From the NCBI GenBank assembly GCA_009103225.1, contig RHPI01003578.1, positions 124,001 to 188,000 of the forward strand: a DNA stretch of 64,000 nt. The letters run 5' to 3'. This DNA comes from Chlorokybus atmophyticus (lineage: Eukaryota; Plantae; Mesostigma and Chlorokybus algae). Position 1 is the stretch's first letter; each line of letters opens with the position of its first letter. The position numbers and the translations under genes were made by a program. This document shows positions 1-64,000 of the stretch, in pieces. The notes beneath the pieces were generated by a model. That model was not told the origin of the DNA. It saw only the letters and a list, made by a program, of their open reading frames with translations, and ran no database searches.

Positions 1-2728
1 CGCTCGATTATGATTATGCATCACACAATGATTGTTGTCAACTGTGCAAAACGGTGATAAATAATACATGAATAACGCCAATGAATGCTACAACGTAAAC
101 TCCACTGAGCTACTACTACTACTACTATTGCTAGTACAACTCAGCTACTACTTCCCATACTAGTACCCTTGTATTAAGCTGCCGCTCTTGCACCGCCCAC
201 CACTGAAGCTGGCAAATCCGCCGCCGATGTTCCTCGCCCGCCGCCACTCCTGTAAAGCACACAAGGCAATTTTGCAAGCGCAATCAACAGAAACATACAC
301 ACCTACATGCTGTCGCTTGCCATGTATTGCCACCGCCGCCGCCGCCGCCGCCTAGCCTGGCCCGGCCGCCTAACGGTACAAAGGGTGGTTAGGCTGCCTG
401 CGCTGTTGCGCATAACACAACGTTATAACATACCGCAACCAAGCTCACCTACTGTTGGCCATTGCCGCCACCGCCGCCGCCACCGCCACCGCCGCTGCTG
501 CAGCGCAGCTAGCCTAGGGCTGAGCCCCTGCACAACACTCACAAGTCACTTGAGTTAGAAATCAACTTGACTTAAGCCGTTGAGCGTTTAGATTGCTACA
601 GCAGACACGATAGCACACAATCGTACCATCAAAACGGGACGATTGTACCATCATCACAATGGAAGCATTGTACAATGTCAATGGTACATTTAATGCATCG
701 TATAAGTCACGACTTGCCGGAAATGCGCAGCGACAAGTAGGAATTGCTGATCACTTGCTTGACGCTAAAAGATCGCTGCCGCGCATGATATGCTACGGTT
801 AGGTGATGACCGACAGTCAGCCGGCACCACAAGTCACTATAAGGCGACCTGCTTGCCACAACAGGCAGGCCTCTGCAACAGCCAGGCTACGATCGGTCGT
901 CACCGCAATGTCACGTGCTTGCCATTTTAAGCAAGCCACCGTTGCTTGTACTATCGACCGTCGATTGACCGTGAACAACAGTTCACAATAGCCGATCGCA
1001 AACCCAACAGTCCAAAAGCGACATGTCAGGCATGGTTAGGCATGGTTAGGCACCCATCAGTCCCTCAGTCCCTGGTCAATCATCGTGTAATTTGCCTTGA
1101 AAGGACTTGCGCTCAACTAGCTGCAAAACAAGTCAACGACACTAACATACCCTACTACCATGTCTCTACAACCTCTACAACCGTTTCAACCACTGTAACT
1201 GCCATAACTGCCTTACAACTCCCAAATCAGTCACACACACAACTAGCGGTTTTCAGTTACTGATATGTGGCACATGCGAATTCTACTAGCGTAGTTCAAA
1301 TACGCCTCAATGTGCTGACCGTAACTCTGCCGTAACTCACACAATATGACTCTAAAGCCTTTACAATCGATGTATTGCGCCACTAATACGCACGCGCATG
1401 ACACAGTCCTTCTGCAAGGACACAACAAAGTATTGCAATGCGTTTTTTCTTATATCAGTTTACATGTATGATAAGCGTAATTGCGCGTTAATGTGTGCGC
1501 TGCGTTTCCTCATTAATGTACATTGCTATTTGCAATTGCTCTATGGTTTACATTCATGTACACATACAACACTAAGTGGTAATTGATTATAATGGTGATG
1601 TGATGAATTATTAATAATATCGCTTATTTACATTATCATAAGAAGTGTTACATAATGGAGATAATAATTTCGTGACGATGTATACCATGGTTATGCAGCA
1701 GAATATACCAATCTCGACTATGACATAAAACGTGTAATGTTATAATTATTTACTATTGCAATCATGTGATATATTTGCTAACAAGGTAGTGCTATACGCA
1801 AAGACTTGTCACCGACATAAATGCATACTTGCAACATTGTAAACGTAATACATGTGTGAATTTCACTATGGAGTGGAGCGCGTACTATGATTGCTCCGAT
1901 GACCATAATTATAATTTGTTCAATTGTCATGAATATAAGACAAACCACATAGGTTGCATGTGTTCTTGCTTCTCATGTGCTTAAGAAGCCATCCATTCCT
2001 TGTATTGCACAACCCGTATATTGTAGCATGAACATGCAAATCCTTCTAATGATCTATATATAAGTATGGTTACAACATTTGATGTTCAAACAAATAGCAC
2101 TATCTCAAACATCTGCAATGTGCATGAATGTAGGAGGGAAAACCTTATTATGATCGTTCACATCCATGGAAACGATGCACCAACTCACCCCGAAGCGTAA
2201 GGTTAAAAAGTATGCAATGCGGTGCATGTGAACATGCAGTCATGTGCATATTGTAGCAGACAACTGAGACGCTTGAATACTCAGAACAACATCGACACCT
2301 AGACACCTGGACAAGGCTATGTAATATAACCATCAACATCAATGAACTACAACTACAAGGTGTTTTCATATGAAGACAGTAGACCACCTCATCCAAACCG
2401 TGCTCTTGTCAACGCAATGGATCAATTTAGCTTTCGGCATAATGCTTCACGGGAAGCAATAGTGAAGCAACCCCTGCACAGGTATTTGCAAAATTTGCAA
2501 ATCCGCAACAGGAAACCGCTTGCACACAACCCTCTCGCATTTTCTATACATGATAGCTGTCGCCTCCAAGCATCTTGTAAACAGCATTAAGTAGCAGACA
2601 TAGCTGCATGCTGCCATAAAGTGTCCGACTATAGGGTATGCACATTGGGCGCTACCGGCCGACACATACGACATGGTGTTTGGTTAGTGTTGCAAACTTA
2701 TAATGTACAGGCCGACGCAGTTGACGCA

Positions 2729-4670
2729 TTAGCCAGAGCTTGCGGAATTTGCAGGCAGGTACGGTGCCAAGGAGCGGGCAAGGTTCTGAAGAGCACGTGT
2801 CTGTGCGTAAACAGTGCCAGGGCCTGTGAACTTGGTGGCGAACCCCTCAGATGACAGAAAGCTGGAGGCCAAAGACCGAGAGCTCTTGCCAATCACATAC
2901 TGCATGCTGGCTGGCCAGGCCACCAAATAACCGTTGTCAATCTGCAAAAAACTCAAAAGAGTGTGACAAGCTCTGCATTTCATATCAACTCAAGGTGTCA
3001 TGCTGTTCGCACAAGCTATGACAGTTGGGCTCGGACACTGCCCACTGTCACCTACTGAGCATGCTTGCATGCATGTGTGCATCTGGGAGCTATCACTTGC
3101 ATGCTCACCTTGCGCGTCTCTCCAGGTGCCAGATCATATCGGACTATCGCGCCGTAACTTGCCACCACCAGGCGCCCGAGACCTTTTGCAGACATGATGA
3201 AGAACCCAGCGCCGGAGAACAGTCCTTTTGACAGGCTTTGCACACGTGTGTCAATGGTGATACCTGGGAAAACACAAGTCTCACTCTCAGCTGCCACCAA
3301 GCACATGTCGTATGCATGCAGCCAGCGCACTCACCCGCATCGCATGCAAGGAATGCACCCTTCTGCAAAAGCCACTCTTCACCCTACAAAATGCCACACA
3401 GGTAAGCACTATGCGTGTGCGCGCCTGTGCGCATTTGGGCGCGTATGATTATGTGTGCGAGCATGCATCTGTACGCGCGTGTGCGCCTGCGTACATGCAT
3501 GCATGTGTAAGCACGTGCGTATGTGCATGCTTGCCCAAGAGGAATCGAAGTGTACGCTGCATACAATGCACAATGCAGGACCCGCATTCCCTACCGCAAG
3601 GTGCAGGAGCATAGTGTTGCCGGGTGCAGCAGGCGCCAGCAATAGGTCACCACGTGAACTTGGTGGCGCTGTCGGGTGAAGCCGAAAGTACATAAAGAAC
3701 ATTGAACCACCGGCGCAGCACGATCTGCGCACAGAGTCAGACAATACCTTGGCAACAGCAAACGATGCTGCTGGCTTACCTCAAGCAAGCGGCACCGAAC
3801 CCGCCCTCCACCTTGGCAGCAAAGTCCACATGCTCGCTCATGCTTATCATTGCACCCGCCTCTGTCTTGACGGAGCACTCACCATCTGCATGGGTCACCT
3901 AGGAATGCACCCTTCGTTTTGTGCATGTCTGTGCATGCACAGACATGCACGTGCACTTGTGCTTATGCACCCAATTGCTGCAATGACTGCGCAACAAAAC
4001 GAAGAGCAAAGCTCATGCATGCAGTAGCTGCCCGAACATTATATGTGCCAAGCTGCTCACATACCTGGACTTCAACAGCAGCGAATTCGCCGTCAAACTT
4101 TACAGTATACTTGCCAGTGGGGTCGAAAGTATCTGCCCGCATGGCTCCTGTAATGATATTGCTCTAGTAAACTTAAACTCGTCGAGCAACACCATGGCCT
4201 TGGTGACCATGACCAGCGCTTCAAGCTGTTTGTCTTCTCTCAAAACACAAGTCATTTGATAACAACAGTAGCAACAAGTACAGAACTTAGCACCTGGTCC
4301 CACCTGAGCTTGTGGGCACACTCATCCCATTAGGCGTTGCAATGACCGGCTGGCCAGGAAGCACATTCTCATTCTGCAACGCACCAAGAATCCACAACGT
4401 CATTTCCCACAGCAAACCAACATCAACAGCGTCCCCNNNNNNNNNNNNNNNNNNNNNNNNNNNNNNNNNNNNNNNNNNNNNNNNNNNNNNNNNNNNNNNN
4501 NNNNNNNNNNNNNNNNNNNNNNNNNNNNNNNNNNNNNNNNNNNNNNNNNNNNNNNNNNNNNNNNNNNNNNNNNNNCCCCCCCCCGCACACACTCCACATC
4601 ACACACACACCAAAGCATGGGCGCAGTCGACACTCACCGCCTTCAACGGTTGGTACAATGCTGCCGACAT
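2729..4670 (-). CDS. AIM24: AIM24 / TIGR00266-family protein, multi-exon
   Basis: Exons joined at GT-AG sites give MSAALYQPLKA|NENVLPGQPVIATPNGMSVPTSSG|AMRADTFDPTGKYTVKFDGEFAAVEVQ ... VKTEAGAMISMSEHVDFAAKVEGGFGAACLR ... AGGSMFFMYF ... DLLLAPAAPGNTMLLHL ... GAFLACD ... IDTRVQSLSKGLFSGAGFFIMSAKGLGRLVVASYGAI ... IDNGYLVAW ... SSEGFATKFTGPGTVYAQTR, the typical three-repeat AIM24 pattern. The start exon is less certain because intron 1 spans the N gap. Confidence 0.88.
4437..4576. other. Assembly gap (run of N) inside AIM24 intron 1
   Basis: 140 Ns flanked by C-runs and CA-rich sequence. Confidence 0.98.
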
Positions 4671-6616
4671 CGTCCCCTCCTTCTCTCCTCTCCACCTCTT
4701 ACGTTAACCAGCAGCAGGGCGGACACGCAAGCAGCATCCAGCCTCAAGCACTTAGGCCGCCGCCGCCGCCGCCGCTACCGCTGCCGCTGCCGCTGCCGCC
4801 GGCGCAAGTCGTACAGCAGCTGACGAAGCTGCACGACTTCCTGGGGCTTCGTCTGCTGTTTGGTCGGGAGTGCAAGGGCATGCCGCGTGGCGGCGGCGGC
4901 GAGTGGTCACATGCTGGGTAGGAGCTGGTCAGGTGTACAGTCAGATGGCATGTATGGGATGCCTTAATGGTTGTTTGTGAGCTTGCAATGTTGCCCCTGC
5001 ACCCTGTGGGTGTCTTGCTGCCACGCAGGACACCTCAGTGGGTCTGTTATGCAGGTGATTTGCCATCATTACTGCATGAAGCAAATAACGCGATGGACGA
5101 CGGTGAGGCAATGCTTAACAGAAGCAATGAAGGCTTTACATGGCAGCTTGACTGAACGCGGATTGAACGGCCTCAAAGTTGGTTGTTTTGTGTCATAGGT
5201 GCACATTGCTGTGTAATGCCAAGTGTCTGCAAGTGCGGGTGTATGCTACAGTCTGCAGCGCATGTAATCAAAGGTTTTACGCATGGCTTACTTGTGTGGC
5301 GGCTAAAGTCGCCAGTCAAATGAAGACGCGTTCAGGTAAGAATAAAAGCTTAAAATCAGGCAAAAACTTGGTGAACAATTTGCGTGTCACAACTGTTGCA
5401 ACAACGGCTTCGCAAGCCGTTGTAGCAAGTCCTCAAGCGGTTTAATCTCTGCGCTAACCATCTGATGCTCCGTGCACAGCTGTAACACACATGCATATGG
5501 TATAAGATTGAAATTGATGAAGTGTATAGGCCAGCAAGCGTGGGCGCATGCATGCGCGCGCATGTGTGCACAGTTTCAAGACCGACCAGCACAAAATGTA
5601 AACACACTCGTGTGCATATGTGATGATGGGTTATGATGCTTGCATATCGGCGAAATACGTGCGTGTGTGTGCATGTGCAATCAAGCGCGCACGTGAAGTG
5701 CTAGCGCTCTCAACATGACGCTTTGTGTGCAGATGCATGACATGTGTATGAGCATATGTGCGTATGAGCTTCAGCGCATGAATTGCGTAACTTTGTTGCT
5801 TTAATGTACCGCCTCACCTCATGCGATAGCACACATGCTTAAAGGACGTCGTTGAAGCGTGTGGGCATTGTGCGCTGGGCTTAAGCCCTTAGCTATTAAG
5901 AGTTGATCAAGCAATTTTACAGTACAATAAAAATCTGCCGTTGATATACTTGCGCGTCACAATTTAAAGCTGCTGGAAAAGATTACATAGTAATACCAGT
6001 TCTTACCAGGTGGGAAGCTTTTTATGGCTCAGCAATCATTTATAAGTCACGTAAGCGCAATAATTACCCGGCACATAACTTGTGTTGCAAGGTAAAATAA
6101 GTACAAAATAGTCTTCCACAAAACCTTATGTGAAACATGCGTATTATCATGCAAATATCGCTAGTGTCGGATTTGTTGATGAGTGCAACATTGATAGCGG
6201 AAACTCGTAGTGCCGTGACTTCAAGTAATATACAAGACTCTCTTGCTTAAGTGCAACAATTCTTAAATCTTTACAGATTATGAGAAACAACGGGGGTAAC
6301 AGATTATGCGTTCGAGGGTGCATAAAAACTTCGATCACATCGAAACACATTTGTCATCATTTAATCTGCATCACGACCTTTCACCTTCGGTGCTATTTGC
6401 TTTATTGTTACCATTGTTCAATACCGTATACCTGTACTCATGTTAGGCATTACGGCTTGATAATGATACAGCGTATTTGCAAGCTTGCTGAGCTTAACAT
6501 TCGCTGGTATGCCGATAAGCCGGCATGCGTATAAGCAGCCCAAGCTTTCGCCAACGACCTGCAGGCCGCCCAGGACAAGGCTGACGGCAGCGGCCTTGTC
6601 CTGGGGAGAGCATGGC

Positions 6617-9018
6617 ATGGCGCCTTGTTCCCCACCTATGACAAGTATGCACCTTCCCAGGCGTGCCCTGGTCGTCCTGCTGCTGGTGCTGCTGCTTGTC
6701 CGCAACGATGGCGTCGCCGCCTTCCCCACAGGCGCCGGCAGCTGCCGATGGGGAGGCGTCATGCACGACGAGTACAGCGCCACTCCTGGGGACGGGGGCT
6801 ACTCCATCACGGTGGCAGGGGGCCGCCTGATTGCCGGCCGCGCCGCCGACGTCGTCGTGGAGGGTGCCGCCGCCTTCAAGGGCCTCCTGCTCTTCGCCGA
6901 GCAGGGCGGCAAGCCCTTGGGCAGCTGGGAGGGCCTGACGTTAAGCGGTGCGGACCACGACGACGACTTCCAGCTCAAGGACGACTGTCCCTGGGTTGCC
7001 ACCCATACCCACAAGCGCTCCAGGGTCAACCCCCGCAGCCGGGACGCCCTGCGCTGGGCTCCGCCGGGCGACCTCGTCGCCGGCGAGGAGGTCGTCTTCA
7101 AGGCCACAGTGCTCGTCTCCTACTCTCGCTTCCACAACATCCGTCTGGCCGTGCCCCTGGACGGCGGTGTGGCCAAGGAGGACCAACAGCAGCCCAAGCT
7201 GACCGACAAGCAGCCGAAAGCTGCTTTGGCAGAGGGAAAGCCTACTGTTGTGAAGGCTGCTTCAGCACCCTCATGTGGGAAGTCCGTTTTGGGCTATGCT
7301 TGCGCAGTTGCTGTAGATGGCGATGGGGGCGGCATTGCTTTCCACTGGTCCATTGATCAGGCTAGCCGCCAGGTGAGAGCACTTATACTGACATAATGCG
7401 ATATTTACTTCAACATACCGATACGCGTGCAGAGGTACACAGTTCAATGTAGAACAACTTTCCAGGCTATGGCGTAGGGTTCAGTCACAGCGTGTGTGTG
7501 CACATCCTCTTGTGCATGCACAGCTTGCCAGCTGTAAATGGCGATTATTTGAGCACAGTCTGCTTGATTAGTGCACTGGAGAGACATGTTGTCCACATAA
7601 CGCCTGCATACAGTATCTGACATGAAGCCTCATTGATGACGTGGTACGGTTTTGCAGTCCTCACCTCAGTGTTCCTGCATATCATCACGTCAGCATGCCT
7701 GCATATAATACGTCAGGGAATCAACATATACAAGCTTGTAGCAACATACACACCAACATGCACCCGGGCACAAATACAACACCAGTTTTTCAAGTACACT
7801 TTCAAGTATAGATCTTCAAGTACAGCAGCACTATGTGTCGCTTACTGTGTGCCAGGGCCCTAACTATGGAGTTATGGTACGCGCCAGGTTTTGTAAAGCT
7901 GCCGCGCATTGATCAAGTGTCTTGCATGGCAGTTGTCAGCAGCAGTCCAGGCGAAGACAAGTGGGTGGCTCGGGTTGTCCGTGGTGCGGGAGCCGCACGG
8001 GATGGTGCCGGCAGACGCCATCATCGGGTGGGCTACAACGGAAGGCGTCGCGCACATCAAGCCTTACCGGATTGAGGGTTTCAAGCGTACAGACGTCATC
8101 GAGGACACTTCTCAGAAATTGACGGAGGCAGGGGTGTCCGAGGAGGCCGTGCGGGGTGCGGGCACGATTACAACAATACAGTTCCGCCGTCCGCTGGCTT
8201 ACGGGGGCTCGCAGGGACCCATTCACGTGACCAAAGACACACACTTCAACTGGGCTGTGGGCTCAGCGGACGCGCTTGAGATACACGAGCGACGGGGTTC
8301 ATTCAGCATCAATCTTGGAGCTGCAATGAGCTCAGATGATCTTGCGTTGGTCAAGGAGGCAGAGCAGGAGGTGGGGCAGGGAGGGAAGACTCGTCTCAAT
8401 GTGCGCGCCATCAAGACGAGGAACCGCATCCTGCACGCGTGGGGCATGGGCATCGCGTGGCTGCTGCTCATGCCGGTGGGGACCCTCGCTGCCCGGCACC
8501 TGAAGGGCCGCGGAGGCGCCTTGTGGTTTGAGGCACACCGCGCTGTGCAAGTGGCCGGCGTGGTGTTGGCTTTGCTCGCGCTGCAGCGAGTGTGGTCGCT
8601 CAACAGCTCCTTGAATGCACCTTTGCGCCATGGCACTGTAAGTACTCGCCCCTGAAATGTTCTGCAAAGACTGACTGTTGTTCAAGAAACTCACTTTATG
8701 TTGTGGCAGATTGGCATCATAGCCATGCTGCTGCTGTCCTTCCAGCCAATGAACGCATGGCTAAGGCCCGATAAGTCTGCTGCGCGCCGACCTGCTTGGC
8801 GGCGATTGCATCATTTCACGGGCCGGGCGGCTCTTGTCCTTGGTGTCGTGAACGTGTACATTGGGTTGTGCGTCATTGACATCAAAGAGAAGGTGCGCAT
8901 CTACCCGTACGTGGTTTTGTTTGCTGCCACTGTCACTGCACTCGGCATCGCTGCCATAGCGCTGGAGTTGCGGCGAATCAGCTCGCACAAAAGGAAGTTG
9001 CCCTTGCGAACAGTATAA
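6617..9018 (+). CDS. Signal peptide + Reeler + DOMON + cytochrome b561 (FRRS1/SDR2-like ferric-chelate reductase), 3 exons (6617-7372, 7931-8637, 8711-9018)
   Basis: Signal peptide followed by Reeler motifs (FPTGAGSC, FKGLLLFA, ATHTHK, LRWAPP, VFKATVLVSY). DOMON motifs: IAFHW, SGWLGL, GMVPADAIIGW, EIHERRG. Four b561 His motifs: LHAWGM, WFEAHR, HGTIG, WRRLHHFTGR. Confidence 0.92.
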
Positions 9019-9729
9019 ATAACCAGTAGCTTTATTAAAGCTGTATAATTAGCTGTGCTTACATTGAGCACAGTTGCAGTATCATACACAGCAGCAGAGG
9101 GTTCACTGCAGGTGACCTCTTTGTGCTGTTATCTTGTGAAAGAAGCTGCTCACAAGCCTGTATTCCATCAGCGGCCCTTGCATCATTGTCAAATATGGCG
9201 TGGTGCCAGCTTTGCTTCTGTCTTGTCACGCATCAGTCAGTTGTGCACACTGACTGATGCGTGAGAAAGCAGAACCAAAGCTTTGTCACAGGTTGGTTTG
9301 CTGCCTCGTTGTATGAGCAGTGCATACTACTCTCATCAAATCAGCAAGGCTCTGCACAAGTCCCACAGATGTCCAGTGGGCTGGGAGTTGCACCAGATGT
9401 TTGAACCTGGAGTATGAATGCCAATACTTCTGCATTGCTACCCACCATGCTTACAACTCGCGAGGCAGGACATGGTGCTAGCAATGGAACAGAGTAGTGA
9501 AGTACTTGTGTAGCCTGGTGGTTACATGAAATCATAGTGAGGTTTGGCGTAGGATGCCATGCTGCTGATTGCATGTTTAGGGTTAGGCATCTGCACTTGC
9601 CGGTTCCGGTTTTGACTACAAAAGCAACAGGAAGCTGTACCAAACGTGCAGCGACGTGCACAAATTTGCAATGCAGGCAGTAGCAAAATACATATCTGTA
9701 CAGCAACCTTGGGAAGCAAGCACGGTCTA

Positions 9730-11350
9730 CTACCACACAATAGTCGTTTCTTTCTTGCCATCTGACAATTCGCGCACTAGATCAATGGCCTCGTTCAGCG
9801 CCACTTCTCCAAACCGCGTGATGTAGTTGTTGTTGAGGGTGATTTGCGTGACGGCCGCAGCCCCACCCGCAGCTTTCAACGCCTCAGCAAGCGCAAACGC
9901 GCCCTTGTCCCTAATCTCATTGTACCCGAGGTCCAGCGAGGACAACGACTCGTTCACAACCCGCAGCGAGGCGGCCAGCGCACCCGCACCTTCATCGCCA
10001 AGACCGTTGCCCCGCAGATCAAGCGTGGTGAGCGTGGCGTTGTATCTGAGAGCATCAGCGAGTGCCCGCGCGCCCTCGGGACCCAGCTGGCACCAACCCA
10101 ACCTCAGCATCTCCAGCCGGCAGCCGGGAGCCTTGAGCACGTTGGCGAGAGCCTTTGAACCTGCGGGGCCAATGGGGTTGTAACCCAACTCGAGTGTAGT
10201 GAGAGCTCGGCTTTCCGATAGCGCCGCCGCCAACGCCTCCGTGCCGGCCACGCGTATATTGTTGCCCCCGAGGTCGAGCGTGCTCAACCTCCGGCTAGAC
10301 TTCAGTGCCTCGGCGATGGACTTGGCTCCCGCATCGCCGAGATCGTTCATGTAGAGGTTGAGCCAGTTGAGCGTGCGGTGCTTGGCCACGACCTCCGCCA
10401 CAGCGGCAGCACCGGCGGGCCCCATGCTGTTGTTGCCAAGGTCGAGCCACGTCATCTTGCCCTTGTGCTCGCGCAACCCCTCGCTGATGGCCTTCGCGCC
10501 CTCATCACCGGCGCTGTTGCCATGCAAATGGAGCTCTGCCAAACCCTGGTTGAGCTTCAATGCTGCGCCCAAAGCCGCCGCGCCCATTGTGCCCGCGTAG
10601 TTGTTGGACAGCGCGAGCGTCCTGAGAGTCGTGTTCTCCGTCAACGCATCAGCTAAAGCAGCCGTGCCCTCGTAATCAACAGTGTTTCCGTTGAGATCCA
10701 ACGACGTGAGCGTCGTGTTTCGTCTCAGCGCGGCGGCCAATGCCCTCGCGCCTTCATCACCAACATTGTTTGTGGATATGTCGAGCTGCTGTAGGCTAGG
10801 ATGGCGCTCGACAACCTTGGCCAAGGCCTTTGCGCCCTCGTCGCCAATGCTGTTGCCAGCGAGGCTCAAAGACACGAGCGCGTTGTTGTTCGCGAGCGCC
10901 TCGCAGAGCGCGATGGCCCCCTCCGGGCCAATGGCATTGGCGCCAAGGTCAAGGTTTGTTGTGCGGTCGTTGAAGGCCAGCGCCTCTGCGATGTGTATGC
11001 ACCCGTCCGTGCCCAAACCACGTGCGCGCAACTCTGCCGATGCTGCATTGCGCACCTGCACGAGCGGGACATGAACATTGATGATCCATCATGCAAAGCC
11101 ATGTGCCATCTGCAAGTTATGTGACGACAAAGCATATATGCCAACTTGCGCAGCTTGCTAGTTTAGGAAAACATCATCATAAGGAAGGTTTCAGTTGAAG
11201 TGCGTTCCTAAGGCAACGATGTGTCAAATGTTATGCTCGAATACTTGATATGATGCCACCCAACTCCTGTATTTTCATGCATAGCAGTAATGGTCCCCGT
11301 TGACATGTTACATACCGCGATGGCTATGCAAGCAACAGCCACGCCACTCA

Positions 11351-11408
<58 letters not shown>

Positions 11409-12330
11409 GTATATGTGTATATAGGCCCTATACAAAAAGTCATTCATGAGACACGCTGCATACGCGTCATAGAAGCATGCGTGCAAGGTTAGACGATTCT
11501 GAATGGTAACACCCAGGCCATGCATACATGTACGGTTGGGTTGAGAACGTCACCCGTAACTAAACGCACAATCAACATCAGTGTAACCTTTCAAACTCAA
11601 CCTAATTGACCGCCTGAGGCAACTCCCACAGATTGCGGCAATGTGTACTGGTCACACCACCACTCGGTGCTGCTGTAACTGAAGCAACCTTCATAATATG
11701 CCATGCATGGGCAGCTACGGAAACAAACATGCAGATGCTTGGCAATGCGCTATCTTCTCATGAACTCAGCTGTGCTTCGTGCTATGCAGCGCATGTTTGT
11801 TTTCTGGACGTCTTGCTGAGTACTGGAGTGATTCTCGCCCCAAAGCTGACCTCGTTCATGAGCTGGTTGAGGCGTGCAATGCTTTCGCTGCGCCATGCCC
11901 GCTCCTTCATGGCCTGACCGGCCTTCTCAGCGAACCCTGAGGCGGCACCCGCCCCACGCCGCAACCCAAAGAACGCCGCCGCCACCAGGGCCACGGCGCC
12001 GGCGGCGGCCAGCAGCGGCGCGATGCTGGCGCCGCCGCCCTGGATGTCGTCCAGGTCCTCTCGCCTGGGCGGCGGCGGCGTGCTGGCCGACTTCCTCACC
12101 GCGGTATATCTCCTGGTGCCCCCGCTGGTGCTGCGGACGCCGCCCGCCCCATCCCCACCACCCGCCGCCGCTGCCCTGGTGGTCGACACCCACCCCCCAC
12201 ACCTCCGCGGTCTCCTCCTCCCTTCTCTCTGCCCTCTCTGCCCATGACCCAGCGGACACACCAACGGCGTCGGCACCGCGCGCAGCGTTGCCGCCCCCAA
12301 CCCCGCTGATGACGACGACGCCGCCATCAT
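9730..12330 (-). CDS. EMB2004: RNI-like LRR protein with transit peptide and one TM helix (EMB2004/At1g10510-like), 2 exons (12330-11851, 11055-9730), about 601 aa
   Basis: About 14 RNI-type 28-aa LRRs (LxLxxNxIGxEGAxALAxAL). C-terminus NYITRFGEVALNEAIDLVRELS resembles the plant protein as recalled. Exon 1 has an Ala/Ser/Arg-rich presequence and a hydrophobic helix. The junction is in phase 0. Confidence 0.8.
11351..11408. repeat. Compound (AT)n(AC)n(AT)n microsatellite in intron
   Basis: Seen directly. Confidence 0.95.
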
Positions 12331-12599
12331 GCCGCCCGCCGCCGCCGCCGCTTCGCTAAACAGACACCCTCAAACCCTCTTCGACATCAGCAGGCAACCG
12401 CTGCCATCGACAAAAATGCAGCCACGGCGCCAGCCGGCAGGCGCACAGCGCCGTCCGCCACGTCCCTTAACGCCCACGGTGGTGGCGGCGACACTGACGG
12501 CGACGTGCATGGCACTGCAGAGATCTCTTTGTACCAGCTCGACGGAACCGATTGTTCCAAGCCGAGTTGATCGCCCCGGTTCTGCTGATCTTGTTGTGA

Positions 12600-12730
12600 G
12601 CAGGGTGTTCTGAACGAGATCTACAAGATCTGTACGGACACGTGACGCGCGCGTAGTACGAAAAGTGTCACTTGCACCAATCAGACTGAGCCGGTTAGCT
12701 GATGCGGTCAGGCTGATTGAGATCTAGACT
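12600..12730. promoter_or_regulatory. Candidate bidirectional promoter core between the LRR gene (-) and ATG9 (+)
   Basis: Head-to-head starts about 620 bp apart. CACGTGACG (G-box plus TGACG) near 12638, CCAATCAG near 12677 and an inverted CTGATTG near 12713. Confidence 0.4.
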
Positions 12731-12952
12731 GAGGTCTGCAGTGATATACAGGCACAAGGGTGCAGCAAGCGCCGATATCGGTAGGTTTGAGGCCCAGCGC
12801 ATGCTGAAACTCGGGAAAAGCTGTGCTGAATGTGGTTAGTGGCGGCGCCGGCGGCGATGAGGCGGGCGGCGAGGACGTCGTTATGGCGGGCGACGAGAGC
12901 GACATGTGACTGTGTGCCAAGCTGACAAGCAAGGTGAGGTGCCGTCGCCTCC

Positions 12953-13013
12953 ATGGCTGGGAACATCCAGCTGGAGGACCTGGGCAGCAGGGGCGCCTAC
13001 GTCCCGCTGCCTG

Positions 13014-13044
<31 letters not shown>

Positions 13045-16000
13045 AGGAGGAGGAGGCTTCTCGGATGACGACGAGGAGCCCGGCTCGTCCGCCGGCCCGA
13101 CCGCCGACCTCCTGCGCGAGGAGGCGGGTGGTGGCGCCTGGGATGACGCCCCACAGGCCAATCTAGACCGCTTCTTCGCCAGGGTGTACCAATTCTACCA
13201 GGAGAAAGGGTTCACATGTGCAATTACATCCAGGTTGGTGTTTAAGGCTTTTCCTGTGTGTTTTGTAACTTTTCATGTGACATTGCAAGTAAGACCTGTT
13301 TGAACAATAAACTCAGCTGTATGTATGACAGCTGCACCTTGGATTAGGGTTTGTACTGTCATGTATGTCATCTTGAAGTTATGGCTAACCAGGTGTCTGT
13401 AAGACTTGGTCTAGCAACTGCTACACTGGTTTGGAATTTGGTAATTGCATGAAGCTGTGTACACTGTGTAATGCGAGAGGTGCACATATAAGTCAAACTC
13501 ACACCTGTGCAAGCGGCTTTGGAAGGTACTCTACGAGATAGCAATTGCGTAGTTGTTGCATTCTCCTTGTTATTACAGTGCCAAGGGTTACGCCATAGGG
13601 TTGATTCAAGTACGTGCTCAGCTGTGGTGTCTTTTGAGTGGACATCAGTTGCAGCGCTAGTGACTGTATATTATGTTGAGTATGCACCAAGGTGAGTTGC
13701 ATACGTTGTGCAGCACAATTGCGAGTGCACCGTAGCTGCTAACAGTAAATACAGATCAATTACACGATGAAGGTGTTTACGCTAAACGTAATTGACTCAA
13801 CTGCCAACAGTCTTATGTTCTTTTATGCATTGGCACTGCAGTTGTACTCAGTAGTCAAGAAGCTGGTGCGTTCTATCTCATGCAGGGTGCTGAACCTCAT
13901 CGCTCTGGCATTCACTGCATGGCTGAGCTTGGCGCTGCTGCTGCTTATCAACTGGAGCGCATTGCTGTCACATTGCCGCGTGTCCACGGAGACCTCTGCC
14001 GAGTCGGTGGTGGCGCCATGCCCGCTGCTGGAAGACCGTCACACGGGCGCGCCGCTGTACTACTCCTCGCCTTTCGCTCCCGAGGCCCCGCCGCTCACGC
14101 CGTGGCGGATGATTGTGATACTCTATCTCAATGCTGTTGGGTTGTTTTGGCTTTGGAGCTTCTTTAGACTTGTGTTGGATATCCGCCCGCTGATGGAGAT
14201 GTCGTGGTTCTATCGACGGCGGCTTGGCATCTGCGAGGGTGAGCTGCAGGCGGGGATTGCGTGGGCGCGTGTTGTGGAGAGGGTTGTCGAGTCCCAACGG
14301 AGACGACGGTTATGCGTGATACGTGAGCTCACTGCGCATGACATTGTTGGTCGCATTATGCGCAAGGAGAACTACCTCATTGCCATGCTCAACAAAGACG
14401 CGCTCCCCCTTGGCCTCCCCGGCCGGCGTGTGATGCTGACAAAAACCCTCGAATGGAACTTGTATTGGTGTATACTTGACGCCATGTTTGACGACAACTT
14501 TCTGCTGCGCGAGTCGTTCATCCATGACGAGGCTGGCTTGATGAGGAGATTGCGCGTAATGGGCATGCTGAACCTCATCCTCTCCCCTTTCCTGTTGGCC
14601 TCCATGTTGATATACTTCTTCCTTCGCAATGCCGAGCGCTTCTATCACCATCCCGGAAGTGTGGGCGCGCGAAGGTGGTCTGCGCACGCAGAGTGGAGGC
14701 TACGCGAGTTTAATGAGGTTCCGCACTCTTTTCGCCGCCGCCTCGCACGTGCACACCCCGCGGCCCAACACTACGTGGCGCAGTTTGCGTCCCCCTTTGC
14801 ATCAATGGTCGCCAGTTTCATCGCCTTTGTTGTTGGCGCCCTCGCGGCCGTCTTGCTCGCCCTCGCCCTCGCCGAAGAGACCCTTCTCGAGGCGGAGTTG
14901 CTGGGTCGCAACCTCGTGTGGTTTGGCGCTATCTTCGGCACCGTCCTCGCCATCAGCCGCTCTCTTGTTATAGAAGAAACCACTGCTGCACCCGAACCCG
15001 AGGCGGCCCTTCGTGCATTGGCTGTACACACACACCACTACCCAAGGCGGTGGCGGGGCAACGCTCACGCGCCAAAGGTCCGTGCCGACGTGGAGGCGAT
15101 GTTTCAGTACGGCTTTGTGATGTTTCTGCAGGAGCTTTGCTCCATTGTGCTCACGCCGTACGTGCTCCTCTTCTCCCTTCCACGCGGCGCGGGCGGGATC
15201 CTGCGCTTTGTCCGTGACTTCACCACGCACGTGGACGGCGTTGGCCACGTGTGCTCTCTCGCTGCTTTTCAACTTGATAAGCATGGCAATCGCCGCTATG
15301 GCGCACCCACAAGTGCCCCGAAGGTGCGCAGAAGCTCCCACGGCAAGCTTGAGAAGTCTCTCATTAGTTTCAAGAGCCAGTACCCGACGTGGGATCCGCC
15401 TACTGAAGCAGGGAGACAGCTCATACACAACCTGTCTGAATTCAGAGCACGCACAGAGCAGAGTTTGCACGCCACGCCCGCAGCTAGCAGTATGTTGTAC
15501 CCTCCTTATGCATATAGCACGCTCCGACCACCTGTACATTTCCCCCACGCATCCAACGCGTCGCACGCGCACGCCAACAACTCGCCAATCTGGGCCGCCC
15601 ACGGCCCGTTCTTCCAGCACCGACCAGCTCCCGCCGAAGCACACCACGCAGATGTTGGGTCTCTCATGCGCTCTCGCCTTGCATTGGACTCGCACCCTGC
15701 TCTGGACTTTGCCGCCCGCGTCGATGAAGAGCAGCAAAGCCAGCTCCTGTGGCTGGATGAGTATCACGAGAGTGTACATGCTGCTGATGTTGAGGCCGAA
15801 GCCAGGGATGTCCATATTGTTGTGCCTGAAGGCACCAATAGCCAAGACCAGTTCTCCGAGTCTCAGCAGGTACGTCATTGCGTGTGTGGTTGGTGAGTTG
15901 ATCTTTGTAGGAAAGCATAGTGGTACACTCGTCTTCACGCCAACACACAGAGACACCACCTTGCAAAGTTCTTGTACGCTGTTGTCATGTGCAACAATAT

Positions 16001-16123
16001 TGATCAATGCACTCTGTTGGGTGTTTGGGATCACGTCTCAATTGTGTTGCATGTTGTAACTCATCCTTGTGCTTGCAGCGAAGAGTTCAGTCGCACGAGA
16101 GGCATATTGAACAGAGCCATTGA
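12953..16123 (+). CDS. ATG9: Autophagy-related protein 9 (exons 12953-13233, 13886-15869, probable short last exon 16079-16123)
   Basis: NLDRFFARVYQFYQEKG, DIVGRIMRKENYLIAM, LTKTLEWNL, WRLREFNEVPHSFRRRL, VGHVCSLAAF and HGKLEKSLISFKSQYPTW are conserved ATG9 motifs. The last exon is tentative. Confidence 0.96.
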
Positions 16124-17555
16124 TGCACCGCGTGTTGTGAAGCCAGTAGTAGTTTCATGCACTTCTCCTGTGGCACATTCTTTGCAATCCTGGTAAGCAC
16201 TCCTGGGTCTGCGCATTGTCAAGTCATGTAGACTGATTTCGGCCCTTTGTGAATGTTGGCAGGAACTGCTCCACGGATTGCGCCTGTGAATTGTTTGTGT
16301 AGAGCACCTTCAGGTCTGTTGTTTGTAGATACGTATGGGGTTTCCCCTAGTTTGGTTCCTACATCTAGATTAACTGTAAGCACTTTGTGTTTAGCTTGTA
16401 CAGGATTGCACGCACGCGGCGGTTTGGCCGGCATAAGTCCCCTGCATTGTTAGACCATTGCTTCAATTTCCTTGTTGCAAGAGCTCAGTGTCTGGTGTGT
16501 GCTTTTGTATTGTTCCATGCAAGTTGACTTCACGCCAAGAGCTGCGATGCAAGTACGACCCTCCCGTATTGGCAACAGAGGACAAGTGCAGCTGTGCATC
16601 TTGCACAGCAACAATGTAGCCGTAGTGGCTGCATAGCTTGTGCAATGGGGCACAGGTCGGTGCGCAAGTCATGTAAGCCCTGGCACACATTGATGCAGCG
16701 CAGCTCCAATCACATGAAGGTGGCTGAGGCCATCAAGGAAGGTGTAGTTTGGTGAGTTACCTTTTCAGTATCATCTGCGTGCAGCAATAGTAGTACCTGT
16801 TGCCGCCGGCGTCCCGCCTCCTACTCCCGTTCATGGCGTTGGCCGTTGGCGCGCGCTTCAGCACGCTCGCTACAACAGGACTTAAGCGGTGGTCGACGAG
16901 GCACTGGCGGCGCATGAGCGAGGTACATCGGCGAAGGAGCGCGCACAGAGGGTGTACATCAGCAGCAGGGACTGGAGCGGGCCGGGGGCGTGAATGTCAT
17001 CGCCACTATACCCCTGAGTGCAGCTATTGAGCGATCTTTTGTACGGTGCGGACGCTCGTGGGTCTGCTACACTCCTCCTAGCATGGGTACAGCACTGTGT
17101 ATGTGGAGCGGCGCTGACACCCGATGGCGGGCACTGTTGCGATCTGCGGTAGGGCGTGTACGTGTTGCCACGCCTGATGGTGTGCAAGACGAGATGTTCG
17201 CCAGCATGCCAGAGGCCACATTGGCTGTCACTCGGAAGCAGTCCGAAGTCATGCCGTTGCGCCCGCAAGAGGCTTGTGGCCGATGACTAGAGCTGGTGGC
17301 CAAGCAACCAGGCTGATGTTTGGTGTCGCAATGCTTGCAGCGACTGAGCGGGTGCAGTGGCGTGCTCGGCGGAGCTGGGGAAGCACCAGAATTGCAGCTG
17401 AGTAACGGCCTCGCCCGCGGCGTGACACATTGTAATTGCTAGCAGCAGCACACAAACACTGCTTACATTACACCAAAACACGAGCACACACAAAAACAGC
17501 GTCCATGCCTACCATGTAGTGTAGAACAACTACACTACACTACACTACCGGGCTC

Positions 17556-19430
17556 TCACGCCCCCGCTGCCATGGCCACATCCGCCTCCGCCATTGGTGG
17601 CATCACCTGAATCGGGCTCCGGCGAGCGCGGCACGGCCGCCGCTCCACGCTCCAGCAGCGCCAGCCCTTGCGCTCGCTGCAGGGCGCAGGCCACCCTCTG
17701 GCGCAACAAGGCCACGCCTCCCAGACGGCGCAGTGGCAGCCCACGTGCGTACACCGTCTGCCTGGCGTACTTCGTGAGGAGGGCGCTCCAGGCGGCGCCC
17801 AGAGTCCCGTGCAACAGCAGAGACAAATGGCTGCTTGGGTGAGGAGTTCCGCCATGTGCTGCAGCTGCGTGGCGCATGGTGGCAGCGCGGTATGCGGAAC
17901 AGCAGCGCACGGGCGGCTTGACTCATGTGGTTCTGCTGGCAGAGCGTGGCTTGTGCGCAGCACCACCAACAACTCTCTAGCACAGCATATGTACAAGGTT
18001 CGGCTATGAGCTCTGTCACCATACCTAGCACAACACACAAGCACATACAGACTCACAGTACACATGTCATCGCTGCATTGTCCCGCGCGGATCACCTCAT
18101 GCCGCTGTTGTCAGCGTGACGTCCGCTTCCATGGTAAGCGGTGCTGCCATCAATGGCGCCCACCCCAGCATGGCCACCACCGCCGCTGCTCACCGCTCCA
18201 TCATCGCCCACGCGCCGGCGCAAGTTGAAGTGCACACGCCACACGCTGTCAAACTAGAGTGACGACGCCGCTGAGCCGGCGCAGTGGCAGCCCCTGACAA
18301 ACACCGCTCTTCTTGCGCACGGGTTGAGGACGTTGTGGAGGCCCTCACCCAATGTACCATGGGTCTCCGTCGCCAATGGCAAGAAGCGCAGCGGGCATAG
18401 TCGTTCAATGCTCTCCGATGCTGGAGCGCGGTACGGCGGCCGTGCCGGGCTGGGCCCAAGTACCAACACGACCTTCTGAAATCGAGTTGGATGCAGCACT
18501 CACGGCAGCAGGTGTGGCGTTGTGAATGTGTGAGTGTTTGAGTGCAGGGAGGCGTGGTTGATGCGCGATGAAGTGCGTGTGCGTGCCTTACAGTTGGTGG
18601 GAATGCGTATACAAGTGTGTACAAAAACCTAGCATTAGTTAAGCATGCACCACTCCGCCTCACGCACACTCACCATGTTTTGCACTCCACCATGCTCCAC
18701 AACCCCACATACTGACTTCAGGTGAAGACATGCCTGCCACCAACGGGCTACAACACCTTCTACTACTTTTCACCCTACCACCCGCCCTACTGTGCTACAA
18801 CAGCGTGTGTATAGGATATGTGAAGTGCTGTGTTGGTGTATGTCGTGGGTGAGTGTTGAGACTAACGTGATTGTGGATCAAGCACATATATATGTGAACA
18901 TGTACATGCAATAGTGGTTTCTGCTTGCATGTATGTGCTATCCAAGTGGTTCTGATGCAAAGAGCACGCACACACTAGGCATCAGCAAACATAACAAGCA
19001 CCCAAGCTAGCAAAAGAATCAAGACATGGGCAAGGGCAGAACCTAGCTAAGTGCAGTGTCTTAAGTGCGTGCAAAGGGCGAGGGTGGGGGCGGGTGAGCA
19101 GGCAGGGCAGGGCAAGCAAGGTAGCAGCTGGTCAAACACCACCTGTGGTCACGCAGTGACAGGTGTCAGGCTGGTAGGACGCAGCGTGATAGGACCCAAG
19201 ACACGCAACAGCAGCAGCAGCAGCAGCAACAGGGCGGAGGTAGTGCTTGGTGTGTTGTGCTGTGCCATGTATTGAGCCACAGCCACAGTGGTAGGGGCAG
19301 CACCATGCGAACACACAAACACTGCAAAGTAGAGGTTTGCTTGAGCTGGGGGCGGGGGCTGCCTTTGCAACACATTGTTTGGGAACAAAATTGTGCACAG
19401 AAGCTCAAAGGCACTGTCGCGCAACATGTC
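17556..19430 (-). CDS. Unresolved GC-rich coding-like interval; possible diverged p31comet/MAD2L1BP homolog
   Basis: FQKVVLVLGPSPARP (about 18440-18484, minus strand) resembles the plant COMET motif QKVVLILGGSPLRP as recalled, and AFELLCTILF (about 19390-19420) weakly resembles FTCELLKHIMY. No complete gene model could be built. Confidence 0.25.
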
Positions 19431-20261
19431 TAGCTGTATACGAGCCTACCAACCACGCAAAGGAATGGTACCACGACCAAAGCATGAGGCGCTGCACACA
19501 GGATCTTAGCCCTGCCTAGAGCCTGCCATCCGCAACTTCCCCCCTGCGCACAACCGCCAGGTGCCAATCAGTTCACGGCATGGTCGTGTGACTGGTAATA
19601 TCTGGCAACATGAGCACATGAGCTACACAGCATAGACACACCGCATGACTCAACACATGAAAGTGGAAAGCACCTTCAGCAACCGTGGTGATGTTATACC
19701 CCGATGCCAAGCTCGTTGGCCAAACAAACCACAACCAGCAACACACGTCAGGTTCGCATGGCAGTAGCAGGTTGACGACCGTGTGCTGGCATCGTCGCAG
19801 TGACCCGACACTGAACAAGGACAAGACACGACATTGTCGAGGAGCATAGTGGAATGGAAGCTGCCACACTGAATTGTTGCCAGCACACAATCGAGCCGGT
19901 AATGCGCCAAAAATACCTTTCCAAGAGCAAGCTAACCTTACCAGTTGTCAGTCTTGTCAGAGTCGTCACAGTTGAGGCTAAAGACTGAGATGCCGAAAGC
20001 AGTTGTCTTGTCAACACCTGCAGCAGAGCTTGTTGTCACTTGCAGTGTGAAAAAGCTCTCTTTTGTCGCGGTCTCCAAGGCACGCCATGCAAACGTGCAA
20101 CATGTCATGTCAAAACGGCCACAGTACAGTAAGCAAGCGTGTCGCAACCATCCGCACAGGACCGAGGAGGGGGGATGTGGTACACACAAAAAGGGGAAGC
20201 CAATCGTCCACCATAGCTGTTGTTGTTGTTGACTCTGAAGGTGATCTTGACGGGGGCGGCG

Positions 20262-21350
20262 ATGCCGTTAGCCATGGAGGAGGCGGCGGCAAGGAAGGCG
20301 TCTGTACGCTCGTATCTGTACGCATTGGTGCTGTCGTTGGCATGGGGAGTGGCATTGGCATGGCCCTTGGCGACACATCTGGCCTCCTCAGCCGCTGCAT
20401 GGAGGAGTATCATCCATGCATCCACTATCTCTGATGCACCAATGATGCCGACCACCACCACCACCACTCCAAGAACATTCCTGTGGACGAGGTGGACAAG
20501 ACAGCCGCCACCTGCTCCGGAGGAAGCTGTTGATGACGAAGAGTGCACCGCCGCTGTGGTCAGCAATGTCGCCCTCCTCAGCCATCACCTGGTCGGCGTT
20601 GTCCTCCTCTTCATCCTCGTCCAAGGTGCTGCCGCGGCCGCCACAGGCCCTCTTATCCACGTCATTACCAAGAAGGTCTTCCCGTACATTGCCACCTCTG
20701 CTGCCACCGCTGCTGCCAGGGTGAAGGCCGCCAGACAGGCAGCGAAACCACGTGGGCAAGTCCTGGTGAAGGTGTCTGGCGGCGCTGGCGGGGTGCGCCT
20801 CCGCCACGTGTGGAGAGCAGAGGTCTCCCTGTTTGTCCTGCGGGAGCTCGCTGGCGGCGTCGGCGTTGCAAAGGTCAAATGGCGGGAGCCTGTGGAAGGA
20901 GAGTGGCTTGAGCTTGCCACGGAGGACGACGTGGCCCATGCCCTGGCGGCTGTGCAGAGCCAATACACCAACAACAGCAGCAACAGGAGAGCATCCGTCT
21001 GCCTGCGTATCCACGTTAGCAACCCCAACATGGTTGGTGACATCGACAACCAGAGCGTGGCTGCGGAGTCTGTGGATGGTGCGGGTCTTAGCCTTGATGT
21101 TGACGGCCACACCAACTCGAACAACGACACGGATGCCAAGCACTTTGATGCAAAGATGCACCGCCTGCAAGAAATGGTGAGACTGTGCACTGTACTTGCA
21201 TGCTCGCACTCATGTGATTGTAACAACATGCATTAGCAGGGGTTTCATGACCGTGAGCTCAACGAGCAGCTGCTGGCACGCTTCCAAGGCGACATCAAGC
21301 GCGTGGTGGCCGCTCGCGAGCTTGAAACGGGTGTTCTTACGCCAGACTGA
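20262..21350 (+). CDS. Membrane-anchored PB1-UBA protein, 2 exons (20262-21176, 21240-21350)
   Basis: Two hydrophobic segments (YLYALVLSLAWGVALAWPLA; LVGVVLLFILVQGAAAAA), then a PB1-like region (VLVKVSGG ... KVKWREPVEGEWLELATEDDVAHAL). Splicing restores the UBA signature RLQEM|GFHDRELNEQLLARFQGDIKRVVAA. Confidence 0.75.
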
Positions 21351-21740
21351 TGTGTAAGCACGCAGCTGGCTGCATTGCACACTTGCACCAACCCTCCTGC
21401 ATCAAGCCAATAACAACAAGCATGCAGGCAAGCCATACTGTTGATCGCGCAACACTGGAGAGGAGCTTCCTGCTTGTAAGCCATTGCGCCATATCAGAAG
21501 TCTTGTGAAGGCTATACCTGCAAACTGCGCAAGCACACTGTACATATATAGATTTTGTGCAAGTTGAAGCACACAACATGCTGTGCAAGTAGCCAAGTAG
21601 ACAATCTGTTGACATTGTCTTTCATAACTGAATCTGTACAGTTTCAGCCAATGGACCTGTAGAAGCTGTGTACTGCAACATGCCACGATTGGTACTGGGG
21701 TATGGTTGTATGCACACAATACCAACTTGTTTCTGTCTCA

Positions 21741-24284
21741 CTACGGCCTCAACTCCCTCCCAAACAGTGCTGCAGCATTGCGCGCGCTTGAATGCAGGAC
21801 TATTTCAGCATCCACATCGCCGGCGTAGCCCTCCGCCACCTTCTCCGCGATGTACACCAGCATGGCCGGTTCATTCAGCTTTGGGCGCGGGCGAGGGGCG
21901 TTGCGGGGTATGAGGAAGGGGCTGTCGGTGTTAAGTACAAGTCGGTTCAATGGGATGGACGGGAGAAGCTGCAGCAGTTGCTTGTTGCGACGCTCGTCGC
22001 AGATCAGTCCCGTCACGCCAATGTACAGGCCCAAGGACAAGTATGCATTGAGGTCGGATGCGTTGCCTGTGAAACAATGGATGAGGGCGCTGTTCTTGAT
22101 CTGGAAAACAAACAGGAGTGAGGGTGCTTGAAACATGTTGACAACACATAAGCTGGATATGGTTGTCATCATTACCTGCTCAGCGTAGGGAGTCAAAGCC
22201 TTTATCATGCTCTCAGCCGCATTGCGCTCGTGTAGGTACAGAGGCAAGCCCAGGCGCAGGGCCAGCTTAACCTACAAGCCGCACTATCACATAAGACAAA
22301 ACATGCACAACTTAGCTGCTCACAACAAGTCAAACCATTGCAAGCGTACCTGTTCATGAAGCCAATGCAATTGAGCGTCACGGGGCGTGAAGTTGCGCTC
22401 AAAATCGAGCCCGCATTCTCCTAGCGCCACCACCACATCGGGGTTCCCTGACGCCAGATGCTCCAGCCTGGGAAGCGTGCTAGCATCGCACTCACCCACC
22501 CTGCAACACCATTGCATATAAATGCATAATCAACCCATTCCTTCATGCATGAAGCGCACGTGCCTCAATTTTACATGTGTGGATGCACGCCCACCGTGCA
22601 CGTGACCTTCGGCAAGCTCTCATCCGCTGTTCACAAGCACGCATGCACACTCTTTAACTCATACCCTTCCACAGACAAACCAGTCAACAGTTAATACCTC
22701 TTTCACGCAATCTTTGCGCAAGGGCCACCCCGCGCGTACTGGACGGCACGTCATAGCAGTTAACGACCACCTCACGCACGCCGGCGCCCGCGGCACGCGC
22801 GAGGAGGATGTCGGGAGAGGGGACGCCTTCGCGGGCAAGCTTCTCATGGACCAGGCTGGCGCCCGCGTCAAAGGACGGGACAGAGGCGTAGCGGTTGGTC
22901 GGAGGGAGGATGCTTACGGGAGAGGCTGAGGTGGCTCTGCGTGTAATGCGGTCAATTTCATCCTGGCGCCGCTGTTTATGGCGGGACGGGAGAGTGTCCA
23001 ACGAGGCTGTGGGTGCGAACCATGCACCCTTGTTCAGTAGGTGCAGGCATAGCGCGGCAGTGTTGCGAGCATCGTCCAGGCCGCTATGGTGCCGCCCCTC
23101 AAAGGCCAGGCCGGACTCCTGCAGTTTAGTGGCATTGTTGAGGGTCAAGCCCACAGCTTTCCCAAACATGCTAATGCATGCACTTGCTGCACAACACCTT
23201 AAGCATGTGGAGAAGGCCTGCAGGCGCGTGACGGGACTTGTTGTTCACGCGTCTGTAAATCTCCTTCACGTCGCACCATCGAGTCAACGAAGCGGGGGGC
23301 TGCACTTGGGACAGCGCACACTGTGCAGCACAACAACAACTATCAGCAACCATGCAGCAAGCTACTATGGCAGAAGTGCACATGTACCACCTGAAGGGGG
23401 AGCATGCGTGCGCAGTCCCAGTTGCCGCACGTGACAACCAGCACCTCCTTCTTCTCCTTCACCTTTTTATTATCAGTCTCCTCCTCTGGTTCGAGCATCC
23501 ACTGGTCCAGGAAGGCCTCGAACTGCGCGAGGACGGTGGGGAAGGTGTCAGCGGCGTCTACATCCTCCTGGCGGATGCCTGTGAGGCGTCGGCAGAAGTC
23601 CGTGAGGCGCGGCCGCAGCACCGGACACACGTAGCGCCTGAACTCATGCACCGGCGCACGCCTAGCCCCCGCGTCCACAATCACGGCAGGGAACTCTATT
23701 ATCTCCTGCACAGGCGCAATGCAGGCTAGTGCTTGAGTGCAGTAAGGCATAATGTCAGTCACTTCAGTGTACTGGAACTGTTTCAGTGCTAGGCACTAAA
23801 AGCAGGAGGTGCACACACCTGAGGGCCAAAGTTCTCGCTTTTCTCATCGCATGTGGCCTCAAAGTCTATGACGCATAGCCACCTTGCGCCCTGCAGTGCA
23901 CAAATGTTAGCACGTGCAGTAATCATGCTCTGTGTCAGTTGTACATTCATATATACCGTCTGCTATGCAACAGCTGAGTTTTTCTCTGCTAAGCAATACA
24001 AGTAGCTGCTAACAAAGAGCACGTTAAGTAATCTAACGGGTCAATGTCACGTATTATCCAAGCTGGTGGCAACACCCAGCAGCCTGAATGGTTTGCTGCT
24101 GTGCATGCAAGTGCACCTTGGTGGTCAGCTGCTGTTCCGGTGCAGCTGCATGCAGAGAGCGACTGCTGGACGACGCCACCTTGACGGCAGATCTGCAGAC
24201 AACAATCTTGGCAGGCGATGTCAACAACAACGAACGCACCGTCGCCACCGACGCTGGCGCCAACCCCGCCGCCAAGCAGGGCAT
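21741..24284 (-). CDS. Transit peptide + ERI1-type DEDDh 3'-5' exoribonuclease fused to a TatD nuclease, 9 exons, 585 aa
   Basis: Exons 24284-24117, 23890-23819, 23705-23391, 23320-23198, 23118-22698, 22626-22575, 22500-22350, 22271-22176 and 22100-21741 join in phase (total 1758 nt). ERI1 motifs: VIDFEATC, EIIEFP, LTDFCRRLTGI, TCGNWD, FEGRHHSGLDDARN. TatD motifs: FDAGASL, TVGVHPH, LGECGLDF, LHERNA, IHCFTG, NTDSPFL, RNEP-like KLNEPA. Confidence 0.9.
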
Positions 24285-26279
24285 GGCCGTCTACGCCGAC
24301 ACTAGGGCCAGCGCTAACAGCCGTCGCTTGTCAGTGTCGGCGCCACGCTCGTTACGAGTCATAACGTACGGCCGAAGCGCGTAACGCCCACATCACTAGC
24401 GTGATGCACGGTCTATTGCATCAATACAGGCCGCGAGCCATTTCAAGCTCCGGAGCACGCATCTGCAGGGGCGACCTGGGCGCGAATCGCGCGGAGCGAG
24501 AGCAGCGCAGGATCTGCACTCGGGCATCCGCCGCTGCAATGCGCGGATCGTTATCCATAATATAAACGGCCGATCTTGTGGCTACCAGCGGGGTGGAAAA
24601 GTGGACGGGGAAGTTGTCTGAGGTACGTAACGGAGATGTTTTTGGTACGGCAAGACCAGTCGGTGAAGCCGCCTCCCCACGCGTGGGCAAAGCTGACGTC
24701 AGGAAATCCATTGTCTGCCACTTTGTTTGGTCTTCAGGCGCTCTCGGCCACCTTTTCAGTCGGACAGCCGACCGAAATATCGTTTCGCCACGCACACTGC
24801 GTCACAAATGATTGAGCGTTCAAGGTTTACAGGATTCCACCGTGCCATCAGACAAACCCAAGCCGCTATTTGCCCTGATCCATGAATGGATAAATGAAAC
24901 GCGCACGCGGCCCCCCTGGCTGGTACCATGGGGCATGGACCATACATGCCGCATGGTCCATCCGGACAGCGGAGCGGGGCTTAAAAGATCGCTGCCCGAC
25001 CCGTTCATGCACACGACCAACATGACGTATTCTATGAATCACGCAAACTGAACAGCATACCGGCCGACCGTCGGCTCAGTCGGAATTCCACCTTCAAACA
25101 TCAAGCGGATTCAACGGTTGCCGGCTGGCCGGTCGGCCGCCGTCCCCGCCGGTTGGGCAAAAGTTGCGCCCCTTTTTTCCGTTCCGCTCCGTTGCGTGCA
25201 CAACACAGGAGGAATGCCGGTACATGGAAATGTCATTATGCCTCATGAAAAGTGAATTCTCAGACTGGAATAGGGCTGCCGGCCCTGTAGTCTAGGCTTA
25301 CAGGGTACATTCCGCCGTTCTCATTTGCGTTGGGGCAAAGCGTGAGAGAGAGCGCCCAAGCGCGAGAGAGTGGAAAAAGTGGGCACTGGACCCACGAATC
25401 GGGTGTCAGTAAAGCAGGCTTTAACCCCCCGTTTTTGCTTAAGGTTGACATCATCATTATCAGCTGCTGTGGTCGGCGGCGCCGACGCCTACGCCCACGC
25501 CCACGCCGCGGAGGTGTTGCGGGCAGCGGCGGCGGCGGCTTCCCGTCAAGGGACGTTCACGAGAGAGGTTAGGGTTAGGGCGGCTGGCGAGGTCTTGGAG
25601 GCTACGGTGACGGATACAGGGTTGATCTGCTGGGACGGGCCAAACGCCGCCGCCGTCGCCGCCGCCGCCGTGGCTGCCTTCCAGCAGCGGCGGGGAGGGC
25701 ATAGCTGAGTGCGATTAAGGCTCAGGGGCAGCGCTCGCCGTGGACATGGCTTCCCTGGCGAGGGCTGTGGCCAGTGCCACACGGTGACAACAACCACGCC
25801 GCCCGTTGAGAAGCCCCAGCCGCCTCCTCCTCCTCCTCCTTCACTGGCACGGGGGAGCAGTGGCCGCGAGGGCCACGGGCTGCTGGTAAGCACTTGACGT
25901 TGACAGTGACATTGAAACAGGCCATGTTGCTGCTCAATCCGTGCTTGCACGTCAGTTCGTGCATTGGGTTGCGCCTTTGCGTGCATACTGGCCAGCACCT
26001 CTTGAGAGCTGAAGTCTGTCAGTGTAGTCTGCGCAGTGGCTGTTGCCTTGTCGCATCCGCGTATGCACCAGCAGCAAGCTTCCGTTCATACAACCTGTTA
26101 GCTGGGTCTTGCAGTCTTGTCAGGTTCCATGTCCCTGGCTTTCTTGTACAGTGTTTTTGCTCTTTCAGCAACCAGCCATTGACTGCTAGCTGACCTTTGC
26201 CTTCTGTGTTACAGGCGGTGAGTTTTGCTGGTGCACAACAGAAGTGGGCCGAATACTTCGCGGTAACACCTCGTGAAAC

Positions 26280-27884
26280 ATGGTGCCACTGGGTCACTCC
26301 TTGTCCGATGACTCTCTCAGCCCCATCTCATCAGGCTCTGTCGACCACTCTCACCAGCAGAACTCACCGCACTCCGGCAGGTCAGTTGAGCTGTTGCTGT
26401 CAAGCTGTCTGGCGCTACCTCCAGACACTGTGTGCTGGATGCTGATTGTTGGCTCCTCTATTGCACAGCGTTAATGCCGGCGGTGGGCCCATGCGACGGG
26501 TCACAAAGAAGCCATACTTCTGGACAAAAGAGGAGGACGATCTTCTCCGCCATGCCGTGCAGCTGTACAACGGCCGCAACTGGAAGAAGATAGGTGTGTG
26601 GCCTTGCAGTCTGAACAGCTGCCAATTGACATGCCTGTTCTGAGCACTGGCCCTGCTGCTAGTTGCTAATGAGCTTTCGTCTCTTTGACCCGCAGCAAAG
26701 TTCTTTTCGGACCGGAACGACACTCAGTGTCGTCAGCACTGGCACAAAGTCCTGAACCCGGACCTCATCAAGGGCAACTGGACCAAAGATGAGGATGACA
26801 TCATCGTCACCATGGTTAAAAAAGTTGGCACGAAGAAGTGGTCGCTGATAGCGGAGCAACTTGTGGGCCGGACGGACATGCAGTGCAGGCAGCGGTGGCT
26901 CAATAAGCTCAACCCTGAGATCCGCCGCGAGGTCTGGACTGAGGAGGAGAATGACATCCTCGCCAAGGCACACGCCAAGTTTGGCAACAAGTGGGTTGAG
27001 ATCGCAAAGTTCCTGCCCGGAAGGTAACAATGCTGTTGCTGGCAACTGCGTGTCTGAAGCCTTTGCTGGCAACTTTGTGCTGTTGGCTGACCTGTGAGTG
27101 CGCATGTTGCAGGACAAGCAAGTCCATCATGGAGCACTGGACCAGCATGGAGGCCAGGAAGCGTGACACAATGCGTGAGCTGGAGAAGCTTGATGCCATC
27201 CTTGGTCGCAAGAAGCCCGGCTCCGCCAATGGTGCCACGAGTGTCTCAGACTTCAGCCAGCACCAGCTGCAGGACCCCTCGAACATGAGGTTTACGGAAG
27301 TCATGCGTCAGACTCTGCTTGAGCAACAGCAACAACAACAACAGCAGCAACAGCAGCAGCAGCAGCTACAGCAACAACAGCTGCAGCTGCCTCAGCTGCA
27401 GCTGTCCGCTCAGCAGCAACAGCAGCTGCCAGCGCTGTTTCAGCCAACCAATGCTGTGAGTTTCAACCATCTGCACATCCCGCAGCCACAACACCAGCAG
27501 CAGCAGCAGCAGCAACAGCAGCTGCAGCTTTTGCCCAGCACTCCGCCTCCTCCACGCCATTCTTCACCTGTTGGTGCCAACATGCTGTTCATGATGGCGG
27601 CGCACCCCCAGGTGGACACGGCGCCGCCCCCGACTCCGCCTCAGCACCATTTTAGCAGCGGCCCTGCTGCACAGCAGTGGCCGTACACGACGACGTTGCC
27701 CATGTCGGTGGTTGCCCCCTCGCAGTGGACCATGCCGAGCTGCAACATGCAGAGCGCAAACCCACTTGTCGGCTCGTGGCCGCCCAGTTACAGCAACGGG
27801 TCTCTTGCCGCCCACATCTTGCGGCCGACTCCGCGACCCATGGCCATGCACAGGCCGGGTGGGATGGACGTTGGGGGGCTCTGA
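26280..27884 (+). CDS. MYB3R: Three-repeat MYB (R1R2R3) protein with poly-Gln C-terminus, 4 coding exons (26280-26380, 26469-26593, 26696-27023, 27113-27884)
   Basis: Three Trp-spaced MYB repeats: WTKEEDDLL...NWKKIA...QHW; WTKDEDDII...KWSLIA...QRW; WTEEENDIL...NKWVEIAKFLPGR...EHW. The linkers KVLNPDLIKG and KLNPEIRRE are typical of 3R-MYBs. Confidence 0.9.
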
Positions 27885-29135
27885 TTGGCACCAACTACAC
27901 ACCTGAGGAATGTTGTTGAGAGATACACGCACACGTGAGGCAGAGACAGCACCACTACAAGTTACTTAGGAAGCTGAGACCAAGTACAGGAGCCAGGACG
28001 GCAGCAAAGTTGGAGTTAAGCTATATATATCTAGGTTTTTGAACAGTCGCACCGTACATACGCACTTCCACACCGCACAGGTGTGAGAGCGCTCTCCACG
28101 TAGGAGGTAGAGTAGGGCCAGAGGGCCACTTAGGAAAGGAGAGTGGAGGCGTTCGCGGGAGAGTAGTGTGCATTTTTCCAATTCTTGGACTGTGCATAGC
28201 AGAACGCTGTGCAGGAGTCTGCCAGCCTTCTCTACAGTGTAGACTAGGAAGACAGGGACTACAGTGCTGCCAATGCACACATTGAATACAGTTACCCAGC
28301 GGTTGATGCCTACAAGGTTCCCTGCCTGTTGGTGTGAGTGATTTGTGTGCTGCTTGTGTTGGCAACAGTGGCTCCATGCTGCGCCCATGAATGGAGATGC
28401 AAGCCGACGCCTGCCAACCCAGTTATGGTAATCCAGATTGCAAGTGTGGGACCCGGTGCTCATTGCAGAAGCACTTGTACATGCACATGTACAATGTGCG
28501 CTTGTAGTCTGGAGACCTGTGCTACTTTGTAATGACCACAGCTGGCGCACTTCGGCATCTGCTATTGCAGCCCGTCATCTGTGTCTTGCTGTGTGGGTTG
28601 GCTGTATGTGTGCCTCCTGTGACAACTCTGCCGTGGCATGTACTGGACACAAGAACTTGTACACATGCATCACTTGCAGTTTTGTACACACTGCTGTGCA
28701 TACATGCATGCACACATGGACAAACGTTTTTTGTTCTGCTTGCAGTTGCAGCAACGCTTGCGTTGAGGCTCGGCATAAGCAGAGACTCAGCACACGATTT
28801 CCAACCGCAGCGCTCACAAAACCACTACCCTGTACAGTCTGCATGCAGGATTGGCTAGTGTATTCTCAGAGCTTGTGCTTTCTGTTTGTCGCCAGCAACA
28901 ACTTTGATTCCCAAAATCCTTCCTCGACAAGAGTTTTGACTGCTGCCACGCATTGCTGTGGTGAGTCCTGGTAATCACTGTTGGATACATTGAACAAGTT
29001 GACAGCACTGCAATCTCACCATGGCCTGTGATGCTACACCACCTGCAGGTTTTCTGCGGCTTGCATTGCTCACACATTGCCTGTCGCCTAACATATTTTC
29101 ACCAGTGTCTTCAAAACCTTAAGTTAATGGTGTCT

Positions 29136-32100
29136 TCATCCCGCAGACGGCTCTTCCACTTCAGTCGCACGCGCAGCGTCCTCGTAGTCGACCCATGGCA
29201 GCAGGCTGCTCAGAAAGACCCGCAGCGGGTGGCCCTCATCCAGATCCTGTGTTGTGTTGTGTTGTGTACATGTGTGCGCACGGACAGTTTGTGCCAACAA
29301 ACACACAACCACAGGATGGTCCATGGAAGCGAATGTGTGGTAGTGTACCTTTGCAAGGCTCACTCTGCGCCTTGCTTTGTTGGCTGCGTCCATGACAGAA
29401 TGGCGCCACTGCCGCGCACGCTCACGCAGTTCCCAGGGCACAGCCTTCATGTACGACTCTATACACGGCAATGCATACACGAGCGTGGCCTCGCCACCAA
29501 AGTCCGCCACCTGTACGTGCTCGTACCTGCATGGATACAAGTGTAAACGACTGTAACGCGAGTTCAGCAAAAGTGTACCAAACACTTGGCTCGGTTCGGC
29601 TAGTCATCTTACTCATTGTGTGCGGAGTGTGGGAAAGCTGCGTTGCGTATGAGAGCCCACTCTTGCGCGCTCACGCCGTCGACACGCGCATCATCTGCGC
29701 AAGCACGCGTGGCGCAGCGCCTGAGCCATGCCTGATGGCGTGAGTCTTGCCACCACTTGTGATGCCGTTCTGTTCAGCAGGAGGAGAGTCTTTCCATATT
29801 TTGCTGACCAAGTAGGAGCAGGGTCAGTCATACTTGCCTGCGTATATGTCGGCCAAGTGGTCTGCTGTGGCACTTTGGGCGGAAGGTTTAAACAACTGCG
29901 ACTGCGACACTCGAACCCATGTGCTGTCCAGCTTGATGCTTGCCTACAGGGGGCACACATTGAACACCAATGATGACACAACTAGAGCACGTGTTAGTCA
30001 TGCACACAGATAGCCGCATAAGCACATGCATGCACACGCCCTCACACACGCGCATGCGCTTACGCTTACCTTGTGCAGCAGTTTGAGCAGGACATAAGGG
30101 TGAAGCCAGAGTGCTTGAACAAGGAGGTCATCAGCCGTAAGCGTGCCATCACCACCACTGTCCAACATGAGAGCGCGTGACTCGTGCACATATGCCGCAG
30201 CGGCAATGGAGAACGAATAGCTCGGGAAGAGGCCAAGGCACATCTCCCTCTTCTGCTCCATGACACGCTGAGTATGAAACAAACAACAGGTGAGCTGAAT
30301 TCTGTGAGCAAGAACGACCAACAACTATGCATATGACAAGAGCATGCCTTTAACAAGTCCCCACGCCCACACGCAAGGGCAACGTGGTCGAGCATGAAGC
30401 GTGCACCGATGGGGTCGCCCGCAGGGTCCAGAGCAAGCAGCAGCTTCACAACCTCCAATGCACGGTTGTTGTTGGCGGCGGCACCACTTTGTCTACATAA
30501 CAGTTGCGCGTGGCGGAAGAGCGCGACAAACAGCGGCTGGTTTTCTTCAACCTCAAACCGCATCCTACAGATAACAGCGACTGTGTGCATGCGAATGAGT
30601 ACGCATGTGCATGCGCATGCCAACTCAAAGAGGAGTTTTACTCTCACCGGCACTGTGCGGATGCGGGATCAAACCATGGGTGCCATGCGCACTCCAGGGA
30701 GTACACCGCGCGTTCCACAAGCTCACTGGCCTGTTGCAACTCGCCCGCCATTCGATATATCTGTATGAACAAGTTCAGCACAACACGGATGAAGCAGCCC
30801 TATGCCCATGTTAACAACATGCGCACACACGCACAAACGCAAACACACGCACTTGCGCCTCCGCACACACAGCAGACCTCTGCAAGTGCGAGCAGGCAGT
30901 CAACGTGATACGGCTCGCGGACAAGCAGCTTGCCGAGTTCACGAGCGACGTGCATCCCATCGTTGTTGTCCATGCAGTCATGGTACTTGGCCTGAACCAG
31001 TTTATACGCAGACGAGTACACATACTGAAAGGTCCCGTCTGCTCTAAACTCCATTGAGACGCCCGCGTCCCACCGCGGCCATGTCTCACGTGGCTTGACC
31101 AGCAGGCCCTTCTTCACCACGCGCGTGCCTGACCTGTGCGTGTTGTTGTTGTTGTTGTGACCGCGCCGCGACAACAACAACCCGCGCGGCCGTGAAGAAG
31201 AAGAGGTGGATGATGCTGTTTGCACGCGCAGAAGATAGTGCGTATCGATTGCGAAGGCGTCTCCAACATCATCGACAGCGTGCGAGTTGTTGCCTCTGTT
31301 TGTGGAAGAAGCTGAAGAAGAGGCTGGTTCACCCCGGTTGGGAAAAGGTAGTTCAATGGCTTCATTCTGCTGCGTGTCGAGGGCAGCCAGCAGCTCCTCT
31401 ACCTCACGCTCTTCCTGTCAGTGATCCTATGATTATTCTTTCCTACACAATTACATCAAACAACACAGTTTCTGCAAGGAGATCACATTAGTATTATGTC
31501 TTGCCTGCGGAATTGCGTTTGTCAGCTTCTTCTGTTTGCTGTTTCTGCTGCTGTTGCTCTGTTGCTTGTTGCGTTGTTGTTGTGTGCGTCCTGACGTGGA
31601 TGGGCCCTATGTATGAAGGGTACAGCTGTGAGGCAACAGCCAGAGTAACACTGGTAATGCCCCCCTAATGCCACGAGAGCGCAACATGCGCTGAAATGCG
31701 CTTCCTACACACTTTACACAAGCAGGCAGGCAGTTGCAAGTAAGCTGGCGTAAACACACAATGTAGTCCTGTTGCATGTTGGACACAACTCTGCAGGTGC
31801 TTGCATGACAAGACGATGGGGACAACAACAAGCCGTCATCATGGTTGTTGTGTGTCGTTAATGTTGCTGTTGTCAGCTCGACTGTATTAAACAATCACAC
31901 GAGTGAAACATGCCAAACAAATAGCAATATGACAAATGCTTTTCAATAAAACACACCACACAAAGAGCAATAACCCAAATTGCACGCACAAGGTGTCTTC
32001 ACCCTCAAGCAACTTTCACACCTGCTCAGCTGCGCCATCAATGTCCTCGTCCTCGCCCTCATCCTCGCCATCCTCATCCTCCTCTCCGCCCTCTCCGCCC

Positions 32101-32145
32101 AGCAGCTGGAACGACGGTGCCGAAGCCTGGGTGCCACCGTCCTCC

Positions 32146-32179
<34 letters not shown>

Positions 32180-32279
32180 GGTCGTCGTGGGCATGGTCAC
32201 GGGCAAGCTGCTGCTGCTGCTGCTGCTGCTGCTGGAGCTGCTGCGCCTGCTGCACGCGCCGCAGCATGCGGAACGCCAT
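29136..32279 (-). CDS. TCF25: TCF25/Rqc1 (Nulp1) ribosome quality control factor, multi-exon
   Basis: N-terminal MAFRMLRRVQ plus an acidic tract; KPRETWPRWD, EPYHVDCLLALAE, VERAVYSLECAWHP, PLFVALFRH, ALEVVKLLLALDPAGDPIG, PSYSFSIA, IYAERHHKWW, YEHVQVADF and RVFLSSLLPW. Confidence 0.92.
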
Positions 32280-32909
32280 GCTGTCAGGGGACAACGAGGA
32301 GGACGTGCACAAGGAGGAGACCACGGACGGAGAGACGGCACAATGCTACCGCCTGCCGTTGCCGCCACCTGCCATCAACTATCCCATACGCTCTGTGCAG
32401 TAGTGTTTTACTCAGCGATGTGGACGGCACTCTCGCTCTCGGTCTACTGCTTCTGCACAGGCAGGCTTGAAGCGAGCAACTAATGCAGCAACATCGAATT
32501 GAGTTGACTTACAACACATCAAACATACTGCAGCAGACACTGATTTGTTGCCACAGTGATGATGGGAAAGGCTATCCGGGCTACATCATGGTTGCCCATG
32601 TGTGGGTAAGGTTGCAGCAGTGTGCATGGGCTGACACCGATGTGCAAGCGCCGAAGCTGCTTTTCTTGCTGGCATGGAACATTGGAGTGCTGCGCACGCA
32701 TCCCATTGGCAGTCTCACGCGGTGGCGAGTGCGTGCTCATGCGTGCCCATAGCATCATCAATCACAACAAAACCTGCAGAAGCAAGCACACTCAAACCCT
32801 TTCTATACACTTCGGACACTCTCACAAGCCGCACACAACTGGCAAAACTGTCCACGTAGCACACTACAAGCCCTACAAACACTACATAAAGCTCTTTCTT
32901 TGCCCCACA

Positions 32910-35191
32910 CTACGCTTCTTCAGCAGCATTAGACCTTCTCACTTTGACCTTTGTCCCACCCTCATCATCACCCTCATCGGACAACAACTCTTTGATCTCC
33001 GAGCTGATCACCGCCCGCAGCGCGAGTATCATCTTTTCTTTGGAGCGCAACTCGTCCTCCAGTCGCGCGCACCTCGTCACGAGCTCCACGTCATGAACAT
33101 GGTTGTTGTTGTTGTGGTGGTTGTTGCTGTTGTCATCAGTTGTTCTATGCATCTCTGCTTCAAGACGGCGCTTCATCGCCCTCGCCTCGCGCTGCCAGTA
33201 CTCGATTTCTGTGCAAAGTGGTGAACGAGAAGCATCAGCAAGCTTTGCGGTACTGGCAGTGTGTGTGCGTGCAAGTGCATGGTGTTCTGGTGTATGCATG
33301 TCTTGCCTGCGGCATTGCAGTCGCACTGTGATTCCAGCGTGCGGATGCTATCTTCGAGCCCAGTCAGCCGCTGAATCTCTTCCCTCGCCTGCTCCAGCTC
33401 ACCTCGCAGGGACGTGGCCGTCACCGCAAGCTGGGCCTCGCGATCCCGCGCGTCCATCATCTGGGAGAGACACGCACACATGATACCATGATCTTAAAAC
33501 CCAACAACAGAGACACGCGTGGAGGCGAGCGACATCAGACATAGCATATGCTCGCTTGCAGTACGATGTACCGCCATTGCATATGCACACATCACAAGCA
33601 CGGCCAAACGATATGGTGATTCATAACGTTATACTGCAGCACTTGACTTCATGAGCTACTAGATACTTGATGGTTGATGAGATCCCACACACACCATACG
33701 ACAACACATTGGAGATGTATCAAGCCCGATGCACCTGCGAGACTCACACAGCCTCTCACCTCCTGTTCGAGCATCTCGTTCACCCGTTTCAGCTCCTCCA
33801 CCTTCACCTCCACCTTCACCCCACCACCATGACCCCTCCTCCCCTGTCCCTGCTGCTGCTGTTGTTGTTGTTCTGTCAACGCCGCGACCTTGGCCGCGAA
33901 CAACCTCTCCCGCGCCGCGAGGGACGCGTCGCGCGCGGCGAGTAGAGTTTCAGACTCGGCCAGCGCGAGAGCGTGGGCGGAGGAAGAGGTCGCCTCGGCC
34001 TCAGCCTCGGCGCAACGACTGGACCAGTGGGCCACCTGTGGTATGGATGATGGTGACGATGATGATGATGATGATGATGGTGATTGCCGTGCGTGTATCC
34101 CGACGGTCGTGACCTGTGCTGTTCATGCTGCTGGTTACGTCATCATGTGTGTTGTATGTATACACACGTATCGACAACGGTGACAGTGACGATGAAGGCT
34201 ACGTAGGTGCATACGATACGTGCAGTGATAACACGCACATGCGTCCGTATTGATATGGTCGCAATCATGCACGTGGTCGTGCGAACGCCCGTCCATGTGC
34301 GTGCGTGAGCGTGTGCGTGCACATGTGTTTGTGTGTGCGCACGCGCATGTATGCATGTACTAGATACACGACGAGCATCACGCGATCTCACCTCAGCTTC
34401 CAGCGACTCGATCCTCTCTCTCGCCGCATTATTCTCCTCTCTATCCTGCATCCCTCTCTCTCCTTCTTGGTGTAGCTGCGCTTGTTGTTGTTGATGTTGT
34501 CGCTGGTGCTGTCGTTGCAACTTGTGCTGGCGCCGCTTCTCTCGTCGATGCGTCAGGAGCTCGTAGGCGAGGTAGGTTGCGGAGGCGACGGCGACGGCGA
34601 GAGGGAGGTAGAAGGAGAAGGCGCGGGAGAGAGAGGGAGGAGGGGTTGAGGGTGGGGGTGCGGCCGCCACAATACACACCTGGGAATGCACTTGGGTTTG
34701 CAATGATAGCATCATTCTCTAGCTCTTCTATAACTGCTTTGAAACATGCCAGTCTGGTTGTGGTTCTCGTGCATGTGTGTGCGCGCATGTGCGCGTGCGT
34801 GTGCACTTGTGCATAAAAACGGTTGTCTTGCACACATGCATGCACATGTGAGCGCTTATGCTTGCATAGATGTGCGCTCACACACAAGCGCAAACACATG
34901 CACACATACATGCGTGCACACCTGATTGTTCCGCAGCTGTGGTTCAGACTGAGTGCCAGTTGTGGTTGACACGCACGCCACCGCGCGCAAGGCGGTTGCA
35001 TTCTTCCTCTTCCTCCTCTTCTCCTGATGCTTGTTGTGGCTCACTTTCTGGTTGATGTGCTTTGTAGTCAAGCCGCCAGCGCCGTGGACGTCTTTACCAT
35101 TTCTGAGCGGAGACAAGGAGAAGGAGGAGGGCAGAGACGTGCTGGCAGACGATGGCGGCGCCCACCCCACGGTGGACACTGCCGTCGCCAT
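32910..35191 (-). CDS. Uncharacterised protein: Ser-rich N-terminus, one TM helix, long coiled coil, about 5 exons
   Basis: Exons with clean splice sites encode AFSFYLPLAVAVASATYLAYELL (TM) and heptad-rich E/Q/R/A segments (RERIESLEAE, VEELKRVNEMLEQE, ELEQAREEIQRL, RLEDELRSKEKMILALR). No family recognised. Confidence 0.65.
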
Positions 35192-35766
35192 CACCTCCTA
35201 CACAGCGCACCTCAGGCTATCAACCCAACAATCCAACAATCATGCAGTCCAACAATGAAGTCATGCGTGCATGCAGTGTGAAGCCAACCACTCGCTTACT
35301 TGCCAGTGTCAAAGGCGGCGGCGGCAGTGGCTGTACGGCAGCAATACTTCACTCACACGGCCCTATCAGTGACCGACACTCTCAACGACATGTCCGCCGA
35401 TGCCGCTGATGTCTTGCATGTGTTTCCGTGCGGACTTTTTGCCGCTGCTGGGTGCCTATCTTGGTGGTGGATGAGACAGCCTCTTTTTTTTCTTCTTTTT
35501 GCGCTTTGATCAACCAGCCAGCTGGCAGCTCTATCCAAATGATTGGGATAGAGGCTCCATCATAGAGCTGACTTCAGCACGAACGGAATATGTCGATGAG
35601 GCCGTTTTCATGAAGACCAACCATTGAATCCCATACGCAGCCAACGTGTTGAGTCCTGGCTCTAATTGGGATTCGAGTACACTTGTGAAGCCCAAAAAAA
35701 CGTCGCCAGGTCTCCGTTCTAACGGCTTAACCAGTTTGAATTTGTGGGCCAATAGTTGGGTCAGTA

Positions 35767-35930
35767 GCGGCGGCGGCGGCGGCGGCGGTAGGGTCATGAC
35801 CGTGGTGGTGCGTCAGGACGGGTCAGCGGCGCCGCTACAGGTGTCGTTGCCCTCGGCGGAAGGGCCTACGGTCGGGACCCTTGAAGGAGCGGATTCGGGA
35901 CCTGACTGGGTGGGATGTGCGCAAGGTGAA
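35767..35930 (+). pseudogene. Degenerate copy of exon 1 (ubiquitin-like domain) of the downstream UBL-LRR gene
   Basis: Aligns with 37663-37834 (GGCGGCGCCGCT...ACGGTCGGGACCCT...AAGGAGCGGAT...CTGACTGGG...GTGCGCAA) but carries a +1 frameshift (GACCCTTGAAGG) and a deletion before the donor. Confidence 0.8.
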
Positions 35931-36899
35931 TTTCGTGCACGAAGGTGAGTTGCTTACTTAGCACTACTGCTGCAAACACCAGTCACATCAGGTCAGAGCA
36001 TAAGCATGCAGCATGTTTGTAATGCTCACATGAAGCGTTCAGCATCATCAGCCGCGCATGCCACAATGTGCTTCATGTTTGGCCACTTGCATTTGTCAAA
36101 ATCGAGATAAACTGCAACTTGCATGTTTGGCCTCCCCCTCATGTAACTGGTACGCCATTACATGCCGGCTGATACCAGCTGACCTTTTGTATGCATCACT
36201 GCGTACACTTTTTCAAGTGCACACCACAAGCGTGTTGTCAAGCTTGTTTTTGTACTGACAGTTGAACAACCAAACGGTTGGATACCAAGCGACCAAAGAC
36301 GTTAGTACACATGAAATAGCATCCACAAGGACGCATTGCACAATTGAGTCGGTCATATCAGCATGTGTGATTACTGAAGGGAGTCCACGCAATGACAAAA
36401 ACACACACAGACCTATACAAACAGGAAGGCTGAAGTTGCACTGCGCAATGCCAGCACGTTTTGTTTGGGGGCTCTCAGGTGCTGCTTGTCTCATAACGTT
36501 TACAAGTTCAATCAGCAATGTTGTTTTCAGGTAAAGTACTTAGCAATGACGGTGACAACCTCGCACGTGCTGTTGGATCAGACGCTGCCTCAGCACAATG
36601 ACTCAATCAATGGTCGAAGTGTGGTGCTGATCTATGTGGGGGTGTTCTTGACATATGTCTTGTGGATATTTCTAGGAGTGATGTATTTGTTGATGAGGAG
36701 GAACTTGTTGCGTGATTGTATATAATTCTCATCTGTGCTGTGCATGCCTTTATTGACATCAGCATGGGTGTGACATACACCATCCATCTCAACTCGAGTT
36801 GACAGCAATGACGGATGCTATTCAACACCACTACTCTCACCTACAATACCTGTTGTTATCATGTGTGCAGCAACAACGTGCACTACGGCGTAGATGCAA

Positions 36900-37390
36900 A
36901 CACCATTGCCCTATGCATATGTGTGCGCATGCGCATGTGCTGATGTATGTGCACATCGACCCCATCAAACCATCTCACCTCAGCTTCCACAGATTGATCC
37001 TCTCTCTCAGCGCAGCGTAATCAGCTCTGTCGTGAGCCACTCTCTCTCCTGTCCTTGTTCTTGTTGCATTTGCAGTTGTTGTCGTTGCAGTCGTGCCCAT
37101 CTGTGCATGTACGCAATATGCATGCGCGCACATACGTGCGTGCACCAGCGCGCAACTTCGTGCTTACATGCACGTGCTACAGTTCACATGCACTGGCGTG
37201 CTTGAATCCAGTCCTTCTGGCGAGAATGGATGATAGCGCGCTTGTTGAACAAACACGACTGAACGCACAGCTGTGTGTTGTGGCGGCAGCAACAGCAACA
37301 GCAAAGCCCCTTTCCGGTTGGCTTCGTAGCCTTTTACTCTACTTGCCGCTTACCGTTGCGGTTGCTTCAGCAGTTTACCTCGGCTCCCGT
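36900..37390. pseudogene. Two degenerate fragments of the TM-coiled-coil gene exon, one direct (about 36900-37095) and one inverted (about 37220-37390)
   Basis: 36972 ATCTCACCTCAGCTTCCA...GATCCTCTCTCTC matches 34386 onward in the same orientation. The + strand at 37270-37385 reads LCVVAAA...LLLYLPLTVAVASAVYL, matching VCIVAAA...SFYLPLAVAVASATYL on the - strand at about 34570-34680. Confidence 0.75.
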
Positions 37391-37658
37391 TTGCAAACAT
37401 GCACACATACACACACATGACGTTACTCGTGTTCAACCCACACACGCTCACGCAATTGTACTCGGGGTCTTATGCAGCGCCCAGTCCCCTCGCTATCACG
37501 CACCACACCCATAAGCTAGCGTGGCGCCTCACGCACACACAGCGTCACACACGCACTGTCCTATGATGGCAGCGCCAGCACCCCCACCCGCCTGGCAACC
37601 TTACTACTCCGACCAAGAACAACCAACCCCATGTCTCAGCCCACCTGTTGCTGTCGGC

Positions 37659-40494
37659 ATGGACGGCGGCGGCGGCGGTGGCATGCGCGTGGTAGTCAAG
37701 CAGGGCGGGGCGGCGCCGCTGGAGGTGGCGCTGCCGCCCGCCTCGGATGGGGCGACGGTCGGGACCCTCAAGGAGCGGATACGGGAGCTGACTGGGATTC
37801 ACGTGCGCAAACAGAAACTCCTGCACAAAGGTGATTGACCGTTGTCTGTGTTAAGGTTCACACACTTGTTATGGAAGTCAGAGCGGTACGCTATCCAACT
37901 TAGCATGACTGCGTGTATACAAGCCAACAGAACTGAAGCGAGAACAGCATAAAGCAGCAGCGTATGCTGCAGTATGCTTCTATACTCGCACGTTTTGTCG
38001 TTTATGATGGTGCTGCACCAATGTTGGTTGATGCCAAGCAATCCTTGGTGTGCGTGACGGTTGTGAAAAATTGTTCAAGTGCACAACATATCAGCGTGTG
38101 TCAAGTCCTGTCTGTGTACGGGAACAATTGAACGACTCAGGGTTGCACCAAGCCACTCTGCCAACATAACATCACACTTGCAACCACAACCACATGATTG
38201 TACTATACGCTTTGGAGCTGGTCACATCAGTATGTAGCAAAGTAGTGAGAGCAGGAATGCCTAAAATGAACAAGCCACGCGTGCACGGACACTTGTAATT
38301 CGCAGGGGGCTGGCTTTGCATTGCATATTCCCTTGGCTTTTCGATCAGAGGCTTCGTCTTGTCATATCACTTCTGTTATCACTCAGCAACGTTGTTTGCA
38401 GGCAGAGTGCTGAGTGATGACAGTGAGACCCTCTCGCGCGCTGGCGTCGCTGATGGCGCCAAGATCATGCTCATCGCCCAACAACAGCCGCAGGTCTGGG
38501 AGAGGAGGGGGGGCAACAGACAGTAAACACAACCTGCATGTATTGTGCATACGTCTGGGTAGTTGTAGTCTACAGAACAGCAATGACGCATGCATATGCG
38601 TGCGTGCGTGCGTGTGCATCCGCGCACGCACACATGTGGTGGCATGTGTGCGTGTGCGTGCACACTCGTGCATATGCTTGCATGCACTTGCGCACATGTG
38701 CGTGTGCATGCGTGGGCGCGCGCGCAGCATCTCACTGCGTGTGTAGACTGCAGGAGCCGCCTCCTCCCGCACACAACCACAACCAACATCGACAAGCACA
38801 CGACAACTCGATGACGAGGAAGAAGCGGATAGGATCAGGCGCGCTTCACGCCTGGCATCCACTTCACCATCAGAGTGGACCAGGCTCGGGGGCGGGGCCA
38901 TCGTGTCCCTGCGATCCGCCAACCTCAAGGTGGGCGGTAGTACTTGCATCATATGTGTTTGTTGTTGTGTTGATTGACTGTTGTGTGTGGATGGATCACA
39001 CAAGTACTGCTACAACAGGAGCTGCCGGCGGGGATGTTTGAGGCGGTGGGGGAGGCAGCGCGGGTGTTGGATGCAGGGGACAATGCGCTGGAAGGCCTCC
39101 CGCCCGACATCGCCAAGCTCAAGAACCTCCAGGTGTGTATATTTTGTGCTTGCTGTTGCTGTCATTGCGTTTTATCCTGTGTCATGTGCTTTTCTTTCTT
39201 GTCTCCACTGTGTGTGCGCTTTCACATGTTTGTAACCGTACCACAAGTACTGCATACATGATGAGACGATTGAATAATTAGACTGTCATTTGAGAGTGAA
39301 GCAAAAATCAGACCAATGTTTGCTGTAGTGTTGCCTCGACTTGTCCCTTTGCAGCGAGCAATAATCATCCACCCAACTGATGATGGTGTGGTGTGCAGCG
39401 CCTGAGCTTGTCCAAAAACAGCTTAGCAGATGCGGGAATGAACTGGCCACATCTGTGCAGTTTACTTCGCTTGAGGGAGCTACTGTTAGAATTCAACAAG
39501 TAAGTGAGAGTGCCTCCGAATGCACTCACACTTACGTAAATGTTGTATAGTGTGCATCCTGCCAACATGATCACTCACCTGCAGGCTATCGGCGGTGCCT
39601 GCCGATATCGGCCGTCTGGCGCAGATGCGGCGGCTGTCTCTGGCGCACAATCAGCTTGAAACTCTCCCCAGGGCGATATCGGACCTGCGAGCGCTTGAGC
39701 GCCTCGACGTCGCACACAACAGGCACGCAGTTGGGCTGAATTTGGATTGCCTTTACCAGATACTGAGTTCACGCACTCTGTTGTATTGTTGGCGCGTGCC
39801 AATGACACAACACGGATGAACACGGTGTAACATGTTGCTTCAGACTGACCGAGTTGCCGGAGTCATTAGGAGACTGCGCTACTCTCATTGAGGTAAGCAC
39901 TTCCCTAAAATGGCCGTTTCCACACGGATTCTACAGCATACCACATCACAACTTCAGCCTTGACCGCATAGCACAGCACATTGCCACACTAACATTTTTC
40001 CCCGTTTTTTCATACGCACGGCTCTGGAAAGAGAGGGAACTGACACAACATGCAACACACACCCACGTTTTGCTCGTGCATGTGCAGTTGGATGCCAGCA
40101 GCAACAGGTTGAACGAGCTGCCGGACTCGCTCTCCCGTCTCGACAAGCTGCAGAGCCTGTTGTTAGACAACAACAACCTCACAAGCCTCCCTCCCACACT
40201 ATTGGCTCGTTGCCGATCTCTCCACACGCTCTCTATGCGCGGCAATGACATGACTATAGAGAACCTGAGACAGGTGTTGGTGATCAAAATTGTGTTGTGG
40301 AGTTGTGTTTGTCATGAGCGTGTGTTATGGAGTGAATGTGTGTGTGACTATGTCAGGTGGAAGGGTGGGATGCTTTTGATGAAAGGAGAAGGATCAAGTA
40401 CAGCAAGAAGATGGAATTGGGAGTGCTCATGGGTTCAGCGGGTTCGGGAGGGTTTGATGAAGGCGCGGATGCGCAAGAGTGGGAGCGATGGTGA
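37659..40494 (+). CDS. Ubiquitin-like + LRR protein (At2g30105-like), 9 exons
   Basis: UBL domain (MRVVVKQG...TVGTLKERIRELTGIHVRKQKLLHKG|RVLSDDSETLSRAGVADGAKIMLI), then LxxLPxxIxxLxxLxxL LRRs, then a C-terminal tail VEGWDAFDERRRIKYSKK...FDEGAD matching the plant family as recalled. An in-frame upstream ATG at 37563 is an alternative start. Confidence 0.88.
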
Positions 40495-40921
40495 TACAAC
40501 AAGGTCTCCGCACTCCCTCGTGCAACTTGTCTGCAAGCAAATGCATGCACAGGGGATGCTGAGATGTTGGGCACATGCAAGTCGTGAGACGCGCACAACA
40601 ATGCTCTTGGCGTTATCATGGTATAATCTGCCATGTACGGGCTCAGACTACACTCGCACAACAATACAAACACACCGTTCACTACTCAGTACCCTCTTCA
40701 TAACAGCAGTCTAGAACGTCTCTTTGTATTGAGACCCATAACTATGTACTGACAGCTGTATGATACAAGTCGCACCCAATCACCTGTCTCAGTGCATGTG
40801 CGTGTGTGCGCATATAAATCTGCCTTTGTGCGCGCGTACCCCGCGCACATGAGAGCGTGTGTGTGCGTGTGCACGTAAGCACATGCAGTTGTAAGGCCTC
40901 ATTTAAGGCAGTGTGTAGCGG

Positions 40922-42985
40922 CTAGCCCGGTATACTGTACATTGTAATGATGTTGGTGGTGCCGGCAACAAATACCGTTGCTGGAGTGGCCATGGAGCAC
41001 AACCAATTGACCTGAAAACATTGGCACACAATCTGTCAGTGCAGCCACTTACCCGCCTTGAACAAGCACAGCATAAGGGTGGACTATGTTGTAGTCGTCA
41101 TCGTGAAGCCGGCAGTTCACCTTGGAAGAGTGACGCACTGACCACAGCAGCCTCTTTGGCCTATCGCTACCATTGTTGGCATCCGTTGCATGCGCTGGTC
41201 GCCAGTCCCACAGCGCAACCTTCCGATCGTTCGCGCCCGACAACAACATGTTGGCCCTCACATCAGCATGCCCACCACATGCAAAGCGAGCAAACTCCCT
41301 GTATGCGATTTTGTACGAGTCATGTAACACGTATCATCAGGTTTGGTGTGGCATTGACGTCACAACATGCACCCACGCTGCATTTGCGTGTGCGCGCACG
41401 CGTGTGCGTGACACTTACACGCATGAGACTGAGGCAGTGTGGCCACCATCATCAGAAGTGAGGACCGTTATTGGGTTCTGGCTCCCACCATCACTCCTCC
41501 TGTGTTGTGCCTGCGTTCTCCCTCTCTTCGTATCGCAGTCGTACACGGCCACGTTGCCGTCGCCTCGGGCCGCGGCAACATAGCGCACGGTGTCGGCGTC
41601 CTCACCGCTCGTGGGGCAAGCGTTGGGAACTGCGAGAGCATGAACGAAGGGCGGGTTGCACATTGGAAGAGTGGCAGTGTTGGGGTCGCTGTTCGCAGCA
41701 GCAGCAGCCTCTTCATCTGCACATGAAGTGAGTTAAAAACACAACACAACACCGCAAAGTACAGCACAGCATAGCATAACACAACGACATGTCACCCAAC
41801 AATACAGTGCAGTATCACTCACTCACTGAGGTCCCACGTTTGCAACATGCGTCCGGAAGAGAAGTCCCAACGCACGATGCGCGCATCCAACCCGCCCGTA
41901 GTCACTGTTGTGTTGCGAGTCGCACTGTTGCCAGTTGTTACACTCAACAACACTTACCTTAACATACGGCAACAACAAGTCACCTTCCCATGGTTTCCGA
42001 GGATGAAACTGCACACTGCTGCATATCTGCACAAGGGCGTGTGCATAATTGTGTAAATGCGTGCGCGTGTTGCGCGTGCACGTGCGTCATTGTGCGCATG
42101 TGCGCTTGATCATGCGTGTTCGTATGCGTGGGAGTGTGCATGCATATACTTGCATGCGTGCACACACGAACATGCGTGTGTGCACGCATATGCGTAAGTA
42201 CATGTAGCACAACTGAGCGGATATCGCACGTTGGTGTGGTGGCGGCGCAGAGTCTTGTGCAGTTTGCCTCCATGGACATCAATCACACGCACGTCCCCGC
42301 TATCGTCCGCGGCCGCAAGAAACCTTCCCTTGCGATCCACGCTGATCTGATTGACCTCATCTGCGTTGTAACCAAACTCGCGCACGGCCTCACTCATCTG
42401 ATGACAGAAGAGATTGATTGGAACGAGCTCTCGCACATTGATATGCCAAACACGTTTATGCATGCATCAACTTGCCTGGCGAATATCAAAGCAGTGCACC
42501 GTCGAACCCGCGGCAGCGTACAGCACGTGCTCTGAAGCTGAATTGGGTGTGTTATAAACCATGGTGATGATGTTGATGGTGGTATAAAGACAGTCACTCA
42601 CTTGGGCAGAAGGCGAGCGAGGGGACGTCATTGGTGTCGTTGTCCTTGCCGTCATGGAGGAAGTGGTGTGCTGGGCGCTGAGTGCGGAGGTTAAACAGCA
42701 CACCGCCAGACCCCTGCTTGGAAGCCCATCAGCAGTCACATGGACGACGGCGACAAGCAGAAGCAGGAGGAGGAGGAGGAGGAGGAGGACACGTACACAC
42801 AACATACCCACATGCATGCACAGGCGTAGACACTAAGGCAGAAGCATGCACACCTCAGTGCCGGCGGCGAGGAGCGACGACGACGACGAGGCGGCAGTCG
42901 GGTGGGTGCAGCAGCAGAGGACGGCGGCGGCGGCCGCCCCGGCGTCCAGCCTCCCCGTGACCACCGCCGCCGCCGCCGCCGCCAT
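40922..42985 (-). CDS. WDR53: WD40-repeat protein 53-like (GTS1-like), multi-exon
   Basis: VLYAAAGSTVHCFD, YNADEVNQISVDRKGRFLAAADDSGDVRVID, HHTN|ICSSVQFHPRKPWE, CNPPFVHAL, AAARGDGNVAVYD, GHTASVSCV, LLSGANDRKVALWDW and HSSK|VNWL. Confidence 0.88.
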
Positions 42986-43511
42986 GGGCAGGAACGCGCA
43001 TACACGCGAGAGGCAGCGCAGGCAGTGCAAGGACCAAGGCCTTGAATCACAGTCAAGCTTGTGTCATGCTGGTGGCCTGTTTGATAATTGTTGTGTGAAG
43101 TGTGAAAACAAGGCTGGACTCCATTAACTGAAACAATGTTCTTCATCTTTGCACATGCAATGACAAAAAAGTACTCATGGTCGTCGCGCCATTGTTTCGC
43201 CCTTTGCCAAACTGATGCAGAGGTGAACACTTCGTTACCCCTTGTGATGAGAAGTTGCTTGCATGGTTCGGTTGTTGACTGTGTTGTGATGCTGTACCTG
43301 CGGCGTGCTCTCCAGGTAGAGTAGTTGCTCAAAACAGCAACAAAACAGACACGCACAAACAAAAGAGTGCAGGCGTAGCAACAGTGTGGACTTGACTCTT
43401 GCACATGAATGACAGCAGGACCTCTGTTGCGCATGAATTGAGTCGCAATGCTGCACCCCATGACTGATTGCGCATCAGAGATATGCTGCAATGCCAACAC
43501 AAATTGATATA

Positions 43512-46500
43512 TTACGTCTGTCTCCTGCAGAACACCATTATATGAAGAGCATTACTAAACTGATACTCAACCTCCCCTTCACCTCCACAAGCACCAACAC
43601 TCGCCGCTGTCGACACAACATCACCACCTTCATTGTCAATCCCATTCGCAAGCGCATGCCGAAAAGATACGGTTTGACACTCAAAGCCAACATCTCCGGC
43701 AGCACATCGCACGGCGTGCTCATTGCCATGGCGAAAAAGGTGGCAAAGAATGAGCCTCGCGTGGGGATTGTTGGTTGTTGATATCAACGCCGCGGCAGTG
43801 CGGAAAAGCTTCGGGAGATTTGATTCAGAGTAGACGACATCCGCACCAACAATGATATCAAAGAGTTTGATATTGATATCACTAATGTCATCCGGGTGGT
43901 CCCAGCGAAGGCGTTGTGTTTTGATGAGTTCGATTGTTGGGATTGACTCGACGTTGTGAGCGAGGTTCTTGCGCAGCAGTTCGAGCGTGTCCACATCACC
44001 ATCGGTGGCGAGGACGCTCCTGGCGCCAACAGCAGAGAGCGACATGGCGCACACGCCCGCGCCACCGCAACCCAACTCAATCACGTCCCTGGTGCGATGA
44101 GAGATGACTAGCATCAGGGATGAACCAATGCACCACCGCTTCAACTTGCCACTGACTCTATTCGACTCACGCACTCATGGCAATTGTATGCATGACAAAC
44201 TCCAGAGTGCGATGCACTGAATAAGTAAACAACCAAGTCCTTGCATATCATAACATCAGTGAGAGATGGGTCCTTGTAAATGTGACTGGGTGTGCGTGTG
44301 CGCGTGTGTGATTCAGCATTGCGTCCTCACTGTACTGAGAATTCAACACTGAGTCACTCAGTGAGAGCAAGTCGTACTTGTTTGCAAAGATTTGCGGATG
44401 TTTGTGAATGAATGCAGCCAGGGCGGTCGCGCCAGGCCAGAGCAGCAGGCCCGTGTTGGCTTGTGTGTGCTGGTGCTCCCCTTGCACGCACTCCACGCTG
44501 GCTACGCGCCCGCACACGCTCACTTCCACGCGCTGCACATGTCACTCCGCTATCAAATGCGTATGTACTGTGTGCACTCATAAAACCCACCTCATACTGC
44601 GGGTCCTGTGCAAACAGACTCGCAGATGACACATCCTCAAACCGTTCGTTCACATCTGCACCAACTCTGCGGAAGACAGCTTGTATCCATCTCCTGCATT
44701 GAATATGTGGTCAAGCTCTTGCGACAGGCACAACCACGCAACTGCAACATGTGATGTGTACACACCCACAAACAACAACACAACTTTACCTGTGCATGGT
44801 GAGATTGCGGGCTCTGTTTTCCAGATCGCGCTCGTGTGTGATCATCTCGTCACAAGCAAAGCCCTCTTTCTCGAACAAGGATTGAAGAAATTCTTCAGAA
44901 AAGTAGTACGCTCGCTGCAGCGTGGACACAATGTTTATGAGGGTGGAAGGGAGAATTGATGCAGAAAGCGCAACGACACACACTGATCGGGTGCGTGCTT
45001 ACTTACTGTCCCGTCACCGCGCACGTAAAAATGCTCATTGATCTTTTGCTCCTTCGCGTGAAGCCTCTCCTACGTGCACACACGCGTGTACGTACATACG
45101 TACGTAAAGCTACAACATGTATAGCAACCAATGAACAAGCCAAACCATACTTGAGCCAAGTCGCCCTCGGCATAATCACGCACAAGCACGCTCCCACCTT
45201 CCTGAACATAACACACACCAGATGAGATGTTACACACTTGGCAGCAAGGATACGACACTTATGCGCACATACCCGTGTGCACACGCACACGCACGCACAT
45301 GCGCATGCGCATGCACATGCACACACTCACCTTCAGAGCATGTCGTATGTTGCGAACAGCAGCCGGCATGCGCTCAGGTGCAATAGCAGACAGCACAAAC
45401 ACTGCCGTGGCAACATCAATGCTCCCCTCCGGCACGTTATTCATAACGCACCTCTCATCGCTCGCATCCTCCAACGTGACATCACACACGAACGCACGCA
45501 TGCGGGCCTCATCGTACAAACTGTTGGCACGCACGAGCCCGACAGCACGGGGGGAGAAGTCACACGCGTAGATGAAGATGTTGTTGTTGTTGTTGTTGTT
45601 GTTGTCGTTGTTGTTGTTGTTTGAGTTGTAGTATTCGAGGAGGGGGAAGACTGTGTTGCCGGCGCCGCAACCGACTTCAAGTAGAGTAAATGTGCGGTTG
45701 TTGTTGTTGATGTTGTTGTCGTTGAGCAGAAGGGCGGGGAACTCGCGGTGAAGGTAGTGGCGATCGCGGAAGAAACGCGCGTCGTGACGCTTGTAGAACA
45801 GGTCCTGAACGTGCTGATGTAAGTGTGCTGCAATAAGCGTGCCTGCAATGTGCCTGCAATGTGCATACAAGCGCGTGTGTGTATGTGTATGCGCATGCAC
45901 GCATGAGCGTGTGCGTGTATATGCACTTGGAAACGTTTGTGCGCGCACATGGGCTGATTGTGCATGTGTGCGCTCTTGTGCATGCACGTGCCAGTGAGAA
46001 TGAGTGACAAGTACACGATGAACTCAGCAAGTGCAGATGATGTGCATGCGCCCACATAGCTTGGTTCACACATTGACACCTCCCTTGCCCTAGTCTCATT
46101 GCACACAACAACGAACATGCATGCAAGCAGCTCCCAATCCACTAGCTCGTGTCTTGATCAATAACTTGGTTGGCACGAACTGAAAGCAACGTGAGTGAGA
46201 CTGTCCGCAACTGCTACAGCTCTGCAAGTACATGTACTCGCTACTACCTTGCAACACGCAATATCTCGTCCAAGCTGGACTATGCACATGGATTGGCTGA
46301 AGCAATCGGCCAATGTTTTCAAAGCAGGGAACTCTCTGCTTCCAAACTCCAGCAACGACCCATTGACAAGTGAGTGAGTGAGTGAGTGAGTGACTCACCC
46401 AGTTTCTGGCCGCCTCACGCTCGTACTTGGCCGCCCACCAGGCAGACACCCGCCCGTCGCTGTCCGGGTACAGAACCACACGCCCAGTACTCCCTCCTCC

Positions 46501-46728
46501 TCCGGCACCCTCCTTGTCCATCCCCTCGACCTTGTCGTCCTCCTTCTCTGCAGCCCTGCGCTCCTCCGCCATTCTCGCCGCCGCCGCCGCCGTCGCTACG
46601 GCCTCGGCCTGCGTGCAGCTTAGGCCGAAGCGGCGACAGCGGCGGCGGCGGCGGCGGAGGAGGAGGAGGAGCACGGGGAGGAGATGTTTCTGGAGGTAGT
46701 TGTTAGGCAAGCGAGGCGATGGGTGCAT
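43512..46728 (-). CDS. TRM140: TRM140/METTL2-METTL6-type tRNA m3C methyltransferase fused to a second, family-16 (METTL21-like) methyltransferase domain
   Basis: Domain 1: KYEREAARNW|DLFYKRH...FFRDRHYLHREF, LEVGCGAGNTVFP, YACDFSPRAV, VFVLSAIAPE, VRDYAEGDLAQ, RAYYFS, HR|RWIQ. Domain 2: TGLLLWPGATALA, VIELGCGGAG, VLATDGD, LRWD, IVGADVVY. The start could instead be 46572. Confidence 0.9.
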
Positions 46729-46964
46729 GGAGGACAATGCTGATGACAGCGCTATTGCCGCCAATCAAGCGGCGCTTGGTGTGCATTGCTGCTAGGCTTG
46801 AAACTTGAAGCCTCAAGCAATGCAGTTTGCTGCTGTTGAGAAGTGAGGTAAGCTTGCTCCTCTCAACCAAGCGTGTGTGTGTGTGTGTGCGCACGGACGC
46901 ATGCACGCCTGCATGCATGTATGCATGTGTGCTTGTGTTTGCGCACACACAATGTCAGACTCTG

Positions 46965-46967
<3 letters not shown>

Positions 46968-47012
<45 letters not shown>

Positions 47013-47013
47013 N

Positions 47014-47044
<31 letters not shown>
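46968..47044. repeat. (CA)n microsatellite
   Basis: About 38 CA units, one N. Confidence 0.97.
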
Positions 47045-47045
<1 letters not shown>

Positions 47046-47877
47046 CCTGGCGGTTATATAGGTGATATAGCAGCAAGTGTATCTGCTGATGGCCTGCGTG
47101 AATGCATGCAGGCATGCATGCCAGTCTTGAGCATGACGCAAATGAGTGCATATGCAACTGTATTAGCATAAGTAGTTATGCTACCCAGTACAGACACCGC
47201 AGTTGTAAAGTAGCTATGCCATCCAAGTTGATTATTAGCTTGTGAAGACAATTTAGACCACGTTGTTGGCTTCCAGTCCTTCGGTCGTGTGGCGGTCGTC
47301 ATGTTGCGCTTGTTTGACTAGCTGATACGCAGCTGTGCATTGCTTGGTGACCCATCAGCACTGTGACGTTAACTCATTATCTTCACTCTTATAGCTGTAT
47401 GCACAGTGCATTGCGCTGTAATTCATGCATGCCCCCCCACCCCACCCCTCGGGGCCCCTCTGTGTCTGTGTGCGTGTGTACATATGCATCCGCACTCCTT
47501 CCAACGTCGTGCACACCTTCCTTCATAAAATCTGTACATCATTGCGCCACTCACACACGCACGCACACGCACACAGGCGCGCACTCTCAAGCCTTACCAA
47601 GCTGCTTGTGGACTTGTATATGTATGTATATACATCGGCTGCAAAGCAAGAGGTTGCGGCATATAGATACGCCACAGTCAAATCTTGCAAATAAGCAGGT
47701 TTGGTGCTTCAATACTCAGTGCTTGCTAGGCTCTGCCGGCCTAAGGTGGGCCTTGGAGAATTAACTCTGGCATTCAATCGTTGGGTCATGCCCTGACCCC
47801 GACCCCTGGATGAGATGCCTAAGCCAATTCGTCAAGGCCCACCCAGGCCGGCCTGCAGAGTGGCCTCCAAAGCATTG

Positions 47878-48440
<563 letters not shown>

Positions 48441-49595
48441 TTGCGCGCGCAGGAACGACCACATTGACCGCTGATGGACAGGCATATCACTTGCATGCCA
48501 ATGCATGCTGATCAGCATCTGTGTAGGCGACATTGCAAACCCAAGCGTGGATTATTGAGGCAGGACTCTCCTCTTTGCGGGCTTTTTATACTCCCCAGCT
48601 TGAATGCTGAGTTGCAGCCTTTAGCATATGCAGGCTGAACCAAATTTCAAGCGCACATGCTGGCAAGGCGTGCATCTGTGCTGAGTGGCTCCGCACATGC
48701 TCGCTTGAAAGGAAGAGCTGTTCCTCAACCGCATGTGGGTGATGGCAAAAGGGAGAAGTTGATGTCGGTGGTGATGTCCTCAAGCCTTAACAACCTGACT
48801 CATGACGCGTGTTGGAGTCCATAATGAGGCGTGAAGGGTGAAGTCGTATGAAGCAATAGCAAGTGCAGTCAAGGTGGTCAACGCAAGCAACGGTGCTTGT
48901 GTGATCAAGCACAGCCGCCATTTGATGTGTATATCATGATCAATGGTGTTGGGGCTGCGCGTGCACTCCAGACTGCTTCAAACAAGGCTTACGTAAACAA
49001 AGTCAATCGAAACTACGCAAGTAACAATAGCATATAGACTGAAGGTAAGCAGCATAAAGCTCAGCTTCGTAGGCATTGTCTAGCAGCGGCTGCAGTCAGA
49101 AGAAGAGATAAAAAGGGATGCTGGCAATCTTGTCGGGCAACTGAACTGCAGGGATTGAAAGCATGGATCATATGCCTGTTGGTTGCACTCGTAAGCCACT
49201 CATGGAACAGCTTTACCCAGTGCCTTCTGGTGACTGAACTGTAGACAAAGACCAGCCTGAGACCCACCCGCACGTTGGGTGACAGACGCATTGCATGAAC
49301 AGCTTCATGGTGTCCATATTGCTCTGCAGGTGAACGACCGAGTAAATCAAGCTGCCTTGCACGATATTGCCACGCATATAAGACTGCACATAACAGCAGC
49401 AACACTACTCTGCAGTACTGGCAAGTCCAGTGCTGCATGCACAGCATGGCGTTGAGCATCACAGTAAAAACCAGTACAAAAAAGGCGACAGAGGCGCGCA
49501 CCTTATAACCAACAACGCAGTGTTTGCACTGCAAACAATCATACAGATTTGGACTGACTGTACAGATGGGACCAACACACACCCTCGCGCCCGTG

Positions 49596-51955
49596 TTAAA
49601 GACCAGAACCAATCTCCGCAAGCTCCAGCAGCTGCAGGAAAAAAAAGGGTCCACTGCCTGGAAACACCGCATGTTGGGTTTTGAACGAGTACGCCAACGC
49701 GGTTTTCGCAAACCCGCTGCCCCGACGCATGACAAGGAAGTCACATTTGGACAGCAGCCACCAGTCCCCGACAGCACCTATCAAGTTCTCGTGCAACTGG
49801 TCTTCAGTGAGGTGGCTTGCAACGGTGCGGTCGACGGGACCGGGCCGCACGGGCGTGGCGATCAGCTTGTCGGGGTAGTTGCGCATGGCCTTCACCTTGA
49901 GGTTGGCAGAGTTGGTGGCGAGGAACCACACAACACGCTGGCCGGGCTTCGCGTACGCCGCCGCGAGCTCCTCCGCCGAGCGGAAGTATGCGTAGTACTG
50001 CGTGCCCTTCTCGTCAAAGTCCTTTAGACGCACCTCGGTGTTGTACACCATCCACTTGGCCGGCACGATGATGTGTATCCCGATGCTAAACACGTTTGGG
50101 TCATCCAGCAACGAAACCCAGTCCTGGAACCGCGCTCTCACTGTCGGCGCAGGCCTGATCAGAGATGTGCATATGAGTGTGTATAACAAAACTCAGTTTG
50201 CAAACACTTGTGCCACAAACACGCCATGCTTGTGCCGTATATACAACAAAAACTTTATGATGATAGCCAATGCACCACACAAGGTGCTCACCGCATTATG
50301 AAGTGCAGGAAGCAGCTGAATGCTGTCTCTGCTTTCAACCCTTTCTCCCCAAGCAGCCGCGCCAAGGCTGGCTCTCTAAAAGCCATGCTCACTGCGCCGG
50401 AGTCCATCGTCATCACAGCAACATCCTCCTGCACCCAACCAACAATCGTTACACCAGACTCAAGCAACTTGAACGCAATGGAAGTGCATTACACCCACCA
50501 TAAGTCCGGTGGAAAGGTTGCCGAGGTGGCCTCCAAAAGCACCACCACAGTTCCAGTGTCTCCTTCTGATGTCACAACCGTGCCAGTTGTACAGTCCCAC
50601 GCGTGCGCTCTCATGCTCCCATGAGACGTTGCTTCCCCATTGGGGTTTGGTGGGGTTGGCAGGCATGTTGGGCATGCCCTCGTCCTTTTCAGGCCGGAGG
50701 AACACCTTGCTGGTGTAACCCCAGTTGATGTGTGGTGAGTAGAATGCGCGCTCAGCACGTGGCCAGTCCAGAAGGAACGCGCGGTTGGTCACGAGCGCAA
50801 ACATGAACGCCGTGACCATGCCCGTGAGCCTGTCGGAAAAGCCCCCGCACTGATCATCCTGGCGGCAGCGGTACACCACATAACCGTATGGATGCTTCTT
50901 GCGAGGAGTTGCACTTGTTGGTAGCGAGGCATTGGATGTGTTTAACAGCTCCAATTGCAGAAGCATGCGATGGTGGCCTGTGCTGCACTCAATCGCATAC
51001 GCCATTGCTTTGCGATGCATCTCAGCATAAGATGACATCCACGAGCCGCAAACTTCCTCCTCCTCAGCCAGCTCTTCAGAGTTAATCTTTAAGAGCATGG
51101 GTATCGGATCTGTTGAAGAATGTCATGTGCATTTGCTGCAAGTAGAACAACTGGGACTCGCACATAATAATACCTGCGGCAGTGAATGCTTGCATGTGTG
51201 CGATGTCAAATGCTGCTGTGTGAAGCTTTGTGGGAGGCGGAGATAGTGTTGATTCACCCGGTTGCAGCTCTTTCAGCTCTGAACTGCATTAATGCAATAA
51301 GTCGTAAGTTTTACAAGACACGTAAGTCTGCACCTTCAGCCCAAAATGTAATAAAGTTTGCGAAAAACAGCTGCACTGGTACCTATGTGACTCAACCGCA
51401 AATGCAGTGCGCAATGCCAGTAAACATTGTCCACACCCGCCATTAACTACAATCAGCCATGCCATACGCACTGACTAACATCATATCGTCCATGTGCAAG
51501 TTCAAATGTAAGTAGACAAAGAGCATCCAAGCGAAGAATACTTGTACCTATCAATCTGGAGGTTTGGTTCACTTTGTTTGTACAATGGGTATGTAAATGC
51601 CTTGTAGTTCGACATTGTTTGTACAAGGCAAGAAGTTGTACCGGTGGTGGTCTGGGAGGAGGCCGTCGGCGTCGGCCTGGGCGCGGAGGAGGTTGTCGGC
51701 TTCCCAGTCGTCGAGGAGGCGAGCGCGTGCGTCTGGCGTCAGCATGCGCAGCAGCTGGCTCTTCTGCCCCTGGGCCAAGGCGCACACCACCCTCCTGCTG
51801 TTGAACACGGCCGCCGCCCCAGCCGCCGACACAATGAGCAGCATCAACCATATCGCCCTGGTGCTCCCCACGCCGCCTATGCCCGCGCCTATGCCCCCGC
51901 CCACCCCCTGCTGCTGCGGCGGCGGCGGGCCGTGCCTGGGCCCCAAGCCCTGCAT
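49596..51955 (-). CDS. Type II membrane GT-B fucosyltransferase-fold protein (GT37/GT23-like), about 4 exons
   Basis: Signal anchor AIWLMLLIVSAAGAAAVF; CGSWMSSYAEMHR; YVVYRC...CGGFSDRLTGMVTAFMFALVTNRAFLLDWP; TAFSCFLHFIMR|P; IGIHI; VWFLATNS; AVGDWWLLSKCDFLVMRRGSGFAKTA. Confidence 0.75.
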
Positions 51956-52562
51956 GCTATGTACAATGCTGCCTCCTTGTTCTCTTCCTTCTTCTCTTAC
52001 TCCAAGAACCAACAGGGCACAGCACACCGTCACAGCCCTCCTCAGCCGCCTCCGCCGGGGCGGCGTTGCCGTTGGCGCGTCACTGCGTGGCAAAACGCGT
52101 CGCAGCGTGCAGTTTGAAAGTTTGAATGATACTGAAAACTGCGAGAAAGTGTAGACCTGCTAGTTTTGCTTCAAGGTGTCGTCTGGGCGGCGGCGGTGAC
52201 GGTGCGGAGAGAGAGAAGCTACGCAGCTTGCAGAAAGGTGAGGATTTGGGATGTCGCTGTTGCTGCTTGTGCAGCGGTGCGGACTTGTGCTGGCTGGACT
52301 CCAGGCCAACTCCAGGCAAAGCAAAAGCGCCGCTCAAGCTTACAGCTCAAGCATAAGCGCACGCGCGCGAACGGCGCGGGGGGGTAGGGGATAGGGGTGG
52401 AGTAACTTATACATGTGATAGAGGAAGGCAGGAAATGTAAGCACACGCACAAGCAAAGCACACAAGAAGTCTAGCATACACCAAACACAACCATGGCTTG
52501 TACTCAGCTGGACCTCACTGCACTCCATCAGGCAGAAATGTTTGGGCCCATATGCAACGTGC

Positions 52563-52587
52563 TCCCCCCCCCCCCCCCCCCCCCCCC
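52563..52587. repeat. Poly-C tract ending in an N
   Basis: Seen directly. Confidence 0.9.
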
Positions 52588-53935
52588 NACACACACAATG
52601 CTGCTACAAGGGCTAGTTGCTAACCACAGCCATTGTGCAAGTGACCACCATTACCACTGCCGTTTATGCATGCATGAATGCATGTCTGACAGGGGGGCGA
52701 TATGTGTAGGGGTAGAGTAAAAGGTAGAGTAAGCCCGGTGGTCATACATGCAAGTGCGTGTGGTTAGTGTGAAAATGCATGTTTATTACAGCCTCGCGCT
52801 TATGATGTACACACCATAACCACCATGCAGGATCTCAACTTCTCTACTCACGCACTCACTCAAAAAGCCCAAAAGCGCACACAAGTGCACTCTTGTACAT
52901 CATGTACGCAATCACGTTCCCATCGCCGCACACACACAGGCATTCGCTAGCAGCATAGTGCCATAATCTTGGGTCGGGTGCTGTGGCCCTGTCTTGCCAT
53001 GGTGGCGGTGGTGAAATAGGAGTTGGCGGCACTACTTGCATGCTTGCTGCTGTTGAGCGACTAGTGGCTTATTTGTCCGACCTTGCTGCAGACTAAGTGA
53101 TATTGTTTATGTGTTGACAATCAGGGCCTAATCGGGTTGAGCGTACATATGGAGATGTGCAGCTATGATAGCTCATCGTTGAAGTATAGCAAAAAGTGTT
53201 TTTTTTGGGTGATCGTATGCATTAGTATGCTTAGTAGTTTCTTATGGTTTTGATGCATGTGTACTATGTAAGCTATATATGCGATTACTATTCTAATTCA
53301 AGCAAGTTGGCATGTGTGCAAGCGTGGTGCACATGCACGTACCAACATATATAAGCACATATGCTCACACATGTTGCACGGTTATGCGCTTACACAACAG
53401 CACTTGAGACGTTATACAAATATTATTCGGGTCGAGGTTTATGTCTACAAAGTGGTAACAATAAAAATAAGTGGAAGCATATCATATCATATAATAACGA
53501 GGATAACATGATGTGATCCTCGTTATCATCACACTCAAAGTATTTAAAGGCCTTCTCTGCCATCTTATGCTCTTAACAGGGATTATTCGGTACAACATAA
53601 TTGGCTTCAATTGTTAAGAGCACGAATATGTTTATACCGCCGCTTTCTTAATCACATCATTAGCACCATGCCCGCATCACGTCGTACTCATTGCGTGCAT
53701 TACGCCATAAAATCCTGCGTCACATCCATCATGCACCCCCCCCCCCNTAACCTTGTCCAAGATAGCATATTTACCAAAACTAACGGGGACGTCATGAAAA
53801 GCACGCTGAAAAGTAGGTCGCGGACGCTCTGCGGTTGCCCGCGCGGACGCACCAACTTGTGCTCATATTTAAAATTTATTCGCATACATTGTGACAATTG
53901 ACATGACGTGGTGATGTGCTACGGACGGTCGGAAC

Positions 53936-54155
53936 TGTCACAAGTTGATCTAACGGTCGATGCCTGGTAGTCGCCGTCTAGCCAATGAGAGGCAGACGGG
54001 CCGCGCATTCCGCGCAACCCGGCAGTCGCGGGTGCTGCATGTCATGGCCACTGGCCTTGTGCGTGTGTTTGTGTGCCCTAATGCCGGCTGGCCGAACGAT
54101 ATTACTTAGTTAACTATGCTAACCAGTGTGTGCGCACATGGAACAACTTGTGACA
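53936..54155. mobile_element. Possible small MITE-like element with 15-bp inverted ends
   Basis: TGTCACAAGTTGATC (53936) versus GAACAACTTGTGACA (54141): 14 of 15 complementary. No clear target-site duplication. Confidence 0.3.
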
Positions 54156-54269
54156 TATTGAATATATCACCATATACACACCTTCTATTGTCCTGATTGC
54201 ACCATATTATGACGAGACGGGCGCTTGGTGATGACGGCGGCGATTGAGGTGTACTTGTCGTGAACGGTG

Positions 54270-54965
54270 TGTCATTGTAAGAAGGGGGGTGCTACCGCCC
54301 CCTTGATCCCCTACCCCAACACTACCACCACAGCCACGTCGCCGTCGCCGGCCTCGCCGCCGCCGCTGGCGGCCAGGGGATCGAAAGATCCCCTGGCTAT
54401 ATCGACCTAAGAGATAAGTCTCAAGTTGATATCGGTGTTACATAACATAACACCTTAATAGGGCCTAAAAAGGTCCTCATACGACTCTAATGGCTGTGTT
54501 TATCCCATTGGGGACCTTATTTCTCATTAAATAAGGGCGGGGAAACGCATAGCGGTAGCACTCCGTTACATTCCCCCCCACTTAGGTTTTAATGTCATTG
54601 TGAAGGGGGTTGCTACCGCCCCCTTTACTTCCCTACCCCGCCACCACCACCACGGCCACGTCGCCGCCGCCGCCGCTGGCAGCCAGGGGATCGAAAGATC
54701 CCCTGGCTATGGCGGTCGCTGCGTTAGCAGCGCCGCCATGCGGCCGATATCGACTTGACTCATGTCTCCAGTCGATATCGATTTGAGACATGAGTCAAGT
54801 CGATATCGGTGTTACATAACATAACACCTTATCAGGGCCTATAAAGGCTCTAATACGACTCTAATGGCTGTGTTTGTCCCGTTGAAACCCTTATTTCTCA
54901 TTAAATAAGGGCGGGAAACGCATAGCGGTAGCACTCCGTTACATTCCCCCCCACTTAGGTTTTTA
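54270..54965 (+). repeat. Tandem duplication (units of about 323 and 373 bp) packed with nested hairpins
   Basis: Units start TGTCATTGT..GAAGGGGG and end CCCCCCACTTAGGTTTT. Each contains GCCAGGGGATC-GAAA-GATCCCCTGGC, GGTGTTA-CATAACA-TAACACC and CCTTATTT-CTCATT-AAATAAGG, closed by the long-range pair TGCTACCGC/GCGGTAGCA. Confidence 0.92.
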
Positions 54966-55024
54966 TGTCCTCATTGAAGGGTTAGCAAGGCCCCACCGTG
55001 AGCACTGAAAACACACGGAATTTT

Positions 55025-55645
55025 TCCCACGGACCAGCCCTGGTCCGCACGTACGGTACCAGGGCAAAATCGCCTGGGCTGCTTGGGGTCCGGACCAGGG
55101 TTGCCCGCCTTGGTCTGCACGCGGGGACCAGGGCTGGTCCAAACAGTACGTAATTGTCCCACGGTCCCCCAAAAAACCGAACCGAGGCTGGTCCCGATCA
55201 GAAACTGTTAGAGGTCGGACCGGTTATGGTCATGTGTAAGGACCATCAATGGTCCATGTTCATACAAGCATGCAAAGTAGCAGCCATGGCTGGTGCGCAT
55301 CTATACCGGTAGATAGTCGAACCAGGTGTGGTCCGGTTGGCAGTGTTTATTGTGCGTTATGGCCGGCTGTAGCCGAACCAACTTTATAAGCTGATCGGCA
55401 GCGGCTGAAATGCTTGAAATTAACTGTGCTCTGGTGGCTGACTGCGGTCAGCTGCAGCTGCAATTGAGCCGCAGCTGACCGCAGTTAGGCCGCCGCTCGT
55501 GGCCTGGCGGGCGGCCTGGTGCTCCATACCAAGAGCACCAGGCCACGCCGCTGGCCTGGTCATGCTGGTCTGGTGGCGACCAAGCCAGCATGGCCAGGCC
55601 AATTCAAGAGCACCAGGCCAGCGGCGTGGCCTGGTGCTCTTAAAT
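55025..55645. repeat. Palindrome-rich island (GGACCAG...CTGGTCC motifs and 15-bp-stem hairpins)
   Basis: GGACCAGCCCTGGTCC, GGACCAGGGCTGGTCC, ACTGCGGTCAGCTGC...GCAGCTGACCGCAGT and AAGAGCACCAGGCCA-GCGGCG-TGGCCTGGTGCTCTT. Confidence 0.85.
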
Positions 55646-56179
55646 GTGGATTAGTAGAGTAGAGTTACAGAGCAGACATGCGTACATACATGATGGCTCT
55701 TCGTGATGGCTTTGTTTAATAAGCTACATAGTTATAAGCCTGTTATCAAGAATGCAAGGAAGTATGCCCAGCAACACTCGCTGCTCACAAGCCACAGCGC
55801 AGCAAACATGAACAGATGTTTGAACATTATTGCGTTGCATTAAGCATACATCTATCGCCACAGTGAAACACCCAACTACCACTGAAAATGCCAACTGAAC
55901 TGGTACCTGCCTAGCTCAATAAGCATTCGCACACGCACACATGCATATAGTTGAACAGTCACGGACAAGTATTGCATCACAAGTTGGTACCTGTTGCATG
56001 GTGCAATGCCCGCTCCTCACTCCATGTTCTTGCTGCCACACCTTGGCTGCGAGGTCTGCACGTGCGTGCAACTATTAGTGCATGGGTGCCATTGTCGGCA
56101 ATTGTTGATGTCTAGATCTGTGTGCGTGTGCGTGCAGAGAAGTAGGTGCTTGCAGGCACGTGCATGTATGCAGGCCCAC

Positions 56180-57075
56180 CTATACAGCTGGCGCTTCCAG
56201 ACAGCCGCCTATACTTTCAGATATTAATGATTGGATATACCTGCGCAGCCCTGGCCAGTGCGGCCATGAGCCAGCGATACCCAATCGGCCAGCCTCATAG
56301 GCTGCACCGCATAGTGCAGCCTCATTTTCCAGCAGGTCAAAATAGTGGTAGACCACGTCTCTCTTCAAAGCACATCTCCTGGCCTTGTCCAATGCTTCAG
56401 CCTTGCGGGAGGCCAATCGCTTTCTTCTTTTGAGGCCTTGCCACCATTTCTTGCCAGTTATGCCCTTGGGATAAAGCTTGGCTCTTGCATCGCCTACCAA
56501 TCTCTTCCCTGCTTCAATACATATCTCTGTTCAGGTGACTCCTCAGCCACACTTGTTGCGGGTGATCACAATCTATGCCAACCCCTCCTCCTCTTCGTCA
56601 TTAAACAGAGTTGCAACACAAGCACCCCTGCGCGCACACCACTGCCTCAGCCATCATCAGCTATCACTAACACACTTAAGTCCACTCACATGTATTTGTC
56701 TAGCAGGCTTGGGTTTGCGCAGAATCTGCGGATGGTGGTTCTGGGTATGCCAAGCTCGGGGAGTGCATCGGTGATGGTCATGCAGCCTTGGTTGACAGCT
56801 TAAACTGCTCTGTAAATGTCCTCCATGCGAAGCTCGTAGTTTCTGTAGCCTTTGTGTCGTTGTGAGCGCGCAGGGTTTTTGGCTTTTACACGTTTGCCCT
56901 GTATTGCAAAGGTCAGATGGCCACATGATGCAACAGGGTGGACTGAGCGGCAATGACGCGATGATAATAAAGCCAGGTTAATCAGCAAGCCACCCACTGT
57001 GCTGCCAGTGATGACCATGCGTAGCCAGTAGTTGTAGCTAGCAGCTGCAGTTGTAATTGTAGTGCAAGTGCACAC
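56180..57075 (-). mobile_element. Fossil pogo/Tigger/Fot1-type (Tc1-mariner superfamily) transposase, N-terminal DNA-binding part with in-frame stops
   Basis: psq-type HTH EDIYRAV*AVNQGCMTITDALPELGIPRTTIRRF; CENP-B-type HTH LFNDEEEEGLA*IVITRNKCG*GVT*TEICIEAGKRL...GKKWWQGLKRRKRLASRKAEALDKARRCALKRDVVYHYFDLLE. No intact DDE core was found. Confidence 0.8.
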
Positions 57076-59677
57076 TGTAATGCACCAGCTTGCAGGCTTG
57101 TGTCGGACTCACTTGCACGCCTATTATATTGGAACTGCTGCTTCTCCCCATCGCCCACCTTCCACCTGTGGATGGCTTGCCTATCAGTCACAGCCTGTTG
57201 CAGCAACCACAACTACAACAGCGCTCTCACAATGCTGCTACCAAGCACACATTGCTGAGTATGCGCATTATAACCACTTGCATGCTCTCCCCCACCTCAC
57301 CTCCAGTGAATGGCTTGCCTATCCTCACCCAGCACTTGTTGCAGCAACCACAACTCCCACAATGCACTTACAATGCTGCTACCAAGCACGAACAGCTTAG
57401 TATGCCTCCCCGGCGCTGTGTAGGCTATGCACAACTTAGTGACATAAATCAATATTTGTTACGCGTTAATGCATATATAGTGCAACATGTAACTTTTACA
57501 AATGAGCTTCCATTAACATGACACTCAGGAAACAAGGTCTTCTTTGCCTTACAAACACGTAAACAAAACCGCGTCCTACTCACTATGCATATGCAAAAGT
57601 TACTACAACTCAAAGTATAACCATAAGTTGAGGCTACCCAACCCCAACTGTATTAGGCCTTTGAAAATTCAGATTTGCCGCCACAGATGTCCGTTTGCCG
57701 TGAAATTGGCTCAAGTGTGCATTACACTTAGAGCTACCTAACTGCAAAGTTTGACCGCGATTGACCAAGGGGACAGGAAGACATCCGCCAAAAACCATGT
57801 ATTGGCCAAATAAGGGCGAGTGGTCAAATCAGGCACCTCTACCCTAGTCAGTGAACCTAGTCAGTGAACCGCAACCGCTCAACTGAACTGCAACCGCTCA
57901 ACTGGTACAACCTACTCTGCTAGGGTCTAGATTGGACATGCCTTGCGCCAGATTTGTGCCAAGCAAACGTACAGGCAACGAGAGGCGCCTGCTGCCACAA
58001 AACGCCACGGGCTAGGGTGTACGACTCAAACCGAATGTGCTCGACTGGTACATACATACGTACGAACAAACCTGGTGTACGGTGCATGTTGCGCCACATC
58101 GGTCTTATATCACACTGCTAGTTGGTCGCTTGAGAGGACTTGGTTGGTTGTTCAAAACGGAAGGCCGCGTGCAGAGTGCACAACATGATTATCATCATGA
58201 CCTGAAACGGACATCCGTGCGCAGCCACTGTACCTAGTACAGTGGTTGTACACAGTAGCTGCCGTACGTATCCTACCCGGAAGCGGCCGGAAAGCCGGAG
58301 CTCCACACACGGCCTGCCAGTGCTGCGTCACACCTGCGCGAGTTACACCGCCAGAACCAATTCCGGTTATCATACAAATCTGAGAGCACACCAGTTTCAT
58401 GAATCCACAACCAGGCCAATGATGTGACAGACCAGTAGCTAGTGCTGCTAAAAAAATCTCGTCAGAAGTGTCGGTCACAGAAGCACCGGTCACAGGCTGT
58501 ACCTCACAGCGCTGTCGCATGCATTCTGTCATCGTCAGCGGATTGAGTGATGGCTTGTCTTATGAATTGGCGGTCGAAACTCGAGTGTGCAAGTTGCGCA
58601 GCACAAGTTATTCTTTGCATGCGTTGCTTTGCACAACGCATCTAACCATTCATGCATTGTTGCGTCATAGCGGCAAAGGCCTTACTAATGTGCCGCGCAA
58701 AACCCTTGCCGCGGTGCCCGTACCAAACCAGAGGTGTTTCGCGGAATTGCGTTGTGCTGACAGCAGCTTTGAGATTGGGATTGGTGGGGTGGGTGGCGGC
58801 GGCGGCGGCGGCAGGGGCGGCGGCGTGCGCAGTGGGACCACTGAAGGCTGAATCGCTGTACTGCCCCGTGCACTCTGTCGACGCTTTTTTGCCAACGCAA
58901 GGTGCGGGGTTCGGCGACGTAACGGTTTTGTGTGGTCATGGCCCATGCAGTTGTCCAAGCAGCTGCTGCCTGTGGGTTTGTGTTGAGCTGTGGTTGCAGC
59001 TTGTACCACCGTTCATGTTGGGCGCTGTCACATTCGTTACTACGTATAGTCTGCGTGGTCGCCCATGGCCGAGTATGGACAGTCGGTGCTGCTGTATGTG
59101 CGAAAGGCAAGTCTTGGTCTTAGACCTACAAGCTGGCAGCATAGGTTGTATGTTTGCAGTGTGTGCTTGCCCGTTGACACCTTACGGTTGCGATGTTTAA
59201 CATACACATTCAAACATTTCAAATATGCCGTATGTCATCCCTTTTTGCACTTGGATTGCATTGCAGCAACCTGTGCAACGGTTACCCAGCGGTACCTGCA
59301 TAGCGTTGACTTGCATGCAACTTCCATGTGTGACGAGGTCAGGGCTAGGGTTAGGTCAGTTCGTAGTAACGCAGCTTGGCCTGAGCACAGAGAGTTGTTC
59401 CAGGTGGAGAGCACAGTAACTGCAATGACTGCATGCTTGGTTGTCACATTAGTTTTCTTTGCTATAGCGGCTGGTCCATTACCTAAACTCAAGCATTGGA
59501 ACAGCTGTTGCGGTGCATCTCATTAACCGTGCTTTGTCGCTGCCAGGCCCGGTAGACAAAGTCAGGTAGATGAAGCAAAACCGGTGGCGCCTTTCCACTG
59601 AAGGGGGGAGGCGCCATCAACAATGCTCTGTCCTATGCTACGTTAGCTGACGCAGTCCCGAACACGCCTGCCTTGCA

Positions 59678-62600
59678 ATGAACCCCGTTGCTAGGGCGGA
59701 AGCCACAGAAAGTGACCACCCTAGGTCCTCCGCCTCCCGCGAGCAAGCACCACCGCGTGAGCCTGCTTCAGAGCGCATTGTGTTCGACCGCAGTCTTACA
59801 GGTGCCAGCTGTCAACAGATCATGCACGTGTTGCGTTTACAGAGTGTCCGCATGCAGTGTTGAGCAACCATGGCTGTGCACAAGTGGTCATGACTGCCAT
59901 GTTGACAGGTGTGATGGATGTGCTGATGGCGAGGGCACACCAGTCCCCTGATGTTCCTGCGCAAGATGCCTTGGCGTCGACCGCTAACCCTACATACAAC
60001 TTCGGCAGCTCTCCTGGACTAGCCGGGTGGGGTTTTGGGACGCCGCCTGGGCTCGGGTTGGGAACTCCCATTGCTGGAACCATCTGGGATACCTCACCTG
60101 GGGCCTTTCTTATGCACCTCACACCTCCGGTTCCAAGGGTACATTGGCTGACCAGAGTTGCCTTTGGTCCTCACCCGCATTGTGCATGGCAGTGTGCATG
60201 GCCTCATGGCTTCATCCATAACTCACCTGGGTGTTGAGCAGGCTGGTGAGGAGATTCCCAGCAACACAGCACATCTTGGCTTCCCAGCATCAGACGCAGG
60301 CGGGTGGCAACAGCCTGGCTTGCAAGCAGACCAGCTATGGAACAGCGCCAATGGAGGAAACCGGGACGATCAGGTATGACTAAAGTGCAAGACATGCCAT
60401 GGCTAATACGGTCATGTACTTGGGCACCGCATTCACCTTGTATGTCTCCAGGGCGCTCCTCATGTGGTTGGTAGACCAGAAGCGCACCGGCTGATGAGTG
60501 GCACCAACTCTGATGTCCCTGGGAAGTCGCAAGACTCGTCGGATGTGGACGAGCCATCATCTGAGGCCGAGGTCAAGCGACCTCGCTCGGGACATGAAGA
60601 GCCTGCAGCACAGGTGCATAGCTCATACGACACAAGTCTAATCCACTTCACTGGTCGCTGTTTAGTCTGGCATAACTTTGACCAGATGTCGTCTGTGCGG
60701 CCTGATAAGCTTGTGATGATCAGGACAAAGAGAAGCCAGGAACCAGTGGAAGGTCACAAGAGTCCAAGGCAGGTAGGAAGCGGGATGCACTCAAGCGAAG
60801 AGAGCAAAACCGAGAGGCATCGCGAAGGTGCACTACTGTTGCAGTGCTGCATTTGGTTGATCGGATGTTTATTGCGAGAGTGTGCAGAACCAATTATGTC
60901 ACTTGCAATGTTGCTTTAGTGCATTCGTCCATGTGCTGGGCAAGCATAATAACGTGGCAACGTGGCAGGCACCGAGAACGTGGCAAGCAGCGGGATGAAG
61001 CTCTGCGAATAGTCACCTCGCAGGTCAAGTCGCTCCAGCTGCGTGTACAGGAGTTGCAGAAGGGCCAGCAGGTGTGTTTCTGTGTCATCCCCCTTTGACT
61101 CGTTTCTGTGTGTGTGAATTCACGGTCATGCACCGTGTAACCTACGTGTTGCGCTTGTTGTTCCAGGCTGTGGATCAAAGAGGTCTTGTGGATCATCACA
61201 GGCAACAGCAGGAGCGGAACCTCATTCGGTTGCGACAGTTGCTGCCACAGATGGGAGATGGGCAGGCGGACACAGCAAATTCAGAATTGGCTTTGAGGAC
61301 TGCCGTTGCAGCCTTCTTGCAGGTACACCTTGTCAGTCATCACTAACAGTGCCCTTTTTTGCGGTTTCACGGTGACTGCATCCGGCAGGCAAAGTGGGCG
61401 TCATGTAATATGTATCTGCATGTTGTCTGTGAGGCAGGGTTGATGGGGGAGGGGATTTGTTTTTGGGGTTGCGTTGGTGCGCGCCCCTGGGAGGGGTAAT
61501 GCTGGGGAGGATTCTGCACACACACATCCTGAACCTAACATGTATGCAGGATGAAGATGGTTTCATTCAGCGATGGCAGGCTTTGAGGGCTACCAAACAG
61601 GCCCAGCGTTTGCAGACCCCTGAGCAATTGCAAGCTGCGCGTAACGCTGTGGATCCATTGATGATTGACCCCGAGGAGCTCCTCCGTCGCCATGCTGAGG
61701 GTAGCCACGGCGGTCCTGCAACCACAGAAGCCCCTCGACCGGCGTCGCGGGCGCCATCCAGGAGCAACGCCCAGCCATTGACGCCTGGTCGTGCCCCGCC
61801 TCCTGGTAAGCATGAGTGATGTCACATTTTTGGCAGACTTGCGATAAGCAAAATGCCAGTTATGACAGCAACTGGCGCTTACTGCAGGTTCAGAGGCTGC
61901 GAGGTGCAATGGAGCTGCATCAGCTCAAGATGAGCTCCCTCGTGAGCTTATGCCCAAGGTTGTTGGGCGTGGGGATAGTTGTGGGCATGTTGGCATGCAG
62001 GTTAGGGCTGTAATGAGTAAATCTTGCGCAGTTTCGAGCCATGGTGGACAGGGCTTTTGCAACGTTGCAGCGAGAGGACGCAAACTGGAACATCAATCTG
62101 GGTTGGACGGAGGCGCTGCAAAGTTACCTGCAGATAACAGAAGAGCAAGCGCAACTTACTCTGCAAATTGAGAAGGTGTGCGCTAACTCTGTTTCTGCGT
62201 AGCTTGTTGCGTTTTGAACACGTTGCAAGAGAACGGACAGGGATTGTGCCTGCTGACAATTGGCCTTTTGTTACTCAGGCTGGAGCATATGCCGTGCAGC
62301 CGCTCATTTGTGCTTCCTTCTCTCACTATGGGTGGAATGTCCCCTTTGTTGTTATGACGCTTCGCAACTTGGTGCGGTGTTTCCACACCGTTCGCAGTTT
62401 GTTCCTGCAAGTAAGGCAATGATGATCCTGCTGAGCTGCATACATGGTCTTAACCTCTGGCTTTGTCTCTCTTAACATTCATGCTCGCAACGCCTGGCCT
62501 GAGTGCGTTGTGCGGGCAACTTGCAGAAGAAAAACCTGCTGTACGTCTTTAATGCCACATTGTGCTCAGGTGTCTGCAGGGAGGGGTAAAGTGGGAAGCA

Positions 62601-63448
62601 TGTCCTTGGCCCTGCACATCCTGAATCGAGCGCGTCCCCAATGGTGGCCAGGTGCAGTTCACACTATGCACCAGTCCAGGAGTCCACTTGTTGCTCATAT
62701 TCGGTGGTCAGCAACATGTGGTTGTCAACCTCAGGTGCCATTTCTGCTAACGAGGAGATAGACGGCACGGGAGTCACTGGTGATGTGTACGCCGATCAAG
62801 AAGGGGATCCTGCTGTGTGGGCAACAGGCCTCGTAGAAACCTCAGAGCTGGTGAGTGTTTGGCTGCGCATGGCATTGCATCACGACTGCTTGCACGGTAA
62901 ATGAGTGCACGCAATTGGCTGCTCGCAGTACTTGAAGATGCGTTTGGGGCTCGTTGATCGCTTCCTGGAGATGGTGGCGGCTGGCAGCAAGGAAAGCTTT
63001 GCCTCTCTGGACAGCGAAATTGACCCTGAGCTTTCCAAATGGCTTGTGTATGGGCTGCTAGGGGACACCATGCGTCGGTTCTTCCAGTCATTAAGGTATG
63101 CAACAGCATGGAGAAGAAGTGTAATCCTTGCACTGGCACTCTAGCGCATTGTGCGTGCTCCACCAATCTGACTTCAGAATTAGTTTTGCACTTTCGAAAA
63201 CAACACCCTGCAGTGCTTGATGTGGTTGTAAAGCATGCATGAACACAGGCTTGTTGTGCAGGCCGGTGCAGCAGGCGAAGATGATCTTGCTGATGGCATC
63301 CCAGCATGGCGGCATATTTGCCGTGTGGGTGTTGCAGTTGTTAGGTTACCACCCTGGGGAGATTGTGCGCAACAGGGCAGGCAAAAACATGACCTTCGCA
63401 GATTGGTGGAACCTACGGGCCATCCTGGACGACTCGCAAAACTTGTAA
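59678..63448 (+). CDS. bZIP transcription factor with a long C-terminal globular region, about 14 exons
   Basis: Phase-consistent exons give KRDALKRREQNREASR|RHRERGKQRDEALRIVTSQVKSLQLRVQELQK (N-x7-R basic motif plus zipper). Later exons with good splice sites encode e.g. YLKMRLGLVDRFLEMV...GLLGDTMRRFFQSLR|PVQQAKMILLMASQHGG. The start and several C-terminal junctions are tentative. Confidence 0.75.
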
Positions 63449-63829
63449 TGTGTATCGTGTACAGTGATCAGATCTAGTGCTCCATGTACATCATCACCAA
63501 CCCAGACCTCAGGGAGATCAGAATAAGTACATGGGTACCAGCAGTGGTCGTTTGGCCCAGCACCCGCAATCCCTGTGAACACACAAGTACTGGTAGGCTG
63601 CTCGGTGGTTTTGTCAGTGTTTGTTCGTATATAGCCTAGCGTCTGTGCATATATAGACCCTAAGGATTTTGTAACGAAGTTTGCAGTTTACAGTCAACTG
63701 TAAGTTGCAGTCAATAATCGTAGACAGCGTGATGTTAGTCACAATGGGTGATGGCGGCAGCAGTGTCAAGTTGTGACCTAATCCACTTGCTGCTACCTGC
63801 ATCTGTTGCCCGCCTGCGCACTGCAGTGC

Positions 63830-64000
63830 GTGCACTGGCCATTGTGGAGATGCGCTGCGGCCATGGCTGTCCTGCCGGGATGGGCAGCGGTGCCAGTAAG
63901 CCCTTCAACGATGGAGGCGGGAGCACTGGTGATGGGGTGAGGGAGGGTGAAACGTCATTAGAGGTGCTGGCGGACGTGGCAGCTGCAGGCCGGAAGTTGT
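63830..64000 (+). CDS. Possible partial exon running off the window
   Basis: Open GC-rich frame ...GMGSGASKPFNDGGGSTGDGVREGETSLEVLADVAAAGRKL; no family signal. Confidence 0.2.

Follow-up and report, generated by a model that had tools for sequence, protein, structure and literature searches.

A predicted membrane-anchored PB1-UBA protein of NBR1 descent in the streptophyte alga Chlorokybus atmophyticus

Gene structure and descent from NBR1

The window, by which we mean the whole 64-kb stretch of DNA that was analysed, carries a two-exon gene on its plus strand at positions 20262-21350 (Table 1). It comes from Chlorokybus, an early-diverging streptophyte alga. About 4.4 kb upstream and on the same strand lies an exon of ATG9 (PF04109, E 1.2e-133; 13767-15893), in agreement with the distance of some 4 kb given in the initial annotation of this DNA, and a TatD-type exon is found just downstream on the minus strand. 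The layout originally proposed for the gene itself, with an ATG at 20262, an intron at 21177-21239 and a TGA at 21348-21350, proved correct throughout. The sole database protein that matches the region is the eukprot entry jgi/Chlat1 Chrsp135S02137 (280 aa, 100% identical), which uses exactly the splice that had been proposed and on which the presence of a UBA domain depends, and which starts at Met62 (20445) instead of at 20262. This entry is the spliced protein analysed here, while the scan for AIM cores described below was done per exon.

The reading frame is intact across 341 codons. The intron carries an in-frame TAG, and GT..AG splicing restores the frame of the UBA. Methionine codons occur in exon 1 at residues 1, 5, 61, 62, 257, 299 and 305 only, which bears on the choice of start discussed below. 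A crude codon-usage score, trained on just two long exons of the window and for that reason weak as evidence, takes positive values in the frame of the gene in all exon segments, the stretch from Met1 to Met61 included, whereas the intron and the flanks on either side score below zero. Just 5' of the first ATG there is an in-frame mini-ORF of 13 codons, from the ATG at 20175 to the TAG at 20214, and after it comes a (TTG)5 microsatellite at 20218-20232; the mini-ORF or the microsatellite could influence start-site choice if it lies within the 5' UTR. At the other end of the gene, TGTAA pentamers are present at 21353-21357 and 21475-21479, 3 nt and about 125 nt past the stop codon. This pentamer is the poly(A) signal in Chlamydomonas and may or may not serve as such in Chlorokybus.

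Table 1. Features of the gene, with positions in the window
Feature	Position	Strand	Basis or remark
Exon 1, coding part	20262..21176	+	305 codons from the first in-frame ATG; upstream in-frame TAG at 20214-20216
Hydrophobic segment 1, residues 18-37	20313..20372	+	Kyte-Doolittle maximum 1.81; outside the public model
Start codon of the public model, Met62 of the ORF	20445..20447	+	Chrsp135S02137
Hydrophobic segment 2, residues 97-135, predicted anchor	20550..20666	+	Kyte-Doolittle maximum 2.28
Basic juxtamembrane flank, 7 Lys/Arg and 0 Asp/Glu	20667..20756	+	Composition, 30 residues
Divergent, very probable PB1, residues 166-254	20757..21023	+	Profile, hhalign, language model, MAFFT, AlphaFold
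Lys of PB1 beta1 (VKV)	20766-20774	+	Alignment to NBR1 PB1s
PB1 OPCA acidic motif, partly kept	20880-20933	+	Alignment to NBR1 PB1s
Linker, acidic, Asn-rich, zero aromatic residues	21024..21143	+	Translation, composition
FDAK, relic of the plant NBR1 AIM (WDP[IL])	21144..21155	+	Alignment; fails [WFY]xx[LIV]
UBA helix 1, closing exon 1 with the Met of the MGF loop	21156..21176	+	Pfam, BLASTP, alignment to NBR1 UBA2
Intron	21177..21239	+	63 nt, GT..AG (GTGAG...CAG), phase 0, splitting Met from Gly in the MGF loop of the UBA
Exon 2, coding part	21240..21350	+	36 codons; remainder of the NBR1-type UBA, 13-residue tail and TGA at 21348-21350

The C-terminus of the protein is a UBA of the NBR1 type, as had been noted from its motifs. 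Taken alone, the last 56 residues reach 27.6 bits against the Pfam family UBA_NBR1_C (PF24932), for which the cut-off is 27; the same profile gives 23.6 bits on the whole protein and a weak 15.6 bits on exon 2 alone. By BLASTP the domain is 54% identical over 39 aa to UBA2 of NBR1 from the orchid Vanilla (E 2e-14), and in a domain-by-domain scoring its best matches are the C-terminal UBAs of plant NBR1s, at 27-29 bits. In keeping with the MGF/MGY loop and three-helix pattern of UBA domains, alignment shows that this UBA has its MGF loop in common with NBR1 UBA2, together with the L, N, L, G, R and V columns that do not vary, and weak matches among PDB sequences are to ubiquilin UBA domains and to the UBA of human NBR1. 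In Arabidopsis NBR1, it is the C-terminal UBA alone that binds ubiquitin (PMC7864022). The Chlorokybus UBA may bind it too.

The link to NBR1 goes further than the domain resemblance described in the initial annotation. In the Vanilla NBR1 gene, a GT..AG intron (22460-22544 of its locus) falls between the Met and the Gly of LQEMGF, and an intron of 99 nt occupies the same site, between EM and GF, in the rice NBR1 gene. The region coding for the first UBA has no such intron in either gene, and a PB1-UBA gene of Balamuthia is intronless. The position and phase 0 of the Chlorokybus intron are identical to those in Vanilla and rice, and this common intron means that the terminal exon and the intron were inherited from a streptophyte NBR1 gene. 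The gene thus descends from NBR1, a point on which the gene structure is decisive, and the shared intron provides a clean evolutionary anchor for the history of NBR1 reduction that is set out below.

Is the gene nevertheless a decaying remnant? It could be a non-functional NBR1 fragment or an over-predicted gene, that is, a partial duplicate that stays open by chance and whose hydrophobic N-terminus has no meaning. It is known from one genome only, with no orthologue among the proteins searched; its PB1 has diverged past recognition by Pfam and its AIM is degraded, as described in the next section; and its product contains low-complexity runs (six Thr; Ala-rich stretches) and an N-terminal part of 165 aa that has no recognisable features and for which a language-model search returned no usable match. 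Against decay stand a frame of this length in which the splice sites rejoin the two parts of the UBA, a UBA that keeps its MGF loop and most of the invariant residues of NBR1 UBA2, and a coding score whose sign follows the exon boundaries. We consider decay or over-prediction improbable, though a serious rival, and treat the gene in what follows as an intact derivative of NBR1.

A divergent, very probable PB1 and a degraded AIM position

The region between the hydrophobic N-terminal part and the linker is very probably a PB1 domain, in line with the PB1-like domain and acidic cluster originally described, although it is not recognised by Pfam: PF00564 gives no match on exon 1, on the whole model or on the isolated middle region. 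Nor was a PB1 found when this middle region was compared with PDB sequences by phmmer, and BLASTP against the N-terminus of Vanilla NBR1 gave nothing meaningful. The lone phmmer match among PDB sequences, a catalase-peroxidase, was judged to be due to chance.

Four further comparisons point to PB1. A profile HMM that we built from 75 NBR1-type PB1 domains and ran with its filters off assigns the region 6.8 bits. With the trimmed model, this score was never reached when the residues were shuffled 5000 times; with the untrimmed model, two of 5000 shuffles reach the score of the region. Using hhalign against a small and a larger alignment of NBR1 PB1s, the part comprising OPCA, alpha2 and beta5 was aligned with P 0.0011-0.0025 (about 0.001-0.0025). 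Among protein-language-model neighbours of residues 100-205 of Chrsp135S02137, the top three are PB1 clusters, at 0.86-0.87, which by the calibration of that score is a lead only. A MAFFT alignment with NBR1 PB1s covers the full length of the domain, pairing VLVKV with VVIKV, which contains the beta1 Lys, and LRIHV with LRINV in beta5. In the OPCA region it sets WREPVEGEWLEL..EDD against YTDEDGDIVAL..D[DE][DE] of NBR1, so that the OPCA Gly and acidic residues are conserved (E-PVEG-E...EDD versus DEDGD...D[DE][DE]).

Structure prediction gives a compatible picture. Whereas AlphaFold run on the whole model from its sequence alone gave no useful result (pLDDT 42.8), a prediction guided by the PB1 alignment has the order beta-beta-alpha-beta-beta-alpha-beta (pLDDT 61, pTM 0.48), which is that of the ubiquitin-like beta-grasp of PB1 domains; the alignment presupposes a PB1, and the prediction is in that respect not independent. 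When this alignment-guided model was submitted to Foldseek, the best 40 PDB matches were all PB1 domains, including those of human NBR1 (TM 0.72 on target) and AtNBR1. The beta-grasp is thus a prediction, while the assignment to PB1 has good support from the comparisons as a whole.

By alignment, both PB1 interaction surfaces are present, the beta1 Lys that characterises type B and, in part, the OPCA acidic motif of type A. The tandem Arg, RR or KR in NBR1 PB1s, is half kept and reads V-R here; in p62 and AtNBR1 this tandem Arg stabilises filaments (PMC9582228). Compared with NBR1 PB1s, the domain lacks 9 residues after alpha1 and has 12 extra residues before beta5. It is preceded by 165 residues and so does not sit at the extreme N-terminus. 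A PB1 by itself does not predict self-interaction (PMC9582228), and this one is too diverged for a capacity to polymerise to be read from its sequence.

Only about 45 residues separate the PB1 from the UBA, which is the single UBA of the protein, UBA1 being absent. Neither exon 1 nor Chrsp135S02137 has a Pfam match to ZZ (PF00569), or, at E<=10, to the FW family N_BRCA1_IG (PF16158), which bears out the original statement that both domains are missing. The FW domain is the feature that separates NBR1 from p62 (PMC9582228).

In plant NBR1s the AIM directly precedes UBA2. The LIR/AIM of Arabidopsis NBR1 is WDPI661-664 (PMC11587852), and the monocot sequences that we compared have EWDP[LI]L. The corresponding block of columns in Chlorokybus is HFDAKM, in which the aromatic residue and the Asp are retained and a Lys occupies the hydrophobic +3 position; the FDAK relic therefore falls outside the [WFY]xx[LIV] core. 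A regular-expression scan for this core in both exons found no canonical AIM outside the folded and hydrophobic parts of the protein. Five cores are present in all: YALV, WRSI and FILV lie in or border the hydrophobic segments, FPYI belongs to the basic flank and has no acidic context, and WLEL, the only core flanked by acidic residues, sits in a PB1 strand.

Hydrophobic segments and the rarity of the architecture

Hydropathy was assessed in 19-residue Kyte-Doolittle windows, for which the classical threshold is 1.6. Only two places exceed this value, residues 18-37 and residues 97-135, and both are moderately hydrophobic and contain His, Gln, Gly and Ala. The two hydrophobic helices of the initial annotation are thus recovered as hydrophobic stretches, but the first of them lies 5' of the public start codon. 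Its translation requires a start at Met1 or Met5, in which case it could act as a signal peptide or form a first TM helix. The second does not depend on this choice: there is no Met between segment 2 and the PB1, which means that any PB1-containing product includes segment 2, barring an unannotated upstream exon.

Residues 48-96, which precede segment 2, are acidic (4 basic and 7 acidic residues), and segment 2 is followed by the basic flank. The positive-inside rule is established knowledge for membrane proteins, and under this rule a flank with seven positive and no negative residues would place the PB1-UBA part in the cytosol with either start. Hydropathy and flank charge together make an anchored PB1-UBA protein that faces the cytosol likely, with membrane insertion and topology both standing as predictions from sequence.

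The product might instead be a soluble PB1-UBA protein, if the hydrophobic stretch were a cleaved presequence or were skipped by way of an unannotated upstream exon. The 5' end is a predicted one, and all PB1 and UBA relatives that we found, plant NBR1 included, are soluble, with Kyte-Doolittle maxima below 1.5. For a cleavable signal, however, a hydrophobic stretch of 39 residues is long, and the ORF runs continuously from segment 2 into the PB1 with no internal Met at which a shorter product could start. A soluble product is in our view improbable, though a serious rival, and an anchored one is assumed below.

How unusual is this combination of domains? An exhaustive phmmer search with residues 95-280 of Chrsp135S02137 against 1.84 billion representative proteins returned 16 matches at E<=0.001, all of them through the UBA. 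They include true NBR1s (Vanilla, with PB1-ZZ-FW-UBAx2), FW-UBA and PB1-FW-UBA fragments, and amoebozoan PB1-(UBA)n proteins. Among the 1.84 billion representatives the search found neither an orthologue nor another protein that joins a hydrophobic anchor to PB1 and UBA, and the predicted architecture singled out by the initial annotation was in this set seen in the Chlorokybus gene only. Word-index searches of 5.8 billion proteins, made with exon 1 and with residues 100-280 while avoiding low-complexity words, found the protein itself and nothing else, and tblastn of Chrsp135S02137 against the window revealed no paralogue within the 64 kb. In the literature we found no description of a TM-PB1-UBA protein and nothing on a Chlorokybus NBR1.

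Partial PB1 and UBA combinations in protists have been mentioned by Mutte and Weijers (PMC7051960), and the amoebozoan PB1-(UBA)n proteins found here fit these. Together with metagenomic sequences, they form a set (Balamuthia KAL6055225.1, Dracoamoeba, metagenomes) in which a PB1 or PB1-like head is followed by 2-7 tandem NBR1-type UBA units with the signature GF..R..N..LL.RF.GD...V. The set looks like an uncharacterised soluble family: the annotation of KAL6055225.1 goes no further than hypothetical protein, and no functional name is attached to the others. In Balamuthia mandrillaris (JAVKOQ020000213.1, region 1-7740), the PB1-(UBA)n gene at 3001-4740 lies between a gene for a ubiquitin-activating E1 and a gene for a double-AAA ATPase, and its flanks are thus ubiquitin-system genes.

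Relation to known receptors and possible function

Plant NBR1 (AtNBR1/Joka2, and the Vanilla and rice proteins) is the system to which the Chlorokybus protein can be compared most directly. Like it, plant NBR1 has an N-terminal PB1 with a beta1 Lys and an OPCA-like acidic motif, a UBA2 with the phase-0 intron in the MGF loop and the percentage of identity given above, and an AIM position directly before UBA2. Plant NBR1 differs in having ZZ, a four-Trp FW, UBA1 and an intact AIM, all of which are missing or, in the case of the AIM, reduced to FDAK in the alga, whereas the alga has an N-terminal hydrophobic extension and plant NBR1 has no segment above 1.5 on the Kyte-Doolittle scale.

The same reduced layout, in which a PB1 and one UBA occupy opposite ends and the FW domain is gone, is seen in metazoan p62/SQSTM1, which itself arose as a reduction of an NBR1 ancestor in which FW was lost (PMC9582228). 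In contrast to the Chlorokybus protein, p62/SQSTM1 has kept ZZ, a functional LIR, a KIR and the tandem Arg used in filaments, and it is a soluble protein restricted to metazoans. The algal protein derives from a streptophyte NBR1 independently of p62, in a parallel reduction. The amoebozoan PB1-(UBA)n proteins (Balamuthia KAL6055225.1, Dracoamoeba and metagenomic sequences), the top matches of the exhaustive search, also consist of a PB1 followed by NBR1-type UBA units (MGF..N..LL.RF.GD...V) and have no ZZ or FW. They resemble the Chlorokybus protein in the UBA only, however, carry four to seven UBA repeats in this comparison, and differ from it in having no hydrophobic segment and, in Balamuthia, no intron.

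A functional analogy is offered by UBXD8/FAF2, yeast Ubx2 and UBAC2, UBA proteins of ER quality control that are held at the membrane by a hydrophobic hairpin or a TM segment. They are the closest parallel to a membrane-resident ubiquitin catcher, but they are built with UBX/UAS or rhomboid-like modules, have no PB1 and share no sequence relationship with the Chlorokybus protein. NBR1 and p62 are the classic examples of soluble autophagy receptors that depend on ubiquitin. Membrane-bound autophagy receptors, to our knowledge, form a separate class whose members contain neither PB1 nor UBA. They combine a transmembrane anchor with a cytosolic AIM/LIR; of these, the Chlorokybus protein has an anchor predicted from hydropathy and no canonical AIM.

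The reading that we favour, with modest confidence, is that the gene represents a lineage-specific derivative of a streptophyte NBR1, composed of PB1 and UBA2, whose product acts as a putatively membrane-anchored and ubiquitin-binding scaffold. Such a derivative would have retained the PB1 and the last UBA of NBR1, the latter with its ancestral intron, would have lost ZZ, FW and UBA1 and let its AIM degrade, and would have gained an N-terminal extension of unrecognised sequence with one or two hydrophobic helices. Residues 97-135 would then anchor the protein, leaving PB1, linker and UBA in the cytosol. The UBA may capture ubiquitinated proteins at that membrane, and the PB1, which still has its beta1 Lys and some of the acidic OPCA face, may associate with further copies of itself or with other PB1 proteins, by docking or as oligomers. 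A link to ATG8, if there is one, would have to be indirect or non-canonical.

The protein could also be a bona fide membrane-bound selective-autophagy receptor, which co-polymerises with a canonical NBR1 or binds ATG8 in a non-canonical manner and delivers ubiquitinated membrane or organelle cargo to autophagosomes. Such a role is suggested by the NBR1 ancestry, by a type-AB-like PB1 that has both the Lys and acidic residues, by the Phe and Asp kept at the ancestral AIM position, and by the presence of ATG9 4.4 kb upstream. However, the AIM core is broken and the sole acid-flanked core in the protein lies in a PB1 strand, the protein has lost FW and ZZ as cargo modules, and no canonical Chlorokybus NBR1 is among the database matches, from which its absence from the genome does not follow. 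As for ATG9, gene neighbourhood in a single eukaryotic genome is no evidence of function. We consider a genuine receptor of this kind unlikely. The membrane-bound autophagy or ubiquitin receptor that the initial annotation had envisaged is thus supported in part. Its domain calls hold and an NBR1 ancestry is added to them, but the protein has no canonical AIM, the first of its two proposed helices precedes the public start codon, and V-R stands where the tandem Arg would be.

A bolder and equally doubtful extension of the favoured reading is that the NBR1 lineage of Chlorokybus gave rise to the first membrane-integral sequestosome-like receptor. Here, a p62-like PB1-UBA protein on an organelle or ER membrane would, through oligomerisation and ubiquitin binding, nucleate ubiquitin condensates or recruit the autophagy or quality-control machinery. 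If the favoured scaffold is real, it would be a natural fusion of the two receptor principles, soluble and membrane-bound, and would imply that a PB1-UBA module is able to function as a lasting part of a membrane. NBR1 would then also have been pared down to a p62-like core a second time and independently, in an algal parallel to p62 of metazoans. The practical weight is limited, as a single alga is known to have the gene, and its expression, membrane localisation, ubiquitin binding and function are all predictions.

The proximity of ATG9 was considered as a functional clue and set aside: it concerns one genome, about 4 kb of unannotatable sequence separate the two genes, and comparative support is lacking. 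It is most simply a coincidence. The ATG9 gene itself looks complete (12953-16100 on the plus strand, with a main exon of 2.1 kb), and a GT that follows 15869 points to one or more additional 3' exons. Between it and the PB1-UBA gene, at 16100-20200, lie roughly 4 kb of G+C-rich DNA with several minus-strand ORFs of 90-180 codons and no Pfam match, which may hold an unannotated gene or repeats.

Follow-up and report, generated by a model that had tools for sequence, protein, structure and literature searches.

A Chlorokybus gene joining an ERI1-type exonuclease to a class I TatD nuclease, and its chytrid counterparts

Enzymes of the ERI1 and TatD families have each been well studied as stand-alone nucleases acting on 3' ends. 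In C. elegans, Parrish and Xue are said to have found CRN-4 (DEDDh) and CRN-2 (TatD) acting in one pathway of apoptotic DNA degradation; the alga described here has both classes fused, whereas in the worm they are separate proteins. Among the described enzymes of the first class, ERI1/3'hExo, ERI2 and ERI3 (PDB 1W0H, 4L8R, 7N8V, 7K05) have a common DEDDh fold with the motifs DFEATC, WD and HHSGxDD, to which ERI1 sensu stricto (3'hExo) adds an N-terminal SAP domain for recognition of stem-loop RNA. The plant homologue ERIL1 (AT3G15140) is presented in PMC11702985 (citing Mermigka 2016) as a chloroplast protein acting on chloroplast rRNA. On the TatD side, class I (GxN) nucleases such as E. coli TatD and human TATDN1 (PDB 4P5U, 1XWY, 3RCM, 8EFG) are stand-alone enzymes in which an Asn and a Glu (Glu201 in E. 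coli) are canonical.

The locus described here lies in a 64,000-nucleotide stretch of Chlorokybus atmophyticus DNA (the window, to which all positions refer). A minus-strand gene, 24284-21741, has nine exons and a product of 585 amino acids. This begins with an Ala/Ser-rich leader of 56 aa, followed by a DEDDh exonuclease of the ERI1 type and then, after a basic linker, by a TatD barrel of class I (the E. coli type). We take it, with a probability of roughly 0.7, to be a bona fide transcribed nuclear gene and a member of an uncharacterised eukaryotic family of ERI1-class I TatD two-nuclease proteins that is otherwise seen in Chytridiomycetes.

Gene structure and transcripts

The exons were searched singly, and the identical protein returned by the search with exon 5 (P0001, 585 aa) was used for later analyses. 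Transcript contigs came from two RNA runs of C. atmophyticus, X1 and X2, and from one run of a diverged sister Chlorokybus species, X3. The features are as follows.

Exon 1: 24117..24284, minus strand; translation start at 24284; encodes the 56-aa leader, a putative transit peptide or presequence
Exon 2: 23819..23890, minus strand; ExoI motif VIDFEATC (D65, E67); joints 23889/24116 and 23704/23818 in X1, X2 and X3
Exon 3: 23391..23705, minus strand; core of the ERI1 domain, ExoII motif NWD (D177); Pfam RNase_T 2e-13
Exon 4: 23198..23320, minus strand; ERI1 domain continued, from transcript contigs and the match to P0001
Exon 5: 22698..23118, minus strand; ERI1 ExoIII (H237, D242), basic helical linker, TatD N-terminus
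Linker in exon 5: 23010-22885, minus strand; residues 263-304, basic, helical
Ser314 codon: 22857-22855, minus strand; exon 5, Asn in all homologues
Exon 6: 22575..22626, minus strand; 52 nt, not divisible by 3; encodes TVGVHPH (H62 and H64 equivalents); alternatively spliced
Exon 7: 22350..22500, minus strand; TatD GECGLD (E91 equivalent)
Exon 8: 22176..22271, minus strand; TatD LYLHERN (H127 equivalent)
Exon 9: 21741..22100, minus strand; C-terminal half of TatD with the H152 and D203 equivalents; Pfam TatD_DNase 5.5e-21
Asn523 codon: 21932-21930, minus strand; exon 9, Glu in all homologues
Stop codon: 21743-21741, minus strand; exon 9

The nine translations are consecutive pieces of P0001, and the model is identical to an existing JGI/EukProt protein, Chrsp135S02125, in which both Pfam domains are present. 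An in-frame TAG (24293-24291) lies immediately 5' of the ATG. The initial annotation had argued that the two domains share one exon and frame and that the fusion is hence no artefact, which is borne out by exon 5: The ERI1 ExoIII motif FEGRHHSGLDDARN and the TatD N-terminus FDAGASL lie there in a single open frame (23118-22698, minus strand), with the domain junction inside the exon. Contigs from all three runs cross this junction, extending the case to the transcripts; they reproduce the borders of the exon exactly (joints 23117/23197 and 22697-8), and that of X1 has no mismatch over 22697-23117. A chimeric gene model is thus ruled out by the single exon together with the contigs over the junction. 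So is contamination by a chytrid, as three studies have the gene in their DNA and RNA runs and the sister species carries a copy, ~8-10% diverged; the gene has host-like introns and is flanked by host genes.

The two nuclease modules and the alternatively spliced exon 6

The ERI1 half (Pfam RNase_T at residues 63-249, 1e-23) has the four DEDD acidic residues and the catalytic His that had been read from the exons at the outset, namely D65, E67, D177, H237 and D242, at columns in which 227-229 of the 229 aligned homologues agree; the DEDDh site is intact. In the AF2 model of P0001 (pLDDT 87), this half superposes on ERI1, ERI2 and ERI3 structures with Foldseek TM values of 0.84-0.91 (0.88 to ERI3), and PDB sequence matches of exon 3 to ERI1/3'hExo reach 1.9e-12 (phmmer). 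Exon 5 matched the PDB through the ERI1 C-terminal motif alone, the 55-aa TatD N-terminus being too short to score. CRN-4 (PDB 3CG7, DEDDh) is a detectable relative by sequence and structure, the domain being closer to ERI1/2/3. Pfam found neither a SAP domain (PF02037) nor a GRF zinc finger in P0001, whereas the animal ERI1 matches carry SAP; the Chlorokybus protein therefore differs from ERI1 sensu stricto in having no SAP and a TatD module at its C-terminus.

That second half (Pfam TatD_DNase at 328-580, 1.2e-47) is a TIM barrel in the AF2 model, with a Foldseek TM of 0.94 and an rmsd of 1.8 A to E. coli TatD (4P5U), which exon 9 also matches in PDB sequence searches (7e-25). It shares with the class I enzymes the barrel and six active-site residues, the equivalents of H62, H64, E91, H127, H152 and D203, but departs from them at two metal-site positions, each replacement being unique among ~138 homologues, and in lying behind an exonuclease. 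Ser314 (Asn7 to Ser) stands where 138/138 homologues have Asn, giving a G-A-S motif instead of (G/A)xN, and Asn523 (Glu201 to Asn) where 139/139 have Glu; of the acidic triad E91/E201/D203 (E. coli numbering), E412 and D525 are kept. In addition, the position of W498 is occupied by Leu. What such replacements mean can be gauged from the characterised enzymes: Asn12 of TATDN1 coordinates ZnA, in the study which also defined the (G/A)xN motif of class I (PMC10085689), and E. coli TatD E201A is inactive (PMC4176340), but human TATDN1 E220A retains activity (PMC10085689), so that a change of Glu to Asn need not abolish catalysis. The metal site of the Chlorokybus barrel would be remodelled, with catalysis probably weakened or altered, or the barrel might act mainly as a partner binding nucleic acid.

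The histidines of the His62 site (H381 and H383 in GVHPH) are present, but they are encoded by exon 6, which is alternatively spliced. The length of this exon, 52 nt, is not a multiple of 3, and the reading frame downstream of exon 5 consequently depends on it. The exon is missing from contigs of X1 and X3 (joint 22499/22697), in which a TAG in exon 7 (22423-22421) then ends the protein; the X2 contig includes it with an alternative GC donor at 22563 (a GC..AG form, 11 nt longer) and runs into a TAA in frame (22573-22571). With either form translation stops early, leaving ERI1-only products of 384-392 aa. The productive junction with the canonical GT at 22574 was seen only in X3, where one of its sides is covered by 29 nt; it was not found among the assembled contigs of C. 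atmophyticus (X1 skip, X2 GC donor), which is no proof of its absence because contigs drop minor forms.

Could the TatD half then be a relic on its way out, in what is effectively an ERI1-only gene that functions through the 384-392-aa protein of leader and ERI1? The two replaced invariant residues and the Leu at W498, the long TatD branch in trees and the frame-breaking forms of exon 6 in both RNA runs of C. atmophyticus fit such decay. We nevertheless consider it quite improbable, given that the TatD frame is under purifying selection and has neither stop nor frameshift, that the six other active-site residues remain and that the productive exon 6 junction is present in the sister species. 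Relative to that species, dN/dS is 0.21 over exon 9, the exon whose differences between the two were listed in full, and the sister retains NTD; exons 7-8 diverge by 5%, compared with 8-11% elsewhere, and are the least diverged coding parts after the short exon 2.

Our preferred reading is of a maintained two-module protein, in which the ERI1 module would actively trim 3' ends of RNA (or DNA) in the 3'->5' direction and inclusion of exon 6 would choose between the full 585-aa protein and the ERI1-only form. In the chytrid proteins, the TatD module would add a second activity, 3'-exonuclease or AP-endonuclease, on the same substrate. The dual RNA/DNA enzyme that had been proposed from the exons is doubtful for the Chlorokybus copy, with two TatD metal-site residues replaced and the assembled mRNAs of the species breaking the TatD frame. 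This copy constitutes a natural experiment, combining an intact ERI1, a TatD half that is still selected with two universal ligands replaced and a splice switch removing that half; it could therefore reveal whether the contribution of the TatD half is catalytic or one of binding.

A leader suggestive of organelle targeting

Exon 1 (24284-24117) encodes 56 residues, 20% of which are Ala and 16% Ser, with six basic residues and a single acidic one (E50), for a net charge of +5. This agrees with the composition first reported for it, Ala/Ser-rich with one acidic residue, and the likeness to an organelle presequence that had been drawn from it has gained from two further features: predicted disorder (AF2 pLDDT <50 at residues 1-11 and 22-55) and absence from the chytrid homologues, which have just 10-31 residues ahead of DFEATC. 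As no internal Met precedes residue 181, translation of ExoI always includes the leader, which in the sister species contains a 15-nt insertion (5 Ala). Judged by these sequence features, this lineage-specific leader probably targets the protein to the plastid or the mitochondrion, where the enzyme could serve in 3'-end maturation of rRNA or other RNA in the manner of plant ERIL1. The latter is a similarly leader-bearing and SAP-less homologue (PMC11702985).

It is possible, if somewhat doubtful, that the leader is instead simply a tail lacking order, or else a weak signal peptide, and that the protein works in the nucleus or cytosol, perhaps repairing DNA or trimming 5.8S rRNA. Most chytrid homologues lack a leader and have Lys-rich, NLS-like runs in their linkers, and the Chlorokybus linker is itself basic (RHKQRRQ...RITRR) and forms a helix in the AF2 model; it could equally be a nuclear signal. 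However, in its Ala and Ser content, its lack of acidic residues before position 50, its net positive charge and its disorder, the leader resembles typical transit peptides, while the absence of a Met between the start and residue 181, the difference in leader length between the sister species and the chloroplast location reported for ERIL1 in the source cited above likewise speak for an organellar destination.

Chytrid counterparts and the origin of the fusion

The ERI1-TatD order recurs in at least 17 "hypothetical proteins" of Chytridiomycota from three orders and in two metagenomic eukaryote contigs. Examples are HK098_001276 of Nowakowskiella sp. JEL0407, HDU81_005995 of Chytriomyces hyalinus, BDR26DRAFT_863512 of Obelidium mucronatum and SmJEL517_g03384 of Synchytrium microbalum; uninterrupted ORFs span the junction in Obelidium, Nowakowskiella and the two metagenome contigs. 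The chytrid fusions can be aligned end to end with the Chlorokybus protein, with 35-40% (~37%) identity over ~89% of its length, and share with it the domain order, the ERI1-type DEDDh module, the class I TatD module and a linker of 45-100 aa. They differ in keeping DIGANL, ETD and the Trp of ITGW, against GAS and NTD in Chlorokybus, and in having 0-2 introns and no 56-aa leader, where the alga has eight introns, a leader and a frame-switching exon. The initial annotation had regarded this architecture as apparently undescribed. That holds for the searchable literature, searches of which returned co-mentions of the two enzymes and no description of the fusion, but not for the databases, where the JGI/EukProt entry, the chytrid proteins and the metagenome contigs already existed. 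What is new in the Chlorokybus copy is the replacement of TatD metal residues, the splicing of exon 6 and the leader; current views are not overturned, and the protein was already publicly annotated. Database searches found no other fusion in Viridiplantae and no close stand-alone relative there, and an ESM Atlas feature search with P0001 gave no usable match.

In evolutionary terms, two origins have to be weighed: Did the alga and the chytrids obtain the fusion from a common source, or was it assembled twice? A convergent fusion would have joined the alga's own plant-type exonuclease (ERIL1/ERI2-like, already organelle-targeted) to a bacterial-type TatD, unrelated to the event in chytrids. 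In free ML trees of both domains, Chlorokybus indeed lies apart from the chytrid clade, and its branch is long (0.8-1.65 substitutions per site). Its ERI domain is either unplaced or close to the ERI2 clade of plants and animals, the vicinity to plant ERI2-like proteins having weak support (67) in one tree, with no named ERIL1 included, and being lost in the careful tree; a 97/97 split puts its TatD domain with the bacterial sequences, and the best matches of this domain, of 42-47%, are bacterial. Intron numbers also differ, as noted above, and per-domain BLAST scores are no better for the chytrid fusions than for stand-alone homologues. However, free placements of so long a branch are unreliable. 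Quick trees misplaced sequences, the constrained trees having the higher likelihood, and careful trees left the Chlorokybus branch unplaced; enforcing monophyly with the chytrids costs <=7 lnL units, and AU tests do not reject that clade (p 0.26-0.64). Moreover, columns with residues that are chytrid signatures are matched by the Chlorokybus protein at 6/19 positions in TatD and 4/8 in ERI, values reached by just 5/122 and 2/213 stand-alone homologues, respectively. Together with the shared domain order, subfamilies and linker length, and with the lack of related Viridiplantae sequences in the searches, these signatures in both domains make convergence unlikely. Were it nonetheless the case, it would suggest that ERI1 and TatD enzymes have repeatedly become functionally coupled.

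Common origin is thus favoured by the signature residues, the trees leaving both placements standing, and common descent with the chytrid fusion is in our judgement the more likely origin; it implies that the gene either passed between the alga and a chytrid-like fungus or was lost many times. Chytrids are a group parasitising algae, and a tentative scenario is that the already fused gene moved between such a fungus and the Chlorokybus lineage, followed by the acquisition of introns, an organelle leader, the Ser/Asn TatD site and the switch of the 52-nt exon. The gene is a candidate both for gene exchange between a fungus and an alga and for a new organellar RNA-processing factor, and the conserved pairing in a single chain, which chytrids share with one early-diverging streptophyte alga, suggests a common substrate for the two activities. 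A bacterial origin of the already fused gene was also considered and is unsupported: Both metagenomic fusion contigs are eukaryotic, as indicated by Separin, RRM and split ORFs.

Gene structure and transcripts

A gene of nine exons on the minus strand (24284-21741) joins an ERI1-type exoribonuclease to a TatD-type nuclease.

Exons of the ERI1-TatD gene (window positions)
Exon 1, 24284-24117, minus strand
Exon 2, 23890-23819, minus strand
Exon 3, 23705-23391, minus strand: Pfam RNase_T (2e-13); PDB sequence match to ERI1/3'hExo
Exon 4, 23320-23198, minus strand
Exon 5, 23118-22698, minus strand: ERI1 ExoIII motif and TatD N-terminus
Exon 6, 22626-22575, minus strand: 52 nt, encodes TVGVHPH
Exon 7, 22500-22350, minus strand: Pfam TatD_DNase
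Exon 8, 22271-22176, minus strand: Pfam TatD_DNase
Exon 9, 22100-21741, minus strand: Pfam TatD_DNase; PDB sequence match to E. coli TatD

The initial annotation had placed the motifs of both enzymes in one exon and frame, and indeed the ERI1 ExoIII motif, FEGRHHSGLDDARN, stands 66 residues away from FDAGASL, the N-terminus of TatD, within the single open frame of exon 5; the best single-exon Pfam E-value for TatD_DNase among exons 7, 8 and 9 is 5.5e-21. An exhaustive HMMER search with exon 5 as sole query retrieved a database protein of 585 aa, P0001. It matches exon 5 with 100% identity, and its consecutive stretches are the translations of the successive exons, each mapped separately. This protein, EukProt EP00898_Chlorokybus_atmophyticus_P000894 or JGI Chlat1 Chrsp135S02125, has the Pfam domains RNase_T (63-249) and TatD_DNase (328-580); its identity with the exons marks the window as Chlorokybus DNA, and the fusion model is already in public annotation. 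AlphaFold2, from an alignment of 60 sequences, produced a model (pLDDT 87, pTM 0.63) with two confidently predicted domains, which Foldseek matched to E. coli TatD (4P5U; TM 0.94, rmsd 1.8 A) and to ERI3/ERI2/3'hExo (TM 0.84-0.91), respectively; the linker contains a basic helix (271-290), and residues 1-55 are disordered save for one short helix.

One search of sequencing reads found four holders of the gene, the contigs of which were compared with the window: the RNA runs X1, X2 and X3, and the DNA set X4, which has identical, unspliced pieces. The X1 contig (2575 nt, 0 mismatches) runs from 24294 through all exons but exon 6 and past the stop, and its introns, CT..AC on the plus strand and GT..AG in the sense of the gene, lie exactly at the modelled exon borders; therefore the mRNA is continuous across the ERI1/TatD junction and the fusion, as had been claimed, is no artefact of gene modelling. 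X3 has the same organism label as the other runs; because its contigs nevertheless differ from the window at 5-11% of positions in every exon save short exon 2, we consider its gene the orthologue of a sister strain or species.

Exon 6 has a length that is not a multiple of three, and its splicing varies. In X1, exon 5 is spliced straight to exon 7 (joint 22499/22697), giving a product of 392 aa that comprises residues 1-366, Gly and 25 out-of-frame residues before TAG at 22423-22421. X2 retains exon 6, lengthened by 11 nt up to a GC..AG intron (22563..22501), and its product of 384 aa ends at TAA (22573-22571) immediately after GVHPHM. Thus, in every assembled form of the window species, the leader and ERI1 are followed by no more than a stub of TatD. 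For X3, identical loose ends at 22502 and 22628 indicate that the exon 5-7 and exon 5-6 joins are both present, and the canonical GT donor at 22574 is also seen. Among the assembled contigs of the three RNA runs, the productive exon 6 junction was found only in the relative X3; such contigs lose minor splice variants, so full-length mRNA may nevertheless be present in the window species. The comparison shows that exon 6 splicing is substantially non-productive or regulated.

The X1 contig extends beyond the nuclease stop across an intron that is GT..AG on the plus strand (regions 21354-21427 and 20220-21350), and it is therefore merged with a convergent plus-strand neighbour (ORF 20220-21236), the two genes overlapping at their 3' ends. 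The X2 and X3 contigs stop at 21592 and 21629, positions that probably lie close to the actual 3' end of the nuclease mRNA.

Relatives and origin of the fusion

The gene is a plant-lineage member of an uncharacterised, chytrid-type family of ERI1-TatD fusions. A word search with P0001 returned at least 17 proteins of Chytridiomycetes with both Pfam domains, from at least three orders, with 33-40% identity and, in most, about 89% query coverage. They belong to Nowakowskiella (two species), Entophlyctis, Phlyctochytrium (two species), Podochytrium, Chytriomyces (four proteins), Irineochytrium, Obelidium, Physocladia, Synchytrium, Blyttiomyces and Dinochytrium, while the exhaustive exon 5 search added Cladochytrium; all are named 'hypothetical' or 'Exonuclease domain-containing' proteins. 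Obelidium mucronatum has the whole homologue in a single unbroken ORF of 586 aa (contig L004, 3001-4761), Nowakowskiella has an ORF of 462 aa spanning the domain junction, and junction-spanning ORFs are found also in two ENA metagenome contigs of eukaryotic gene content (fusions at L001 6001-7563 and L002 317-2083); hence these relatives are real fusions. The deposited Obelidium model (567 aa) loses from its Ala/Pro-rich linker a 57-nt 'intron' that may be an annotation artefact, and introns split the two metagenome fusions in prokaryote-style gene calls.

No further fusion of Viridiplantae appeared in the exhaustive exon 5 search or among the word-search matches listed, and no published description of the architecture was found in a literature search. 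The earlier statement that this architecture had not been described is consequently valid for papers, but not for databases, which hold the JGI/EukProt model and the chytrid proteins; the fusion is annotated, and widespread within chytrids only. The initial observation is confirmed, therefore, while its interpretation as an organelle-targeted enzyme processing RNA and DNA ends is supported in part. The Chlorokybus fusion is already annotated, biochemically untouched and evolutionarily odd.

How did one algal genus come to have a gene of this type? In a per-domain search, its TatD half comes nearest to class I TatDs of bacterial type (42-47% identity), and many ERI1/2/3-like proteins are about equally close to its ERI half (40-48%). 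The Chlorokybus branch in ML trees is long (0.8-1.65 substitutions per site) and lies outside the chytrid clade, a position that could be read as convergence, the Chlorokybus and chytrid fusions having arisen separately. Constraining Chlorokybus with the chytrids gave a likelihood above that of quick-search trees and cost just 2-7 lnL units with respect to the careful TatD tree (AU test p values 0.26-0.64). A tree-free check considered columns with a residue agreed among chytrid fusions and rare elsewhere: in TatD, Chlorokybus matches 6 of the 19 columns, a score reached by only 5 of 122 stand-alone proteins, and in ERI it matches 4 of 8, reached by only 2 of 213. Given these signature columns and the identical domain order and subfamilies, we rate common descent as the likelier origin (probability about 0.6-0.65), and separate origins as rather unlikely. 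If common descent is correct, the broad occurrence of the fusion in chytrids versus a single algal genus would point to transfer into the alga as the putative direction.

The five high-scoring stand-alone TatDs are two Adineta (rotifer) proteins, P0212 and P0037/P0038; the contigs of P0037 and P0212 have eukaryotic gene content. Bacterial-type stand-alone TatDs occur in bdelloid rotifers (P0161, P0176, Adineta steineri) and on the eukaryote contigs of P0212 and P0037/P0038, where their neighbours are mariner-type transposases or a eukaryotic nitrate reductase. P0212 and the two Adineta proteins group with the chytrid-fusion TatD in trees, and all five do so by signature residues, which suggests a eukaryotic class I TatD subclade distinct from canonical TATDN1.

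In the word search, the nearest ERI1-type domains of protist and metagenome proteins were joined to other nucleic-acid-end enzymes (P0039, P0041, P0042, P0043, P0048, P0050, P0055, P0074, P0085, P0099, P0109, P0113). The partners are PF08719 (also in the dinoflagellate Biecheleria cincta), PF01885, PF10021 and PF09414, which we take to be NADAR-like, Tpt1/KptA RNA 2'-phosphotransferase, microbial PARG-like and RNA ligase domains, respectively; ERI1 appears often to be a fusion partner in RNA-end repair modules.

Catalytic sites and leader of the Chlorokybus protein

Three features distinguish the Chlorokybus gene from chytrid fusions: the frame-switching micro-exon, an apparently remodelled TatD metal site and the leader exon. 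The ERI1 site is fully canonical in the alignment, with the DEDD and His residues reported initially. For the TatD half, applying the listed X3 differences to the window sequence of exon 9 changed 13 amino acids over 107 codons, with a dN/dS of 0.21, and exons 7-8 are, short exon 2 aside, the coding parts least diverged from X3; purifying selection therefore acts on the TatD frame, an argument for the importance of the 585-aa product.

An HMM alignment of the 140 class I TatD domains of this analysis (E. coli numbering for TatD sites) retains the equivalents of H62, H64, E91, H127, H152 and D203 in Chlorokybus. Conversely, Chlorokybus has Ser314 in the (G/A)xN motif, where 138/138 others have Asn; Asn523 in place of the ETD Glu (E201), which 139/139 others have; and Leu in place of the ITGW Trp, present in 138/139. 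The sister species likewise has NTD. The literature on the effect of such changes is mixed: E201A abolishes the activity of E. coli TatD, whose metal ligands are E91, E201 and D203 (PMC4176340), while the motif Asn is a ZnA ligand in human TATDN1, which nevertheless tolerates E220A (PMC10085689). Judging from these residues, the metal site is probably remodelled, with catalysis weakened or changed and not necessarily lost.

Exon 1 encodes 56 residues (Ala 20%, Ser 16%, six basic and one acidic, at position 50), versus the 10-22 that precede DFEATC in chytrid homologues, Obelidium with 31 excepted. The Obelidium N-terminus, MSIFRSIFSKPISRSFTTRMTS, resembles a mitochondrial presequence, unlike that of other chytrid homologues. 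An in-frame stop lies three codons upstream of the Chlorokybus ATG and the next Met comes not before residue 181, so translation cannot separate the leader from the catalytic ExoI motif. Its composition, predicted disorder and translation with ExoI fit a transit peptide or presequence, and plant ERIL1 is an ERI1 homologue that processes chloroplast rRNA (PMC11702985, citing Mermigka 2016). Organelle targeting by this candidate leader is the reading we moderately favor; the basic linker could instead be a nuclear signal. In the sister species, the leader has a 15-nt GCG-type insertion at 24265-24266, adding five Ala, a small trinucleotide-repeat length polymorphism within the candidate presequence.
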